Positions 1 to 64,000 of a stretch of DNA of 64,000 nt are shown here, one piece after another (position 1 is the stretch's first letter; each line of letters starts with the position of its first letter). The position numbers and the translations under genes are program-made. The DNA comes from a virus: positions 32,001-96,000 of the IMG/VR virus record IMGVR_UViG_3300026382_000009. One strand, written 5' to 3'. The notes below the pieces were generated by a model. That model searched no databases, was not told the origin of the DNA, and saw nothing but the letters and a program-made list of their open reading frames with translations.

Positions 1-1686
1 ATCATAAGCAAATGCCACACCATCATTATTCGTGGCATTAATAGACATTATTTGTGTTATATCATCAAAAATTGAAACATCTTTAAAATAATCTGCTTTT
101 AATCTAGTATTATCATGAATGTGTAAAAATTTTTTATTCAAAGAAACTTTTATGTTTGGTTTATCAAATTTTTCCCCAATAACAAAATTTAATGAATTTT
201 CAGTAGAATAAGGGTTTCCTATCCAAAGAGTTTTATCAGAATAAACTAATCCACAATTTTGATATTCAGATACATAAAAATTTTGACCTAAATGACTTAT
301 GTATGTATTATCTGTATATGGTGTATTTGATGTTGTTGCTACTATTCTGCTACCAGCATAATTATCAGTAGAATTTGTGTTTTCTAAATTAATTTGTGTA
401 ATACCATAATCGTCATTTTTAATTTTTATAATTTGAGCATTTGATTGAATTTCTTTGTCTTTAGTAATTTTCCAATAATATTTTGTAGATGTATTGTCTC
501 CATTATCATGATTAGCATATAAATATGATTCATTGTTAGTAATTTTTAAACCTGTTCCTTCAAATAAATTATTTCCTTGGACATAAGCATTTATAAATTT
601 ATTACCAAAATCAATTGTAAAATCATTTGAATCAGTTCCATTGTTTACAAATGATAATTTATAATTAGTTGTTAAATTAATAGTTGTATTTTCAGATAAT
701 GTTCCACCTAATTTTACTGTTCCTGAATTCTCTGTTAAACCATTAGTAAAATTATAATTTTTTGATTTTCCAGTAACATTATCAAATAAAATATCGTCTG
801 TTCCAATTTTAGCCGGTTTTCTAATTTGCCAAATAGTATTTTTGTTGTTGTTACCTTCACCAACAGCTACAAGATAATATGAAATGTCTATTCCATTAGG
901 AAAATCTGGATGTCTTTCTAATGCTTTATCTTTGTATAAATATATTCCATTCTCTTTTGGATTTGTTTGACCTGCTAAAAAGATAACATCGCCTTCTTGT
1001 GTTTCAATACCATCTATAATATAAGGACCATTTTGAATACCAATATCATAATTTGTATCAGCTTTTAATCTTACTCTAATTGTTCCAGCTCTAGTATTCA
1101 CGAAACTGTAAGGAACAATTTCACCCCTTTTAGATAATCTGTTTTCAGAATAAAAATCATCAGGATTTTGTAAATAAAAATTTGTAGCACTTCCAACATA
1201 CAAAGCAAAATAATCTTTTGTCAAATAACCAGTTAATTGTTTATTTTTATTATTTGGATCTACGTATTGAAAACCTGATATGCCATTCCCAAAAGACCAA
1301 TCAGCGTTTGGTTGAGTAGAACTTGGATGATGAATTATTAATTGTTTATCTTGTGTATTAATAATAGTATCTTTAGTTAAATTTCCACCTAATTGAATAG
1401 TATCATCATTAATTTCAATACCATTATTAGCTGATAAATTTGATTCAAATTTTGCTTCTTGCCAATTAGTATTGTCTGATAAATCTCCATTACCTGAATC
1501 TATCAATTGATAGAATTTACCATCTTCTTTTAAATAAACTAACATACCCCATTTTCTTTTTAATTGAGGTATGTTATCTCTTTCAATAGAATTTTCTACA
1601 GTAACATATCCACCTATTAAATTCTTATCTTCAAGTAATCCAAAATTTCCTCCAGGTTCAAAAGTTCCTGTAATTTTTATTCCCAT
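1..1686 (-). CDS. Large tail fibre/virion structural protein, C-terminus truncated by the window edge (absent from ORF track)
   Basis: ATG at 1686 with GAGGG upstream; reads MGIKITGTFEPGGNFGLLEDKNLIGGYVTV...; contains the fibre motif IDGIETQEGDVIFLAGQTNPKENGIY and a repeated NG.....T.+LGG.L...T motif. Partly hand-translated. Confidence 0.7.
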   Translation of the reverse strand, partial: MGIKITGTFEPGGNFGLLEDKNLIGGYVTVENSIERDNIPQLKRKWGMLVYLKEDGKFYQLIDSGNGDLSDNTNWQEAKFESNLSANNGIEINDDTIQLGGNLTKDTIINTQDKQLIIHHPSSTQPNADWSFGNGISGFQYVDPNNKNKQLTGYLTKDYFALYVGSATNFYLQNPDDFYSENRLSKRGEIVPYSFVNTRAGTIRVRLKADTNYDIGIQNGPYIIDGIETQEGDVIFLAGQTNPKENGIYLYKDKALERHPDFPNGIDISYYLVAVGEGNNNKNTIWQIRKPAKIGTDDILFDNVTGKSKNYNFTNGLTENSGTVKLGGTLSENTTINLTTNYKLSFVNNGTDSNDFTIDFGNKFINAYVQGNNLFEGTGLKITNNESYLYANHDNGDNTSTKYYWKITKDKEIQSNAQIIKIKNDDYGITQINLENTNSTDNYAGSRIVATTSNTPYTDNTYISHLGQNFYVSEYQNCGLVYSDKTLWIGNPYSTENSLNFVIGEKFDKPNIKVSLNKKFLHIHDNTRLKADYFKDVSIFDDITQIMSINATNNDGVAFAYD

Positions 1687-1751
1687 TATTCCCTCGCTTA
1701 TGTAATTTATAGAATATTTTAAATCATATAAATATTTAACAAATAAATACG

Positions 1752-1860
1752 TTATCAGAACTTATTAGAGCTTATCAGATGTGCTCTATTCATCGAATTT
1801 TATTTTAAAATATAAATTATAATCAAATAATTAAACATTCACCAGAGTCCTCCAGAGAGG
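1752..1860. repeat. Dispersed inverted-repeat element, copy A (reverse orientation) with three 10-bp tandem units
   Basis: ACCAGAGTCCTCCAGAGAGG (1841-1860) is the reverse complement of the CCTCTCTGGAGGtCTCTGGT core of copies B/D; units TTATCAGAAC TTATTAGAGC TTATCAGATG at 1752-1781. Confidence 0.8.
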
Positions 1861-1881
1861 AAAATAAATTGTATATCATAC

Positions 1882-2703
1882 TTATGATATTTTTGAATGT
1901 AAATCAGATGTTTGTTTGTATGTTGTTCTGTATACTTTATAAGAAAGAGTTACACCAAAACTATTTGTAATATTTATATTATCTAATTGTGTATAATCAA
2001 CTCCAAATCCTGTATCTTTATCTTTCCATTCAGAAATACTTCCAAAACTATCTGGAAATAAAATATAATAATATTCTTCTTTACCACTATTTATATAATT
2101 GTAATCACCTGAAAAATCAGATTTTAGTTGAGATGAAAAATTGTTTTTAACTTCATTTTCATTAACTACAGAATTTACAGAATTACCCCAATAAACTCTT
2201 GCTCTCCAATAAACAGTGAAATTTCTACTAAATGTTTGATTTTTTGTATTTTTTGCTTCAATTTTCCAAGTATAAGAACTATTAGGTGTTGTTTTAACTT
2301 TGTCCAAACCTATATCTAAATCTTCAGTTCCATCATTTGCTAAGTTTTCGCCTAAAACAGTTGATGCATTTACATCAGTTATTTTTATTGTATTATCAAT
2401 TATATTTTCTTGATGACTAGTTGTCCATTTGAAAGTTCTGATGCCACCAGTAATTTTATCACCAACTTCTAAAATTGTTGGTTGTAAATCTATATAAAAT
2501 GAATTAAATTTTGGATATTCATAAGGATATAATATCATATTTAGAACTTCACAAGGCGTTAAACCACTAATAACTGTTCCAGATTCAAGTCCACCATGAT
2601 TTGTTGGAACAGGATCACTTTTATCCATTACACAACTTCCTGTTCCTCCACCAGATGTATTTGAACCCTTAAATTTGAAAAAATAATAAGGATTTGTTAT
2701 CAT
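1882..2703 (-). CDS. Virion structural protein, beta-rich (Ig/Fn3-like)
   Basis: T/S/N-rich beta pattern, YYYILFPDSFG motif, located in the fibre cluster. Confidence 0.45.
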   Translation of the reverse strand: MITNPYYFFKFKGSNTSGGGTGSCVMDKSDPVPTNHGGLESGTVISGLTPCEVLNMILYPYEYPKFNSFYIDLQPTILEVGDKITGGIRTFKWTTSHQENIIDNTIKITDVNASTVLGENLANDGTEDLDIGLDKVKTTPNSSYTWKIEAKNTKNQTFSRNFTVYWRARVYWGNSVNSVVNENEVKNNFSSQLKSDFSGDYNYINSGKEEYYYILFPDSFGSISEWKDKDTGFGVDYTQLDNINITNSFGVTLSYKVYRTTYKQTSDLHSKIS

Positions 2704-2712
2704 AAAATCTCC

Positions 2713-3084
2713 TTAATAACCTACAGCCATAGGTATTAATGTAATTTTAGCATCTCCTGGAGAATTTATTGTTCCACCACTAAATTTGCAATTTACTCTT
2801 AGTAATTCTTCATTTTCAGCAATTGGAATCATAATTCTATATTTACCAGATTTTGAAAAAACTTTTTTATAATTTTTAACTGTTTCAGGTGTATCTTCAT
2901 ATTGCATTGGATACCAATCATCTAATCTTTTTTCATAAACATCAAATGTTAATATTAAATTAATCTCATCACCTTTTATATAATTTACATAAATAACAAT
3001 TGTTGATTTTGATGGAACAGAACCTTTTGCTGAAGTATCTCCTTCATCAAGTAAATTATTTTTAAAATCATATATTCTTATCAT
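2713..3084 (-). CDS. Small beta-rich protein, paralog of 4086..4469
   Basis: FDVYEKRLDDWYPMQYED vs FDVFDEKLDDFYPIQYDD; both have IY+NY and GKYRI. Confidence 0.6.
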   Translation of the reverse strand: MIRIYDFKNNLLDEGDTSAKGSVPSKSTIVIYVNYIKGDEINLILTFDVYEKRLDDWYPMQYEDTPETVKNYKKVFSKSGKYRIMIPIAENEELLRVNCKFSGGTINSPGDAKITLIPMAVGY

Positions 3085-4076
3085 TTTCTTTTTCCTTTGA
3101 AAAAATTGAAAAAGTTAAAATTTTTAAGTTTATTAAATTTGTTATTATAAATATAATTTTTTATTTCTATTGTTTTAACATCAATTTTGTTTTTTATCAA
3201 ATTTAGTTCGTTTAAAAAAATAGTTTTTAATTCATTTATTCTAATAAATGTTTGATTAGAAAAAAAATCAATTTTATATAATAAAGAATTTATTTTTTCA
3301 TCTTGTTTTTCAAAATGTTGTTTTAAGTTTTTATTTTCATCAAATATTTTTTTCAAAAAATTATATTGATAATCTAGTTTGGAAAAAATTTCATTTTTAA
3401 AATCAAGTAATTTTTTAATTAAATTATTTTGTTCAATGTTTATTGAAATTATTTTCAAAAAATTAATTTCTATTCGTGAAAATAATTTTTTTATTTCTTC
3501 AAAATGATTTTTGGAATTTTCTATTAACATATTTACTAACACATTATTTTTATTTATTTTTTCAATGATTTCATTATCTTTTTTGAATAATATGTTAATT
3601 GTTTCATTTTTTGAATTTTCTATTGATTTCTCAATTTTTTCTACATTTTCTTCTAGTTTTTTAATTTTTTCAATTTTTCTAAATAGAACTTTAAAATTTG
3701 TGTTTATACTCTCATTTAATGATAAAAATTGTTCTTTAAGTTGAGAAACATCATTTTTTATTAATTCATGAGATTTTTCAATAAAAGCTAACTTTTCTTT
3801 GAGAATTTGTTGATTTTTTTCAAGTTCTTTGAATTTGTCTAATTTTTCTATTTTTCTAAGAATTTCTGTATTTTTTAATTCATTTGCAAGATTTTTTTCA
3901 ATTTTGTTTAAATTATCATCAATTTTATTAATTTCTATTTTTAATTCATTTATTTTTGATAAAAATAAGTTTTCGGAGAGATTTTTGTAATTTTTATTAT
4001 TTTCATCGTTTTTTATAAATTTTTCATCATTTTTTTCATTTGATGGATTTTTATCAATTTTCATTGTTTTAATCAT
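3081..4076 (-). CDS. Coiled-coil protein of unknown function
   Basis: K/E/N/I/L-rich heptad pattern; RBS AAAGGA; ATGA overlap with next gene. Confidence 0.5.
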   Translation of the reverse strand: MIKTMKIDKNPSNEKNDEKFIKNDENNKNYKNLSENLFLSKINELKIEINKIDDNLNKIEKNLANELKNTEILRKIEKLDKFKELEKNQQILKEKLAFIEKSHELIKNDVSQLKEQFLSLNESINTNFKVLFRKIEKIKKLEENVEKIEKSIENSKNETINILFKKDNEIIEKINKNNVLVNMLIENSKNHFEEIKKLFSRIEINFLKIISINIEQNNLIKKLLDFKNEIFSKLDYQYNFLKKIFDENKNLKQHFEKQDEKINSLLYKIDFFSNQTFIRINELKTIFLNELNLIKNKIDVKTIEIKNYIYNNKFNKLKNFNFFNFFKGKRK

Positions 4077-4085
4077 TTATTTCCT

Positions 4086-4469
4086 TTAAGACAAAATCTG
4101 TGGTTTTTTATAATAAATTACTGCAACTCTGATATCTATATCTCCAATGTTTGTTGAATCACCATTAGGAACAATATTTATTCTTACTTTCTTTTCATTT
4201 TCTTTAACTTCTAAAGGTATTCTATATTTTCCAACTAAAAGGTCTCTATTATACGTAATAATTTGAGAACCATCATCATATTGAATTGGATAAAAGTCAT
4301 CAAGTTTTTCATCAAATACGTCAAAAGATATATTAAAACTGTTTTCTGTTCCTTTGTTTTTATAATTTATGTAAATAATTAATTCTCTATGATGAGATTC
4401 AAACTCTTGTGATGCCCTTGAAGAATATTCACCAACTAATTCACCAACATTATTATAAAACTTTATCAT
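4086..4469 (-). CDS. Small beta-rich protein, paralog of 2713..3084
   Basis: Shared motifs with 2713..3084; RBS AAGGA. Confidence 0.6.
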   Translation of the reverse strand: MIKFYNNVGELVGEYSSRASQEFESHHRELIIYINYKNKGTENSFNISFDVFDEKLDDFYPIQYDDGSQIITYNRDLLVGKYRIPLEVKENEKKVRINIVPNGDSTNIGDIDIRVAVIYYKKPQILS

Positions 4470-4527
4470 TTTAATCCTTTATAAATCCTTTTATTTATTT
4501 AATTTTTAAAAGAATTTATAAAGAACA

Positions 4528-4547
4528 AAGTCTCTTGAAAGAGACTT
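4528..4547 (-). terminator. Probable intrinsic terminator hairpin
   Basis: AAGTCTCT-TGAA-AGAGACTT perfect 8-bp stem at the stop of 4546..5190, followed by TGTTCTTT on the minus strand. Confidence 0.55.
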
Positions 4548-5190
4548 ATTGTCCAAATTTTTTAAATGGATTTATTAAAAATGTAAATGTATAACTGATA
4601 TGCTTTCCTATTACATCTGGTCCAACGTTCCAATTTTTCCAACCAATATTACATTTTAAACCATAATTTGTAAATGGATACTTCCATCTAAGTCTATACA
4701 TAGGATACATTTTATTATTTTCATCATAAACTTCTGTATATTCAAATCCTGTTTTATCAATTTTACTGTCTAAACAATTTTCATAATCATTATTGAATTT
4801 TTTTGTAGAACATTTTGAGTTTTTAAAAGCTTTTCTAAATCCTATATGTTTAATTACTATTCCATCAAAACCAAGTTTTAATCCAAGATTATGAACAGGA
4901 TTTCTTAGAACAGTCCATCTAAATCTTGTCCAAAAATTTCTTTCTCCATTAACATGTGAACGTAAGTAATAAATATCTCCATCTATTCCATCATCTTTAT
5001 TACCATAAATAGCATCTATCCATTTATCTTTAAATTTGTGATTAGGACGAGATGTTTCATTTCTTGGATTGTAATTTTCAATTCTGTTTAATAATAATGT
5101 TATTCCAACAATAAATGGAGAAAAAATAATAGCTATTAATTGAATAGAAAAAGTTAATAATATTCTAATGATATTTTTTATATGTTTCAT
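4546..5190 (-). CDS. Phage membrane-anchored hypothetical protein
   Basis: N-terminal hydrophobic helix; D..DGD, WTRFRW..LRNP and GWK motifs seen in phage hypotheticals. Confidence 0.5.
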   Translation of the reverse strand: MKHIKNIIRILLTFSIQLIAIIFSPFIVGITLLLNRIENYNPRNETSRPNHKFKDKWIDAIYGNKDDGIDGDIYYLRSHVNGERNFWTRFRWTVLRNPVHNLGLKLGFDGIVIKHIGFRKAFKNSKCSTKKFNNDYENCLDSKIDKTGFEYTEVYDENNKMYPMYRLRWKYPFTNYGLKCNIGWKNWNVGPDVIGKHISYTFTFLINPFKKFGQ

Positions 5191-5193
5191 TTA

Positions 5194-5676
5194 TTACTCC
5201 CATGTAATAGATTCAATTTCTTCAATAGTTTTTGCATTATCAAGTTGTTTTCTAAGTTCATTGTATTTGATAAATATTTCAGTTTGTGCTTGTCCAGCTC
5301 TTTGTAAAGCTTCTTTGAGTTCTGGTTTTGTTAATTCAATGATCTCATTATTATAATCAATCCAGCTAATAATTGTTGTATCATCTGGTAACCCATTAAT
5401 AGCTCTGTTCATCCTATCTTGTGATTTTTCATCGCCATTAAGTTCTTTTCTGTTATTTAATGTAATTTTTATAGCTGCTGTTAATTTTTTTCTAGTTGAT
5501 TTGAGAAAAGCTAGTTTACTAGTTTTGGCTTGTTTGAATAACTCTTGTTTTTGTAATTCACTAAATTCTTGCGGTGGATTGTTTTTATCATATTCTATAA
5601 AACCTTCAGGAACACTATACCCTGTCCCTTTAATTAATCTATTGTTTTCTATTTTATAAAAATATTTTAGTTTCAT
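5194..5676 (-). CDS. Tail fibre assembly chaperone-like (DUF4376-like)
   Basis: GDEKSQDRM...ISWIDYNN...LKEAL...AKTIEEIESITW. Confidence 0.65.
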   Translation of the reverse strand: MKLKYFYKIENNRLIKGTGYSVPEGFIEYDKNNPPQEFSELQKQELFKQAKTSKLAFLKSTRKKLTAAIKITLNNRKELNGDEKSQDRMNRAINGLPDDTTIISWIDYNNEIIELTKPELKEALQRAGQAQTEIFIKYNELRKQLDNAKTIEEIESITWE

Positions 5677-6179
5677 TATTTTCCTCCTATAACTATAACA
5701 GAAAATTTTTCGTCAAAATAGCTACTATCGCTATGTATATACACAGAAAAACTATCTATTTGATTAAATTGCCAACCAGTGTTAATTTCCCAGTGAGAAC
5801 CCGGGGCAAACACAGTAACAGCAACAGCATAGTTATTATTGTTTAAACTATTTTTAAAATGAATATCATACTGCCCAACGTCAAGTTTAACTACACTATT
5901 TATATTATAACTTTCTAAAATTGTTCCATCCTTGTCAATAACAGCCCAAGCAGTAACTTGATTCTTAATCCAACTATCATCTTTCTTAATAATTTCTGTT
6001 CCAGTTGTTTTAACTAATTCACCTACTATATTCTCTACTTTGTCTGCAACTGTTTGATCTAATACATTTGTTAAATCTTTCTCAGCTTTCCTATTCTCTA
6101 AATCTAGTGTTGACGGTTGATATGGACCACCAACACCAACTTTTTTGATAGTGTTACCTTCTTTGATTAATCCAGGCAT
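5676..6179 (-). CDS. Short tail fibre / receptor-binding protein
   Basis: C-terminal TAWAV...SYNINSVVK..VGQYDIHF....NNYAV fibre-tip motif; followed by a chaperone. Confidence 0.6.
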   Translation of the reverse strand: MPGLIKEGNTIKKVGVGGPYQPSTLDLENRKAEKDLTNVLDQTVADKVENIVGELVKTTGTEIIKKDDSWIKNQVTAWAVIDKDGTILESYNINSVVKLDVGQYDIHFKNSLNNNNYAVAVTVFAPGSHWEINTGWQFNQIDSFSVYIHSDSSYFDEKFSVIVIGGK

Positions 6180-6181
6180 TG

Positions 6182-6736
6182 TTATTCTCCTTTATCTTCT
6201 TTATAAATTAATTGACCATTATCTAAATCTATAACAGAATTTTTAAGTTTTTCAATATCAGTCTCGTTATTTATCTGAGTTTCAATAGACCATTTATTTT
6301 TGTATAATTGTTGTCCAGCTTGAATTATTTCTTTTTTCATTTCTACAAGTTGTGTTTTAGTAACTGTTGTAAAACTATTATCAGCTAATCTAAATTCTAC
6401 AGTATCTGTATCATTTTCTAAAATATCTAGTAAACCATTTATGTTAGTTAAAGCAACAATTCCAGCATCTATATCTTTATCAATTGTTTTACTATGTATT
6501 ACTGATTTTGTTTTTCTTTTTTCAAATTCTGTTTTTAAAATTTTTAAAAGTTTATTTTTAAAATATTCTAATCTTTCTTTTTCTGTAAAGGCTGGTTCAG
6601 GAGTATTACCTTCTTCTAGCCATTTTTTGATTTCTTGATAATGTCTGTTACCTGTTTCTAATGGAACAAAAATTCCATCAAGATAATAACCTTTAAGTTC
6701 ATTTGTTTCAATGTCTCTTATTTCTTTTACTTTCAT
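6182..6736 (-). CDS. Tail fibre assembly chaperone-like (DUF4376-like)
   Basis: VP...GNRHYQEIKKWLEEGNTPEPA and FRLADNSF...QLY..KW motifs. Confidence 0.6.
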   Translation of the reverse strand: MKVKEIRDIETNELKGYYLDGIFVPLETGNRHYQEIKKWLEEGNTPEPAFTEKERLEYFKNKLLKILKTEFEKRKTKSVIHSKTIDKDIDAGIVALTNINGLLDILENDTDTVEFRLADNSFTTVTKTQLVEMKKEIIQAGQQLYKNKWSIETQINNETDIEKLKNSVIDLDNGQLIYKEDKGE

Positions 6737-6751
6737 GTTTTCCCCTTTTTT

Positions 6752-7777
6752 TTATAATTCAGCATCTAATTCTACAGTCACTGTTCCCATTGCGTCATTT
6801 GTAGATTTAGGAAAAAAGTTGCTATTACCAATAAGTGTATGTGTTTTGTTGGGTAAATAAAATTTAGTAAAACTTGTTATTATTTCAATTGGAATATCTT
6901 TTTTATCTTCATTGTCATAAGAGTAATAACTCATTCTTCCTATTGCACCAGTTTCTGGAGAAATTAATTTTATTGATGGTGTAATTCTTTTTTCTTTATA
7001 TGAAATTACGCCAAATGTATCATCTGGTCCTACAGATTTCAAAATAGTTGTTGTAAATTTTTCATAATATCTTTTACATCTTTCTAATTGAACATCGTAT
7101 GGGACATATTCAAAACCAGTAGCTACAGATCCTTCTTCTAATTGAATATCTTTCAAATAAATTGTTGGTGTTGAAGTATCAGGAACTATATGTCTAATAA
7201 CTATCTCTAACCAAGAATTTTCTGGCTCATAAGTTGGATTACCATCTTCTTCAAATGTTGGCACTTTAAAACTTATTTCATAACGGTTAAACTCAGTATT
7301 TGTAAAAAAATTATTCAAATATATTATTTTGGACGCAGTTTTTAATTCACTGTCTGAACTATTATATTTTCTTGTTATCCAAATTTCTAAATCTTTACCA
7401 TTTCCATCAGATTTATAGTCAAAAGACAGTGTTAATTCTTTACCAGAATATAAATGTAAAAATTCCAATCTCTGTCTATAATCAACATATGCATGAACAC
7501 TCTCACTACCATCATTATAATTGTTAGTCATTTTTATTTTTAAACTAGCACTGTAATTATTTTCCACATGTTTACTGTATGTAGCGGCACAACCAAAAAT
7601 TTGTGCAATAGCCCTATCTGCTGTATATTCTTTTTCTAATGGAACATCTTTAGATTTGGTATCAAAAGAAAAGCTTTCTCCTCTCTGCCAAATACTAAAA
7701 TCACCATTAATAATTTTATTTTTAAAATTACATTGTGTATCAGGGTAATTTGATATTACCGTAATTTTATCAGACAT
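6752..7777 (-). CDS. Tail fibre / receptor-binding protein with carbohydrate-binding-like domain
   Basis: NKIINGDFSIWQRG ... QLEEGSVATGFE.......LERCKRYY signature. Confidence 0.7.
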   Translation of the reverse strand: MSDKITVISNYPDTQCNFKNKIINGDFSIWQRGESFSFDTKSKDVPLEKEYTADRAIAQIFGCAATYSKHVENNYSASLKIKMTNNYNDGSESVHAYVDYRQRLEFLHLYSGKELTLSFDYKSDGNGKDLEIWITRKYNSSDSELKTASKIIYLNNFFTNTEFNRYEISFKVPTFEEDGNPTYEPENSWLEIVIRHIVPDTSTPTIYLKDIQLEEGSVATGFEYVPYDVQLERCKRYYEKFTTTILKSVGPDDTFGVISYKEKRITPSIKLISPETGAIGRMSYYSYDNEDKKDIPIEIITSFTKFYLPNKTHTLIGNSNFFPKSTNDAMGTVTVELDAEL

Positions 7778-7797
7778 TAAACATCCTTTTTGTCAAA

Positions 7798-8157
7798 TTA
7801 TATTCTCAAATCTTCTATAACTTTCAAAAGTTCATCAAATGTTTTACACATATTAATTTTTTCTTCAATTTCATTACTTTTCTCTCTTATAACTTTTCTT
7901 TGTGATAAAATATCTGCATATTTTTCTTTTGTTGATGTAACATCACCTCCCTCAATTTGAATTTCAGATATTTTTGAAATAACCCAATCTGTTTTTTTAA
8001 GCTGTCTTTCTGCATCCCATTTAACCGTATCTATGGCTACTTTTCTTAATTCTTCTAAATCTGTAGGAATATTCCAAATTTTATTTCCTTTTTCATTTAT
8101 AAAAAAAGGATCTATATTTGAATAAACTAAATCACCAATTTTTATTTGTTTAATCAT
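7798..8157 (-). CDS. Tail fibre assembly chaperone-like
   Basis: LKKTDWVISK..E...R..IREKSNEIE motif; follows a fibre gene. Confidence 0.55.
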   Translation of the reverse strand: MIKQIKIGDLVYSNIDPFFINEKGNKIWNIPTDLEELRKVAIDTVKWDAERQLKKTDWVISKISEIQIEGGDVTSTKEKYADILSQRKVIREKSNEIEEKINMCKTFDELLKVIEDLRI

Positions 8158-8167
8158 TTATTTATCC

Positions 8168-9019
8168 TTATGAACTAAAATTTATATTTGAAAGTAAATT
8201 AATAGGATTTCCACTTCCTGAATCTCTAACAATACCATAAAGTAAATCTGAATAAGATAATGATGATCCATCTCGTTTAGTTCCTAGAAAATAATGTGTG
8301 AGTGAAACTCTAAAAGTTCCTGCATCTAATCCAATTAAAAAGCTATCTCTGTTTTTTCCATTGAATAAAACACTATATTCTTCGTTATAATGATCATTTT
8401 TATAATAATGAATTAAATCATATATTTGTCTATCTGAAGCTTTTACAAATGGTGTATCTCCAATTTTTACTGTGCATTCTTCCAAAGTTATTTGTCCACC
8501 TGTTGTTCCTCCCCATCTTAAAAAAAATCCAACTCTATGCGAAATAGGTAATGAATTATCAACAAAATCACCTGTTTGAAATGTTACATACCATGCATAA
8601 AATGCTGCATTTTGTAAAATTATTCCATTTGTAGCATTATAGTCTTTACCATGATAATTGTATACATAACATCTATTTCTAATTACTGGCTTAGCTGTTG
8701 TATCAGTTTCATTACCAAATATTCTAATAAGTTTATTTTTCACATAAATATCATTATCAATTACAAAATCTTCACTACCTCTTAAAATAATTTTACCATA
8801 TCCACCAACAGGGATACTATTAATAGCTTTTTCAATAGTTTTAAATGGTTTATCTTTACTACCATCATTGGTATCATCACCATTCCCAGCGTCTACATAA
8901 AATATTTTTTCTAAATTTTCAGCGAAAGGTAATCCTCTAATTAAATCTGCATCTATTCCACTTCCAGCTCCATCTATTTCTTTTACTTGATTTCTGAAGA
9001 AATCACTAAATTTTGCCAT
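8168..9019 (-). CDS. Tail spike/fibre receptor-binding protein (DUF1565/beta-helix-like)
   Basis: DGAGSGIDAD linker and YVDAGNGDDTNDGSKDKPFKTIEKAI motif. Confidence 0.65.
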   Translation of the reverse strand: MAKFSDFFRNQVKEIDGAGSGIDADLIRGLPFAENLEKIFYVDAGNGDDTNDGSKDKPFKTIEKAINSIPVGGYGKIILRGSEDFVIDNDIYVKNKLIRIFGNETDTTAKPVIRNRCYVYNYHGKDYNATNGIILQNAAFYAWYVTFQTGDFVDNSLPISHRVGFFLRWGGTTGGQITLEECTVKIGDTPFVKASDRQIYDLIHYYKNDHYNEEYSVLFNGKNRDSFLIGLDAGTFRVSLTHYFLGTKRDGSSLSYSDLLYGIVRDSGSGNPINLLSNINFSS

Positions 9020-10179
9020 TATACAACCCTCCAGTCATTATGCAATGCATTGTAAATAAATTTATATTCTTTATTTTCTAAATCTAAAACAATATTTGTA
9101 TCACCCATAATTGTTTCACTTCCACCAGGTTTCACTGTTAAATTATTTGTATTAAAAGTTCCTTTTACATCATTAATATAAATAGTATCACCATTCTTTG
9201 GACTTGCAGGTAAAGTAACAGTAAATGAACCACCACTCGTATCAGCAAATATATAATCACCGTTAACAGCATTATAATCAGAATTTTTATCTCTATAATT
9301 AAACTGTAATACTAAAGCATTTGCTATATGATTTTGATCAATAAATACATATCCATAATATTGTTTAAATTCTATAATATCATTTTTATTTAAGTCAATT
9401 AACCATTTAATATGTGTATTATCTTCTTCTGAAAAATGTTCACCATTGATTAACTTTACTCCATTCCTATAAACTTCAAGTGATTTTCCATCAGGATTGT
9501 AAACTCTGTCATGTGGTAATTCATAAACAGTTCCAGCAGGTATATCAGAAGTCAAAGTTACAAATTCATCAAATGCTACAACATTTGTCCCTTGAAATCC
9601 CTGCAAGTCAAAAAGAACACCATAACCATAAACAATTGTTTCATCAGATAATGAAGTAAATTTAATTCTGAAATCTGATGTTTTAGAATCCAAATAAATT
9701 CTATACGGTTCATCTACTTTTATCCATGTTGTTCCACCATCTACACTATATTCTATTTTATATTTAGAAGTATCTTGAGGCGTATTTACAAATATTTCGA
9801 ATGCTGAATAACTTCCACCATCAAGTATAATATTACCTGTTTCAAAATACTGATCAGTATTATAAACAAATCTTTTATTAACAGAATCATAAGTTCCATT
9901 GTTAAAAACTAATGATGGTTCAGGATTAATAGAATTAAATACAGAATAAGTTTCTTGAGCAAAATCACTTGATGCTAAAAGAATTTCATAAATAGATGCA
10001 TCATCACCACCTAAGCCACCTATAGGAACAACTTCTTCAGAACCATTGACAGGATTTAATCTTTTTGTGTAAATAGTTTGATCAGCTAAATTTACAGCTA
10101 ACTCTCCAACTTCAAGTTCATTTTTGTCAGGTATTAATCCTGGTGTATTACTTCTTTTTATCAAAAATTTTATAGCCAT
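9019..10179 (-). CDS. Tail fibre connector/branching protein
   Basis: N-terminal IKRSNTPG.IP...L.VGELAVNLAD..IYTK (T4 gp36/37-type) and C-terminal ADTSGGSFTVTLPASP..GD.I.I.D (gp34/gp10-type) motifs. Confidence 0.65.
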   Translation of the reverse strand: MAIKFLIKRSNTPGLIPDKNELEVGELAVNLADQTIYTKRLNPVNGSEEVVPIGGLGGDDASIYEILLASSDFAQETYSVFNSINPEPSLVFNNGTYDSVNKRFVYNTDQYFETGNIILDGGSYSAFEIFVNTPQDTSKYKIEYSVDGGTTWIKVDEPYRIYLDSKTSDFRIKFTSLSDETIVYGYGVLFDLQGFQGTNVVAFDEFVTLTSDIPAGTVYELPHDRVYNPDGKSLEVYRNGVKLINGEHFSEEDNTHIKWLIDLNKNDIIEFKQYYGYVFIDQNHIANALVLQFNYRDKNSDYNAVNGDYIFADTSGGSFTVTLPASPKNGDTIYINDVKGTFNTNNLTVKPGGSETIMGDTNIVLDLENKEYKFIYNALHNDWRVV

Positions 10180-10189
10180 TCAAGTCTCC

Positions 10190-10789
10190 TTATTTACCTG
10201 TAAAAGTGCCAGCATCTAATGTGTCTATAAAAATTAAACCATCTTCTGTGTCATTTACTATTACAAGTTTTCCCGCATGACCAGAATAACTTGAAGGTGT
10301 ATCCTCAATTTCAATAAATTTTTCTATATTAACTTTAAACCATAAAGGATTTTCAGGATCATTACTTCTTTGTACGTATAATCTTAATTCTTTTGTATTT
10401 AACCAATGTGTTCCCGGATTATAACCTGTATCACTAGAAGTAGGATCAGTTTCAGATAATTTTAAAGAACCACCTACACCATTCCAAACTTTCCACCAGT
10501 TTGTATCTGATAATTCATGACCTTTGTTATTATCTTTTAAAGATTTGTATAAAGTATCAGAATTAGGATCTTTTACTATATCACCTTTAGAATAAACTTT
10601 GTTTTTATCATATATTTCAGGATTTCCTAAAAGAGCATTTATATTTCCCCAATTTAATTCAACTCTATCTCTTAATTTTAAAACATTTTCTTGTATTTGT
10701 ATTAAAGGTCTATTAGTGACTGGAGCATTTATTTTTTCACCATCTATAATATATTGAGGAACAACGTATGGTAAATTTATTTGTGGCAT
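10190..10789 (-). CDS. Proximal tail fibre/baseplate attachment protein with CBM5/12-like motif
   Basis: DGE...A...NRPL N-terminus; YDKNKVYSKGDIV....LYKSLKDNNKG....NWW; DTPSSYSGHAGKLV.VN. Confidence 0.55.
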   Translation of the reverse strand: MPQINLPYVVPQYIIDGEKINAPVTNRPLIQIQENVLKLRDRVELNWGNINALLGNPEIYDKNKVYSKGDIVKDPNSDTLYKSLKDNNKGHELSDTNWWKVWNGVGGSLKLSETDPTSSDTGYNPGTHWLNTKELRLYVQRSNDPENPLWFKVNIEKFIEIEDTPSSYSGHAGKLVIVNDTEDGLIFIDTLDAGTFTGK

Positions 10790-10798
10790 TATTTCTCC

Positions 10799-11311
10799 TT
10801 AAAAACTTAATATGTAGTCTATTTCAATTCGTGTTTCATTGTCTTTGATAATTGGTTTAACTTTTCGTGTCCAAATATTATCATTTTTATCAGCTAATCC
10901 AAATTCACACCAAAGTTTCCTGTTAAAATCGGGATTAGTGTTATCATTAGCTTCATTTTCTGTTATTACAAAAGAAAATTTAATTGCCGGATAACCATTT
11001 TCATCTGTTATTTTAATTTTTGATTTGTATTCTTTACTGAAAAATGTATTGATTAAATCAGTATCTGAAGCTTTAGGTTGTTCTAAATTTGAACAATCAC
11101 TTGATAAAGTTTTATTCATATCACCAATTTTTAATTTGGTGATTAAATTATCTGTGTCACCAAATGCAAGATTTCTTACAAATTCTCTTGATTGAATAAC
11201 AACTATATTTTCATCAGAAAATTGATCTACTAATTTTCCTTTTTTATAAATACGAAAAATTAATGTTCCTTTCATATCAATAGAAAAATTTTTTTCGTCT
11301 TTTATTTGCAT
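10799..11311 (-). CDS. Baseplate / tail-collar fibre attachment protein
   Basis: N+VV, EAN...EFGL...RK...I.KD pattern; follows wedge genes. Confidence 0.55.
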   Translation of the reverse strand: MQIKDEKNFSIDMKGTLIFRIYKKGKLVDQFSDENIVVIQSREFVRNLAFGDTDNLITKLKIGDMNKTLSSDCSNLEQPKASDTDLINTFFSKEYKSKIKITDENGYPAIKFSFVITENEANDNTNPDFNRKLWCEFGLADKNDNIWTRKVKPIIKDNETRIEIDYILSF

Positions 11312-12208
11312 TTATACCTCCAATGTTTCTGTATAAGTGAATGTTTCATCACCATAATGAATATCTAAATCAATATTGTAAAAAGTATTTTTAACTGGAT
11401 CACCATAAACTAAATCATTACGTCCATAAACTAAATTGAAAGTTCTTGTTATGCTTATAGTAGCTTTGTCATTCATTTCTAAAGGACCATATCCATATGT
11501 TAATCCACTTCCATATGTTAAATCGCTACCATAAGCTAATAAAGAATAATCTTTAACATTTTGTGTTAATAAAGCTTTAAAAGTAGTATATAAAGTATAA
11601 TTATATCTGTCAATAAATAGAAGTCTTATTTTCATATATTGTAGAGCTGTGCAAAAATATAATCTGTTTTCCAAGATTTTCTTTAGAACTTCTTTAGTTT
11701 TGGTCAAATCTACAATACCTTCTAATTTATCTACATTAATATTAGCTTCTGCTCCTATGTTACAATCTTTTAATCCTCCAATATTTTCACCGTAATGATA
11801 ATCATTTCCATAAAATAAATTTTCTTGTCCATAAAAAATTGTTGTTCCATCTGATTCTATTATAGATAAATCTATTCCAGCGATCTTAGTTAGATATAAC
11901 AAATCTGTTAAAGTTCCTTTAAATGTAAATAACGATTTTAAAAATTCTATTGATATTTTTTCTGTTTTTATACCAGGTAATGTATTTATAATTTGTTCTA
12001 AATCTAATTGTTTTAATGTTTCATCTAAATCTTCGCCTATAATAGAAGGTTTTTTATACAAAAATTTAGATAATAATGCTGCAGTTGTATTTGTTAAATT
12101 AGGATTTATATTTTCTAGTAACTCTTTTTCTGCATCTGTATCTTTTAAAATATCTTTAAATTGTTCAGGAACCAATTTAAAAATGTCATCATTCTGTGGC
12201 AAAGGCAT
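11312..12208 (-). CDS. Baseplate wedge protein (gpI/gp7-like)
   Basis: FKGT..DL motif and YG repeats (YGSDLTYGSGLTYG); downstream of gp6-like gene. Confidence 0.55.
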   Translation of the reverse strand: MPLPQNDDIFKLVPEQFKDILKDTDAEKELLENINPNLTNTTAALLSKFLYKKPSIIGEDLDETLKQLDLEQIINTLPGIKTEKISIEFLKSLFTFKGTLTDLLYLTKIAGIDLSIIESDGTTIFYGQENLFYGNDYHYGENIGGLKDCNIGAEANINVDKLEGIVDLTKTKEVLKKILENRLYFCTALQYMKIRLLFIDRYNYTLYTTFKALLTQNVKDYSLLAYGSDLTYGSGLTYGYGPLEMNDKATISITRTFNLVYGRNDLVYGDPVKNTFYNIDLDIHYGDETFTYTETLEV

Positions 12209-12209
12209 T

Positions 12210-13862
12210 TTAATCTCCTGGTTCTAAATACTCAATTTCCAAATTAAATTTATAATATGTATCCGGTTTAGCTTTTAAATTAAATGTGTCTTGATTAGGC
12301 AATACATAATCAATAGGCTGAATAATGTTATTATTTTCATCTAAAATTGTTATTTGTGCAATTTTTGATAACATTTCACCATAATAAAAAGGTTTATTTA
12401 AAACAAGTTCATATTCATTAATAATTTTCCTTATTTTATCTGTTACAACAGATTGATAATTAGGATTAACTAAGCTAATTTTTAATTTTATTGTATAATC
12501 TTCTTTTTTAGCTGGTTGTAAAATAATTTGTGTTCCAACAAGTTTATATTGTTTTATATATTTTGATAATTCTAATTGTTCGCTTCCTGAAAGCATTATA
12601 GGCTCATCAATTACATTATATTTAATATAATAACAATTCAAAGAACAACATGGAGCTTTAACAAATGGTTGTATCACAGAATTAACTAAATTATCTGAAA
12701 CTTCAATTTTAAATTCACAAACATCAGTGTTATTTTGTTTAATTTCTATAAATTCTGGTTTTAATTCTATCATTATGTTAGAATCATTTTTTAAAGTTTC
12801 ATATAATTTATTTAAAACACTTTCATAAGTGTCACTTTCATCACTTTTGACAGTATAAGTATTATTTTGAATAGTAATAGTATATGTTTGATTAGTTATT
12901 TTATCATCTTGTGGATATAAATTTGAAATATATGGCTTAGATTTTATTTTTTCTACCGCACAATCTTTGATTAATTCATGTGCCTTTATAATATATTCAT
13001 GATCTTCTTTTGTTACCATTCTTCTCAAAGAGCTAAAATATAATGGAGCTAAAAATCTAACTTTTTCAATATTATCTCCATTAGTTCCAAATGTAGATAT
13101 TTCTATTGGTATAACTCTTTCATCTAATTGTAAATCTTGTAATTTTACATCTAATTTTCCATCTGTTTCTACCCAAGTATATTTTAATGTATCATTTTCT
13201 AATAAATCCAATCCATAATAATTTTGTTTATCCATAACAAAAAGATTTAAAGATGTAAAATCAATTGATAAATCAACTGGTTTTCTAAAAATAACATAAT
13301 CTTCTATATTATGGCTTATGTCTTTTTGAATATTATTAACATACAAATGAACAGCATTGTTGTCTATTGATTTTAAAAAGAAAGGTTTTAATTCTTTGAC
13401 AATATATTCTGATGTTACTTTTTCTTCAAAAGAATTAAATTTACCTATATATAAATCAAATTCATCACCTGCTTCGTATTTTTTTGTTGGACCAAAATAG
13501 AAAATATCATAATCTCCGTATGAACCAAATTTTTCACCATCACCAAGTAATAATGTTTTTTCTGTTTGAAGTTTAACTTTAACACGTGGAGCTGTAAATC
13601 TGTTTAATCTATAACCTAATAAACGTGCTAATCTAATAATAGAACTATCTAATTGAGCTTCTTGAATATAATTTTCATTTCTCCAAGCTCTATATTTGTA
13701 TGTTTCATATGTTCCAAAAGAAGCTATTAGATTTAGTAATAAATCTAATGTAGATGCATCTATATTATCTTGTATTATATCCCAATTGGATAATGATTTT
13801 AGATAATTGTATAAATCTTCTTTTATTTTTTGTTGAGATATACTTTGTAAATTTACAGCCAT
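12210..13862 (-). CDS. gp6: Baseplate wedge protein gp6-like
   Basis: ENYIQEAQLDSSIIRLARLLGY and APLYFSSLRRMVTKEDHE motifs. Confidence 0.8.
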   Translation of the reverse strand: MAVNLQSISQQKIKEDLYNYLKSLSNWDIIQDNIDASTLDLLLNLIASFGTYETYKYRAWRNENYIQEAQLDSSIIRLARLLGYRLNRFTAPRVKVKLQTEKTLLLGDGEKFGSYGDYDIFYFGPTKKYEAGDEFDLYIGKFNSFEEKVTSEYIVKELKPFFLKSIDNNAVHLYVNNIQKDISHNIEDYVIFRKPVDLSIDFTSLNLFVMDKQNYYGLDLLENDTLKYTWVETDGKLDVKLQDLQLDERVIPIEISTFGTNGDNIEKVRFLAPLYFSSLRRMVTKEDHEYIIKAHELIKDCAVEKIKSKPYISNLYPQDDKITNQTYTITIQNNTYTVKSDESDTYESVLNKLYETLKNDSNIMIELKPEFIEIKQNNTDVCEFKIEVSDNLVNSVIQPFVKAPCCSLNCYYIKYNVIDEPIMLSGSEQLELSKYIKQYKLVGTQIILQPAKKEDYTIKLKISLVNPNYQSVVTDKIRKIINEYELVLNKPFYYGEMLSKIAQITILDENNNIIQPIDYVLPNQDTFNLKAKPDTYYKFNLEIEYLEPGD

Positions 13863-13863
13863 T

Positions 13864-14223
13864 TTATTTTGCCTTCATTTTTAATGTTTTGTTATAATCT
13901 ATAATTTCTTGAATTTTATCTATTTTTATGGATAAATTTATATCATATTCTTGACTATCAGGATTAAAATCTACTGATATATTTTCTACAGTAACCATCG
14001 GTAACCATCTTGCTATAGCTCTTTCAATTTCTAATTCTATTTTTTTAGCAACTAAAAAAGAATATGGTTCAAACAAGTAATTTTCTAAATAAGTTCCAAA
14101 AGCTCTATTAAAAGGAACTTCACCAACTCTTATAGATAAAAGATTATCTAAATAATTTAATACAGCATTTTTATTATATAAATCTTTTCCATTTAAACTT
14201 ATATCTTGATATACAATCTTCAT
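13864..14223 (-). CDS. gp25: Baseplate wedge/sheath initiator gp25-like
   Basis: NLLSIRVGEVPFNRAFGT.L..YLFEP...AIARWLP. Confidence 0.85.
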   Translation of the reverse strand: MKIVYQDISLNGKDLYNKNAVLNYLDNLLSIRVGEVPFNRAFGTYLENYLFEPYSFLVAKKIELEIERAIARWLPMVTVENISVDFNPDSQEYDINLSIKIDKIQEIIDYNKTLKMKAK

Positions 14224-14224
14224 T

Positions 14225-14515
14225 TTACGCCTTTACATTTGATGAACATCCTAATGCACTTCCACCACAACTTATTGGATCACCTATACGAGATATAGGG
14301 ATACCATTAGCTTTTACAGTCGGATTACCAACTGCTTGAACAGCCCCATGTGATTCTGGAATAGGACAACAACAATGTGGTGGATAAACATCTCCAATTC
14401 TAGCAACGGGAATATTATTAGCAAATACATTAGGACTTCCTGTAACAACAGGCCTTGGAGGCCAACAACCATGTCCTGTTCCTATATCACCTAATCTATG
14501 AACAAATGCTCCCAT
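14225..14515 (-). CDS. PAAR spike-tip protein (gp5.4-like)
   Basis: RLGDIGTGHGCWPP..VTGSPNVFANNIPVARIGD...PISRIGD..SCG. Confidence 0.9.
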   Translation of the reverse strand: MGAFVHRLGDIGTGHGCWPPRPVVTGSPNVFANNIPVARIGDVYPPHCCCPIPESHGAVQAVGNPTVKANGIPISRIGDPISCGGSALGCSSNVKA

Positions 14516-14522
14516 TTTAACC

Positions 14523-15287
14523 TCAGTTATGATCTATACTTGGCGCAATTGTTTTATGTAAAACAGCACTTGTTGAAATATCAGGTCCTCCTATATTTGA
14601 TGTTCTAAATCCACCAACAATATTGGCCATATTTCCAGAGACTAGAATATCTAAGTTACCTTTTACTTTCAACGTATAATCTTTTTCTATAACTTGTTTT
14701 AAACTTCCAACACAATGAAAAGTCATATTTCCATCTTTATCAATTTTTATTCTAGTTCCTGAAGAATGTGTTAAATCAATAGAATTTTTTAATAAATTTA
14801 CTTTATAATAATTACCATTAATATCTCTAAATCCATAAGAATATGGATAATCTTCTTTTAAAGAATAATGACTATCTTCTAAATTTTCTGGATTTGTTAC
14901 TACACCTGTAACAATTGGCTCTTTATAAAATATATTTTCACTCCCAGAAACACCTCCGGTAGGCTCTAAGACCTCATTATCAATTTGATATTTAGATATA
15001 TATGCATCTTTTATTTTTTCCTCTGCGATGCTCTCTTGAATTTCTGATGAATTTTTTAATTGTGTCATAGATTCAGAACTTATTTTAGAAACTAAATCAG
15101 TTGTTTTAGATAAACTGTCAGAACTTTGTATAACTGTATCAGATACTTGATTTATTTCATCAGAAATTGTTTCAATATCTTCGTCTGTCCAACCATAATC
15201 ATTTTTTAATGTATTTATTATTTCTTGTTTATAATTATCTAATTCAAAAATACTTCTAACTTCACTGTTAATCCATTCAATATTCAT
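14523..15287 (-). CDS. Central spike beta-helix (gp5 C-terminal-like)
   Basis: YPYS...THSSGTRIKIDKDG followed by V.G repeats; adjacent to PAAR. Confidence 0.7.
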   Translation of the reverse strand: MNIEWINSEVRSIFELDNYKQEIINTLKNDYGWTDEDIETISDEINQVSDTVIQSSDSLSKTTDLVSKISSESMTQLKNSSEIQESIAEEKIKDAYISKYQIDNEVLEPTGGVSGSENIFYKEPIVTGVVTNPENLEDSHYSLKEDYPYSYGFRDINGNYYKVNLLKNSIDLTHSSGTRIKIDKDGNMTFHCVGSLKQVIEKDYTLKVKGNLDILVSGNMANIVGGFRTSNIGGPDISTSAVLHKTIAPSIDHN

Positions 15288-15341
15288 TTATAAACCTTAA
15301 TTTATTCATTAATGATTTAACAATAATCTAATAATATTAAT

Positions 15342-17294
15342 CTAATAACATTTAATATTTTTAGAACTGAAATAAGGAATATTTAAACTTATATCTGTTA
15401 TTTCAAAATTAAATGTTGGAGTAGATAATCCTATATCAAATGGTTTACAATTAGATGTATCTAACATGTTTATAATATTATTTACTGTATTTTCTGCACT
15501 TTCTTTTAAATTTTCAATAACTCTATCAACTTCTTGATGTATTATATCAGATATTTCTTGTTTTTTATTTTCAAAATATTCTTGAAATTTTTTAGATGCT
15601 GTTTCAGCAAATTGTTTAGCTTTATCTTTGTCTAATTTTTGAAAAACAGAACCATATAATGAATTAACCAAATAAGATTGATAACCTTTTATATTGTTTT
15701 CATATGTATTTTCAAATTTTTCTTTCAATTCTTCCTTTATATGTTTTATTTTTTCATTTAAATCATTTAATGAATTACGTTTTCTTTTTAATTTGTCTAT
15801 AAATGTTGTAACAGCGTTTATAGCTTTTTCGACTGTTTTAACAATTGATGCTATAAAACATAAAACAGATTTAATAGAACATATAATAGTATTTATAACT
15901 GCTAAAATAGCTTCAAATGGTGTCACTAATAAATTTAAAAGACTTCCAATAGTTTTTCTTGGATTATTTATAAAAGAAATAACACCTACTATTGTTCCTA
16001 ATCCTATAAGTAAATTTTGTATTTTTTCTTTACTTCCAAATAATAAATTATTTATATTATTTAATTTATTTTTAGCACTTTCAATAAATTTTTTTAAATC
16101 ATTTTTGAAAGCTAAAATAATAGATGAAGTAATAGCACCAAACATAAGGATTTGTTTTTCTTTATTTTGTAGTGCTATTAATTTTGATTGAATTTCATTT
16201 GCATTATTTTTTAATTCATCTGCAATATTTTTCATTTTTCCATACGAACTTGATAAAGTTTTATAACTGTTATTTAATTTACTGTATTGTTCTTGTGTTA
16301 TATCTTTGTTTTTTTCTATTTCTGATTTAATTGAATTAAGTGTGTTAGTTTCTATTTCTAACAATGAATTGAAGTCATCTAATTCTTTAGTTAATTCTTC
16401 AGATTTCAATGTTTTAATATAAATAATAATTCTGTTTGTTTCTTGTTCGTCTAAATATAATAAACTTGATGATAATTCTGTTATATTGTTTACAGATTCT
16501 TGAAAAGAAGTATAATATTTATCTCTATCATATAATGTTGATGAGTATTTTCCAAATTTAGAAAATGTGTTTATAAATAAATTTGAATAAAAATTTATTT
16601 TTTTATCCAATTTTGATAAATCTAATTGACTTTGTAATTTAAGAATTTCTTTTGTATATTCTTTTAATTCATTCGCTAAATTAAGTTTTGTATTTAAAAA
16701 ATTGTAAAAAGTAGTTTTACTGTTAAAATAATTTTGGAGTAAATCTCTGTATTTTTCACTTTCTTTTGTTAGATAATAAAAATTTATTTCTATATTTTTA
16801 TTTTTTAAAAATTCCTCATATAATGTTTTTTCATCACTATCTGGTAAGTTTTTAACATATTCTTTAATCTCTTTTTTGTTTATGTTACATTTGTTATACA
16901 AATCAAAAGGATAATACAAATTTATTTTATCACATTTAAAATTTATTTCAGAATTAATATCTGTAAGTTTATAAAGATTTTCTATTGTATTGTATTTTTG
17001 TAATGCAAGATAATCTGTATAATAATCATAAAAATATTTTAATGATTTTAATGTAAATATAAGTTCTTCATTTGTTGCTTTAGAGATAGCTTGATTTAAT
17101 AATGTATTCAAAAGCTCTTTATCTATCGAATAAGAATTAAAAAAATCATTTATTTCAGGTGTTAAATTATTGATAAGATAATCATTTTCATCTATTATAG
17201 ATGTATTTATAAAATAATCTAATGATTTCAATAATCCAGATAAACTTGTTCCTGTATGATATATATTATTTCCTAAATTATTCAAAATCATCAA
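15342..17294 (-). CDS. Helical protein with hydrophobic segments in the spike locus
   Basis: Coiled-coil with hydrophobic stretches ILMFGAITSSIILAF, LLIGLGTIVGVISFI. Confidence 0.5.
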   Translation of the reverse strand: MMILNNLGNNIYHTGTSLSGLLKSLDYFINTSIIDENDYLINNLTPEINDFFNSYSIDKELLNTLLNQAISKATNEELIFTLKSLKYFYDYYTDYLALQKYNTIENLYKLTDINSEINFKCDKINLYYPFDLYNKCNINKKEIKEYVKNLPDSDEKTLYEEFLKNKNIEINFYYLTKESEKYRDLLQNYFNSKTTFYNFLNTKLNLANELKEYTKEILKLQSQLDLSKLDKKINFYSNLFINTFSKFGKYSSTLYDRDKYYTSFQESVNNITELSSSLLYLDEQETNRIIIYIKTLKSEELTKELDDFNSLLEIETNTLNSIKSEIEKNKDITQEQYSKLNNSYKTLSSSYGKMKNIADELKNNANEIQSKLIALQNKEKQILMFGAITSSIILAFKNDLKKFIESAKNKLNNINNLLFGSKEKIQNLLIGLGTIVGVISFINNPRKTIGSLLNLLVTPFEAILAVINTIICSIKSVLCFIASIVKTVEKAINAVTTFIDKLKRKRNSLNDLNEKIKHIKEELKEKFENTYENNIKGYQSYLVNSLYGSVFQKLDKDKAKQFAETASKKFQEYFENKKQEISDIIHQEVDRVIENLKESAENTVNNIINMLDTSNCKPFDIGLSTPTFNFEITDISLNIPYFSSKNIKCY

Positions 17295-17627
17295 TTATCC
17301 TTTTAATTCTGGAGGAGTGTTAGGTAATTGAAACGAAACAATTCCATTATAAATATCTCTGTAAGGAAATTCTACAAAAACTTTTGTTCCAATTCTTGGT
17401 ATTCGTCCTTGTTGATTATATGTGTCTGATGGTATTTGCTTAACAACATACCAAGGTAATAACTCTTTAGAAATTTTGTCTGTTAATCCTGGTATTGAAA
17501 CTTTAACTCTGAATAAAGGATAACCTGTGTTTTTGTAACCTTTATCAGTAACATCAACAACTGTTCCAACATAATAATTGTCAAGTATATGTTCATTAAA
17601 AAGTTTTTCTTTTAATTTTACATTCAT
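17295..17627 (-). CDS. Stand-alone gp5 N-terminal OB-fold protein
   Basis: YVGTVVDVTD...RVKVSIPGL...LPW...IPRIGTKVFVEF. Confidence 0.75.
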   Translation of the reverse strand: MNVKLKEKLFNEHILDNYYVGTVVDVTDKGYKNTGYPLFRVKVSIPGLTDKISKELLPWYVVKQIPSDTYNQQGRIPRIGTKVFVEFPYRDIYNGIVSFQLPNTPPELKG

Positions 17628-18661
17628 AATAAATAATCCCTTGCTAATCTCAATGTAGTTTGAACATTTTTATTGGTTATATTCAAATCTTTCTGTAAAA
17701 TTATATAATTACCATTCAATGATAAATTATCATTATTTTCATTTTTTATAAAAACACCGTCACAAATATTACATATTTCATCTGATATATAATAATTATG
17801 TTTAGTAATGATATTTAACCTTTGTATATCAATCCATGTAGAAATATTTTTAGAAAATGTTGCATAATAATCTTCATAACAATTTCCACAGTTTATAATA
17901 GGAGAAAAATTTTTATTATCTGTGTCTACTACTAAAGAACTTTTTCCTTTTGTGTTATAAAAAACATATCCTTGATGTAAAATGTCTATTACAGGTAGTT
18001 GTTTTCCATCAGAAAAGAAAAAAGCATTAGCATTATCACTTTCTATTTGATATTGATCTATTTTTAAACTTTTTTCATCAGCTAATGAAAAAATAGCTCT
18101 TGTTTGTTTTAATGCATTTTTCACATCATCTACAACTAAAGAATTTGATAATGTAAATCCATAAATAGGACTTGATAATGTTTTCATATATGGTATACTT
18201 TCATCAATAAATTGTTTTTCTGTGCAATACTGTATCCAAACTTGATAATCTTGACTTTCTGTTCTTATGTCAGGTCTGGCAAATTTTATTTGTTTAAGAA
18301 ATTCTGATAATGTTGTTTTTTCAGCCCTTTGATAAGTTTTATGCATTAAATCCCATAAATCTGTTAATCCAGAAATTCTTATAGTAAATTCTTGATTTCC
18401 AATTGCTTGAATAGTATAATTTACAAGAATTAATTGATGTTTTGACAAATTATCAGGACTATATCCTAAAAACAATTTAATTTTATCATAAGCTTTTAAT
18501 TTATGAATAAAATCTATATTTGTAGTTTTTATTGATAATTCAAAATATGGTATTGTTCCAAAAGCTTTTTGAGTGACAACAAAAAAATTAAACATTGAAA
18601 TGTTATTTATTTTAATTCCATTTATTTCAAAATAAAAATAAAGATTTTGAATTTGAATCAC
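17624..18661 (-). CDS. Baseplate hub protein (gp27-like)
   Basis: Size and synteny (between LysM/gp53 and gp5); C-terminal LNGNYII...L.LAR. Confidence 0.55.
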   Translation of the reverse strand: MIQIQNLYFYFEINGIKINNISMFNFFVVTQKAFGTIPYFELSIKTTNIDFIHKLKAYDKIKLFLGYSPDNLSKHQLILVNYTIQAIGNQEFTIRISGLTDLWDLMHKTYQRAEKTTLSEFLKQIKFARPDIRTESQDYQVWIQYCTEKQFIDESIPYMKTLSSPIYGFTLSNSLVVDDVKNALKQTRAIFSLADEKSLKIDQYQIESDNANAFFFSDGKQLPVIDILHQGYVFYNTKGKSSLVVDTDNKNFSPIINCGNCYEDYYATFSKNISTWIDIQRLNIITKHNYYISDEICNICDGVFIKNENNDNLSLNGNYIILQKDLNITNKNVQTTLRLARDYLL

Positions 18662-18945
18662 TGTTTATACTCCGTAATTAAAGTTATCAATTCCATTTTG
18701 TCTGGTATCTCTATAATATCTTTTTGTATATTAAAAGGATTAAGAATCTTGTTGTAAATAGCTATAACCCACCATAATGACTCATCACCATATTCATTAA
18801 ACGCTATCTCATCTAAATGTTCTCCTGCATAAGGAATAGATTTTTGTATATTTAATTCTCTTAATTGTTTTACAAATGGACTATCTAATTCATCATAAAT
18901 TTTAGCTGCATTATTGTATTTTAAATAATCTTCCATTAAAACCAT
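18658..18945 (-). CDS. Baseplate wedge gp53/LysM-like protein
   Basis: LDEIAFNEYGDESLWWVIAIYN.I.NPF. Confidence 0.75.
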   Translation of the reverse strand: MVLMEDYLKYNNAAKIYDELDSPFVKQLRELNIQKSIPYAGEHLDEIAFNEYGDESLWWVIAIYNKILNPFNIQKDIIEIPDKMELITLITEYKQ

Positions 18946-18946
18946 T

Positions 18947-19654
18947 TTATACCTTTATCATTTTTGCAACATCATCAGCTGTTAATACTCTATAAGATTC
19001 AAATGAACATGTCCATTTTATATAAAGCGGTTTTCCTTCCATATCTATAATAGTACTTATTTCAGGTGTAGAACTTGTAAGATATAATCCACATGTTTTA
19101 AACCAATCACCTATAGTAACACAAATTAAACTTTTATCAAAAATTCTAAAGTTAGGTGTTTTAGATAATGGATTTATCAGTTCTTTTGCAATAGAAGGAT
19201 CATACAAATGAGAAAACATTAAATTACCATTTGTTCTTATATCAGGTTGTGTTAATAAGGCAATTTGTCTCAAAATTTCAGTTACTTTTTTCGGATTGCC
19301 AAATTTACCTATATAAATATTCATAGATAAAGAAAAACTCAATCTATTTGAACTTTCATAAGTATTTATAGTTGAGTTAATTGAGTGGAATTGATCAACA
19401 ATTCCACTACTTATGTTTCCAAACATTTTTGTGAGTCCTGCTTTAAAAACTCCTTTTATACCACCTTCAAGTCCTTGTGTCGCTAAACTTGAAGAATAAT
19501 TTGCTCCCATAGGTAAAGAGATACTTTCTGCGTCAATTACTCCTGCTAATCTAACTTTCGCATGTTCACACGTGACAGTAATTATATAATCTTTAATTTC
19601 TTCTTCATTTAATAAATTTGTATAACTTTGTGTTAATGATTGTGACATTGTCAT
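18947..19654 (-). CDS. Tail tube initiator/baseplate cap-like protein
   Basis: Synteny after the tape measure gene; V.IGDWF...G.P...SF pattern. Confidence 0.45.
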   Translation of the reverse strand: MTMSQSLTQSYTNLLNEEEIKDYIITVTCEHAKVRLAGVIDAESISLPMGANYSSSLATQGLEGGIKGVFKAGLTKMFGNISSGIVDQFHSINSTINTYESSNRLSFSLSMNIYIGKFGNPKKVTEILRQIALLTQPDIRTNGNLMFSHLYDPSIAKELINPLSKTPNFRIFDKSLICVTIGDWFKTCGLYLTSSTPEISTIIDMEGKPLYIKWTCSFESYRVLTADDVAKMIKV

Positions 19655-19656
19655 TT

Positions 19657-22359
19657 TTAATTCCTATTTGCTAAAAATTCATTTGATTTATCTACAAATC
19701 TAACAGGTTCTGAGTTTTGATTGTAATAATTTTGAACAACGATTGATTGTTGAGATTGAGTATTTTTTTCATTACTTGTATTTTTATTTGTATCAATATT
19801 TACACTAAATGTTGCTTTTGATTGATTAGATTGTTTTTTAGCTAAATAAGTTTTAACAGTTTTAGCATCTAAATTTGATGCGGCAATTAAATTAGGTAAA
19901 TCTCTTATACCTTGATTATAATAATTATCTAATATAACTTGTGCTTTTGAGTCAATACTTGTTTGACTATTAGATTGTTTTTTAAGTTTTTCTTTATATA
20001 ATTCTTGTAATTTTTCTAATGTATCTTTATCCCAATCATTAAAATCTATAAGTTGTTTAATTTGTTTTGGAGATAATTGATCAATTTTTTTCCAATCTAC
20101 AATTTCAGAATCACCAAAAACATTATGAACTAATACACTTTCATCTTCAAGTTTTTGAATTAATTTATATTTATCGTCTCCAAACAAATATTGAAATGAT
20201 TTTGTTGTATTAGCAATAGGACTTAAATTAGCCATTTGTTTTATTGCTAATTTATAAACATCTTTTACAGATTTTGGTTTTTTCTTTTTATTCCATTTTT
20301 CTAATTTTTTGTCTTCTACAATTAAATTATTTACTTTGTTATTATTTTCTTTAAATGCTTGTTTTTCTAACAAATTTTTGGATTTATCATCTAAAATACT
20401 AATTATTAATTTAAAATCTTGTTCAGAAATTGAATCTGATTGACTCAATAACAATTTAATACCTTCTTTGGTTAAATACAATTTTCCATTTTTTATTTCG
20501 CCTTCACCTCTATGTAAAATATTTGCTATTATATATCTAGTATCTTCTGAAACTTTAGCAAATGTTTTTATTAAATTTTCATCTTCTTTTGACCAATCAT
20601 CAAAATGTATTAACGTCTTAAATTGACTATCTTTTAACATAAGAAGTCTAGACCAGTCTTTAATTTCAGTATCACCAATATAATGATGTTCAAGAACTCC
20701 TTGTTCTTCTAATGCGTCAATAAGTTCTCTATCTTTTCCGTATTTCCATTTATAAACACCATAACCAATAGCACCTACTGCGCCAATAGCCAAAATTCCC
20801 CATCCAACTGGATTTGTAAGCAAAAAACTACCGGCAGATGATAAAACAGTTCCAGTTGCTGATAAAGCTCCAGTTGTGGCACTTGCTATTGATGGCATCA
20901 AAGCACCTGCACCTCTTGCAAGTAATCCAGTTCCACCTCTCATCATACCCATTAATGGTCTAGAAACAATATTTAAAAGTTTAGAAAAAAATCCTTTTCC
21001 ACCTTTTAAAAGAATTCCACCTAATTTATCAATTTTAAGTTTTTTAATTATTTTTTCTATAATTTTTTCAGCTAATGTTCCTTCACCAAATACAGAATCT
21101 AATAATTTAGAAGTAACGTTAAAAGAAGCTTCTTCTATTGAGCTTGCTTCTGTTACACTTTTTAAAATGCTTGGATTATCTTTTACTTGTAAAGCATTAG
21201 TTAATTCTGCTATTTGTTTAGTGCTATCTTCTAATAATTCAAAACGTCTTTCTTCTAATATTTTTTGTTTGTTTGTTAATTTACCATTTTCTATTAATTC
21301 TTCTGTTTTAATAAGTTGTTCTTTTAATAATACTTCGATTTCTGGATTTTTTGTTAACAAACTAATTTTTTTATAAAATGTTTCTTTATCAATAGATTTA
21401 TTTTCATATTGATTTAATAATTGTTGTATATATTCTATTTCAGTTTTTGATAATTCATGATCTTTATTCAAAGTTTCTGTAATAGTATCAAATAATAATG
21501 TTTGTTTCTCAAATTTTTTGTTGATTTCTTGATCTAAATTTCTAATTTCTTCTTGTATTTTTTTATTATTTTTAAATTCTTCATATATTTTTCCTAAATA
21601 ATCTTCTATTGTCAAAGTTCCATCTAAAAGTTGTTTATATTCTTTTGTATTTTCTAATTTGTTTTCACGAGTAAAATTTTCTATTAATTCTAATATTCTA
21701 TCGTATTGTCTAGATAACACAGAATTTTCAAGTTGTTTATCTAATAGTGTTGTTATTTTATCATTATCTTCTATTTCAAATATATTTTCACCTTTTTCAG
21801 TTTTAGCTGATTCTAGGATTTTTTTGAGTTGTTTTATTTCTGAAATAATTTCTGGTGTTAAAACTCCTTGTTCTTTGAAATCAGAAATAATTTGTTTGAG
21901 TTTTGTATTGTATTTTTCTTTTTCAAACAAAGATATTTTAGTCGTGCTATCAATACTATTTTTCAAAGATGATAATACTTTTACAATAGCTTTTGTATCT
22001 TCTTTATAAGTGTTTAATAAAGGTTTGAGAATTTCAAAGTCTTTAACATTTGAAATATTTTTAACTATGTTATTAAAAAGTTTTTTGTAATCAGAAGGTA
22101 AATATTTTTCTTCTTTTATTTGTTTAGAAATTTCTTTTAATTCTTTTTGAACAGTTTCTATTTTTAGTATTTCTTTTTCTATGTTTTTAGAACTTATTTT
22201 TCCTTCTTTATAAAGAGCTTCTATAGCATTTTTATCATTTTGTATTTTTAACAAATAATTTTTAAATTGATTGATATTAGAAAAAGAATCATTTTTGACT
22301 ATACTCAGTAAATCTTCTACTTTTAAAGGTGTTTTTTCTAGAAATTCTATTGTATTCAC
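19657..22359 (-). CDS. Tape measure protein
   Basis: 900-aa coiled-coil with G/A-rich hydrophobic segment (FLLTNPVGWGILAIGAVGAIGYG); follows the tail chaperone; GTG start. Confidence 0.75.
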   Translation of the reverse strand: MNTIEFLEKTPLKVEDLLSIVKNDSFSNINQFKNYLLKIQNDKNAIEALYKEGKISSKNIEKEILKIETVQKELKEISKQIKEEKYLPSDYKKLFNNIVKNISNVKDFEILKPLLNTYKEDTKAIVKVLSSLKNSIDSTTKISLFEKEKYNTKLKQIISDFKEQGVLTPEIISEIKQLKKILESAKTEKGENIFEIEDNDKITTLLDKQLENSVLSRQYDRILELIENFTRENKLENTKEYKQLLDGTLTIEDYLGKIYEEFKNNKKIQEEIRNLDQEINKKFEKQTLLFDTITETLNKDHELSKTEIEYIQQLLNQYENKSIDKETFYKKISLLTKNPEIEVLLKEQLIKTEELIENGKLTNKQKILEERRFELLEDSTKQIAELTNALQVKDNPSILKSVTEASSIEEASFNVTSKLLDSVFGEGTLAEKIIEKIIKKLKIDKLGGILLKGGKGFFSKLLNIVSRPLMGMMRGGTGLLARGAGALMPSIASATTGALSATGTVLSSAGSFLLTNPVGWGILAIGAVGAIGYGVYKWKYGKDRELIDALEEQGVLEHHYIGDTEIKDWSRLLMLKDSQFKTLIHFDDWSKEDENLIKTFAKVSEDTRYIIANILHRGEGEIKNGKLYLTKEGIKLLLSQSDSISEQDFKLIISILDDKSKNLLEKQAFKENNNKVNNLIVEDKKLEKWNKKKKPKSVKDVYKLAIKQMANLSPIANTTKSFQYLFGDDKYKLIQKLEDESVLVHNVFGDSEIVDWKKIDQLSPKQIKQLIDFNDWDKDTLEKLQELYKEKLKKQSNSQTSIDSKAQVILDNYYNQGIRDLPNLIAASNLDAKTVKTYLAKKQSNQSKATFSVNIDTNKNTSNEKNTQSQQSIVVQNYYNQNSEPVRFVDKSNEFLANRN

Positions 22360-22490
22360 GAATTAACCTTTTTAAGATGTAACTTTAATAAATCATAAAA
22401 CTCTTTGTATTGTAAATTTTTATCTGGATAACAATGAAATTCTTTTAACCACATATATTTCATTTCTAAAAATTCTTTATAAACAAATTT
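22356..22490 (-). CDS. +1-frame C-terminal extension (44 aa) of the tail assembly chaperone
   Basis: Open +1 frame after CCC-TAA: KFVYKEFLEMKYMWLKEFHCYPDKNLQYKEFYDLLKLHLKKVNS*, whose TGA overlaps the tape measure GTG (GTGA). Confidence 0.7.
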   Translation of the reverse strand, partial: KFVYKEFLEMKYMWLKEFHCYPDKNLQYKEFYDLLKLHLKKVNS

Positions 22491-23397
22491 AGGGATAAAC
22501 CTTAATATCCAATAAACCTACATAAACTTTATTTTGATGACTACATTTTGGACAAATTTTAATAATAGGCTTATTATCTATTACAAGTTTTTCTTCCCAT
22601 TCTACTAGTTTTTTGGAAAGACTTAATGGTGAATATAAAACAAAATTCATTTTTTCTTCTAAAGATTTATCCAAATTTTTAATTAATGCTGATAAATACA
22701 AAGCTCTTATTTGAGGATCTGATAAATTTTTTGATTCTTTAAATTTTTCAATTTCTATAATATCTTTTACTGTTAAAGGTCCTAGTTTTAATTTTTGTCC
22801 TTTAAATTCTATTTCTTCAAAATCTTTAACAATTGGTTCAGTAAATTCAAAATCAAATAAAGTTATAGGTGATTGTATTTTTGTTCCGCATTTAACATAT
22901 GGTTCTTCATTTTTATATTGTTTTTCAAGTTCAGCTATTTCTTCTGCTAATTTATCTAACTCTTCTTTATTTTTTATATCTTTTAATTGTTTTTTCTTTT
23001 CTTCAATTTTAAATAAAATTTCTTCTCTTTTTATATTAGGAACAATATTTTGACATTCAATATTAGTATATCCACCTGCAAAATCATTTATTGTTAAAGT
23101 TGATGAAAACATACATAAAGTTAAAAAATCTATTATTTCTAAATCTTCTATACTTCCATTTTCTATCAATATAACATCTTTGTAAATTCTAACCAATTCT
23201 TCTAAATTTTTATCTATATCTTTTGTTTCATCAATGTATTTAGATAGTGCTTCTGATTCTAATAAATTAAGTCCTCTAACATAAACTTCTTTAAATGGAT
23301 AAAATCTAAAATAAGTTGGTAGTTCAGTAATTTTTGTATATTCCAAAGGAATTCCATTTATTTCTTTTGTAATAGTTTGTAATTCTTTTTTCATCAA
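22489..23397 (-). CDS. Tail assembly chaperone / baseplate hub assembly protein (gp26-like)
   Basis: LPT.FRFY, C...C and CPKC zinc ligands; between tube and tape measure genes; ends CCC-TAA. Confidence 0.7.
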   Translation of the reverse strand: MMKKELQTITKEINGIPLEYTKITELPTYFRFYPFKEVYVRGLNLLESEALSKYIDETKDIDKNLEELVRIYKDVILIENGSIEDLEIIDFLTLCMFSSTLTINDFAGGYTNIECQNIVPNIKREEILFKIEEKKKQLKDIKNKEELDKLAEEIAELEKQYKNEEPYVKCGTKIQSPITLFDFEFTEPIVKDFEEIEFKGQKLKLGPLTVKDIIEIEKFKESKNLSDPQIRALYLSALIKNLDKSLEEKMNFVLYSPLSLSKKLVEWEEKLVIDNKPIIKICPKCSHQNKVYVGLLDIKVYP

Positions 23398-23420
23398 TTT
23401 TCCTTTTTATTTGTTTACAT

Positions 23421-23933
23421 TTATTCTTTTTCTGAATAGCCTAAAACTACAAAATCAATAGGCAAATTATTTAAGCTTGCAGAACTATCACCTCTTTTAG
23501 TTATATTTGAATTTGGCAATATTGTTACATAAATTGTTTTGAAATGTTCACCAAATTTATCAAAATGTTCTATTACTAAATCAAATCCATATTCATTTAA
23601 TTTATTTAAAGGTATAACTCTTTTATTTTTAAAAATTTTTTGCATATATTCTTTAAAAAAATTTAAAAATTCTTCCTGGTGTGTTTCATAAACAGTTAAT
23701 GATAATTTATTTGGCTTTATAAAACTGTAAGGTATTTGTAAGTCTGAGAGAGGTAAACCTAAATTAACTGTAGTAGTTTTAATTTCATAATCAAAACTAT
23801 AATCTTGTATAGGAGCATAATCACCTAATAAATTTAACTTGTTAGCACCATTTTTAGTTCCAAAATACATTACCCACTGACTTGTATGACCTGGTTCAAA
23901 TGTTGATTTTTTGCGTAAATCTAAATATTTCAA
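23421..23933 (-). CDS. Tail tube-like protein (gp54-like)
   Basis: Tube-fold size; LSLTVYET motif; follows the tube gene. Confidence 0.5.
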   Translation of the reverse strand: MKYLDLRKKSTFEPGHTSQWVMYFGTKNGANKLNLLGDYAPIQDYSFDYEIKTTTVNLGLPLSDLQIPYSFIKPNKLSLTVYETHQEEFLNFFKEYMQKIFKNKRVIPLNKLNEYGFDLVIEHFDKFGEHFKTIYVTILPNSNITKRGDSSASLNNLPIDFVVLGYSEKE

Positions 23934-23986
23934 TTTCTTCTCCTGTTAAATTATTTCTTTACAATAATCTAACGGGAGAAGAAAAA

Positions 23987-24532
23987 CTAAAGTTCTTCTC
24001 CTCCTTTTTTCTTCCATGTAAAATTGTCATAACTTAATGTAATTGTTGGTTGAAGAGCAGCACTATCTTGTCCTAAAGAACCGCCAGCACCAATTTGTCC
24101 TGGTAATACACCATACAATGTATATGTTCTTGTTACTTCATTATTAGCATCTAATAAATCCATTTCTACTTTTATTTTACATTTTTCAGTGCCTACTGAA
24201 TTACCTTCTAAAGCACTGAAATATTTTGATTTCCAATAATAAAGTGCTTCTTGATCTTTTGCATCTGCTCCACCAACAATTGTTAATGTAATTTCACCAT
24301 TTCTATTTTCTTTACCAACATAATTTATTGTTTGACCCTGTAATTGAACTTGAATATGTTCAGTGCTTCCTTGAGGTAAATCTAATGACTGACATCTGAT
24401 TTCTACATCTTCATCAAATTTTGCTTTGATATCAGGATCAGTATTTGTATCTTCTAAAAATCTAACAACCCATCTAAAGGTTGTTTGGACTTCTGATAAA
24501 GCTCCTCTAACTTTCTTATAATCGAACTTCAT
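23987..24532 (-). CDS. gp19: Tail tube protein
   Basis: FRWVV, CQSLDLP, YTLYGVLP, ITLSYD; directly after sheath. Confidence 0.8.
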   Translation of the reverse strand: MKFDYKKVRGALSEVQTTFRWVVRFLEDTNTDPDIKAKFDEDVEIRCQSLDLPQGSTEHIQVQLQGQTINYVGKENRNGEITLTIVGGADAKDQEALYYWKSKYFSALEGNSVGTEKCKIKVEMDLLDANNEVTRTYTLYGVLPGQIGAGGSLGQDSAALQPTITLSYDNFTWKKKGGEEL

Positions 24533-24569
24533 TTTTATCCTTTATAGTTTTTTATAATCCCAAAAGGGA

Positions 24570-27143
24570 TCAAAGAGCTACCTGTATTTTTGCACCACTG
24601 TTAAATATAGCAAGTGTTACAGGAATTTCTTTAATACTTCTCGTAGGTTTAATTCCAACAAATACAGGCATTCTATTGTTATCAATATCTTCATCAGTAA
24701 TTACTGAACTTACTGCTACTTGATAATCATACAAGCCATTTTTAGTTTTAATATCTTCAAGGAAATTTGTAATAGCATTTTCAACTTCTTTCCAAGTTCT
24801 TTCTACGTTTAATTCAAATTCTTTGTATTCAAGCATATTTTTAAGTCCATATTTGATAACAATTAGTAACATTGCAACACTTCTATCATTTAATGGACTT
24901 GGTTTACTATAAAGTGTTCTGTTACCCCAAATTGCAAATCCAGAACCTTTAACATATTTAAGAGGATTAATTTTATTATCACATAAGAAATCTCTATCAC
25001 CTTCATTCGGTTTAATTTTAGAATCTATTACAACAATTTTTCCTCTTAACCATCCAGCGGCAGGATACCACATATAGTAATTTCTGTATGTATAAGATTG
25101 ACTTGCTGCTGCAAATGCATCTGGACCAACCCAAACATATTTTTGGTTATATCTATCAAATATTTTTACCCAACCTGCGAAATAGCTTGCTCTATCAGTA
25201 TCAAGATTTAATCTAGCAACATCATTTACTAATGCATTTTTCCAATCAGCTGCATCTTCAGCATTTGGATCACTTGAGATATATACATGTGTCAAATCTG
25301 TGCTTTGTGCTAATTTTACACATTCTTGAACATAAGGTGTATCATAATAACCACCTGTCATTAAAAGTGTTACTGGTGTTTCACTGTAATTCCATAATTT
25401 ATAAAGGGCATTGATCATATCACCTGTTGTGATTGCACTTCCTTGAGAACCACCTTGAAGTAAATTAACACCAGCATCTAGTAATTTTCCAGCTAATCCT
25501 CCAATATAGATTATTTTATTCAAAGGATAATTGTAAAATACTTTATCCAATTCAGTTATAGGATAATATTGTTTTCCTTTGTAAATTCCTTTTGATAAAT
25601 CATTGTATGTTTCATCAAATTTTAATACTTCAGTATTTTGAACATTACCATTTAGATCTGTATATGTTTTATCAATTTCTTCTTCTTCCAGAGGTCTATC
25701 AATAATAATGTAATTTTCAGAAGAATTAATTGATTGAACTTTGTATTCTTTTGAAATAACATCAGATCCATCAAGATTTACATCATATTTGAATTTAATT
25801 CTATCTCCCATTGATAATGAAGATACATCACTTAGGTAAACTTGCGTATGTCCTTTTAAAATATTTTCGTTTAAAGTTATTCCTGTTTCTCTAAATATTT
25901 CTTCTGGTAATCTTTGCCAATAACTATGATCAGTATACAAAGGTTTGTCTTTTACATTTTTATTATCTAGAACATTAATATATTTAGATTTTCCATTAAT
26001 GACATCTTCTAAATACAATTGATTACCAAATCCATCAATAAAGTCAGTTTTTGTTACTTCCCAAGTTTCTACTAATACTCCATCATAATAAACAAGTATT
26101 TTAAATGCTTCTTCATAATTTGTTGAAGGTGCAATTCCAATTGATACTTTATTAAATTCTACTGATGGATCTTTTCCATATACTAAAAAGCTATCTCTTT
26201 CTTCATATTCAAAATGTTCAACTTTATATAATTTAGTATCAGACGCATCAATTGTTAATTCATTATCTAAATGAATGAATTTTTGCACATAATCATAATT
26301 TTCTTTACTTTTGAATGTTGTATTAGTTCCATCAATTTGAACTGGATCACCTGATTCCATATAATCTGCATTGTATACAAGAATTTCTTTACTTGATTCA
26401 GCATCAACAGCAACTATTACAGGTTTAGTATAACTTGTGTAATTTCCATCATTATCTTTGTCTTGTAAAATTTCAGTTCCAGCTTTTACTGTAACAGGAT
26501 CTTCTAAAGTTATTTTATTCAATAAAGTATGTCTTACTTCTAAATCAACAACTTTCGCTATTTGTTTTGATTCACCATAATCAGTTTCATCATTTAGTGT
26601 ATCAAGTTTTCCATCTTCATCAGATGTAACATAATCACCTTCTTGCAAATTTCCAAATGAACTTACTTCAATATCTTTTACAGTTTGTCCTTGATATGCA
26701 GAAATATCTATACCAGTATCTACATATTGTCTATTTCCTATATAAGTTGGAAAAATAAAACTATCAACATCTTTTTGTGTTAAACCATCTTTCAATGGTT
26801 GAACAATTCTCATTTCATCTGTAAATGTTGCTAATGGATCATTTGGAACTTTTGCTACTTTACTTCTAACTAATGCAGCTGAATATTTTACATCATCATG
26901 TGCAGCTCTAACAACCCATAATTTATTTGATTCTTGCAAATAAGTTATAGCACTATAAAATTCAGGATATCTTGTATCAGGTTCACCAAAAACCTCAATA
27001 AGCTCATTTTCACTTGTAACCAAATAAGGTTTATTCACAGGTCCTTTTTTGCTTCTAATTACTATTCCACCATAAATTCCTGGTACTGATGGAACAATAG
27101 TGCTTCTATCTTGTTGTTTTATAATTACTTTTGCGCTTCCCAT
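24570..27143 (-). CDS. gp18: Contractile tail sheath protein
   Basis: KGPVNKPYLVTSE..L...FGEP, WYPAAG..RG, INP....G.GFAIWGNRTL, FELN...TW motifs. Confidence 0.92.
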   Translation of the reverse strand: MGSAKVIIKQQDRSTIVPSVPGIYGGIVIRSKKGPVNKPYLVTSENELIEVFGEPDTRYPEFYSAITYLQESNKLWVVRAAHDDVKYSAALVRSKVAKVPNDPLATFTDEMRIVQPLKDGLTQKDVDSFIFPTYIGNRQYVDTGIDISAYQGQTVKDIEVSSFGNLQEGDYVTSDEDGKLDTLNDETDYGESKQIAKVVDLEVRHTLLNKITLEDPVTVKAGTEILQDKDNDGNYTSYTKPVIVAVDAESSKEILVYNADYMESGDPVQIDGTNTTFKSKENYDYVQKFIHLDNELTIDASDTKLYKVEHFEYEERDSFLVYGKDPSVEFNKVSIGIAPSTNYEEAFKILVYYDGVLVETWEVTKTDFIDGFGNQLYLEDVINGKSKYINVLDNKNVKDKPLYTDHSYWQRLPEEIFRETGITLNENILKGHTQVYLSDVSSLSMGDRIKFKYDVNLDGSDVISKEYKVQSINSSENYIIIDRPLEEEEIDKTYTDLNGNVQNTEVLKFDETYNDLSKGIYKGKQYYPITELDKVFYNYPLNKIIYIGGLAGKLLDAGVNLLQGGSQGSAITTGDMINALYKLWNYSETPVTLLMTGGYYDTPYVQECVKLAQSTDLTHVYISSDPNAEDAADWKNALVNDVARLNLDTDRASYFAGWVKIFDRYNQKYVWVGPDAFAAASQSYTYRNYYMWYPAAGWLRGKIVVIDSKIKPNEGDRDFLCDNKINPLKYVKGSGFAIWGNRTLYSKPSPLNDRSVAMLLIVIKYGLKNMLEYKEFELNVERTWKEVENAITNFLEDIKTKNGLYDYQVAVSSVITDEDIDNNRMPVFVGIKPTRSIKEIPVTLAIFNSGAKIQVAL

Positions 27144-27152
27144 AAGTGTCCT

Positions 27153-27338
27153 TTATATTTTTCTTATAATAAGTTTATCTTTGAATTTTTTTACATTTTT
27201 TATAAAAACTTTTTCATTATCGAATTCTAAAATTAATTTTTCTTTTGGAGCAATAGGAACTATATCTTCAGGCAGTCCTACACCTCCAGTGTCAATAAAT
27301 TGTTGAAATTCAGTTTTATTAATTACTGCTACTTTCAT
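27153..27338 (-). CDS. Small hypothetical virion protein
   Basis: 61 aa, RBS AAAGGA, tight packing in operon. Confidence 0.45.
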   Translation of the reverse strand: MKVAVINKTEFQQFIDTGGVGLPEDIVPIAPKEKLILEFDNEKVFIKNVKKFKDKLIIRKI

Positions 27339-27340
27339 TT

Positions 27341-28069
27341 TTATCCTTTAAATTCTAATTTATAATCTATTTCTTTTAATGTTGGATATGTGTTTTCAAA
27401 ATTATTTAATATTGGTCCTGTTAATTCACATGAAAAAGACAATTGTTGTAAATTACCATATTTTTCAAAATCTATATGACCAACTTCAGAAATTTCTTCA
27501 AAATTTACTTGATATTCTAATTCAATAGGTTTTTCATTAATTAAAACAACAATTGTAAAAGTTCTTGGTCTCAAAAATTCTTTACAATACAAAAATTGTA
27601 AATCATTTATTATTTTAGAACTACTTGAAATAATTTGAAATTCATATTCTATTGTTCCCAATATTAAATCACGAACAATATAATTATCTGGATCGGTATT
27701 TATTTCTTCTCGTATATATTTTACAAATTCTAAAACATTTTCATCTTCGATTTTTATTTTTTGAAAATCACTCATATCAGATGTAAATACAGCTTCAAAC
27801 GATATATTGTTTAATCTGTCATCAGTTTTTTTAAGAGGACTGTATCTATATAAGAGTAAATTATAACTTTCTTTTTGTAGTTTTTCTAAATCTTCATCAG
27901 TTAATCCAGGTAATGATAAATCTTTATACATATATCTATAGTTAAGACTACTAATATATTGTTTAATTATTCCTATTTCTGAATTGTATTGTGCTTGAAT
28001 ATTTATACCATATTTTTCAAATGTTTTTACGATAAATTCAGCCATTTTGTTATGGACTATTTCTAACAT
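27341..28069 (-). CDS. Tail terminator/neck protein (gp15-like)
   Basis: Synteny upstream of sheath; size. Confidence 0.45.
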   Translation of the reverse strand: MLEIVHNKMAEFIVKTFEKYGINIQAQYNSEIGIIKQYISSLNYRYMYKDLSLPGLTDEDLEKLQKESYNLLLYRYSPLKKTDDRLNNISFEAVFTSDMSDFQKIKIEDENVLEFVKYIREEINTDPDNYIVRDLILGTIEYEFQIISSSSKIINDLQFLYCKEFLRPRTFTIVVLINEKPIELEYQVNFEEISEVGHIDFEKYGNLQQLSFSCELTGPILNNFENTYPTLKEIDYKLEFKG

Positions 28070-28078
28070 TTTTAAATC

Positions 28079-28648
28079 CTATAATACCTTAATAGGTTTA
28101 TAATTATTATGATTAGGTGTTTCTTCTTCTTTAGTATCTTTAACAATAGAATATTCTTCTTCAAAATTCAAAGAAGAAAATTCTTCACTATCAAATTCTG
28201 ATTTTTTTTCTTCTATTAATTCAAAATCTGTTTCTTTAGTTGTTATAACAGGAACTAAAATATATTTTCTAAAAACTATTGATTCATCATCTTTATATTC
28301 TACTTCATCATTTATTCTGAATTTTAAAACACCTGTTGGAGGGTTAACTACAATCAAAGAATATTTAGGAAATCTTTTAGTATTAGGAAGATAAAGAACA
28401 GGTTCATCCTGAGTTAAATTATCAAAAATACCTGGAAGAGTTGTTTCACCTAAAGAATAAAAAGAAGGGATAAGTAATTTTCCAGAAAAATCTGGAGTGT
28501 CCGAATATTCTATATTATCATCATAAAAGCCATGATGAAGACTTTTATCATTTTTTGGAAAATAAACATCAGCAAATACTCCATATAAGTTTGTTAAAAC
28601 TTTTATGGAAATATTTGCGCCAATTTTTATACCTTTTAATAACTTCAT
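28079..28648 (-). CDS. Head closure/neck protein (gp14-like)
   Basis: LYGVFADVYFP start motif; synteny. Confidence 0.45.
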   Translation of the reverse strand: MKLLKGIKIGANISIKVLTNLYGVFADVYFPKNDKSLHHGFYDDNIEYSDTPDFSGKLLIPSFYSLGETTLPGIFDNLTQDEPVLYLPNTKRFPKYSLIVVNPPTGVLKFRINDEVEYKDDESIVFRKYILVPVITTKETDFELIEEKKSEFDSEEFSSLNFEEEYSIVKDTKEEETPNHNNYKPIKVL

Positions 28649-28651
28649 TTT

Positions 28652-28837
28652 TTACTCTTTAAAAGGATATTTTCTTCCAGTTAATTTTTCAAAAATTTCT
28701 TTTTCATCTTCAATAAAAAAACTACCAATAACTTGATTATTATTTACATTTAAAAATTCAATAAATTTTTCACCATTTCTTTCTTTTATTACCGCTTTTA
28801 ATGGTTTTGTCAAAAATCTAAATAAAACTTTATTCAT
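28652..28837 (-). CDS. Small hypothetical protein
   Basis: 61 aa with RBS AGGA in operon. Confidence 0.45.
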   Translation of the reverse strand: MNKVLFRFLTKPLKAVIKERNGEKFIEFLNVNNNQVIGSFFIEDEKEIFEKLTGRKYPFKE

Positions 28838-28843
28838 TTTTTT

Positions 28844-29434
28844 TTATCCTATTGCTAAATACCAATTACTATCTGTTTCAGACAATTTTTCAATAGCATT
28901 TTCAACAAGTTCTTTTCCTTGTTCATACAGTTCAGAACCATCATTTTCAAATGGAAGTTCTGTTAAATTAAATCCTTTAAATGGTTCAACTGCTGCTTGT
29001 AAATATAAACCAAGACAAATATCAATAAATTCTTTGTCTTGATTGGGATTAATATCTTTTAATATATTAGCTGCTAAAACTTCTATGTAAAAATGTCCAG
29101 AAACCTGTGACATTAATTTTTTAGTTTGTCTATCAAAAGACCAATGAAATGTCACAGGTTTATCATTGAGATAAGGAGGTGTAATAAATATATTTTTCAC
29201 ATTAAAAACATCTCGTTCATTTCCATCTTCATCTATTATTTTTGAAAAATCACTAATTCCAGATGGAATGTATTGTTTTACAATTAAGTCTTTATTTCTG
29301 TATTGATTGTAAATTGACAATGCTCTATTTGCTATAACTTCAATAACATCATCATTGATTTCTAAATTTTCTTCACCTATATAATACAGATTTGATAAAA
29401 TAAGTAATTGGTGTTTTAATTCTTGAATTGTCAT
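28844..29434 (-). CDS. Head-tail adaptor (gp13-like)
   Basis: RALSIYNQY and C-terminal NDGSELYEQGKEL...IEKL motif. Confidence 0.6.
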   Translation of the reverse strand: MTIQELKHQLLILSNLYYIGEENLEINDDVIEVIANRALSIYNQYRNKDLIVKQYIPSGISDFSKIIDEDGNERDVFNVKNIFITPPYLNDKPVTFHWSFDRQTKKLMSQVSGHFYIEVLAANILKDINPNQDKEFIDICLGLYLQAAVEPFKGFNLTELPFENDGSELYEQGKELVENAIEKLSETDSNWYLAIG

Positions 29435-29461
29435 ATTAAATTCTTTGATTTATATTTTAAT

Positions 29462-30085
29462 TTACGATAATATTCTTTCTACAAGTGTTTTAGGATCTGA
29501 AGGATTTACTGTTTCTTCAACTCTTGTTAAGTCTTCTAAAATTCTTTCAAAAAGATCTTTAGATTCTTTTAATTTTTTTTCTTCTTTTTCATCGCCTTTT
29601 TCATCGCCTTTTTCATCATCTTTTTTATCATCTTCACCATCTTCTTCGTCATCTTCTACTTCTTCATCATCTTCAGATTTATCTTCTTTCTTTTCTTCTT
29701 TTTTTCCTTTATCTTCTTTATCACCTTCTTTTTCTTTGCTTTCTTCACCATCTTTATCATCTTTATCTTTTTTATCTTTTTCACTTTCTTTATCTTCTTT
29801 ATCATCTTTTTCATCGGCTTCTTTGAGAGCTTCTTCAACTTTTTCTGCAATAATTTTTTCTAATTCTTCATCAACAGCATTAAGCATTTCTTCATCTAAG
29901 ACAATATAACCTTTTTCTTCAAGTTTTTCTTTTAATACAGCAATATCAACATATTTATCAAAATTTTCCATAAGTTCATGTTCTAGTTTGTTAAGTTCTT
30001 CTTCAGAAAGAACAACATAACCTTTTTCTTCAAGTTTTTCTTTGTATTCTTTAATTTTAATATTTTCTCTTAAATCTCTTATCAT
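29462..30085 (-). CDS. Acidic low-complexity protein, prohead core/scaffold-like
   Basis: Repeat KEKLEEKGY.VL.EE.LN x2, D/E/K tract, many (I/L)xE motifs. Confidence 0.55.
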   Translation of the reverse strand: MIRDLRENIKIKEYKEKLEEKGYVVLSEEELNKLEHELMENFDKYVDIAVLKEKLEEKGYIVLDEEMLNAVDEELEKIIAEKVEEALKEADEKDDKEDKESEKDKKDKDDKDGEESKEKEGDKEDKGKKEEKKEDKSEDDEEVEDDEEDGEDDKKDDEKGDEKGDEKEEKKLKESKDLFERILEDLTRVEETVNPSDPKTLVERILS

Positions 30086-30097
30086 ATTTTCCCCTTT

Positions 30098-30739
30098 TTA
30101 TTTTATTATTATTTTGTCATCTTTTAAAATTATTTCTAGATGTGGATATTTTTTATCAACTTGTGCAGCAATATCTGCCAATGTATCACTATCTACACCA
30201 GAAACTTCGATTCTATCATTATATATATCAACCAAAACTTTTTTGAATCCTAATGCATCAATAAATTTTGCTATTTCAATTGGGTTAAAATTAGTAGATT
30301 TTTCTTTAATTTTTTCAGATTTTTGTTCTTTTAAATCTTTATTACCTGCTACTTTTTCATTTAATTCTTTTTCTCTTACTAAAACAAGTTGTTCATCAAA
30401 AGAATAATTATAATCTTTAAGTTTTTCTTCAATTTCTTTTAATTTTTCTTTATCACCATCAATAATAAAAGCTGTTTCTTTGATTTCTAATTTTATATCA
30501 AATAAATTTTCATCCAAAAGTTCAATTAAACGTTCTAAAGTAATATTTAATTTATTTGATTTTTTAATTTCTAAAATATTTGATGATTTTATAACATACT
30601 CATTAGATGGTTCTAATGAAGCTAAAATTAAAGCTAATTGAGGTGCTGTAATATTTTTTGTTTCAACTAAAATAGAATTAGCAGTAACAGTAATAGAATC
30701 ATCATTTTCGTATAATTTAATCACATCAATAATTTCCAT
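30098..30739 (-). CDS. Head-module hypothetical protein
   Basis: RBS AAAGGA; many (I/L)xE motifs; head cluster. Confidence 0.45.
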   Translation of the reverse strand: MEIIDVIKLYENDDSITVTANSILVETKNITAPQLALILASLEPSNEYVIKSSNILEIKKSNKLNITLERLIELLDENLFDIKLEIKETAFIIDGDKEKLKEIEEKLKDYNYSFDEQLVLVREKELNEKVAGNKDLKEQKSEKIKEKSTNFNPIEIAKFIDALGFKKVLVDIYNDRIEVSGVDSDTLADIAAQVDKKYPHLEIILKDDKIIIK

Positions 30740-30740
30740 G

Positions 30741-31073
30741 TTATTCCTTTATTTTTTTTGCTTTTCTTTTTGTTCTAGTTTTAGTTTCATTATTATTTAA
30801 TACTTTTTTCTTGTTAGCTTTTTCACTTGTATTTTCTTTTTTGTTTTCTTTTTTTACATCTTCTTCCATATCCATATTTTCTTCTGTTTCTATTTTAACA
30901 GGTTTTTCTTTTTTATATATAGGTTCAATTATAATAAATTCTTTAAAATTGTTTACAATGACTGAATTTCCATATATTTTTTTCTCAGATTTTGGTTCTA
31001 AAAAAACTTTTTCATTATTAATAATAACTTCAACTTTATATTTTGATGTATTTTTTATTTTATAACCTATCAT
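30741..31073 (-). CDS. Small charged protein downstream of the capsid gene (start corrected to MIGYKIK)
   Basis: AAAAGGA RBS just upstream of ATG at 31073; track start at 31109 lies in a palindrome arm. Confidence 0.55.
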   Translation of the reverse strand: MIGYKIKNTSKYKVEVIINNEKVFLEPKSEKKIYGNSVIVNNFKEFIIIEPIYKKEKPVKIETEENMDMEEDVKKENKKENTSEKANKKKVLNNNETKTRTKRKAKKIKE

Positions 31074-31098
31074 ATAAATCCTTTTTTGTTTGATTTTT

Positions 31099-31195
31099 GA
31101 CATCTTCAAAGATTTATATATATCATATTTTAATATATGAGTTTAATATATAAATTTGATATGTAATTTTTAATATATAAATCTTTGAAAATGTC
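31099..31195. repeat. 23-bp inverted repeat enclosing TTTAATATAT direct repeats
   Basis: GACATCTTCAAAGATTTATATAT (31099-31121) vs ATATATAAATCTTTGAAAATGTC (31173-31195), one mismatch. Confidence 0.8.
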
Positions 31196-31208
31196 CCAAA
31201 AAGGGACA
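31188..31208 (-). terminator. Intrinsic terminator after the major capsid gene
   Basis: Minus strand TGTCCC-TTTTT-GGGACA-TTTT. Confidence 0.65.
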
Positions 31209-31213
31209 AAAGA

Positions 31214-32614
31214 TTAAAGGTTTTTAAGAACGATTTTTGTCATCATTCCAGGAATTACAGCTTTTACACCACTTACAGTTGCAATTCCTTTTTGAGATCT
31301 TAAAGGATTCAAGTTTACAGAACCTGCAAGATCAGTTAATGTAATAGGCATATAATCAGCTTTTACAAGTCCAGCTTCAAAAATTCCACTACCTTTTGTG
31401 ATATATACAATTTCATTTGCTGGAACAACAGTAGATCTAATAACAACTTGTCCATTTAATGTTCCAACAACCATTGTTCCAACACCATTAAATCCTGTTC
31501 CAACACTTTGGAAACCTGGTAATCCCATAATATATGCTGTCGCAGCAGTTCCTGCAACAAGAACACCTTTATCTGTCAATCTTCCAGCATTGTTAAGAAC
31601 ATTTGCTTGAGCTTGTGGAATAACACTTGTCATAAATGCAAGTTTATGTTCAATTTGTGATACACCACTTGGAGGTGTAACATCCCAATCAACAACACCT
31701 TGAGCATTGTTATATGCTTCTTTTACAAGAGCTGCACTTAAAAGTGCTACAAGTTCAGTTGTTAAATCTTTAGCAAGCATTTCTTCTGCATTCAATCCAA
31801 ATCTTTTTTGGATTGCATATTGTTTTAACAAGCTTAATTCTGTTCTAAGTGCAAATACTTTTGTTGTAATAGTTGTTGATTTATATTCTGTAAGAATAGT
31901 TGGAATTTCATCATTTTTATTGCTATCAAATGCAGTTTCATATTCTATAATGATTTTTTCACCATTTCCTGGTGCTGTTTCAAAATGAACAGTAACTGCA
32001 CCAGTATCATAATTAATAGTTCCTGAAACTCCATTACCGATTAATACACCATTTCCATCATCAATAGCTTTAACATTTGGATCACTTTCAAGATAAACAA
32101 CTACTGTTCTTTTGTAAACAGGTGCATTTGTAACAGTAAATGCAAAATCTTTGTTTGTTCCATCACCAGTAGCACCAACTTCTGCTACAGCATCATCAGC
32201 AGCATTGAAAATTGCTTGTCTTCCTGTTAATCCACCTACAAGTGTTTGACCTTTAGTATTTCCATTTCTTGCTGTTTCTGAAACAACATCTTTATAATAA
32301 ACAATTCCTTGTTGTTCACCAATTGTTTGAACTGATGCCATAAGTGGTGCTGGATCAACAATACTTGCAGCAGTAATAACATCAAGTGCAATTTTTGGAA
32401 GAACAGCAAAATCTCCAATACCACCATTTGCTTCTAAAAATCTCATAGATTCTTCAGTTGCTTCTAATTTTTGAACTAAGTTTGCAAGTTCTTCAATTGA
32501 AGCACTACCATTAATTTTTGAACTTAAAGATTTGCTTTCATAAACATCAATATATTTTTTATATTTTTTAAATCCTTGTTCTACTACTCTTTCTAAATTT
32601 TTTGCTCCCATCAA
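31214..32614 (-). CDS. gp23: Major capsid protein (gp23-like HK97 fold)
   Basis: SVQTI...QG.VYY, LRTE.S...........GLNAE, Y.P+ motifs; highly expressed codon style; likely maturation cleavage near FLE61. Confidence 0.88.
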   Translation of the reverse strand: MMGAKNLERVVEQGFKKYKKYIDVYESKSLSSKINGSASIEELANLVQKLEATEESMRFLEANGGIGDFAVLPKIALDVITAASIVDPAPLMASVQTIGEQQGIVYYKDVVSETARNGNTKGQTLVGGLTGRQAIFNAADDAVAEVGATGDGTNKDFAFTVTNAPVYKRTVVVYLESDPNVKAIDDGNGVLIGNGVSGTINYDTGAVTVHFETAPGNGEKIIIEYETAFDSNKNDEIPTILTEYKSTTITTKVFALRTELSLLKQYAIQKRFGLNAEEMLAKDLTTELVALLSAALVKEAYNNAQGVVDWDVTPPSGVSQIEHKLAFMTSVIPQAQANVLNNAGRLTDKGVLVAGTAATAYIMGLPGFQSVGTGFNGVGTMVVGTLNGQVVIRSTVVPANEIVYITKGSGIFEAGLVKADYMPITLTDLAGSVNLNPLRSQKGIATVSGVKAVIPGMMTKIVLKNL

Positions 32615-32708
32615 CTCCCCTTTATATTTTATTTTTATTTTTTATTAATTTGAGTTGGTATTTTGTGCTACCAATTACTAATTTATTTAATATTATTTAA
32701 TGATAGTC

Positions 32709-33275
32709 TCATTTGTCTTTTTTAATTTCTTCAACAGTATTTAATTGAACACGTATAGATTCTTCCAAGAATTTATCATCACTTAATATTTTTTCTACTA
32801 TTTCATCAAGTGAAGTAATTTCATTTTTATCATTTTGAATATTGAGAGATTGAATTTGTCCTTCAAGTCTTTCAGTATCAACTTTTTCTCTCAATTCATT
32901 AAGAGATTTTAAAAGTTCTGCTCTCATAATACGTGTTTGTGCATATAATTGAAGTAATTTACCTTTATCAAGTTCAACAAGTGTTTTATCATTGTAGATT
33001 ATATCTTCTATTTTTGAAAGGAATTTTTCTAATTTTAATAATTTATTTGACGTTGACTTCATTAATGCTACAAGAGATAAATCAATTTCCAACATTGTTG
33101 TTGAAACTTTTTCGGCTATTTCTTTGTTAGGAACCTTTTTTTCTCCAGAAAGGAGTTTTTCATGTTCTTCTTCTAAATCTTTTACATATTCAACTGATTT
33201 TGAAAATTCATTATTATCTTGCATTTGAAGTTTAATATCTTCTTCAATGTAAGCTTCAATTACATCATTGCTCAT
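32709..33275 (-). CDS. Helical hypothetical protein (possible small terminase or scaffold)
   Basis: All-helical 188 aa immediately upstream of MCP; no diagnostic motif. Confidence 0.3.
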   Translation of the reverse strand: MSNDVIEAYIEEDIKLQMQDNNEFSKSVEYVKDLEEEHEKLLSGEKKVPNKEIAEKVSTTMLEIDLSLVALMKSTSNKLLKLEKFLSKIEDIIYNDKTLVELDKGKLLQLYAQTRIMRAELLKSLNELREKVDTERLEGQIQSLNIQNDKNEITSLDEIVEKILSDDKFLEESIRVQLNTVEEIKKDK

Positions 33276-33446
33276 TTTATTCCTTTATCAATTTTTATTT
33301 TTTTATCAAAAATTCACGTTTTTTAATTTATTTAACTTTTTATTTAATTCTCATAATTTTCGATACAATAAGGCACATCAAAGTATAATACACAATAATA
33401 CACAATGTAAATATTACAAATGAACTTAACAACAGAAAAAAAGGGA

Positions 33447-34736
33447 TTAATTTAAGTTTAATTGAGAGAGTTCTTCTAACCAAATTTCTTTTGGAGATTT
33501 TTTTGAGAGTAAATTTATTTTTTCTTGGAGAGATTTAATTTGTATTTTTAATTCATTTATTTTTTCTTCAGTTAAATTATAAAGATTCATTTTTAAATGT
33601 TCTTCAGGATATTGAATAGCAAGATTTTTACATTGTTCTAAAATATCATTTTTATTTCTTTTGTTAATTACTAGTTTATTTTCAATTATTGATTTAATAA
33701 ATTTAGCTCTATCTAGTAAAAAGTTTATTTCTTTTTGATATTTTTCCAACAAATATTTTTTTCTTTTTTCATAGAATTTTAATCTTATTTCAATATATTT
33801 ATCTATTAATTCATAAACGCTGTTAAATTCAATTATCCTATTATTTTCATCTATACATGTATAATTTTCAACAATTTTTTTAGATAATTTTAACTTTTTA
33901 ATAATTTCTTCATCATCTAAATTACTAAAATCAGAACTTACATTTATTTCAAATAAAAATTCACCATTTTGAGATTTGTCTTTAAATCCTTTGATAATTT
34001 TTTTGTTTTCTAATTCATTTAAAATTTTCAAATAAGCTTTTAAGTCATAACCTATTGGTAATTCAGAAATGATTATTTTAGTTTTTCCAATTCGTTCGAA
34101 TTTACCTAAAATTTCCCATCCATTTTCATATTCTTTAATTGTCCCTTTAAATCCCTTAAAATATGGCTTTAAATTAACTTTTTTACCTTTAATGTAATTT
34201 ATTATATCTGTTAAATTTCTTGGAAGAATTTTTTGAGCAAAACCTGTTGAAACACCTTCACTTCCATTAACTAAAATCATAGGAATAATAGGAACATAAT
34301 ATTTATATTCTATTCTTTGTCCTTCAAAATATTGTTCTTCTAAAATACTATCATCTTCTTGTCTATAAATATCTCTAAGATATGGTTGCATATATGTATA
34401 AATATATCTGCTTGCTGCAGGTTCTGGAGATAATCTATCACCAAAATGTCCTTCCGGAACAAGATATGGAATATTATTTGTTCCAGCAAAATTTTGTGTC
34501 ATATTAACAATAACACCTTCTATATTACCTTGACCATGTATATAATTAGTATGTTCAGCAACAGTTGCTGCAAGTCTTGCTACTTGTGTTTCTTTTTTAA
34601 TATTTTTATCTAGAACAGTAAAAAGAACTTTTCTTGATGTATTTTTTAAACCATCAATATAACTAGCAATTTTTCTTGTGTTATCATAAACAGGATAATT
34701 AATAAAATCATTGTTTATAAATTCTTGTAGCGTCAT
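33447..34736 (-). CDS. gp52: Type IIA topoisomerase cleavage subunit (gp52/GyrA-ParC-like)
   Basis: IDGLK...RK, YIHG, PAASRYI (catalytic Tyr), PMILVNG.EG.STGF. Confidence 0.93.
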   Translation of the reverse strand: MTLQEFINNDFINYPVYDNTRKIASYIDGLKNTSRKVLFTVLDKNIKKETQVARLAATVAEHTNYIHGQGNIEGVIVNMTQNFAGTNNIPYLVPEGHFGDRLSPEPAASRYIYTYMQPYLRDIYRQEDDSILEEQYFEGQRIEYKYYVPIIPMILVNGSEGVSTGFAQKILPRNLTDIINYIKGKKVNLKPYFKGFKGTIKEYENGWEILGKFERIGKTKIIISELPIGYDLKAYLKILNELENKKIIKGFKDKSQNGEFLFEINVSSDFSNLDDEEIIKKLKLSKKIVENYTCIDENNRIIEFNSVYELIDKYIEIRLKFYEKRKKYLLEKYQKEINFLLDRAKFIKSIIENKLVINKRNKNDILEQCKNLAIQYPEEHLKMNLYNLTEEKINELKIQIKSLQEKINLLSKKSPKEIWLEELSQLNLN

Positions 34737-34745
34737 TTTAACTCC

Positions 34746-35822
34746 TCATATTTTATTTATATCTAAAGATGTTTCTTTTATATATTCTTTTCTTTTATCA
34801 ACTTTTTCTTTTGATAACCAATCATCAAGTAATTTTTCATCTATTTCATCAAGTTTCACAATCATATTTTCAAGTCCATCTTTATTTATAATTTCCAATA
34901 ATTGTTTCTTTGTCCATCTACCAAGACCTTTAGCATATTGAACCTCTCTGTTTGGTATATCTTTCATAGAATACCACCAATTTTTTAATTTTCCATTTTT
35001 TATTTCAAATGCAATAGGAGTATAAAAACGATAAATTTTATTTCTATAATTAGGTAAGTATTTTACAATATTTCCTATTAAAAGTAAATTAATCTTAAAT
35101 CCATCTAAATCTTGATCAGAAGCTATAATAATTTTTTCAAAATTATAACTATTACATATAGTAATAAGATCTTTTAATTCTTTATTAGAATTAACTTTAC
35201 TGATAGGCACTTCCCATGCATTTAATGGAACACCTTTTAGCTCGTAATAAGCATATTCATTTCTTCCTAATATATTCATTAAACCTGATCTTGCTGATGT
35301 TCCTTCACAAATTAACAAATATTTGTTATTTTTAATTGCTGGAAAAAATTTTTCAGATTTGATTTTCTTTTCTTTTTTAGATAATTTTTTTAATTCAGCA
35401 TTTTCTTTAGCTTTTTGTTTAAGTATAAAATATTCAGTTATAGCAGTCATCAAATTTTCATCTTTTAATAATTGCTTAACTATTTTATCCCAATCTACAT
35501 TTTCAAAAAATTTTTCTATATCTTTAATAGAATTTGATACTTCTATTTTTTCTTGAGAACTAAATTCAAGCTTTGGAAAAAATCTCATAATAAGAAGAAT
35601 TTTCATTTTGTTTTTAATATCACTTGGTTTTATTGATGGAAATTTTTTAAGAAGTTTTTCTCTTATTTTTGGCACAATTTTATTATTAATAATATACGAA
35701 ATAGGTGTTCCACCATTTCTTATATAAAGTCCATTAACTATTAAACACTGAGAAAAATCATCATTTTCATTGTGTTTTATTTCAAAATAAAAATTATCCT
35801 TTTTTATATTACCGTATTTCAC
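34746..35822 (-). CDS. Topoisomerase transducer+TOPRIM subunit (probable GTG start at 35822)
   Basis: VNG....GG, FSSQEK, ICEGTSA, LKGVPLN, ASDQDLDG, YAKGLG; AAGGAG RBS 6 nt before GTG. Confidence 0.85.
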   Translation of the reverse strand: MKYGNIKKDNFYFEIKHNENDDFSQCLIVNGLYIRNGGTPISYIINNKIVPKIREKLLKKFPSIKPSDIKNKMKILLIMRFFPKLEFSSQEKIEVSNSIKDIEKFFENVDWDKIVKQLLKDENLMTAITEYFILKQKAKENAELKKLSKKEKKIKSEKFFPAIKNNKYLLICEGTSARSGLMNILGRNEYAYYELKGVPLNAWEVPISKVNSNKELKDLITICNSYNFEKIIIASDQDLDGFKINLLLIGNIVKYLPNYRNKIYRFYTPIAFEIKNGKLKNWWYSMKDIPNREVQYAKGLGRWTKKQLLEIINKDGLENMIVKLDEIDEKLLDDWLSKEKVDKRKEYIKETSLDINKI

Positions 35823-35909
35823 AATAACTCCTTTTATGATTTCTAAATCACATAACAAATTCATTTAATAATTGATAAGTGTCAATATTATTGTAATTAG
35901 ACCAATAAA

Positions 35910-36632
35910 TTAAAAATTAATTTCTTGAATATTTATTCTTTCTTTATTGTAATAAAACTTAATTTCAGGATATGTTAAAGCCAACATAATGACTCTACTA
36001 TAAATAGCTAATTTTTCATTTTCAGTAAATTTATTAACTTCAAATCTACTAAAATCAGGCTCTACATAAACTTCAACACCTGTTTTAGTAGTTTTCTTTT
36101 CTTTAACTTTTATTTTTGTTGCATTTTCTATACTCGTATAAACTATTTCTTTTCCAGAATTTCTATTTTTTCCAATAAAAACTTTACTAAAATAATTTGT
36201 TAGTGCTGCTCCCATACCATTGGCACCAGCTGATTTTCTTTTTGAATCATCAAAATTACTCCCAGCTTTTAAAGTCCCCCAAGCTGATTCACACATCCAA
36301 ACTTCTTTATTTAATATTTTATTAAAATGTTTTATGTTAGGTATTCCAACACCATTGTCTTTTACAGTAAATGATGTATCATCTAAAAAAATGTCTATTC
36401 TTGGATTACCATTAAAATTGTTATCTACAAAAGCATCAACTGAATTATCTAAAATTTCTTCAAAAATTTTTACAAGTCCTGGAACATATTCAAGTTCTGT
36501 TTCTACAAATTTATTATTTTTTACGACGTATCTTTTTTCACGTATTTTTTTAACAGCACCAATATAAACATTTGGTCTTTTTAATGCATGTTCTCTATCA
36601 TCTAAAATTTCAATTTTCCTTTCTTTTGTCAA
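35910..36632 (-). CDS. Topoisomerase GHKL ATPase subunit (gp39 N-terminal part)
   Basis: EHALKRPNVYIG, EILDNSVD, DNGVGIP, AGSNFDD, GANGMG. Confidence 0.92.
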   Translation of the reverse strand: MTKERKIEILDDREHALKRPNVYIGAVKKIREKRYVVKNNKFVETELEYVPGLVKIFEEILDNSVDAFVDNNFNGNPRIDIFLDDTSFTVKDNGVGIPNIKHFNKILNKEVWMCESAWGTLKAGSNFDDSKRKSAGANGMGAALTNYFSKVFIGKNRNSGKEIVYTSIENATKIKVKEKKTTKTGVEVYVEPDFSRFEVNKFTENEKLAIYSRVIMLALTYPEIKFYYNKERINIQEINF

Positions 36633-36653
36633 TGTAACTCCTTTTTATAATGA

Positions 36654-36681
36654 ATTATACTAATTTTTATAAAAAAGTAAA
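36654..36681 (-). promoter_or_regulatory. Sigma70-type early promoter TTTACT-N16-TATAAT
   Basis: Same architecture recurs at 42258, 51183, 54741, 57935. Confidence 0.6.
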
Positions 36682-36724
36682 TAGCTTCAAATTTTGTTGT
36701 ATATTATTTTTTAAATAATAACTC

Positions 36725-36838
36725 AAATTTACTTATCTGAGCCTCTCTGGAGGTCTCTGGTTAATTTTTTAATTATTCTAATAATTTTTATTATCAAAAT
36801 TTTAAATTTTTACCAGAGAGGCTCTAATAAGTAAATTT
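36725..36838. repeat. Dispersed inverted-repeat element, copy B (114 bp, 26-bp terminal inverted repeats)
   Basis: AAATTTACTTATCTGAGCCTCTCTGG ... CCAGAGAGGCTCTAATAAGTAAATTT (2 mismatches) around an almost pure-AT core. Confidence 0.9.
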
Positions 36839-36842
36839 AAAA

Positions 36843-37247
36843 TTATGAATTACAAATTTCTTTACATTTATCACAACATTTTTTCAATTCTTCTTCATAT
36901 TTTTTTATTACTCTTTTAAGAGATATTTTTTTAGCTTCATCATAATGTATTTTAGCTTTTTTACCATGAATAGTTGGATTCTTTATTACATATTTTATAT
37001 CATCATCAACCTTACTAAGATATTTTTTAACTTCTGCTTTGAAAATATTTGTTATAATAGGCCAATCAGATTTTTTAGGTTTACAACCCTTTTTACCATC
37101 TTCTAAAAACACACAAATTGCTCTTTTCCAAAGAACCATTACATAATAATCAGGTAATTCAAATTTTTTAACCCATCCTTTAACAATTTTTGAATTTGTT
37201 TTAAGATTTAATTTTTCTTGGATTTTATTTAAAACTTCTCTTATCAT
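36843..37247 (-). CDS. Basic Cys-containing hypothetical protein
   Basis: 134-aa ORF filling the nrdB-topoisomerase gap; no recognised family. Confidence 0.45.
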   Translation of the reverse strand: MIREVLNKIQEKLNLKTNSKIVKGWVKKFELPDYYVMVLWKRAICVFLEDGKKGCKPKKSDWPIITNIFKAEVKKYLSKVDDDIKYVIKNPTIHGKKAKIHYDEAKKISLKRVIKKYEEELKKCCDKCKEICNS

Positions 37248-37404
37248 AGTTTTTCTTTTATTAGTTTTAAAATTATTTTCTTATATTCATCAAGAGAATA
37301 TTTTGTATTGTTAAAAAAATTGAAAAAATAAACGTCATTTTGATTACATATTTTTAAATAATAAGTCAGTGCTTCTAGAATTATAAATTCTTTTTCTTCT
37401 TTAG

Positions 37405-38517
37405 TCATTTTTTATACCCTTTAAATCTATCTTTTAAAAGATCAAATTTATACAAATCATTTTTTAAACTACCTTTTTGATAGTTAGTATTATCAGCTTC
37501 TTGTAAAGCAACTTGAGTTTTATTTAAGTTTCGATATTCGTTATACCAAACAATTATGTCAGATTTTTCTTCATTATAAATAGGTTTTAATCCTATTTCT
37601 TTTAATCTATAATCAGTCCAGTATTTTATAAAATGATTATTAATTTTTTGATTAAATCCTTGAAAATCACCATCTTTTAATAAGTAATCACTCCATTCCA
37701 TTTCAAGTTCTGTTGTTTCTTCAGCCATTTTATATGCTAAATCTTCAAAATAACTTTTTAAATGTAAAAATTCTTGAGAATCATCTTTCATTAAAATTTT
37801 CATTACATTAGCACCTGTAGTTGTGTGAACTGTCATCTCATCCCAAGCAATCAATTTAAGCATTTGTGAAAATCCCTGAATTGAATTTCCATAAGCTTTA
37901 TTGATACTCCACGTTGAAAAAAAACTAAAAGGAAATTTAACACCTTCTAAGAAAAATGTTCTCAAAAGATTTTCTAATAATAATTTTTTAAGTTCATCAT
38001 CAACAATATCTTCTTTTAATTTCTCTATTAATTTATTAGCACTTTCTATTTCTTTATCTGCTCTTTTTTTCACAACATTATCTTCATAAATTAAATCAAG
38101 CATTTCAGTAACTTTACTTCCAAATGCTTGATTTAAACCTGTGCTGTAACTTAGTGCATGAATATCTTCTTCTACCTTTATTCTTGCATATAAATAAGAT
38201 AACCATGTATCTGAAGCCAAATCTGATAAAATACCAAAAGTTCCAGGAACTAAACTATCCATTACATTTTGATATAAAATGTTGAGATGGAATATTCTTT
38301 TAGGAATATCATCCATCATATCCCATCCCTTTTTATCTTTGGAACAGTCAATTTCTTTTGTAAACCACGTATTAGATTCAGAAGCTTCAGCTAATTTTTG
38401 AAAAATATCATAAGATTTTTTATCTATTCTTTGAAAGTTTCCATAATCCCCAAAAAATAATTTATTATACTCTTTTGGTTTTTCTGCTAGACACAAAGTA
38501 TGACAAATTTTATTCAT
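37405..38517 (-). CDS. nrdB: Ribonucleotide reductase class Ia beta subunit
   Basis: Q.VMDS, EEDIHALSY, LEGVKFPFSF, LIAWDEMTVH, QVALQE....NY. Confidence 0.93.
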   Translation of the reverse strand: MNKICHTLCLAEKPKEYNKLFFGDYGNFQRIDKKSYDIFQKLAEASESNTWFTKEIDCSKDKKGWDMMDDIPKRIFHLNILYQNVMDSLVPGTFGILSDLASDTWLSYLYARIKVEEDIHALSYSTGLNQAFGSKVTEMLDLIYEDNVVKKRADKEIESANKLIEKLKEDIVDDELKKLLLENLLRTFFLEGVKFPFSFFSTWSINKAYGNSIQGFSQMLKLIAWDEMTVHTTTGANVMKILMKDDSQEFLHLKSYFEDLAYKMAEETTELEMEWSDYLLKDGDFQGFNQKINNHFIKYWTDYRLKEIGLKPIYNEEKSDIIVWYNEYRNLNKTQVALQEADNTNYQKGSLKNDLYKFDLLKDRFKGYKK

Positions 38518-38824
38518 TGTTATTCCTTTTTAAATAGTCTAATTCATTTAACATTTCTTTAATTGTATTGATAATTTCTTTATTTCCTTCTACTTCAGCT
38601 TTTTCAACAAATTCATATAAAACATGTATTAATCCATTAACAATAACAAAATCATTAAATGTTATAGCTTTTAAAAAATTAACAAAATTTTCCATGTATT
38701 CAAAAATATCAGTATCAGAATTAAAAGAGAAATTAATCTCTTTATCATTCATTTTGTAATTAAAAATTACTCTTCCATTTTCCATTGTTTCTCCTTTAAC
38801 TTGAGCAACTTTCGCAGACATCAT
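38510..38824 (-). CDS. Hypothetical protein (likely start MENGRV)
   Basis: AAAGGAG before the internal Met; E.FVNFLKAITF motif. Confidence 0.5.
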   Translation of the reverse strand: MMSAKVAQVKGETMENGRVIFNYKMNDKEINFSFNSDTDIFEYMENFVNFLKAITFNDFVIVNGLIHVLYEFVEKAEVEGNKEIINTIKEMLNELDYLKRNNNE

Positions 38825-41534
38825 TATCTGTTTCAGCTTTTAAACTATTCATATAATATAATGTCTTAACTCCTAAACTTTCAGCAAATATAATATCTTC
38901 TATAATTTCAAAAGCACTTTCAGGATTTTTGTAATAAAGATTTACTGATTGTGATTGGTCTAAAAATTTTTGTCTAATTGCTGCAAGTTCTATAAGACGC
39001 TTTTGTGGAATATCCCAAGCCAATTCATAATACATTCTATTTTTATTTAGATTAGGTGCTAAAAATGGTAATGTATATGTTCCTTCTTTTATTATTTTGT
39101 ATTGTCTAATTGGTTCTATTCCTTCTGTGCTTGAAATGACTAATCCAGAAGTATTATGACTGATACATCCATTACTTAATACATATTCTTCATATTCAGG
39201 AACATGTATATCCCAGGTTGGTTCAACACCTACTTTTTTAACTGATTTAACTCCTAATAATAAATTATTTTGTTGTTTAATATTATCCCCATCTTCTAAA
39301 TCCTTTACTTGTTTCCAAATTAATTTGTCATCCTCTGTTTCAACAAGCAATAAATGGTTACCTGTAAATTTATATTTATTTCCATCTTCAAATTCTACTT
39401 CATAAACTTCTCTTTTTCCATTATAATATATTTTATTAGTTTCTTTATAACCAAATCTTGTTTTTACATTAATAGGGGATTTTAATTCATACCAACCAAG
39501 AACTTCTAAGTTTTCTATTGTTTTGTAATCAATACCTCCTTCTTCAAGAATTTCTTGAATTGATTTGATACCATCTTTAGTTATTATCTCATTTTCTTTT
39601 GATTGGCATTGTGTAGGCGCTATTGCAAATAAATTTTCAAATCTTATTCCAAATTCTTTGAGTTCTTTTCTTAAACTTTCCCAATCTTTTTTCATTTCAA
39701 AATTATATTTTTCTGGAAGTTTACTCAATTCCCAAGGAAATAAACCTTTATCCCAAGATGTTCCAGAAATTCCCTTATATTTTCCTCTTTCTTTAGCTAA
39801 TCTTATTGCTTGCTTGATAAAATGATATGTCAAATCTTCAAATAATTCGTGTGTAAATCTTAAAACTTCATCATCAGTAAATTTTATACCTTTACTCGCT
39901 AATAGATTTGCATAATTATTTACACCTATTCCTATACTTCTTAAATCTCTATTAAATTTTTCACCTAAACGAACTTTGTATTTTGCTACATCAAATGCAT
40001 TGTCCATACCTAATAAAATACTATAAGCTAATTCATCTTTTTCTTCTTCTGTCATTTCATACCATTTAACTAAATTAACAGAAGAAAGATTACAAATACC
40101 TATCAAACCATCATATTTTCTTACATTTATCCATTTATCATTATCTGAATCTTTAATTAACTTATCTTCTATAAGTCTAATAGGTTTTGTTCTAACAGTC
40201 ACCTCCATGCAGAGATTACTCATTTTTATAACATCAGGTGATACTCTCTGTTCATTTACATTATCCATACTCATCCAATAAATATTTCCTGTCTCACTTC
40301 TAACTTTAGCATAAAGAAATGCTAATTCTCTTGCTTTAATTTTTCTTTTTCTGATACCAGGTTTTTTAGAATAATAATCATACCACTTATCAAATTCATC
40401 ACCGTATGCTTCTACTAACTCAGGAGTATCTAAAGGATCAAATAAAAATACTTCTTCATCATTTATAATAGCTTCAGAAAATCTTCTATTCCATTTCATT
40501 GTATATTTTAATTTTCTAGCTCTTTCTTCATCAGCACCACCAGCATCTCTTAACATAATTATTTCTGGTGACTCATAATGCCACCAAGCAAAATTAACAA
40601 CCGCTGCACCACTTCTAACACCTCTTTGATTAAATGATGAAATAACACTTTCAAATAATTTAATAAAATAAATAACTCCAGATGTTTTTCCGACTAAATC
40701 TACAATTGCTCCTATAGCTCTTAACAATGTAACATCTATTCCTATTCCACTTCCATATTTAGAATAAATACCCATACTTCTTGCTACTTCTAAAATACTT
40801 TCAGAATCATCATCTACTTCTATTAAAACACAACTTGTTGGATTAAAAACTCTTTCTAAAGCATTCACTATCATAGGTGTAGGAGCAGTAAATTTATGTA
40901 AAGATAAATCATCGTATTTTCTTTTAATTGTTTCTAATCTGTTTTTATCTTTATAATGTAATTGAATAGCAACAGCCATATATCTATGTTGAGGCAATTC
41001 TAAAAATTTTGTTTTACTGTATTTTTTAGCATATTTCTGCATAAACAATTCAAATCCACCAAACGTAAAAAGAAAATCTCTTTCTGGTTTAATATAATCT
41101 CCAAGTTCTTTTAATTCTTCTTCTGTAAAAGTGTCAAAAATTTCTTTATTATAAACCTTGTATTGAATTCCTTTTTGAATAACATCTAAGTAATTAGGAT
41201 ATTCATTTCTACTTACATTCCAAACTTCTTTTCTATATCTCAATATCAATAAATTTTTTGCTATATCATCCCAAACAGGATATAAATCAGAAATAAAATT
41301 TGCACATGTTTCAATTACTTCATCTAATAATTTAATAACTGAAATTTTATTTCCTATTTTCAAATTAATTGCATTTAATACGTCTTTAACAAAAGTATCA
41401 TCATATGGTTCTTGTATGCCTGCTTTATTTACAGCCCATTTAATGACTTTATAAAGTTTTTCTTCAGAATAAGGTTCTTCTCTTCCATCTCTTTTTATGA
41501 CAATATGTTTTTTTCCTTCTTTTAATTCGATCAT
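38796..41534 (-). CDS. nrdA: Ribonucleotide reductase class Ia alpha subunit with ATP cone and intein
   Basis: VIKRDG ATP cone, TSCVL, QRGVRSG, SNLCME, ICNL.SVNL, AIAPT, DQSQS.N, KTLYY, C-terminal CESC. Confidence 0.95.
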   Translation of the reverse strand: MIELKEGKKHIVIKRDGREEPYSEEKLYKVIKWAVNKAGIQEPYDDTFVKDVLNAINLKIGNKISVIKLLDEVIETCANFISDLYPVWDDIAKNLLILRYRKEVWNVSRNEYPNYLDVIQKGIQYKVYNKEIFDTFTEEELKELGDYIKPERDFLFTFGGFELFMQKYAKKYSKTKFLELPQHRYMAVAIQLHYKDKNRLETIKRKYDDLSLHKFTAPTPMIVNALERVFNPTSCVLIEVDDDSESILEVARSMGIYSKYGSGIGIDVTLLRAIGAIVDLVGKTSGVIYFIKLFESVISSFNQRGVRSGAAVVNFAWWHYESPEIIMLRDAGGADEERARKLKYTMKWNRRFSEAIINDEEVFLFDPLDTPELVEAYGDEFDKWYDYYSKKPGIRKRKIKARELAFLYAKVRSETGNIYWMSMDNVNEQRVSPDVIKMSNLCMEVTVRTKPIRLIEDKLIKDSDNDKWINVRKYDGLIGICNLSSVNLVKWYEMTEEEKDELAYSILLGMDNAFDVAKYKVRLGEKFNRDLRSIGIGVNNYANLLASKGIKFTDDEVLRFTHELFEDLTYHFIKQAIRLAKERGKYKGISGTSWDKGLFPWELSKLPEKYNFEMKKDWESLRKELKEFGIRFENLFAIAPTQCQSKENEIITKDGIKSIQEILEEGGIDYKTIENLEVLGWYELKSPINVKTRFGYKETNKIYYNGKREVYEVEFEDGNKYKFTGNHLLLVETEDDKLIWKQVKDLEDGDNIKQQNNLLLGVKSVKKVGVEPTWDIHVPEYEEYVLSNGCISHNTSGLVISSTEGIEPIRQYKIIKEGTYTLPFLAPNLNKNRMYYELAWDIPQKRLIELAAIRQKFLDQSQSVNLYYKNPESAFEIIEDIIFAESLGVKTLYYMNSLKAETDNDVCESCSS
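39153..39608 (-). mobile_element. Mini-intein (152 aa, no homing endonuclease) in NrdA
   Basis: AIAPTQ|CQSKENEI...FTGNH (block B)...TWDIHV...SNGCISHN|TSGL; removal restores AIAPTQTSGL..STEGIEP. Confidence 0.92.
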
Positions 41535-41543
41535 TTCACCCCT

Positions 41544-42233
41544 TTATAATTCTATTCCTAATTTATTTAGTTCTTCCAAATATTTTTCTGTATATGAAAC
41601 AATACCAGAATTAACACCCATATCAGCTATTAAATTTCCAAAATTATCAAATAAAATATTTCCTGTTGGTGTTCTTATTAAAAATACTTTTTTAAAATCA
41701 TCATTTTCTAAAACTTTTTCTATACTTATATCGATACCTAGATCTTTTTTAAAATTTTTAATAAAAATATTTTTATTGAATTTTTTATTGACATTGTTTT
41801 TATAATTTTTAAACCATGTTGTTTCTTTAAAATCTGTTGTACCAATACTAATTAAATTAAAAACTAAACTTCTAAATTCACTTTCTGGATAATTTTTTCC
41901 TATGTTATATCTTTTTCTGTTTCCAAAAACATCTGTTGTTTCAATAATCAAAGACCTTTTTCTCAAAATTAATTTAAGATATTTTTTCAAATTAGTAATT
42001 TTAATAATTATTGATTTATTTTTAATCAAATATTCTTTCCAATTTTCAATTTCATAAAATGAATTTGGATTTAAACCAACAATATTATCTTTTCCAAACA
42101 TTTTTTCTAAAATATCCAAAAAATTATAAGGAAACTCATTAAAATCTTTTATTTCTAATTCTTCTATTACTAAATTTAGTAATTCTTCTAATTCTTTTGT
42201 AAAAATTTTTTCAAATCCGTCAAAACAAATCAT
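41544..42233 (-). CDS. Hypothetical protein
   Basis: RBS AAAGGAG and upstream promoter. Confidence 0.5.
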   Translation of the reverse strand: MICFDGFEKIFTKELEELLNLVIEELEIKDFNEFPYNFLDILEKMFGKDNIVGLNPNSFYEIENWKEYLIKNKSIIIKITNLKKYLKLILRKRSLIIETTDVFGNRKRYNIGKNYPESEFRSLVFNLISIGTTDFKETTWFKNYKNNVNKKFNKNIFIKNFKKDLGIDISIEKVLENDDFKKVFLIRTPTGNILFDNFGNLIADMGVNSGIVSYTEKYLEELNKLGIEL

Positions 42234-42257
42234 GCAAACTCCTTTATTTTTTGTTAA

Positions 42258-42286
42258 ATTATATAATGTTTTTAATTAAAAGTAAA
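42258..42286 (-). promoter_or_regulatory. Early promoter (G)TTTACT-N17-TATAAT driving the RNR operon
   Basis: Matches T4-like early promoter architecture. Confidence 0.65.
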
Positions 42287-42294
42287 CTTTTAAT

Positions 42295-42741
42295 TCATGA
42301 ACATAGAAAATTTATTAATTTTTGTTTTAAATTAATTTTTTTCATGTCAAATTCCTTTAAAAGATATTTAGCTTTGAGTATGAGAGATTCAATATTATAT
42401 TTTTCATATAAACCTTTACATATATCAAATCCTTTAGTATTCATTTCATCATGAAGATTTTTCACATAAAATAATTCATCCATGTCTTTGCTTGTTATTC
42501 TTAAACTCACGTCGGTACCATATAGTCGTAATTCTAAAGAAAAATTTTCTCCATCTATCTTTATTTCTTTTGTCAAAGAAAATAAAATATTACCACATGA
42601 AATCTTACTTATTCCAATTGATTTTGCAAATTTCTCAAAATCTTTATGAATATCTTTATCCATTAATTTCATTTGAAGTTTGTGTAATTCTTTTATTTTT
42701 TCTAAAAATTTTTTGTATATCATATTTTCTCCTTTAAACAA
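42295..42741 (-). CDS. Hypothetical protein (likely start MIYKK)
   Basis: AAAGGAG before the second Met. Confidence 0.45.
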   Translation of the reverse strand: MFKGENMIYKKFLEKIKELHKLQMKLMDKDIHKDFEKFAKSIGISKISCGNILFSLTKEIKIDGENFSLELRLYGTDVSLRITSKDMDELFYVKNLHDEMNTKGFDICKGLYEKYNIESLILKAKYLLKEFDMKKINLKQKLINFLCS

Positions 42742-45250
42742 TTAATTTTTCTATAACTTTTAAATAATCATCACTAATATAATAACTATTATATTTGTAT
42801 TTGTATCCAAGTTCTTTTAAAAAAGATTTTAATTCTTTATTCAATTCTTTAGGAACAAATCTTTGTTTTAGTTTTAAATTATCTTTGTAATACAGCATCT
42901 TTTTCATCAGTTTAATTTTTTCTAAACCTATTCCATTTTTTTCTAAAATACTAAGATAATTTACTAAATCTTCTTTTTTCATTAAAAATAATTTATGATT
43001 TATCATTTTATTAAAATCTTTTTTATTTTTTAAAATTATTTTTAAAAGTTGAATTTTTTCATCTTCAGAACTAAAGGTCAAAAACTTTTCATAGTATTTT
43101 ATCTTTTGTTCTTCATTGTATGTTAAATCATTATTTTTTAATCTATTAATTAAAAGTTCTATTTTTTGTTGTTCTTTTTCTTTAATTTGTCGTTTGATTT
43201 CTTTTAAATTTAATGTCGTTTTTTCTTCAACAATTTTTATAGATTGTGTATTAAATTGATGCTCAAGCAATTTCAAAAAACTTTTTTTATGATTAACTTC
43301 TAATAAATTCAAAAAAGTTTCAATTTCAAACATAAATTCACCAAAATTATTTATAATTTTGTTGCCAAATTCATCAAAAGAAAAATATATTGATTCATCT
43401 AAAAAATATAAATATTCATTTTTTAAAATTTCTTTATCTATAATTTTAAATTTTTTTATATCTTTTACAAAAAAAATTATTTTTTCAGCGAATCTATTTC
43501 TTTTTAATTGCTGTAATGAAGAAATTACATCTATTGTTTGACTTTCATCTATATGATAATGTATTTTGACATTTGGACAATTTATTGAAATTCCAACAGT
43601 AATAGTTGGTGTATAAACCAATGCATCCCATGTAGCTTCTTGTGAAAACGTTTCAAATATTTTATTTTTTTCTTCTTCAGACGTGTCCCCATTTAAAAAT
43701 ACAACTTTTTTTCCTTTTTGTTTCAAAAGTTCACTTATCAAATATCCTGTATTTTTGTTTGATACAGAAATAGTAATTTTTTCTTTTTCATTCAAAATTT
43801 TTGAGATAATAGTATTTTTATCAGTAAATTGAATTAATTCAATATTATCTTTATATTCATTAAAAATATATTTCTTTTTTCTATTTTTGAAAAAATCAGG
43901 TTCAATTTCTAAAAACGCATCAAGTAAAATGAGTTTAAATTTTTTATTTGTTAATATTTTATATAATTTCATTTTATTTAAAACTGATTTATCAGTTAAA
44001 TTAGATAATAAATGAATAAGCAATGAAATATATTCATCAATTATTACAACATCAAAATTTTTGATATCATATTTCCATAAGCTGTCAAACTGCGTTACAA
44101 GATGTCCATTATTCTGATAATCATCGTAATAAATATTAATGTTATACTTTTTTGAAATATCTTCAGCTAAACTTCTTCTATTTGTTATGAATAAACATCT
44201 TTTATTATTTTTTGTAAAATAATTAAGATATTTAGCAATCAAATTTGATTTTCCTGTTCCCATTGGTGATTTTATTTTTAAAACATCGAAATCTTCTATG
44301 ATTTCTAAAGATACATATCTTTCATTTATAAAAATTGTATTTTTTTGCTTTAATTTCAATTTTATGGCATTTATTGATAATTTTTCTAGTTTTTTATCTA
44401 ATTTTTCTTCATTTTTTCTATTTATAAATTCTTTTACAGATTTCAATTTAGAAATATCTTTATAAAAGTTTATTGATTTAGATGGATCAAAGTGATGTAA
44501 AATAAAAGGATTATTTTTAAAAAGAAAATATCCTTTAGGTGTTTTTTCATTAGGATGTCTAAAAACTAACAAATCTCCTTTATCTTGAACAACAGAAAAT
44601 CCAAGACCATTAAGATATTTTATACTCTCAAATAAAATATCTTCATATCCTTCATTTTTAATTATTTTCTTTTTAATTTTTGGGAGTTTTTTTATTTCAC
44701 CTTTGTGAAATATTACAAAATCATTATTGAGAGTTGGTGCTTGAAATGTTGCTTCTCTAATTACAGATAAATCTGTTTTTCCTAATCCTTTGATTAAAAA
44801 ATTTATATTTAAAAGAAATTGTTTCAAAGACTCTTCATTATTTGAACCTTCTACTAAAATTGCACCTTTTAAATTGTATTTTCCTTTTCCATAACTTCTA
44901 CTAGGTAAAACGAAAAAATAATAATTTTCTTTTTTAAGAATTTCAACAATTTTTTCTGAATCTTCTTTTGAAAAAACATCATCAATATCTAAAACAATAT
45001 ATTGAACTTGTTTACAAAGATAATCTTTTAATTCTCTTTTTAATCTTTTTTTGATGACAGGTTCTTTGATATTATAACAACGATTTAAATGAAAATGATT
45101 TATGAAATAATAAGGAAGATTTTCAAATGAAGTTTTAATTGTCCTAAATTCGAAAGTATTGTCACCATATGGAGAAATAGGAAATTTAGAAGTGCTTTTT
45201 GAATTAAAAATTGTAATTTTTATATTATTAATATTTTTATCCATTTTCAC
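42734..45250 (-). CDS. Origin-binding-protein (UL9)-like SF2 helicase with possible N-terminal primase-like domain
   Basis: IKSPMGTGKS, ITNRRSLA, QFDSL, IIDE, LLDA, YTPTITVGISI, QQLKRNR; N-terminal IVLDID and LPSRS motifs. Confidence 0.72.
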   Translation of the reverse strand: MKMDKNINNIKITIFNSKSTSKFPISPYGDNTFEFRTIKTSFENLPYYFINHFHLNRCYNIKEPVIKKRLKRELKDYLCKQVQYIVLDIDDVFSKEDSEKIVEILKKENYYFFVLPSRSYGKGKYNLKGAILVEGSNNEESLKQFLLNINFLIKGLGKTDLSVIREATFQAPTLNNDFVIFHKGEIKKLPKIKKKIIKNEGYEDILFESIKYLNGLGFSVVQDKGDLLVFRHPNEKTPKGYFLFKNNPFILHHFDPSKSINFYKDISKLKSVKEFINRKNEEKLDKKLEKLSINAIKLKLKQKNTIFINERYVSLEIIEDFDVLKIKSPMGTGKSNLIAKYLNYFTKNNKRCLFITNRRSLAEDISKKYNINIYYDDYQNNGHLVTQFDSLWKYDIKNFDVVIIDEYISLLIHLLSNLTDKSVLNKMKLYKILTNKKFKLILLDAFLEIEPDFFKNRKKKYIFNEYKDNIELIQFTDKNTIISKILNEKEKITISVSNKNTGYLISELLKQKGKKVVFLNGDTSEEEKNKIFETFSQEATWDALVYTPTITVGISINCPNVKIHYHIDESQTIDVISSLQQLKRNRFAEKIIFFVKDIKKFKIIDKEILKNEYLYFLDESIYFSFDEFGNKIINNFGEFMFEIETFLNLLEVNHKKSFLKLLEHQFNTQSIKIVEEKTTLNLKEIKRQIKEKEQQKIELLINRLKNNDLTYNEEQKIKYYEKFLTFSSEDEKIQLLKIILKNKKDFNKMINHKLFLMKKEDLVNYLSILEKNGIGLEKIKLMKKMLYYKDNLKLKQRFVPKELNKELKSFLKELGYKYKYNSYYISDDYLKVIEKLIV

Positions 45251-45281
45251 ACCTTAAATTCTTTTTTATTTTCATCTACCG

Positions 45282-45366
45282 TGTGCTCTGTTTAATTTTC
45301 TCTTTTTTGAAATATAAAATATTATCAAAAATTAAAAGACCTCTTACAGGTGTTCTGAGAGGTCTT
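45282..45366. repeat. Dispersed inverted-repeat element, divergent copy C
   Basis: TGTGCTCT...AAATATAAA.TAT.ATCAAA.AATTAAA...GAGAGG aligns with copy A (1780-1860); local hairpin AAGACCTCT/AGAGGTCTT. Confidence 0.65.
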
Positions 45367-45417
45367 GTAATGTTACATATAATTTTAATAAATTTTTATT
45401 AAATTGAAATTAATTTT

Positions 45418-46194
45418 TTAGATTTTGGTTTTAAATTGTTCAAAATCCTCTTCTCCATCACAATAACCAAATTTTTTAAATGGACACCAATCACAAAGAG
45501 GCGATATATTTTTATCAAATTTAGATTCATTTTCTACAGGTTTTATATATTCTACCATTTTTTTAATTAATTCATTTAATTGCTCTCTATAATATGTTCT
45601 TAAAACATATTTATTGTGTTCTACAAAATAAAAATAAGCTTCAATTTTTTTGACATTAGGAAATTTTAAAAAAATCCAAATGCTATAAATTATTAACTGC
45701 ATTTCATTTTGATCTTCTTTAAATTTACCAGTTTTCCAATCAACAATAATAGCAATATCGTCTTTAATGGCTAAAAAATCTATAAAGCCTCTTATTAAAA
45801 TATTTTCTTTTTCATTTTTATTACTTTTACTTTCATATTCATCAGGTATAATTTTATCTTTTCCTTTTTTAGATAAATCAAGTTTTAATGAAAAACCTTT
45901 TTCTATGTATTTTTCTTTCAATGATTTAAAAAAAGAATAATGTGGTGATATTACAAAATTATTAAAAATTTGATCATATTTTTGAATATCTTCTTTTTTA
46001 GATAATTCAAAAGAAAAATCTTTGTTTTTGTTTGTTAAATCACATTCTATTAAATGATGTAAATATTTACCTTTTTCTAAAGCAATATTAGTTTCAAATG
46101 GAATTTTTATTTTATCGATATATTGCAATTTGAATTTTCTTGGACAATGATAAAAAGCTCCAAGCTTAGAAAAACTATAAGGTGCGTATTTCAT
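45418..46194 (-). CDS. Cas4/RecB-like PD-(D/E)XK exonuclease with Fe-S ligands
   Basis: SFSKL...CPRKF, G..LH, GFID, VDWKTG, Q..IY, CDWCPF....C. Confidence 0.85.
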   Translation of the reverse strand: MKYAPYSFSKLGAFYHCPRKFKLQYIDKIKIPFETNIALEKGKYLHHLIECDLTNKNKDFSFELSKKEDIQKYDQIFNNFVISPHYSFFKSLKEKYIEKGFSLKLDLSKKGKDKIIPDEYESKSNKNEKENILIRGFIDFLAIKDDIAIIVDWKTGKFKEDQNEMQLIIYSIWIFLKFPNVKKIEAYFYFVEHNKYVLRTYYREQLNELIKKMVEYIKPVENESKFDKNISPLCDWCPFKKFGYCDGEEDFEQFKTKI

Positions 46195-46211
46195 TTTTTA
46201 TCCTAAAAAAA

Positions 46212-46499
46212 TTAAATCAATGATGCTATTGAATTCAATAAATCTTCATCTCTCTTTATAATATCTTCAATAGCATCAACCAAATCTTTTTCTTGTGAAT
46301 ATTGTTCTTTTAATTCTTTTTTAATTTCTTTAATAGCTTTATCTATTTCTTTGATAAGAATTCCATTTTCTTTTGCTTCTTGTTTAATTGCTTTCATATC
46401 TTCTTTAATACCTTTTATTTCCATTTCTAATGCAATTAGTTGTTTTACATATTTTTTAATTTGTTCTTCTTGATTTTGAATTTCAGTAATCATACACAT
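46212..46499 (-). CDS. dsDNA-binding protein (T4 DsbA/GapR-like)
   Basis: IKEDMKAIKQEAKENG motif; size and context. Confidence 0.6.
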   Translation of the reverse strand: MCMITEIQNQEEQIKKYVKQLIALEMEIKGIKEDMKAIKQEAKENGILIKEIDKAIKEIKKELKEQYSQEKDLVDAIEDIIKRDEDLLNSIASLI

Positions 46500-46500
46500 T

Positions 46501-46950
46501 TTACACTCCTAATTTGTTTTTAATTTCTTGATAAACATTTAACATATCATCTTTTTCTTTGAATTTCCAATAAACAAATTTAGAAATTTTTATCATATCA
46601 CCACTTTTATAATCTTTTACATCAATACCAAAATCAAGATTAAAAATTATCTTGTTTATTTCATTTATTTCATAAGAAATAGTGTTAATATGATTTTTAT
46701 TAACAATTTCATCTTGAATTGAACATATTAGAAAATTCTCTTTTACGTAATCTAAGTTTAAAAGTTTATTTTTTAATTTATCAAAATCATAATCATTATT
46801 AAATTCTTGTATATAAAAATCAGCTGTATCTTTTCCTAAAATATTTATAGCATTTGAAAAATTAAAAATAATTTGTTTTTTTCTTTTATTAAAAATTATT
46901 GTTGCAACTTTTTTTAAATTAACAATTTTTTTACTCAGTTCTATGAACAT
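46501..46950 (-). CDS. Hypothetical protein with internal duplication
   Basis: IVN....TI......IIFN occurs twice. Confidence 0.5.
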   Translation of the reverse strand: MFIELSKKIVNLKKVATIIFNKRKKQIIFNFSNAINILGKDTADFYIQEFNNDYDFDKLKNKLLNLDYVKENFLICSIQDEIVNKNHINTISYEINEINKIIFNLDFGIDVKDYKSGDMIKISKFVYWKFKEKDDMLNVYQEIKNKLGV

Positions 46951-46976
46951 CGTTAACTCCTTTCCATTTTTGTAGT

Positions 46977-48005
46977 TTATAATAATTTTAATTTTAATTT
47001 TCCTTTAAAACCTTTATAAATATTATCTAAAATCAAATGTTTGATCATATCTTTATTCCATCCATTTTGAATAAGTTCATTAAAATCTTTTGCAGAAATT
47101 GGTTCACCTTTGTAAATTTTTGGCCAAATAAATACATAATAATCATCAATATATTTTAAACTTTGATTTCTTGATGCTTCATCGTAATTTTGATTATCTA
47201 AACAAAATATTGGTTTTTCTAATTTGTCCAATAAATCTTGAGGAAAACTAATTCCTAAGTTTGCCACAATTCTATTAAGAGGTAAACCACTACTTAAAGC
47301 ATCAAATACAGATTCAAAAATAAAAACAGCTTTATCCCAATCAACATTAAAAATGTTCCATACTTTTAATCCATGATTTGGTAAAAAAGTATAAAATTCT
47401 TTTTTATCTAATTTTCTTGATTGAAATCCATATAGTTTTCCATCTTTTTCAAGTGGTATAATTATACTATTTTTAATAAAAAGTGTTTTATCTTTTAATT
47501 TAACATTACTTTCACAATAATAAAATAAATCTGTATATTGACTAAGACCTCTTTTTGCAAGATAATCTTCTGCAGGTGTTCCTTTTATTTTAACAAATTC
47601 TTTTGGAACATCAAAAAGAATAAATTCATTTTTGAATTTTTTGCCAGACTTTTCATTTAATTCTTTTATTTCATTTATTTGTTTTGATTTATTTTTAAGT
47701 TTTTCTAAATAAATTTTTCTTATTTCTGTTTTATATTGTTCATATAAATTCATATTTACAGTTTTAAGATATGTTTTTAAAGAGCCTGAAAAGCCACAAT
47801 TAAAACATTTTACATTTGGTTTTTTTAAATAATGATCAAAATAAAAATGAAGACGTTGTTTTTTATTCCAAGATTTTCCTTCTCTACAAATAGGACAACA
47901 AATAGCAATATCACATTCTTTTTCTTTTGGTGGTAAATCACTTATGTTTGTCAATTTAAAATAGTATTTTTCTCGCTCATCTAAATGACACATTTTTAAC
48001 TCCAT
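46977..48005 (-). CDS. gp61: DNA primase (gp61-like)
   Basis: CPICRE...CFNCG zinc motif, YL.KRG, GFQSR, FESVFDA, LDN, KDFNE. Confidence 0.88.
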   Translation of the reverse strand: MELKMCHLDEREKYYFKLTNISDLPPKEKECDIAICCPICREGKSWNKKQRLHFYFDHYLKKPNVKCFNCGFSGSLKTYLKTVNMNLYEQYKTEIRKIYLEKLKNKSKQINEIKELNEKSGKKFKNEFILFDVPKEFVKIKGTPAEDYLAKRGLSQYTDLFYYCESNVKLKDKTLFIKNSIIIPLEKDGKLYGFQSRKLDKKEFYTFLPNHGLKVWNIFNVDWDKAVFIFESVFDALSSGLPLNRIVANLGISFPQDLLDKLEKPIFCLDNQNYDEASRNQSLKYIDDYYVFIWPKIYKGEPISAKDFNELIQNGWNKDMIKHLILDNIYKGFKGKLKLKLL

Positions 48006-49060
48006 TCATTAATATTAGATGTTTTATGATTATTTTGATGTAACTTTTCTTGAACTTTAGCTTGCATTGTAAAATCATTCATATTCATAAATTGTTCATT
48101 GAGATTAAATTTTAACAAAAACTTCTGAATGCATTGACCATTATAATTAACCTCTTTTTCTAAATATGTTTTCCAAATTTTATCTTCAATTTCTTTTGGA
48201 ATAAAATCAAAATCAATTAATGTTTTATTTCTTTCATAATTATATCTAAATTTTTTATTTTGTAAAGCTTCTTCTAACTGATCATTGTTCAAAAATTTTA
48301 ATGCTGTTTTTTCACCAAATCGAGCTTTTTTATAAACATCTTTTTCAGGATATTTTTCTTGAAATTTTTGTTTTAATTTTTCAAATAAATCTTTATAATC
48401 ATATTCTAATTTTTCAACATCATATATATAAACATTACTGTCTTTTAAAAATTTAATAAAATCTTGTGAATATTCTAATCCTTCTTTTACTGATGGAATA
48501 TTGTCAGATTTATCTCCAATCAACACATGAATATCTTTAAATAGTTTAACGTTTTCAATTGAATCATCTATATCTTTTTGTTTAATTGGATCATATATTT
48601 TTGCATTGTATAAAAGACATTGTTTCATATCTTTGTCTGATGTAACTATAATTACATTATTTATTTTTTTAGCTAATACAGCAATAATATCATCAGCTTC
48701 TGCTTCATCTATTTTTAAAACTTTATAAGGAAAACATTTATCTAAAATATTTATAAAAGCTTCTAATTTAGAAAAATATTCATTGAAATCAATTTCACTT
48801 TCATCTCTATTTTTCTTTCTATTACTTTTGTAATCAGGACAAATCTTTTTTCTCCAATTGTTTTTTCCATCAATTGCAAGAATAATTTCATTGTTAGGAA
48901 ATTTTTTTGAAATATGTCTCAAAGAATTTAACATAAGATGATAAAACATCGGCATAAATTCATCAGTGACAAATTTTCCACTAACTTTTTTTGGTTTTAC
49001 AAGAGAAATAGCCGTATAAAGATTACGATGAGAAAGATGACTAAAATCTACTATTATCAT
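47996..49060 (-). CDS. rnh: RNase H / 5'-3' exonuclease
   Basis: IIVDFS, WRK...PDYK.NR, EADDII, SDKD, GDKSDNIP, RN..LIDF..IP. Confidence 0.9.
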   Translation of the reverse strand: MIIVDFSHLSHRNLYTAISLVKPKKVSGKFVTDEFMPMFYHLMLNSLRHISKKFPNNEIILAIDGKNNWRKKICPDYKSNRKKNRDESEIDFNEYFSKLEAFINILDKCFPYKVLKIDEAEADDIIAVLAKKINNVIIVTSDKDMKQCLLYNAKIYDPIKQKDIDDSIENVKLFKDIHVLIGDKSDNIPSVKEGLEYSQDFIKFLKDSNVYIYDVEKLEYDYKDLFEKLKQKFQEKYPEKDVYKKARFGEKTALKFLNNDQLEEALQNKKFRYNYERNKTLIDFDFIPKEIEDKIWKTYLEKEVNYNGQCIQKFLLKFNLNEQFMNMNDFTMQAKVQEKLHQNNHKTSNINEWS

Positions 49061-49086
49061 TTTTACTCCTTATTTAAAAGAAAAAA

Positions 49087-50124
49087 TCACAGATCAGCTA
49101 AAAGATCTTCCAACTCTTGATCTGTAATATTTGGAGATACTGTTGTTTTAGGTTTTTCTTGAATTGTCTCAGATTTTGGTTCTTCTTTTATTTCTGATGT
49201 TATATTATATTTTGTTTCAGGTTTTATTTCAGGTTTCGTTTCAGATGTTAAATCAGATGATATTTCAGGTTTCACAATAGATTTTTTAAATAATTTTCTA
49301 TTTGGATTGCTAATATCATCATATGGTTCAGTAATAATTTCAGATCCATTTCTTAATAAAAATTCTTCAAGTTCTGTTCCAGCAATAGCTTTTTTAAATT
49401 TTGCTAAAAGTTTTTCATAAGGTTCAAATGTATCTTCACCAAGTATAATTTCATTTAAATCATAACAATTTTCTTCTATAAATCTTCGTGCTTCTTCAGG
49501 ATCTGTAAATAAAGCACTTGGTTTATCAAATGTCGTGTTATCATAATTTGGAAAATCTTTTTTAGACTTTTTAATTCTTACAAGAATCATATTAGCACCA
49601 TCAATTGGATCAAAAACATTTATAGGTTGTATTCCTGCATTTCTTAAATCTTCTGGTGGATTTATTGCTGCTTTAATTTTATCAAGAAGCTTTACACCAT
49701 ATGTCCAATAAAATACTTTTCCATTGTTGTCAGGATTTCCATTATCTTTTACTACATAAATATTACTTGCAAATTTTGTTTTTCTACTAATTTGCTTAGC
49801 AAATTCTTTAGCTTCTTCAGTTCCAATAGCTTGAAGTTCATAATAAATATCAGATACTGGACAAGGTTTTCCAATAGTTTGTGGTGATTTTGCTCTATAA
49901 TATTTTATATTTCCTGTTTTATCTTGAAATCTTATATAATGTTCATAATATTTCACAATAGGAACTTCATTAATATTTTTTTGAGGTAAAAGTCTTATAA
50001 CAGCACTTCCATTTCCTTTTTCATCCGTTGTTAAATCCCACTGTCTTTCATCACCAAATTTCTTTTTCGGTTCAAATACTTGTTGTAATTGTTGTGTTAA
50101 TGTTTCTGTATCAAATAATCCCAT
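49087..50124 (-). CDS. gp32: Single-stranded DNA-binding protein
   Basis: DERQW.L..D..GNGSAVIRLLP, CPV, NIYVVKD..NP.NNGKVF, NYD, acidic tail DLLADL. Confidence 0.92.
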   Translation of the reverse strand: MGLFDTETLTQQLQQVFEPKKKFGDERQWDLTTDEKGNGSAVIRLLPQKNINEVPIVKYYEHYIRFQDKTGNIKYYRAKSPQTIGKPCPVSDIYYELQAIGTEEAKEFAKQISRKTKFASNIYVVKDNGNPDNNGKVFYWTYGVKLLDKIKAAINPPEDLRNAGIQPINVFDPIDGANMILVRIKKSKKDFPNYDNTTFDKPSALFTDPEEARRFIEENCYDLNEIILGEDTFEPYEKLLAKFKKAIAGTELEEFLLRNGSEIITEPYDDISNPNRKLFKKSIVKPEISSDLTSETKPEIKPETKYNITSEIKEEPKSETIQEKPKTTVSPNITDQELEDLLADL

Positions 50125-50200
50125 GTTCGTCCTTTCGTATTATTTTTCGATTTTTTTTCGAATTTTTTCGTAGTTTAACGACATTCCGACAGGTCGAAGA
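50125..50200 (-). promoter_or_regulatory. Candidate autogenous translational operator of the SSB gene
   Basis: Five CGAA units separated by A-rich spacers running into the RBS, preceded by complementary CGAC/GTCG segments. Confidence 0.5.
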
Positions 50201-50890
50201 TTAAAATTCTTTTTTGATAGAAATTAATAATTCAAATGGTTCTTCAATATTTTTTAAATAAGCTATAGGGTTATTTGTCTTAGGATTTCTTTTAATATGA
50301 AATTCATATTCACAGTCTGGAATTTTACTAATATTCATTATATCAAAAACAAATTTATTTTCTTCATTTGAAAGAATATCTTTTTCATAATAATTAGGAT
50401 TTTGAAAATTATTGTTAGCATCAATTGTTGTAATAATTAATTGATGAACAGAAGAATCAATAACTAAATCACTATGACCAAGAATGTTTGATATTTTTTT
50501 AATATGTTTTAAATCTTCTCGCGTTAAATCAAATTTAACTGTTGATGTAACCGATTTAACTTTATCAAAAATGTCAGGTGCAACTGAAAATTTTTCAAGT
50601 AAATTAACACTTGTTGTTTCATATATTTGCTTTAATTTTCCATTATTTATAATAATTTTTTCACCATCTTTTTCTAAAAAGACATTTTCACCAAAATAGT
50701 CAACAAGATTCAAAAATTGAGCTAAATTATAAATACCAAATTTTTCAAATTTTTCTTCATCTAATTCATCTAAATTAATCAAAGCTATTATAGAATAATC
50801 ATTTGTCATTGTTGTTTTTGGATATTCTATAATAACAGAATTAGAAATTTGAATTAATTTTTTCAAAATAGGTATTGTATTTTCTAACAT
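50201..50890 (-). CDS. gp45: Sliding clamp
   Basis: T..ILK....I.NS, FGIYNL.QFL, size, adjacency to gp32. Confidence 0.8.
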   Translation of the reverse strand: MLENTIPILKKLIQISNSVIIEYPKTTMTNDYSIIALINLDELDEEKFEKFGIYNLAQFLNLVDYFGENVFLEKDGEKIIINNGKLKQIYETTSVNLLEKFSVAPDIFDKVKSVTSTVKFDLTREDLKHIKKISNILGHSDLVIDSSVHQLIITTIDANNNFQNPNYYEKDILSNEENKFVFDIMNISKIPDCEYEFHIKRNPKTNNPIAYLKNIEEPFELLISIKKEF

Positions 50891-50899
50891 GGTTATCCT

Positions 50900-51157
50900 T
50901 TAATTAATTGATTGAATTTCAGCTAATGTTTTTTCAAAAATATGTTCTACAATATTTTTTGCCATCTTTTTAGCTGTTTTCTTATTAGAACAAACTCTTT
51001 TTAAAATATCGTCTGTAAATTTTTCTATATATTCTTTTTTTAAATCATTCAAATTATAATTTTTAAAAAGTCCAAATTTATCGTCACCTAAAATAACAAC
51101 TCTTGTATACAAATTAATATCTTCAACAAGTTTATGTTGTAAATCTAATGAAACCAT
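50900..51157 (-). CDS. Hypothetical protein (start corrected to MVSLDL)
   Basis: AAAAGGAG RBS; track start overlaps the promoter. Confidence 0.5.
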   Translation of the reverse strand: MVSLDLQHKLVEDINLYTRVVILGDDKFGLFKNYNLNDLKKEYIEKFTDDILKRVCSNKKTAKKMAKNIVEHIFEKTLAEIQSIN

Positions 51158-51182
51158 CTTAGCTCCTTTTTTCTTTTTTATT

Positions 51183-51210
51183 ATTATATCATATTTTTTC
51201 AAAAAGTAAA
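51183..51210 (-). promoter_or_regulatory. Early promoter TTTACT-N16-TATAAT with extended TG, upstream of the replication operon
   Basis: TTTACTttttgaaaaaatatgaTATAAT. Confidence 0.65.
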
Positions 51211-51306
51211 TAAAATTTAATCATATATTTTAATTCTGAAAAATTTATAACATTTTTTCATAAATATTTCATCAATAAAAATATCATCAATGTTTTGTCC
51301 AAATTT

Positions 51307-51501
51307 TTAAAAAATATCTTTTATAATTTCTTTTATTGCATTTTTATCATATTCATTCAAAGGAAATGCAATAAAAGTTATTTCACCTTTATCCAAACCC
51401 AACGTTAAATTTTTAATGTTATATACATCATTTAAAGTAATTTTTAAAACTTCTTTTAGTTTTTTCTCATTTATTCTTTTTAATAATTCTTCTTTTTTCA
51501 T
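51307..51501 (-). CDS. Small hypothetical protein
   Basis: ORF track; RBS GAGGG. Confidence 0.4.
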   Translation of the reverse strand: MKKEELLKRINEKKLKEVLKITLNDVYNIKNLTLGLDKGEITFIAFPLNEYDKNAIKEIIKDIF

Positions 51502-51502
51502 T

Positions 51503-51895
51503 TTAAATACCCTCTTTTTTCATAATAGTATTTGGATGCAAATCTTTATCGTTTACAATTACACTGGTTAAATGTTTATCATCAATTATTTTATACTCTA
51601 AATCAAAATCTTTTTTTAATAATTCAAACAATTCTTCTAATGAATTAAATTTTGTTATTTCAATATTATCATTTTCGTATACTTTTATATCTCCATCTTC
51701 ATATAATTTTTGAAACATATTTTCATAATTATCTAAATCTATCAATGAACGAATATAAAGCTTACCATTTTCAACAGTCATTATTCCTTTATACTCAACT
51801 TCATTAAATAATGTAATTTTTACTTCATAAGTCATTGTTATATCCTTATTCATGTGGGAATGTAATTTTAAACTTTTTAGTCTTTTCTCATTCAT
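51503..51895 (-). CDS. Hypothetical protein
   Basis: ORF track; AAGGA before internal MTYEV. Confidence 0.45.
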   Translation of the reverse strand: MNEKRLKSLKLHSHMNKDITMTYEVKITLFNEVEYKGIMTVENGKLYIRSLIDLDNYENMFQKLYEDGDIKVYENDNIEITKFNSLEELFELLKKDFDLEYKIIDDKHLTSVIVNDKDLHPNTIMKKEGI

Positions 51896-52442
51896 TTTAA
51901 CTTCTTAAATTTTTCCTGTTCCACCACAATATTGACAATTAATCCATTCTGTTTTTCCCAACAGTCATATGTTTCAATGTAACACACTCCATTACAAACA
52001 TTACATTTCATATTCATCCTTTATTTTGAAATAAAATTTACAAATTCTAACTTTAATCTCTTTATTTGAATTTACATTTTGTTTCATACATTAAAAATAT
52101 TTTTTCTTCAGAAAAAGTTTATTTGATGGAATAAATTCTTTTTTCATAAATTTATAAATTCTTAAAACTCACACAAGATCTTTTATTCTTTGATGAAAAT
52201 TTTTCCTGTGAAACTAAACATTCTTTTTGAAACATTTTCAATATCACTCATATCAAATTTATTTTAAATTTTCATTTTTATTTTTTACTAGTTCTTTAAT
52301 ATTTTCTATAATTTCATCAATTTCATCATAATCTAAATCTATACCGTCTTCTTCTGCATATTCTGGAAGATATATATTCATATCGTCTAATATTTTAACA
52401 AAATCCAAAATCCACAAAGCTTTTTCTTTCATTATTACCCCT

Positions 52443-52628
52443 TTAAAAAGTTTTTTCTATTTTTTTAATTACTTCTTTTATTTTTTCATATTGTGTATAT
52501 TCATCTATTTCTTCTTTGTCATTCAAAGTGAGTTCATAAAAAACATCAAACTTTTCAGATAGAACTTTTTTTCCTAATTCTTCTAATGAAAAAATAATCA
52601 AATCTTTTTCAAATTGTGACAATTTCAT
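52443..52628 (-). CDS. Small hypothetical protein
   Basis: RBS AAGGA. Confidence 0.45.
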   Translation of the reverse strand: MKLSQFEKDLIIFSLEELGKKVLSEKFDVFYELTLNDKEEIDEYTQYEKIKEVIKKIEKTF

Positions 52629-52647
52629 TTTAAATCCTTGAAGTTAC

Positions 52648-52911
52648 TTATAATCTTTTTAAAAATTGTTTATAAAATTCTTTCACAAATTTTAATTCAT
52701 CTTCAAGAGGCATAAATTTTGATTGTGTTTTTTCAAGATAATCAAGATATTTTTCAATGCCTTTTTGTATATGAATTTCTGTTATTTTTTCATTATTTTC
52801 TTCAGCTATTTTTTTCACCATATCAATTATCATTTTAAGTGAATTTATTTTTATTTTATTTTTTTCTTTTTCAGCCTTTAAGAGTTCTTTTTTAAGATCT
52901 TGAAATGTCAT
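52648..52911 (-). CDS. YqeY/GatB-like small protein
   Basis: LKKELLKA.KEKNKIK..SLKM; E...E+..+.EF. Confidence 0.5.
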   Translation of the reverse strand: MTFQDLKKELLKAEKEKNKIKINSLKMIIDMVKKIAEENNEKITEIHIQKGIEKYLDYLEKTQSKFMPLEDELKFVKEFYKQFLKRL

Positions 52912-52941
52912 ATTATCTCCTTGATAATATTTGTAAATACA

Positions 52942-53376
52942 TTATGTTATAAAATCTTCATCTAATATAAATGTATGCAAACTTAAAAATTTATTATCTT
53001 TTTTGTAAGAAATACATAAGACATTTTCTGCTTTACATATAAAAACTTTTTTAATGAATTCTTCTTGTTCACAAAAATAATCTTCCATAATTTCTGATTT
53101 TAACCATAAAGGAGTATCATTCTGTGATTTTAAATTCTCAATAGCACATTCTAAACAACAAAAATTATTTTTTAGATATATTTTTTCAATACTTTTTAAA
53201 ACAAAATAATCAATATATTGCATAAGAACATTAACAAACAATCTTTTAAGTGTTTTTATTTCAACATTTTCAGGATTTTTAAAATTATTTACTCGTGTTT
53301 CCATTTCTTTTGCTGTTAAATATAAACATTTATCAAAATACTTGTTTTCAAAATATTTTTTTATTTTATTTTTCAT
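52942..53376 (-). CDS. Hypothetical protein
   Basis: RBS AAGGAG; CCLEC motif. Confidence 0.45.
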   Translation of the reverse strand: MKNKIKKYFENKYFDKCLYLTAKEMETRVNNFKNPENVEIKTLKRLFVNVLMQYIDYFVLKSIEKIYLKNNFCCLECAIENLKSQNDTPLWLKSEIMEDYFCEQEEFIKKVFICKAENVLCISYKKDNKFLSLHTFILDEDFIT

Positions 53377-53433
53377 ATTTACTCCTTAATAATTTTAAAA
53401 TGAAAAAATTAGTATTTTTATAATTCATAATTT

Positions 53434-53796
53434 TTATTTGCACCAATAAATTTTTACAATATTAGGATATTCACTTAATATTGGAATTCTATGACCCACT
53501 GTGTGAACTTTACAAACCTTTTTGTTTAACATTTCATTTTGTAAATCACTTGAATTAAACTTTCCAATAAACAATCTATCAACATTTTCAAAAACACCTT
53601 CTTTTGTAAAAATAAGATATTTTGTATTTTCTCCTGTAACATTTGTAACAGATTTAATATGAATTATTCTATCTTGTCCATTCGTATAATGTAAAATTAT
53701 AGATGTGATACTTATTAATGTGAAAAAAATTAAAATAATAATTAATTCTATATTACCTTTTCTCATGTTGTATCCTTTTGTTTGTATTTTAAACAT
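53434..53796 (-). CDS. Membrane-anchored phage protein (DUF1523-like)
   Basis: N-terminal TM; VFEN.D...GKFNSSD...G.RIP.LS.YPNI. Confidence 0.6.
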   Translation of the reverse strand: MFKIQTKGYNMRKGNIELIIILIFFTLISITSIILHYTNGQDRIIHIKSVTNVTGENTKYLIFTKEGVFENVDRLFIGKFNSSDLQNEMLNKKVCKVHTVGHRIPILSEYPNIVKIYWCK

Positions 53797-54715
53797 ATTT
53801 CACTGAAAAAATCTTGTTATCATTTAAAAAGCTATTTCCTATTGAAATTACTTTTATAATTCCTTCATTTATAAATTCATTGTAATGATTTCCAAATATT
53901 TTTTCCAATATTGTTTGTAATACAGTAACTTTTTGTTTTAATTTATCTTCAGTAATAAATTTTATTTTATCATTACCATAAACTTTTTTTGCTATAATTT
54001 TATAAGTTTATATAATATCACTTGTAATAACTTTCTTATCTTTTGGATAAATTACAACATAAACATAAGGAAATTTTGATCTTATAAAATAATTTACTAA
54101 AACTTTTTGATCATTCTTTAATTTTTTTATTAATTCAATTTTTAAATTTTTAATTTCTGAAAAATCCTCACAATCAGGAAGAAAATGTATGATTTTTTCA
54201 AGTTCTTTTGAATAATTTTCTAATTCTATAACATTATCAATAAGAAGGTTCAATGCCTTTAGTGATGTATTAATTGTTAATCTGTTTTTTATTGTTCTCT
54301 CAATAAAAGGGAGAGCCTTTTCAAGTTTTGTTAGTGTTGTTCCTATTAATTCAATTAAAATAGGAATTTGATTTGTCAACAACTCACTATTTTCAACAAA
54401 TTTTGTTCTCAAATTTACAAGCAATTCTATATCAATATTTGGACTTGATTCAATTTTATCTATTTGTTTTTGAAGTTCTTTGTTTTCTTCTTCTAATTCT
54501 ACATTTAATTTTTCAAGAATTTGTAAGTACTTTGTCAAATAATTTCTTTTTTCATATAAATAAGATAATGCTATTTCTAAATCTTTAAATTCATTTTTTG
54601 GAAATACTTTATAAATAATTCTTTTTATTAATGGTCTGTGGACAATTTTGTCTAGATTGAGATTAATATCTTGTACAGTCTTTTCTATTTCTGTTGATAA
54701 TTTGGTGAATTCCAT
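53789..54715 (-). pseudogene. Coiled-coil gene interrupted by an in-frame TAA at 54008-54010
   Basis: Frame stays open for 72 further sense codons (TYKIIAKKVYG...VKYV*) with no start or RBS of its own. Confidence 0.5.
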
Positions 54716-54740
54716 TTTAACTCCTTTTCATTTTTTTATA

Positions 54741-54768
54741 ATTATAACACATTTTTAAAAAATGTTAA
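54741..54768 (-). promoter_or_regulatory. Early promoter TTAACA-N16-TATAAT
   Basis: Extended TG.TATAAT; leader+RBS nearly identical to that at 60641-60681. Confidence 0.6.
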
Positions 54769-54939
54769 CATTTTTGTGATTTTTTTGTATGTTTTTTGTT
54801 TTTACACACATACTTTATAAAATATTATTATTTATATAAATATAATTTATCTATGTAAATATTTGCATTTAAAATTCACACATGTAAAAAATATTTTTAT
54901 AGCAACTATAACAAAACATTTTTAAACATACATTTTGTT

Positions 54940-55387
54940 TTAAAAATTTGAATTTTCAAAAATATTTCCAATAATCTCAAAATTTTTTTTCTAATTTATA
55001 TATTGTTTTGTTTTTACTATCTACAACCATAAAACAACAATCATTTTGAATATATTTTACAAATCCAATTTCAGTTACTTCTTCACATGTATACTTATTA
55101 AAGGATGTATTATTTAGACGTTTTATAATTCTTTTTACTATATCTCCTTCATAAATTTCTTTATTGTTTTTATCTTTTAAACCTGTATATTGTCCTATAC
55201 TTTTTTTTCAACTTTAAATATATCTTTATTTTCTTCAAAACCTAATGCATTAACATATATCAAAACATTCATAGATACCTATATATCTTTGTTCTGTTAT
55301 ATAAAATTTATTATTTTCTTGAATTAAATTACCATATATCCATTTATCCAATATTTTTGAAAATCCTCTAAATTTTATTTTTCTCAC
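54940..55387 (-). pseudogene. YopX-family gene broken by frameshifts
   Basis: GTG MRKIKFRG...WIYGNL; GQYTGLKDKNNKEIYEGDIV; FEIIGNIFEN are in successive, different reading frames. Confidence 0.75.
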
Positions 55388-55457
55388 TATAATTCCTTTT
55401 ATCATGTTTTTAATTAAACAATAATTTTATTTTTCAAAATAATATGAAGTTAACATT

Positions 55458-55733
55458 TTATTCAATTATTTTTCTTTCAAATCTGTTACATCCAAATTTT
55501 TCATCAGTAATAATAAAATCATAATTAACTGGATTATTACATAACAATCCTTTTTTAGTTTTTAAAAAATATTTACAACCCCTACATATTTTGCTTTCAA
55601 AATCATCATAAATTTTATCTATTAATTTATAAACAAAACAAGATTTTACAACTTCATCTTCATATTCATCAAAATCATTTTTAACAATTTCTTTGACACA
55701 ATTAATATATTTTTTAGCTTCTTCTCTTGTCAT
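55458..55733 (-). CDS. Small Cys-motif hypothetical protein
   Basis: IDKIYDDFES..C..CKYF...C.....FGCNRFE. Confidence 0.5.
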   Translation of the reverse strand: MTREEAKKYINCVKEIVKNDFDEYEDEVVKSCFVYKLIDKIYDDFESKICRGCKYFLKTKKGLLCNNPVNYDFIITDEKFGCNRFERKIIE

Positions 55734-55804
55734 TTTATTCTCCTTAACAATTTATTGTTTTTGTGTTATAAGTTACAAATGATAATACTAATCCATATAT
55801 CGTT

Positions 55805-56116
55805 TTACTGCTCCAAAAAGAATTTAATTAAATCATCAAAATTTAAAGGTAATTCATCAATTTTTACTTTAATCTCTTTCTCTAAAAAGTGTGACAATCT
55901 TAAACCTTGTTTTTTTATTTCATCTTCAATCTCATAATAAAAATCTTTATTACTAAATCTGTCTGATTCAACCCACAAATGAGTTAGAGAAACTGCTAAA
56001 TATGCTTTTGCAATTATCTTTATTTTTCTTTTAGTTAATTTCATTTTCTTCCTTTTAAATTTGTTACAATCAAAGTTTTCACTAATTAATAAATAATAAT
56101 CACTGTTTGTTACCAT
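55805..56116 (-). CDS. Hypothetical protein (likely start MKLTK)
   Basis: AAAAGGAAG before internal Met. Confidence 0.4.
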   Translation of the reverse strand: MVTNSDYYLLISENFDCNKFKRKKMKLTKRKIKIIAKAYLAVSLTHLWVESDRFSNKDFYYEIEDEIKKQGLRLSHFLEKEIKVKIDELPLNFDDLIKFFLEQ

Positions 56117-56158
56117 ATCACGCAGACTTTTACAACCATTTGTTCCTTTTAAATTTAT

Positions 56159-56383
56159 TTACACCTCCTCTATTTCTTCTTCTAAATATTTCAAAATATC
56201 CTCTTTTGTTTTAAAAACAAATTCTTCTGAAAACCAATCTGTATTTTCTACATAATATTTTATTTCAGAAGTTTCTGGTATATCAATATTGACTTTTATA
56301 CAACATACTTTACTTTTAACAATTTTATTTTTATGAACCACATAACAATCATCACCTATATTTAGTTTTGTTTTTATTATCAT
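56159..56383 (-). CDS. Small phage hypothetical protein
   Basis: IKTK.NIGD.....E..VF.TKED motif common in phage small proteins. Confidence 0.5.
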   Translation of the reverse strand: MIIKTKLNIGDDCYVVHKNKIVKSKVCCIKVNIDIPETSEIKYYVENTDWFSEEFVFKTKEDILKYLEEEIEEV

Positions 56384-56384
56384 T

Positions 56385-57032
56385 TCATTCTCCTTCTAAA
56401 TCAAATCTACCTGAATTAAGAATGTCACAAATTTTCTGAGCATCTTCTCTTGTTCTAAAATATACTTTGTCGGGATTATAAAGCCATTGAAATTCTACCA
56501 CACCCCATTTTTCCACTTCATCTTCTTTAAAAAGTGAAATACCATAAGATAATTTTCCTAATTCAAATTCATACCCTCTACTATTTGGACATTCTTGATC
56601 CCTAAGTGCCAAAAGTCTTGTAAATCTTTTAATAGTTTTAAGAGCTTTTTCAGCTGTTTTTCTATCATTTCTAGTAAATCCATTTTTAATCGCAAAATCA
56701 TATCCACACAAATTTATTTTATCACTTAAACTAACAAGATTATTATAATCTATTGGATTTAATAAATAATTACATTCTTTAAGTTTAATTTTAGGTGATT
56801 TAGGGATTTCAAATTTAATTTCATCCCAGAATAATGTTTGGTTTAAATATTTATTTGTTTTACCATCAAAGTTGTATGCTTTGTGATAACCAAGTGAAGG
56901 AAAATACACTACTATAGGATATTCTTCTGTATTAATATATTTTACAATCCCCCATCCGTATCGAAAATCCCATACTCTATCTCCAATTTTAATTCCATCA
57001 AAATACCTCATTTTTAATTCCTTATTTTTCAA
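56385..57032 (-). CDS. Hypothetical protein
   Basis: KIGDRVWD..YGWG.V, QTLFW.E, VYF.T.E.A motifs. Confidence 0.5.
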   Translation of the reverse strand: MKNKELKMRYFDGIKIGDRVWDFRYGWGIVKYINTEEYPIVVYFPSLGYHKAYNFDGKTNKYLNQTLFWDEIKFEIPKSPKIKLKECNYLLNPIDYNNLVSLSDKINLCGYDFAIKNGFTRNDRKTAEKALKTIKRFTRLLALRDQECPNSRGYEFELGKLSYGISLFKEDEVEKWGVVEFQWLYNPDKVYFRTREDAQKICDILNSGRFDLEGE

Positions 57033-57249
57033 TTATTTTTTCTGAAATTTTAAAATTGTCCTCATTCCAGAACAACACACAACCGACATATCTTAATAAC
57101 TACATATTACAATAAAACTATTAAAAGTATGTTTGTTTCTATTTATCTTCATGTTTGTTACTAAATCTGCAATTTTTTCTCATATAATTATAACACATTT
57201 CCAAAAAACTTCAAAAGGTTTAAATAAAATTCAAAAACCAACTTTAAAT

Positions 57250-57444
57250 TTAATCATTTTTAACTTCTTCTAAAGTTTTATATAAGGCAATAGTAATATT
57301 TTTAGTTAAAACATCAAAAAACTTTTTGGTATCCTCTTTATTTTGTCGAGGAATATCTTTATGTTCAACAATAAATTTACCTAAATAATCCCCTGAATCA
57401 AAAAGTGGAAAAATTAAAAGATTTTCTTTTCTATTAACAATCAT
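57250..57444 (-). CDS. Small hypothetical protein
   Basis: RBS AAAGGA. Confidence 0.4.
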   Translation of the reverse strand: MIVNRKENLLIFPLFDSGDYLGKFIVEHKDIPRQNKEDTKKFFDVLTKNITIALYKTLEEVKND

Positions 57445-57445
57445 T

Positions 57446-57796
57446 TTAATTTTCCTTTAAATTTTTTAAATTATCTAAATCAAGTTCAACTGTAAAATTT
57501 TTATTGAAATTTTCTATAGCTTTTTTAACTTCTTCTATAAGTGTATTCAAAATATCAACAAAAATGTTGTATTCATAATCACGAAATGAATCTTCTATGA
57601 TATCTTTATATACTGAATTATAATTTTTTAAAAAGATAGAAATATTATGACCTTTCTTTAAAAGTCTACTATTTTCAATCACAAATCCTTTTTCTTCTGC
57701 ATATTTTTCAACTATTGATGAAAAATATTTTACTTCTTCATCATTAATAAAAACTTTATTGATTTTTCCTGAAATTACATTTACTTTAAGTTTCAT
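57446..57796 (-). CDS. Hypothetical early protein
   Basis: RBS AAAGGAG; downstream of promoter and repeat element. Confidence 0.5.
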   Translation of the reverse strand: MKLKVNVISGKINKVFINDEEVKYFSSIVEKYAEEKGFVIENSRLLKKGHNISIFLKNYNSVYKDIIEDSFRDYEYNIFVDILNTLIEEVKKAIENFNKNFTVELDLDNLKNLKEN

Positions 57797-57809
57797 TCTT
57801 AACTCCTTT

Positions 57810-57922
57810 AAATTTACTTATCAGAGCCTCTCTGGAGGTCCCTGGTTAATTTTCTAATTATTCTAATATATTTTTTATAATTAAAATTTGAATATTTACC
57901 AGAGAGGCTCCAATAAACAAAT
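57810..57922. repeat. Dispersed inverted-repeat element, copy D
   Basis: AAATTTACTTATCAGAGCCTCTCTGGAGGTCCCTGGTTAATTTT...TACCAGAGAGGCTCCAATAA, colinear with copy B. Confidence 0.9.
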
Positions 57923-57934
57923 ACTAACAATAAA

Positions 57935-57963
57935 ATTATAACATGTTTTTTTCAAAATGTAAA
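57935..57963 (-). promoter_or_regulatory. Early promoter TTTACA-N17-TATAAT
   Basis: Extended TG.TATAAT. Confidence 0.65.
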
Positions 57964-57969
57964 TTAAAA

Positions 57970-58332
57970 TCAAATTCCCATTTCTAATTTTTGCCATTCT
58001 ATAAATAATTTGATATCCCATCTAAAACTTTCAATATTTTTTAAATGTTTTTCTAAATATTCAATGTCATTTTCAAGTTCTTTTAATTTATATTTTAACT
58101 CAATATATTCTTTATCTCTTTCAATAAAATCTTTTATTTCATTTTGTTTCAAAGAAATAGGAAAATCATTTTTATAGTAAAGATATCTTTCCAACCATAA
58201 AGAATCAAGCTCTTTTGAAACTTTTATTAATTCATAACGCTTTTGTTTAATTTCTTTTAAAACTTTTTCATATTCACCAGCAATCTCTCTAAGTTTTTCT
58301 TTTATATTTGTATTATCAAATGTAAAATCCAT
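57970..58332 (-). CDS. uvsY: Recombination mediator UvsY
   Basis: YLYY..., +I..D.E+, C-terminal I....WDIK..IEW.K...G; adjacent to uvsW. Confidence 0.8.
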   Translation of the reverse strand: MDFTFDNTNIKEKLREIAGEYEKVLKEIKQKRYELIKVSKELDSLWLERYLYYKNDFPISLKQNEIKDFIERDKEYIELKYKLKELENDIEYLEKHLKNIESFRWDIKLFIEWQKLEMGI

Positions 58333-58333
58333 T

Positions 58334-59926
58334 TTAATCTCCTATTTGAATTTCTTTTTCTATAATAGGATAAGAATTTTGTAAATACAAATTAATTCTT
58401 TCATCTGCATGTTTTAGTATATAATTTTTCTTTTTTCTACAACTTGTAAAATCATCTACATAATCAAAAATTTTAACTTTTTCTTTTGACTCATGTTGAC
58501 GCATTCCTCTTCCAATACTTTGATTAAGAATTATAAAAGATTTAATACTAGAAACCAAATGTATATTATGAATTTTCTTTATATTAACTCCCGTTGATAA
58601 TGTTCCAAATGTTGCAATTAATATACCACCATCTTTTAATTCAAACATTTTTCTTATTTCTTCTCTTTTTTCTCCTTTTACATCACCTCTAATAAAGAAA
58701 ATGTTCAAATCATCTAAAACAATAATTTTATCATGTTTTACATCATTTTTTATAAGATTTCTTGATTGAATAATATAATATTTTGAATTGTCTTTTATAG
58801 ATTTGATTTCTTTTTTATAAATTAAATCTTCATTAGGAACATCTAAATTTAATTTTAATTTAATAATTTCTTTTAACAAAGTTTCACCATGAGTAATTTT
58901 ATTATAAAGAATTAAATTATTTTCTTTTTTGTTTAAAGAAAGTTTATTTACTATTTTAGCTATAAAAATGTTTCTTACATTCAAATCTTCTATAAATTTA
59001 ACTTCTTGTTGATACGTTTTACATTTTTGCCAAAATTCTTTACAAATCTCCTTATTGTAATTTAAAAAGAACATGACAACTTCAACAGGTGTAGCATATC
59101 CTTGATTAATAAGTTCTTGAGGAGTAATAATTGTGATAGGTTTACCCAATGTTGAAAGAAGTGTAAATTTATCTACACTGTTCTGAGGGAGTGTTCCTGT
59201 TAAACCTATTTTATATTCAGCATTTACAGAAGCTTTAAGTATTTTATTAAGAGAATCAGATTTTGCAACATGAGATTCATCAATTATGACAAAATTAGCT
59301 TTAGGTAATAAATGCATAGCATTTTTCAAACTTTGCCAAGTTGATATAACAACATCCTTTTTAAACTCTTTTTCTTTTCCTGAATAAATTTTATGAATGT
59401 ATTTATCTAAATCTTTCCAACCATATTCTTTAAAATCACTATACATTTGTTCTACAAGATTTATTGTTGGAACAACTAAAACACCTTTTAATCCTTTGGA
59501 TAAAAGATATCTAATAATTACATACAAAACAAAACTTTTACCTGAATTATGATGAACTATGTTATTTTGAACATAACACTCTTCTTCAAAATCAATATTG
59601 AAATCAATCCATTCTTGCTTTTTTAAATCTTCAATTGAAACAATTTTTTTTGTGTCAAACAAATTACCTTTTAGTATTTCATCTCCTATTTTTAAATTTG
59701 AAGAAGACTCCCAAATTGGTTTATTTTTATCTTTTTTTAATAAAAAATGTGTAATAGAACATTTTATTGATGAACCATCATCAAATGTAATTTTTTTACC
59801 ATCTAAATCTTTTTTAATAAAATAATCATTTATTTTTTTAAATCCAAATGGTGTTTCAATTTTTACATTTTTTCCTTGTTTTATTAATTCAACAATTTCA
59901 CCAAAAGTTCTTTCTTCTATTTTCAT
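58334..59926 (-). CDS. uvsW: IntC (127 aa) + C-terminal part of UvsW SF2 helicase
   Basis: ...VHHN|SGKS, LVVPTINLVEQMYSDF, STWQS, IDESH, GLTGT, STGVNI, QSIGRGMR. Confidence 0.9.
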   Translation of the reverse strand: MKIEERTFGEIVELIKQGKNVKIETPFGFKKINDYFIKKDLDGKKITFDDGSSIKCSITHFLLKKDKNKPIWESSSNLKIGDEILKGNLFDTKKIVSIEDLKKQEWIDFNIDFEEECYVQNNIVHHNSGKSFVLYVIIRYLLSKGLKGVLVVPTINLVEQMYSDFKEYGWKDLDKYIHKIYSGKEKEFKKDVVISTWQSLKNAMHLLPKANFVIIDESHVAKSDSLNKILKASVNAEYKIGLTGTLPQNSVDKFTLLSTLGKPITIITPQELINQGYATPVEVVMFFLNYNKEICKEFWQKCKTYQQEVKFIEDLNVRNIFIAKIVNKLSLNKKENNLILYNKITHGETLLKEIIKLKLNLDVPNEDLIYKKEIKSIKDNSKYYIIQSRNLIKNDVKHDKIIVLDDLNIFFIRGDVKGEKREEIRKMFELKDGGILIATFGTLSTGVNIKKIHNIHLVSSIKSFIILNQSIGRGMRQHESKEKVKIFDYVDDFTSCRKKKNYILKHADERINLYLQNSYPIIEKEIQIGD

Positions 59927-59994
59927 ATTAACTCCTATAAATTTTTATGTTAATCTTCAATTATAACTCTTATTTTTTCATTTTTATCTAGACA
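59546..59994 (-). mobile_element. Atypically split intein in UvsW Walker A (IntN 59953-59994, IntC 59546-59926)
   Basis: SATG|CLDKNEKIRVIIED* then RBS AGGAG and M...KCSITH...WIDF...NNIVHHN|SGKS. Confidence 0.9.
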
Positions 59995-60438
59995 ACCTGT
60001 TGCAGAAATAAGAATACAATTTTTATTATTTATAGCTTCAACAATAGCTTTTATTTGATAATCTCTTGGTTTAAATGGTGGATTTAATGAGTTAATGAAT
60101 TCTTTAATTTCTTCTTCAGTTACTTTTTCATTATTTGAATCTATATTTTCGTATTCAAATTCTGGAAATTTATTTAAAATTAATTTTACTAATCCTCTTG
60201 GTATTATCATTCCAGATGGTGTTAAAGAATAAAATTTCTTCTTTCCATCCCATAAACCTGCTCTAAAAGCAGGTGTAAATCTATATCCATCAACATAAAT
60301 TGAAAGCATATTCATGAGTTTTAACCGTAATTCCATTCCTTCTTCAGTATTAGGAATTTCTATTAAAGAATATGAATAATTTATATCTTTTATTTTCACA
60401 TTAATCCTTTGATTTAGAATTTTAACCTTTATATCCAA
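59950..60438 (-). CDS. uvsW: N-terminal part of UvsW + 14-aa IntN
   Basis: GYRFTPAFRAGLWDGK, PRDYQ (Q motif), ISATG|C. Confidence 0.9.
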   Translation of the reverse strand: MDIKVKILNQRINVKIKDINYSYSLIEIPNTEEGMELRLKLMNMLSIYVDGYRFTPAFRAGLWDGKKKFYSLTPSGMIIPRGLVKLILNKFPEFEYENIDSNNEKVTEEEIKEFINSLNPPFKPRDYQIKAIVEAINNKNCILISATGCLDKNEKIRVIIED

Positions 60439-60643
60439 TTCTTTCTATTTCTTTTTCTATTTCTTCTAATAATTCATCATGATTTAATAAAAATTCAATT
60501 GTATTTGAAAACATGTTATCAAATTTATCTAAAAGATAATCATCATCTTCTTCATAAGAATAAGCTTTTTTCCATAATTCTTTGAATGTATAAAAATCAA
60601 TTCTATTGTAAATATAAAGTAAAATTTTTCTTGTTTTGCTCAT
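60422..60643 (-). CDS. Small hypothetical protein
   Basis: RBS AAAAGGAG and upstream TATAAT. Confidence 0.5.
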   Translation of the reverse strand: MSKTRKILLYIYNRIDFYTFKELWKKAYSYEEDDDYLLDKFDNMFSNTIEFLLNHDELLEEIEKEIERIGYKG

Positions 60644-60727
60644 TTTAACTCCTTTTCATTTTATTTTTTATAATTATAACATATTTTTTCATATTTTTGA
60701 ATAGTAAATACAAGTTTTTAAAAAAAA

Positions 60728-62125
60728 TTATTTTATTCCTAAAATTGATTTCTCAATTTCAATACATTTTTCATACGAATCGGCTTCATCTTTATCTTCT
60801 CTAATACATACAAAACTTGGATGTAAAAGAGCTTCTACTTTTCCATCTTTCCAAGATAATCCTCTACAATTAATTGTTGCAATTTTACCAATTAACTTGT
60901 CTTTATGTTTAGTAATATAATTCATGTCTTCTTCTGTTAAACCTCCAGCTTTAACTTTTATTTTACCATCAGAACTTTCAGCTATAACTCTGTTAATAAA
61001 ATTTTCATATTTTGTTCCTGGTGTGCCATATTCAAAACCAATAATTTTAAAATCAACATCAAAATTTATTTTAATTTTTATTTGATAATCAGGTTTTTTA
61101 TTTATAAATTTCCCATATTTACTTTTAACAACAGTTCCTTCTCCACCTCTTTGAAAAATTTCTTTAAAATGTTCTATAACTTCTTCTTTTATTTTTACAG
61201 GTCTAGTAGAAATTTCTAAAATATTATCTGTTTGCCACAAACATTCTTTTAAATTTGAATATCTTTTGTAATAAGGAATTTCACAATATCCTTTGCTCCA
61301 ATCTTTGAAAGGAATTATATCCCAAGCAACAATATAAATATCTTTTAAAAATTCAGATGGTTTTTTTCCATATTTTTCAATAAATGCTTTAATATCTTTT
61401 TCTTTTAATTTTCCTTCTTTCTTTTTAGACAAAAGTGTTTTTATTGAATTAATTAATCCATTAGCTTTATATCTATCAAAATTTTTAACAAGAATCTCAC
61501 CAGTAATAACAAATTCATCATAAACAGGTGAAAAATAATTGTGTTTAAAAGCCCTTTCTAAATGTAAATCTTTTCCATTTCTCGCAAATGTTCTTAATTC
61601 TCCTGTTTCACAATTATAATAGAGGTTACAAAACATTCCATCAAGCTTTTCTTGTGACCAAACTTCACCTTCTTCAAGAAGTTTTTCAAGTTTTTTCATA
61701 TTAAAAGGAATTGCTCCCATATATGAAGTAATTGGTATAAAATTTTCAAATACTTTGTTTATTAATTTAGCATTAATACCTATTTTAAAATCTTTTTGAA
61801 GAATTCCATCAAATACCCAAGCATCGTGTTCATCAAGCTTTTGATATAAATATTCAACTTCATTTCTTGCAGCATTTCCTGTAATTTTTCTTAATCTTAA
61901 ATTATCTAAAGTATCAAATATAATATGACTTGAATGCTCTAAAGTAATTTCACCTTTATTTGGAAGTTTATCATATTTTTTAACATAGTATTGATAAAAT
62001 GGATTATAAGCGTAAAATAAAACTTTTTTAAGAAGATCATTATCTTTATGTTGTTTAAGTATCTCTTGTTTTTTGTTAGTAGAAGAAGTTTCTTTTATTT
62101 GTTGTAGAATTTCATAAACTTTCAT
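60728..62125 (-). CDS. gp30: ATP-dependent DNA ligase
   Basis: QEKLDG, ARNG, GEI, WDI, EGTVVK, KIK, HPSF..IREDK. Confidence 0.92.
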   Translation of the reverse strand: MKVYEILQQIKETSSTNKKQEILKQHKDNDLLKKVLFYAYNPFYQYYVKKYDKLPNKGEITLEHSSHIIFDTLDNLRLRKITGNAARNEVEYLYQKLDEHDAWVFDGILQKDFKIGINAKLINKVFENFIPITSYMGAIPFNMKKLEKLLEEGEVWSQEKLDGMFCNLYYNCETGELRTFARNGKDLHLERAFKHNYFSPVYDEFVITGEILVKNFDRYKANGLINSIKTLLSKKKEGKLKEKDIKAFIEKYGKKPSEFLKDIYIVAWDIIPFKDWSKGYCEIPYYKRYSNLKECLWQTDNILEISTRPVKIKEEVIEHFKEIFQRGGEGTVVKSKYGKFINKKPDYQIKIKINFDVDFKIIGFEYGTPGTKYENFINRVIAESSDGKIKVKAGGLTEEDMNYITKHKDKLIGKIATINCRGLSWKDGKVEALLHPSFVCIREDKDEADSYEKCIEIEKSILGIK

Positions 62126-62141
62126 TTTAACTCCTTTTATT

Positions 62142-62170
62142 AATTTACTTCTCAGAGTGCTTCTGAAAGG
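62142..62170. repeat. Partial, degenerate copy E of the dispersed element (left arm only)
   Basis: AATTTACTTCTCAGAGTGCTTCTGAAAGG vs AATTTACTTATCAGAGCCTCTCTGGAGG; same position next to an RBS as copy D. Confidence 0.45.
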
Positions 62171-62263
62171 TAAATAGAGGTGAAAGCTAAAATTTTTCTT
62201 ATCAAATAAATAAGGAAGCCTTTTTACCTTTATAAAATTATGGTGTGTTTTTGAAAAAGTAAA

Positions 62264-62848
62264 CTATTTTAAAAAATTTTTATAAATTTCTTCTAATGAA
62301 ATAGGTGTAAAATTTATATTTTCAACTGAAACATTAAAATGAGGTATTTCACATTCTTGACAAGGATTTGCACTATGTGTATGACCATGAATTAATAAAT
62401 CAATATTACCAAGCTTTTTCTTAAATTCTCTAAGAGAAGTGTTTGTATCCAAATATTTTTCACACAATGGATAATGACAAATACCGATCTTCTTTTTATT
62501 AACATTCAAAATAAAATATGCGTTAGTGCTTTGAAACCCCACATCTTTGTACCATCCATTAGATTTATGGTCATGGTTTCCATAAATTAAAATCTTATTT
62601 CCATTCATATTATCTAAAATTCTTTTGGCTAAAAATTTTTCTGAAAGCACAAATTCATATTTTCTTTTATATTGACCAAATCCTACAAAAATATCTCCAA
62701 CAAAAAACACAGTGTCTTCTGGTTTAACAACACTATTATATCTTTTTATCATTTCTTCTATGTATGAATCTTGAAATTGCTTTCTTTTAGGTTCATATTC
62801 AAATATGTTTTGATGAAAGAAATGATAATCACTTACAAACCAAATCAT
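62264..62848 (-). CDS. Calcineurin-like metallophosphoesterase
   Basis: SDYHFFH, VGD, GNHD, CHYP, HGHTH, NVSVE. Confidence 0.88.
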   Translation of the reverse strand: MIWFVSDYHFFHQNIFEYEPKRKQFQDSYIEEMIKRYNSVVKPEDTVFFVGDIFVGFGQYKRKYEFVLSEKFLAKRILDNMNGNKILIYGNHDHKSNGWYKDVGFQSTNAYFILNVNKKKIGICHYPLCEKYLDTNTSLREFKKKLGNIDLLIHGHTHSANPCQECEIPHFNVSVENINFTPISLEEIYKNFLK

Positions 62849-63108
62849 CTTTCTTCCATTGGTGTAATAAATAATCCCGTTAAAATATAGTTTACAACGG
62901 CACCTATTATTTCACCAATTATCATATAAATAGGTGTCATAATTACACTGAAATGTGTAAAGCTAAACCATTCAATTCCTTGAACATCAAAAATTTTAGC
63001 ACATAACAAAATTAAAAAGACAGGCCCTGATAAATACACAATAAAAGATGATACAATTGCTAAAAGAAATGTATTTGCACTTAAAGTTCCTAGAATATAT
63101 TTTTTCAT
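62845..63108 (-). CDS. Small membrane protein
   Basis: Two to three hydrophobic segments; RBS AGGAG. Confidence 0.5.
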   Translation of the reverse strand: MKKYILGTLSANTFLLAIVSSFIVYLSGPVFLILLCAKIFDVQGIEWFSFTHFSVIMTPIYMIIGEIIGAVVNYILTGLFITPMEER

Positions 63109-63116
63109 ATTTTCTC

Positions 63117-63383
63117 CTATAAATAATTTATATAAATATTTGGAATACTATCAAGTCTTTCAACTAATTTTACTGGAATATTATTTATTTTAGCTACTTT
63201 TTCACATGTGTTAAATTTTAATTCTGATTTCATCTTTTTAATCCAATTAATCACACTTAACGAGTAATCTCCATCTTTATTTTTAATTTTAACTAATTCA
63301 CAATAAATCCCTTGTATTTCTTTAATCATTTCTGGATTTATTTTCATTTTACGTCTTTTATTTGTTCTACAGTAATTCCACAT
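63117..63383 (-). CDS. Small hypothetical protein (likely start MKINP)
   Basis: ATGA overlap with the deaminase stop. Confidence 0.4.
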   Translation of the reverse strand: MWNYCRTNKRRKMKINPEMIKEIQGIYCELVKIKNKDGDYSLSVINWIKKMKSELKFNTCEKVAKINNIPVKLVERLDSIPNIYINYL

Positions 63384-63853
63384 TTTTTTAAAAACTCAAT
63401 TCCATCAGTGTTTCTATATTCTTCATAATAAAAAACTCTTTTTATTCCTGACTGAACAATTAATTTAGCACATTCAGGACAAGGACTCAAAGTAACATAC
63501 ATATCACATTCATTAGTCGATATTCCAGCTTTTGCTGCAAAAGCAATAGCATTCATTTCAGCGTGAACTGTGAAAGGTGATGTTTTTAAAATTTCTTTTG
63601 GATCATCAAATTGTTTTTTACATTTACGACAAAAATATAAAAAATCATCAAATTTTCCAATTTCTTTAGAACCACAAAAAGGACATAATTTTTCTATTTC
63701 TTCACATACATTTTCATATCCTGATACTGTTCCATTATAACCACAAGAAATAATCCTATTATCTCTAGTAAGAACTGCACCAACTTTATTTCTTTTACAA
63801 TAAGATAACTTAGCAGTTTCCAAAGCAACTCTCATAAAATATTTTTCTTTCAT
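63344..63853 (-). CDS. dCMP deaminase
   Basis: S.C.R.KVGA, GYNG, HAEMNAI, TLSPCPECAK. Confidence 0.92.
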   Translation of the reverse strand: MKEKYFMRVALETAKLSYCKRNKVGAVLTRDNRIISCGYNGTVSGYENVCEEIEKLCPFCGSKEIGKFDDFLYFCRKCKKQFDDPKEILKTSPFTVHAEMNAIAFAAKAGISTNECDMYVTLSPCPECAKLIVQSGIKRVFYYEEYRNTDGIEFLKKCGITVEQIKDVK

Positions 63854-63999
63854 AATATGTCCTTAAATTTAGCAAGTTTCATCAAAGCTTGTGCTTCTAT
63901 TGCTTTGACCGCTTGTTTAGTTATTCCAAATAAATAAGCTATTTCATCTAATTTATATTCTCTGCATTCTACAATACCCATTTCAATCAAATAATTTAA
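63850..63999 (-). CDS. C-terminus of a sigma70 region-4-like HTH protein (truncated by window)
   Basis: Hand translation: ...YKLDEIAYLFGITKQAVKAIEAQALMKL...*. Confidence 0.65.
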   Translation of the reverse strand, partial: LNYLIEMGIVECREYKLDEIAYLFGITKQAVKAIEAQALMKLAKFKDIL

Positions 64000-64000
64000 A

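Follow-up and report, generated by a model that had tools for sequence, protein, structure and literature searches.

Why does a T4-like phage carry its UvsW repair helicase as two genes, and how could their products yield one enzyme? The question is raised by the minus strand of the window, a 64,000-nt stretch from an uncultured, AT-rich (about 22% GC) T4-like phage (positions 32,001 to 96,000 of IMG/VR record IMGVR_UViG_3300026382_000009), in which two adjacent ORFs, 59950..60438 and then 58334..59926, together encode UvsW (Table 1). In our reading, which we hold with a probability of roughly 85%, the single uvsW of this phage is split into two genes by an S1-type intein and the two halves are joined by trans-splicing. 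A first-pass annotation of the same DNA had proposed a naturally and atypically split intein in UvsW, and matches to PDB sequences, the AlphaFold2 fold, and the alignment of the S1 site bear this proposal out.

The gene anatomy is as that annotation described it. The upstream gene ends in ISATG, 14 further residues, and a stop codon, a 23-nt gap with an AGGAG ribosome binding site (RBS) puts the downstream ORF out of frame relative to the upstream one, and the downstream gene (530 aa) opens with 127 aa that end in HHN and are followed by SGKS and the SF2 core. No ORF lies between the gene halves, which agrees with the reported lack of a homing endonuclease at this point, and the 127-aa C-terminal intein fragment (IntC) is too small for a nested endonuclease. 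The 5′ end of the upstream gene needs revision. It had been drawn from TTG 60438, a mechanical alternative start, but most likely lies at GTG 60399, since this codon is preceded by an AAGGA RBS and, just upstream, by the stop codon of the preceding gene, and agrees with the starts of homologs and with the 149-aa product predicted by gene callers. A promoter and terminator scan of the locus gave counts at the level of shuffled sequence and no terminator-like site, and the GC profile has no compositional island at the intein. The 465-aa ORF immediately upstream of the two uvsW genes (60728-62125, minus strand) contains EKLDG, a KxDG-type motif, and encodes a putative ATP-dependent DNA ligase.

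Table 1. Features of the split uvsW locus, in window positions.
Feature	Position	Strand	Evidence or remark
Upstream ORF	59950..60438	-	3′ end reads ...ISATG-CLDKNEKIRVIIED-TAA
N-extein (UvsW N-terminal domain and helicase motif Q region, ending ...SATG, the first half of Walker A)	59995..60399	-	Pfam UvsW_N, T4 UvsW, phrog_16259
IntN, 14 codons (Cys1 at 59992-59994 and 13 residues; strands β1-β2 of the HINT fold)	59953..59994	-	Sequence, homolog alignment
Stop codon TAA closing IntN	59950-59952	-	Sequence
Intergenic gap, 23 nt (RBS AGGAG at 59932-59936, 5 nt ahead of the ATG)	59927..59949	-	Sequence
IntC, 127 aa (β3, α1, block B His60, block F W106/D108, block G H126-N127)	59546..59926	-	PDB matches, AlphaFold2, Foldseek, VIA-align
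C-extein (Ser+1, GKS as the second half of Walker A, remaining SF2 helicase core; 403 aa and stop)	58334..59545	-	T4 UvsW, Pfam, phrog_16259

Both fragments are recognizable as parts of one helicase. The N-fragment matches Pfam UvsW_N (PF21241; 35.1 bits, cut-off 25.3) and aligns with residues 24-135 of the T4 UvsW structures (1RIF/2OCA), and the C-fragment matches Pfam ResIII, DEAD, and Helicase_C and covers both RecA-like domains of T4 UvsW (2OCA; E-value 1.9e-42) from chain residue 138 onward. On the phrog_16259 profile, the N-fragment occupies positions 3-142 and the C-fragment positions 142-267. The neighboring end points on T4 UvsW (135 and 138) and the continuity of the profile at position 142 indicate that the exteins abut inside the Walker A motif without loss, and joining SATG to SGKS restores the P-loop, as the first-pass annotation had stated. 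Its further claim that functional UvsW should need trans-splicing is strengthened by the virus record (109 kb, with direct terminal repeats), where this is the single UvsW found. The CheckV completeness of the record is 57%, so that a second, intact uvsW could lie beyond it.

The intervening residues have the sequence and predicted fold of an intein. Among PDB sequences, IntC is most similar to CatC (E-value 1.2e-5), followed by gp41-1 (7e-5) and VidaL (4e-3). The AlphaFold2 model of IntC, based on a 50-sequence alignment, has a pLDDT of 95.3; its top-ranked Foldseek matches are all inteins, and its best 50 VIA-align matches are all HINT domains (intein, BIL, and hedgehog autoprocessing domains) with Z-scores of 12.8-17.2. 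The best of these is the naturally split intein VidaL (6VGV; Z 17.2, rmsd 1.5 Å over 121 residues). Inteins of the VidaL type have reportedly been listed under names such as T4Lh and UvsX. Residue 1-2 of the IntC model aligns with residues 11-15 of canonical inteins, and on the fused chain of VidaL the counterpart of IntC residue 1 is residue 20. The former position indicates that IntC lacks only the first two strands, or the first ~14 residues, as a 14-residue N-terminal intein fragment (IntN) would supply.

The residues expected of a splicing intein are present on both polypeptides. The Cys codon directly follows the extein residues ATG and aligns with Cys1 of contiguous homologs, His60 of block B is invariant across the 50 sequences, W106, D108, H125, H126, and N127 each reach at least 90% conservation, and Ser+1 stands directly after N127. 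The motif CSITH had been assigned to block B, which is right as to the invariant His inside it, but the canonical Thr position is held by Ser, likewise in gp41-1 and Cat. The Pfam model Intein_splicing scores the C-fragment at 22.8 bits (E-value 8.8e-5), below its cut-off of 35.8, as expected because the N-terminal part of the model sits on the other polypeptide. A word-index homolog search with IntC recovered the query alone, a related-locus search with IntC alone found nothing, and tblastn against cultured-phage records found only distant TerL and UvsX/RecA inteins and no isolated phage with this intein.

An exhaustive HMMER search yielded 108 cluster representatives, 45 of which begin at residue 1 with a homologous IntC followed by a [ST]GK[ST] P-loop, while 24 are contiguous inteins. 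The recurrence of an N-terminal IntC ahead of a P-loop in 45 representatives means that the split is no chance pattern; as judged from these sequences, the split architecture is shared by at least 45 clusters and is widespread in metagenomes. When IntN and IntC of the window locus and of six other split loci were aligned with 17 contiguous homologs, the break fell in the turn after β2 (the β2/β3 turn) with zero residues lost, and IntN aligned with the first 14 residues of the contiguous homologs. In the AlphaFold2 model of the contiguous homolog P0064 (Cys133), the residues equivalent to IntN form β1/β2, with β2 at 139-144, a turn at 145-147 that corresponds to the split point, β3 at 148-153, and α1 at 154-163. 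Split L006 (14+118 aa; L006:1359-3413) and contiguous L007 (131 aa; L007:465-) are 71% identical, which indicates that the same UvsW intein lineage exists in both states, and the two form a natural before-and-after pair for the splitting event. Some members of the family, split (L003, L005, and the L002/L004 N-fragments) and contiguous (P0015, P0052, P0067, and P0068), have a helical-looking insertion of 15-30 residues exactly at the S1 turn, and in several split loci the break comes after this insertion, which results in an IntN of 26-45 aa.

The UvsW intein is thus an S1-type atypically split intein of the VidaL/PolB16 class and not of the S2 type represented by the AceL and GOS TerL inteins. 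VidaL (PDB 6VGV/6VGW; Burton et al., 2020, cited in PMC13014065) has the same split after β2, Cys1, a short IntN, and an IntC of ~120 aa, and its C-extein likewise begins with the SGK of a P-loop; of all structural matches it comes closest to UvsW IntC, yet the two are only ~24% identical in sequence. The IntN of VidaL has 16 aa rather than 14, its IntC ends in SHN rather than HHN, and its splicing has been demonstrated, whereas splicing of the UvsW intein is predicted from sequence and fold. PolB16 OarG is also a natural S1-type atypical split intein, and its IntN of 15 aa is likewise very short, but it is cysteine-less (Ser1) and resides in a DNA polymerase, in contrast to the UvsW intein with Cys1/Ser+1, a helicase host, and an IntN one residue shorter (PMC10189870). 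AceL-TerL and GOS-TerL, together with the consensus Cat (PDB 6DSL), whose C-terminal fragment CatC is the best match to UvsW IntC among PDB sequences, are phage-derived, atypically split, and located at a P-loop as well; they differ in the S2 split after α1, an IntN of 25-37 aa, and the large terminase as host (PMC13014065). Contiguous UvsW P-loop mini-inteins of metagenomic phages (P0064, P0020, and L007 among them) share the insertion point TG/SGKS, the intein family (28-49% identity), and the pattern of the first 14 residues (C-L-D-x...), but are single polypeptides that splice in cis, whereas the window locus is cut in the β2/β3 turn.

Since UvsW also harbours contiguous members of this intein family, the break could in principle be an assembly or sequencing artefact, in which an indel in a truly contiguous intein made a false stop and restart. 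Such an artefact would, however, have to combine two changes: the TAA must disappear, and the frame must shift across 26 inserted nt bearing a canonical RBS and an ATG. Because the stop codon and the frame change both separate the halves, the split is beyond what a simple indel could produce. The break also recurs in other assemblies: an N-fragment on another JGI contig (P0112), 88% identical to that of the window, stops at the same codon and has the same 14-residue tail except for one Ile replaced by Val, the IntC-UvsW gene of IMG/VR locus L001 (85% identical) conserves the RBS-ATG context in which IntC starts, independent 14-aa tails occur at the matching position in L006 and L017, and whole genes occupy the split point in relatives. 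For the proteins of the window itself, records exist from two contigs. We therefore regard an artefact as highly improbable. It is scarcely credible that the two ORFs are joined in translation, by ribosomal bypass or frameshift, to give a contiguous intein that splices in cis. The gap is short (23 nt) and T4 gene 60 provides a precedent for translational bypassing, but the gap carries its own strong RBS and ATG, and at this point homologous loci hold genes of 0.3-1.1 kb, in part on the opposite strand, an arrangement that leaves separate translation as the only route.

Slow or extein-dependent splicing occurs among natural split inteins (PMC13014065, PMC11766414), and the locus could accordingly be a decayed remnant from which both proteins are made without splicing, leaving UvsW either inactive or held in a non-covalent complex through the intein halves. 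We consider this unlikely, as every catalytic position is conserved and the intein is under purifying selection near that on its host protein, with an omega of about 0.14 for IntC (dN/dS 0.138, dS 0.47) and 0.086 for the extein in comparison with L001. An unspliced P-loop would moreover hold 141 foreign residues inside GxGKS, in the only UvsW of the record. We regard the split intein as genuine and selectively maintained in the sole known UvsW of the phage.

Trans-splicing of the two UvsW halves could then proceed as follows. The uvsW gene is interrupted by a class-1 mini-intein whose insertion point, between ATG and SGKS, lies in the Walker A P-loop, and the intein is itself broken into two genes at S1, the turn after β2. 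The two genes are probably co-transcribed, and their translation starts at separate RBSs. IntN, the 14-residue tail of the first protein, would dock as β1-β2 into the otherwise complete HINT domain that starts the second, after which Cys1 would make a thioester, Ser+1 would attack it, and Asn127 would cyclise, releasing a UvsW of ~538 aa with an intact P-loop. UvsW would thereby join the phage proteins of replication and repair whose assembly requires trans-splicing.

The length of IntN had been presented as lying at or beyond the natural limit, given as about 15-16 aa. This figure agrees with the literature: IntN lengths of natural atypically split inteins are stated as 15-37 aa, with 16 aa for VidaL, and the 15-aa IntN of PolB16 OarG has been called the ‘shortest characterized’ to date (PMC13014065; Pasch et al., 2023, PMC10189870). 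The claim of a limit, on the other hand, does not survive comparison with uncultured phages. A single IMG/VR scan for the HHN/SGKS junction provided an IntN length census of 13 IMG/VR loci, in which UvsW split inteins have an IntN of 14 (L006 and L017), 26 (L002 and L004), 28 (L005), 45 (L003), or about 31 aa (L008), and RecA split inteins have one of 15 (L019), 14 (L041), or 13 aa (L031 and L043-45). The 14-aa IntN is therefore one residue under the published record, yet ordinary among uncultured phages. In the phage RecA genes with a 13-residue IntN, a length below all characterised natural ones, the S1-type split intein sits at the P-loop (L031:288-578 with 1923-3659; L043:270-566 with 1917-3206; also L044 and L045), and a gene of ~430-450 aa separates the halves, matching endonuclease PHROG 15427 in L031.

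Most of the split relatives have a gene between the halves. Homing-endonuclease PHROG 3339 or Vsr-like genes occupy the split point in L003 and L008, and endonuclease PHROG 15427 genes do so in L019 and L031. In L001, the closest relative of the window locus, an opposite-strand ORF with no Pfam, PHROG, or PDB match adjoins the IntC gene; it is 37% identical (1e-18) to the intervening ORF of L017, to which that of L005 is also related (30%, 1e-11). The L005 ORF has no Pfam or PHROG match, and the L017 ORF matches only PHROGs of unknown function. An unannotated family, always on the opposite strand, is thus located at the split point of three UvsW loci (L001:3-722(-), L017:839-2002(-), and L005:186-1214(-)) and is absent from the genome of the window phage; its members are candidate new mobile, endonuclease-like genes.

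The term fractured gene has been used for phage genes of DNA metabolism that are interrupted by a split intein with a free-standing homing endonuclease (Dassa et al., 2009; PMC2677866), and the window locus resembles these in its host gene and in the intervening endonuclease-like genes of its relatives. The published fractured genes differ in having the canonical split site and a long IntN, and the eight hosts listed there exclude UvsW (PMC2677866). With only 23 nt between its halves, the window locus lacks the endonuclease gene that marks a fractured gene, and in view of its relatives it represents a gene-free form of this arrangement (PMC2677866). The split probably arose by the fractured-gene route, in which a free-standing endonuclease-like gene inserts at the site, as is still seen in relatives, and at the window locus such a gene may have been lost or may never have been acquired by this allele. 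Alleles with and without an intervening gene provide a clean pair for studying how inteins become split.

Split inteins with a short IntN are sought after for protein ligation, as so small a fragment is accessible to peptide synthesis, and the window locus and its relatives with 13-15 residues, in UvsW and RecA, point to a much larger natural supply of candidates for such tools, shorter ones included. A view of the finding as exceptional is not supported: the architecture is widespread in metagenomes, and an artificial 11-aa IntN (M86) is already in use (PMC13014065, PMC10189870). The UvsW split intein is one more member of a large, already known kind, and it leaves the mechanistic understanding of splicing unchanged. 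It is possible, though doubtful, that the 14+127-aa pair, with Cys1/Ser+1 and no endonuclease, is an efficient natural trans-splicing system with the shortest IntN relative to the characterised natural ones and orthogonal to VidaL and Cat, and hence a new semisynthesis tool, and that S1 is at the same time a recurrent natural break point served by the undescribed, probably mobile gene family of L001, L005, and L017.

The same phage carries another intein in its ribonucleotide reductase large subunit (912 aa, ORF 38796..41534), where a contiguous 152-aa mini-intein is located at 39153-39608 on the minus strand (APTQ/C...SHN/TSG). It is a distant relative of the UvsW IntC (26% identity, E-value 1.2e-8) and brings the inteins of the phage to two, of which only the UvsW intein is split.
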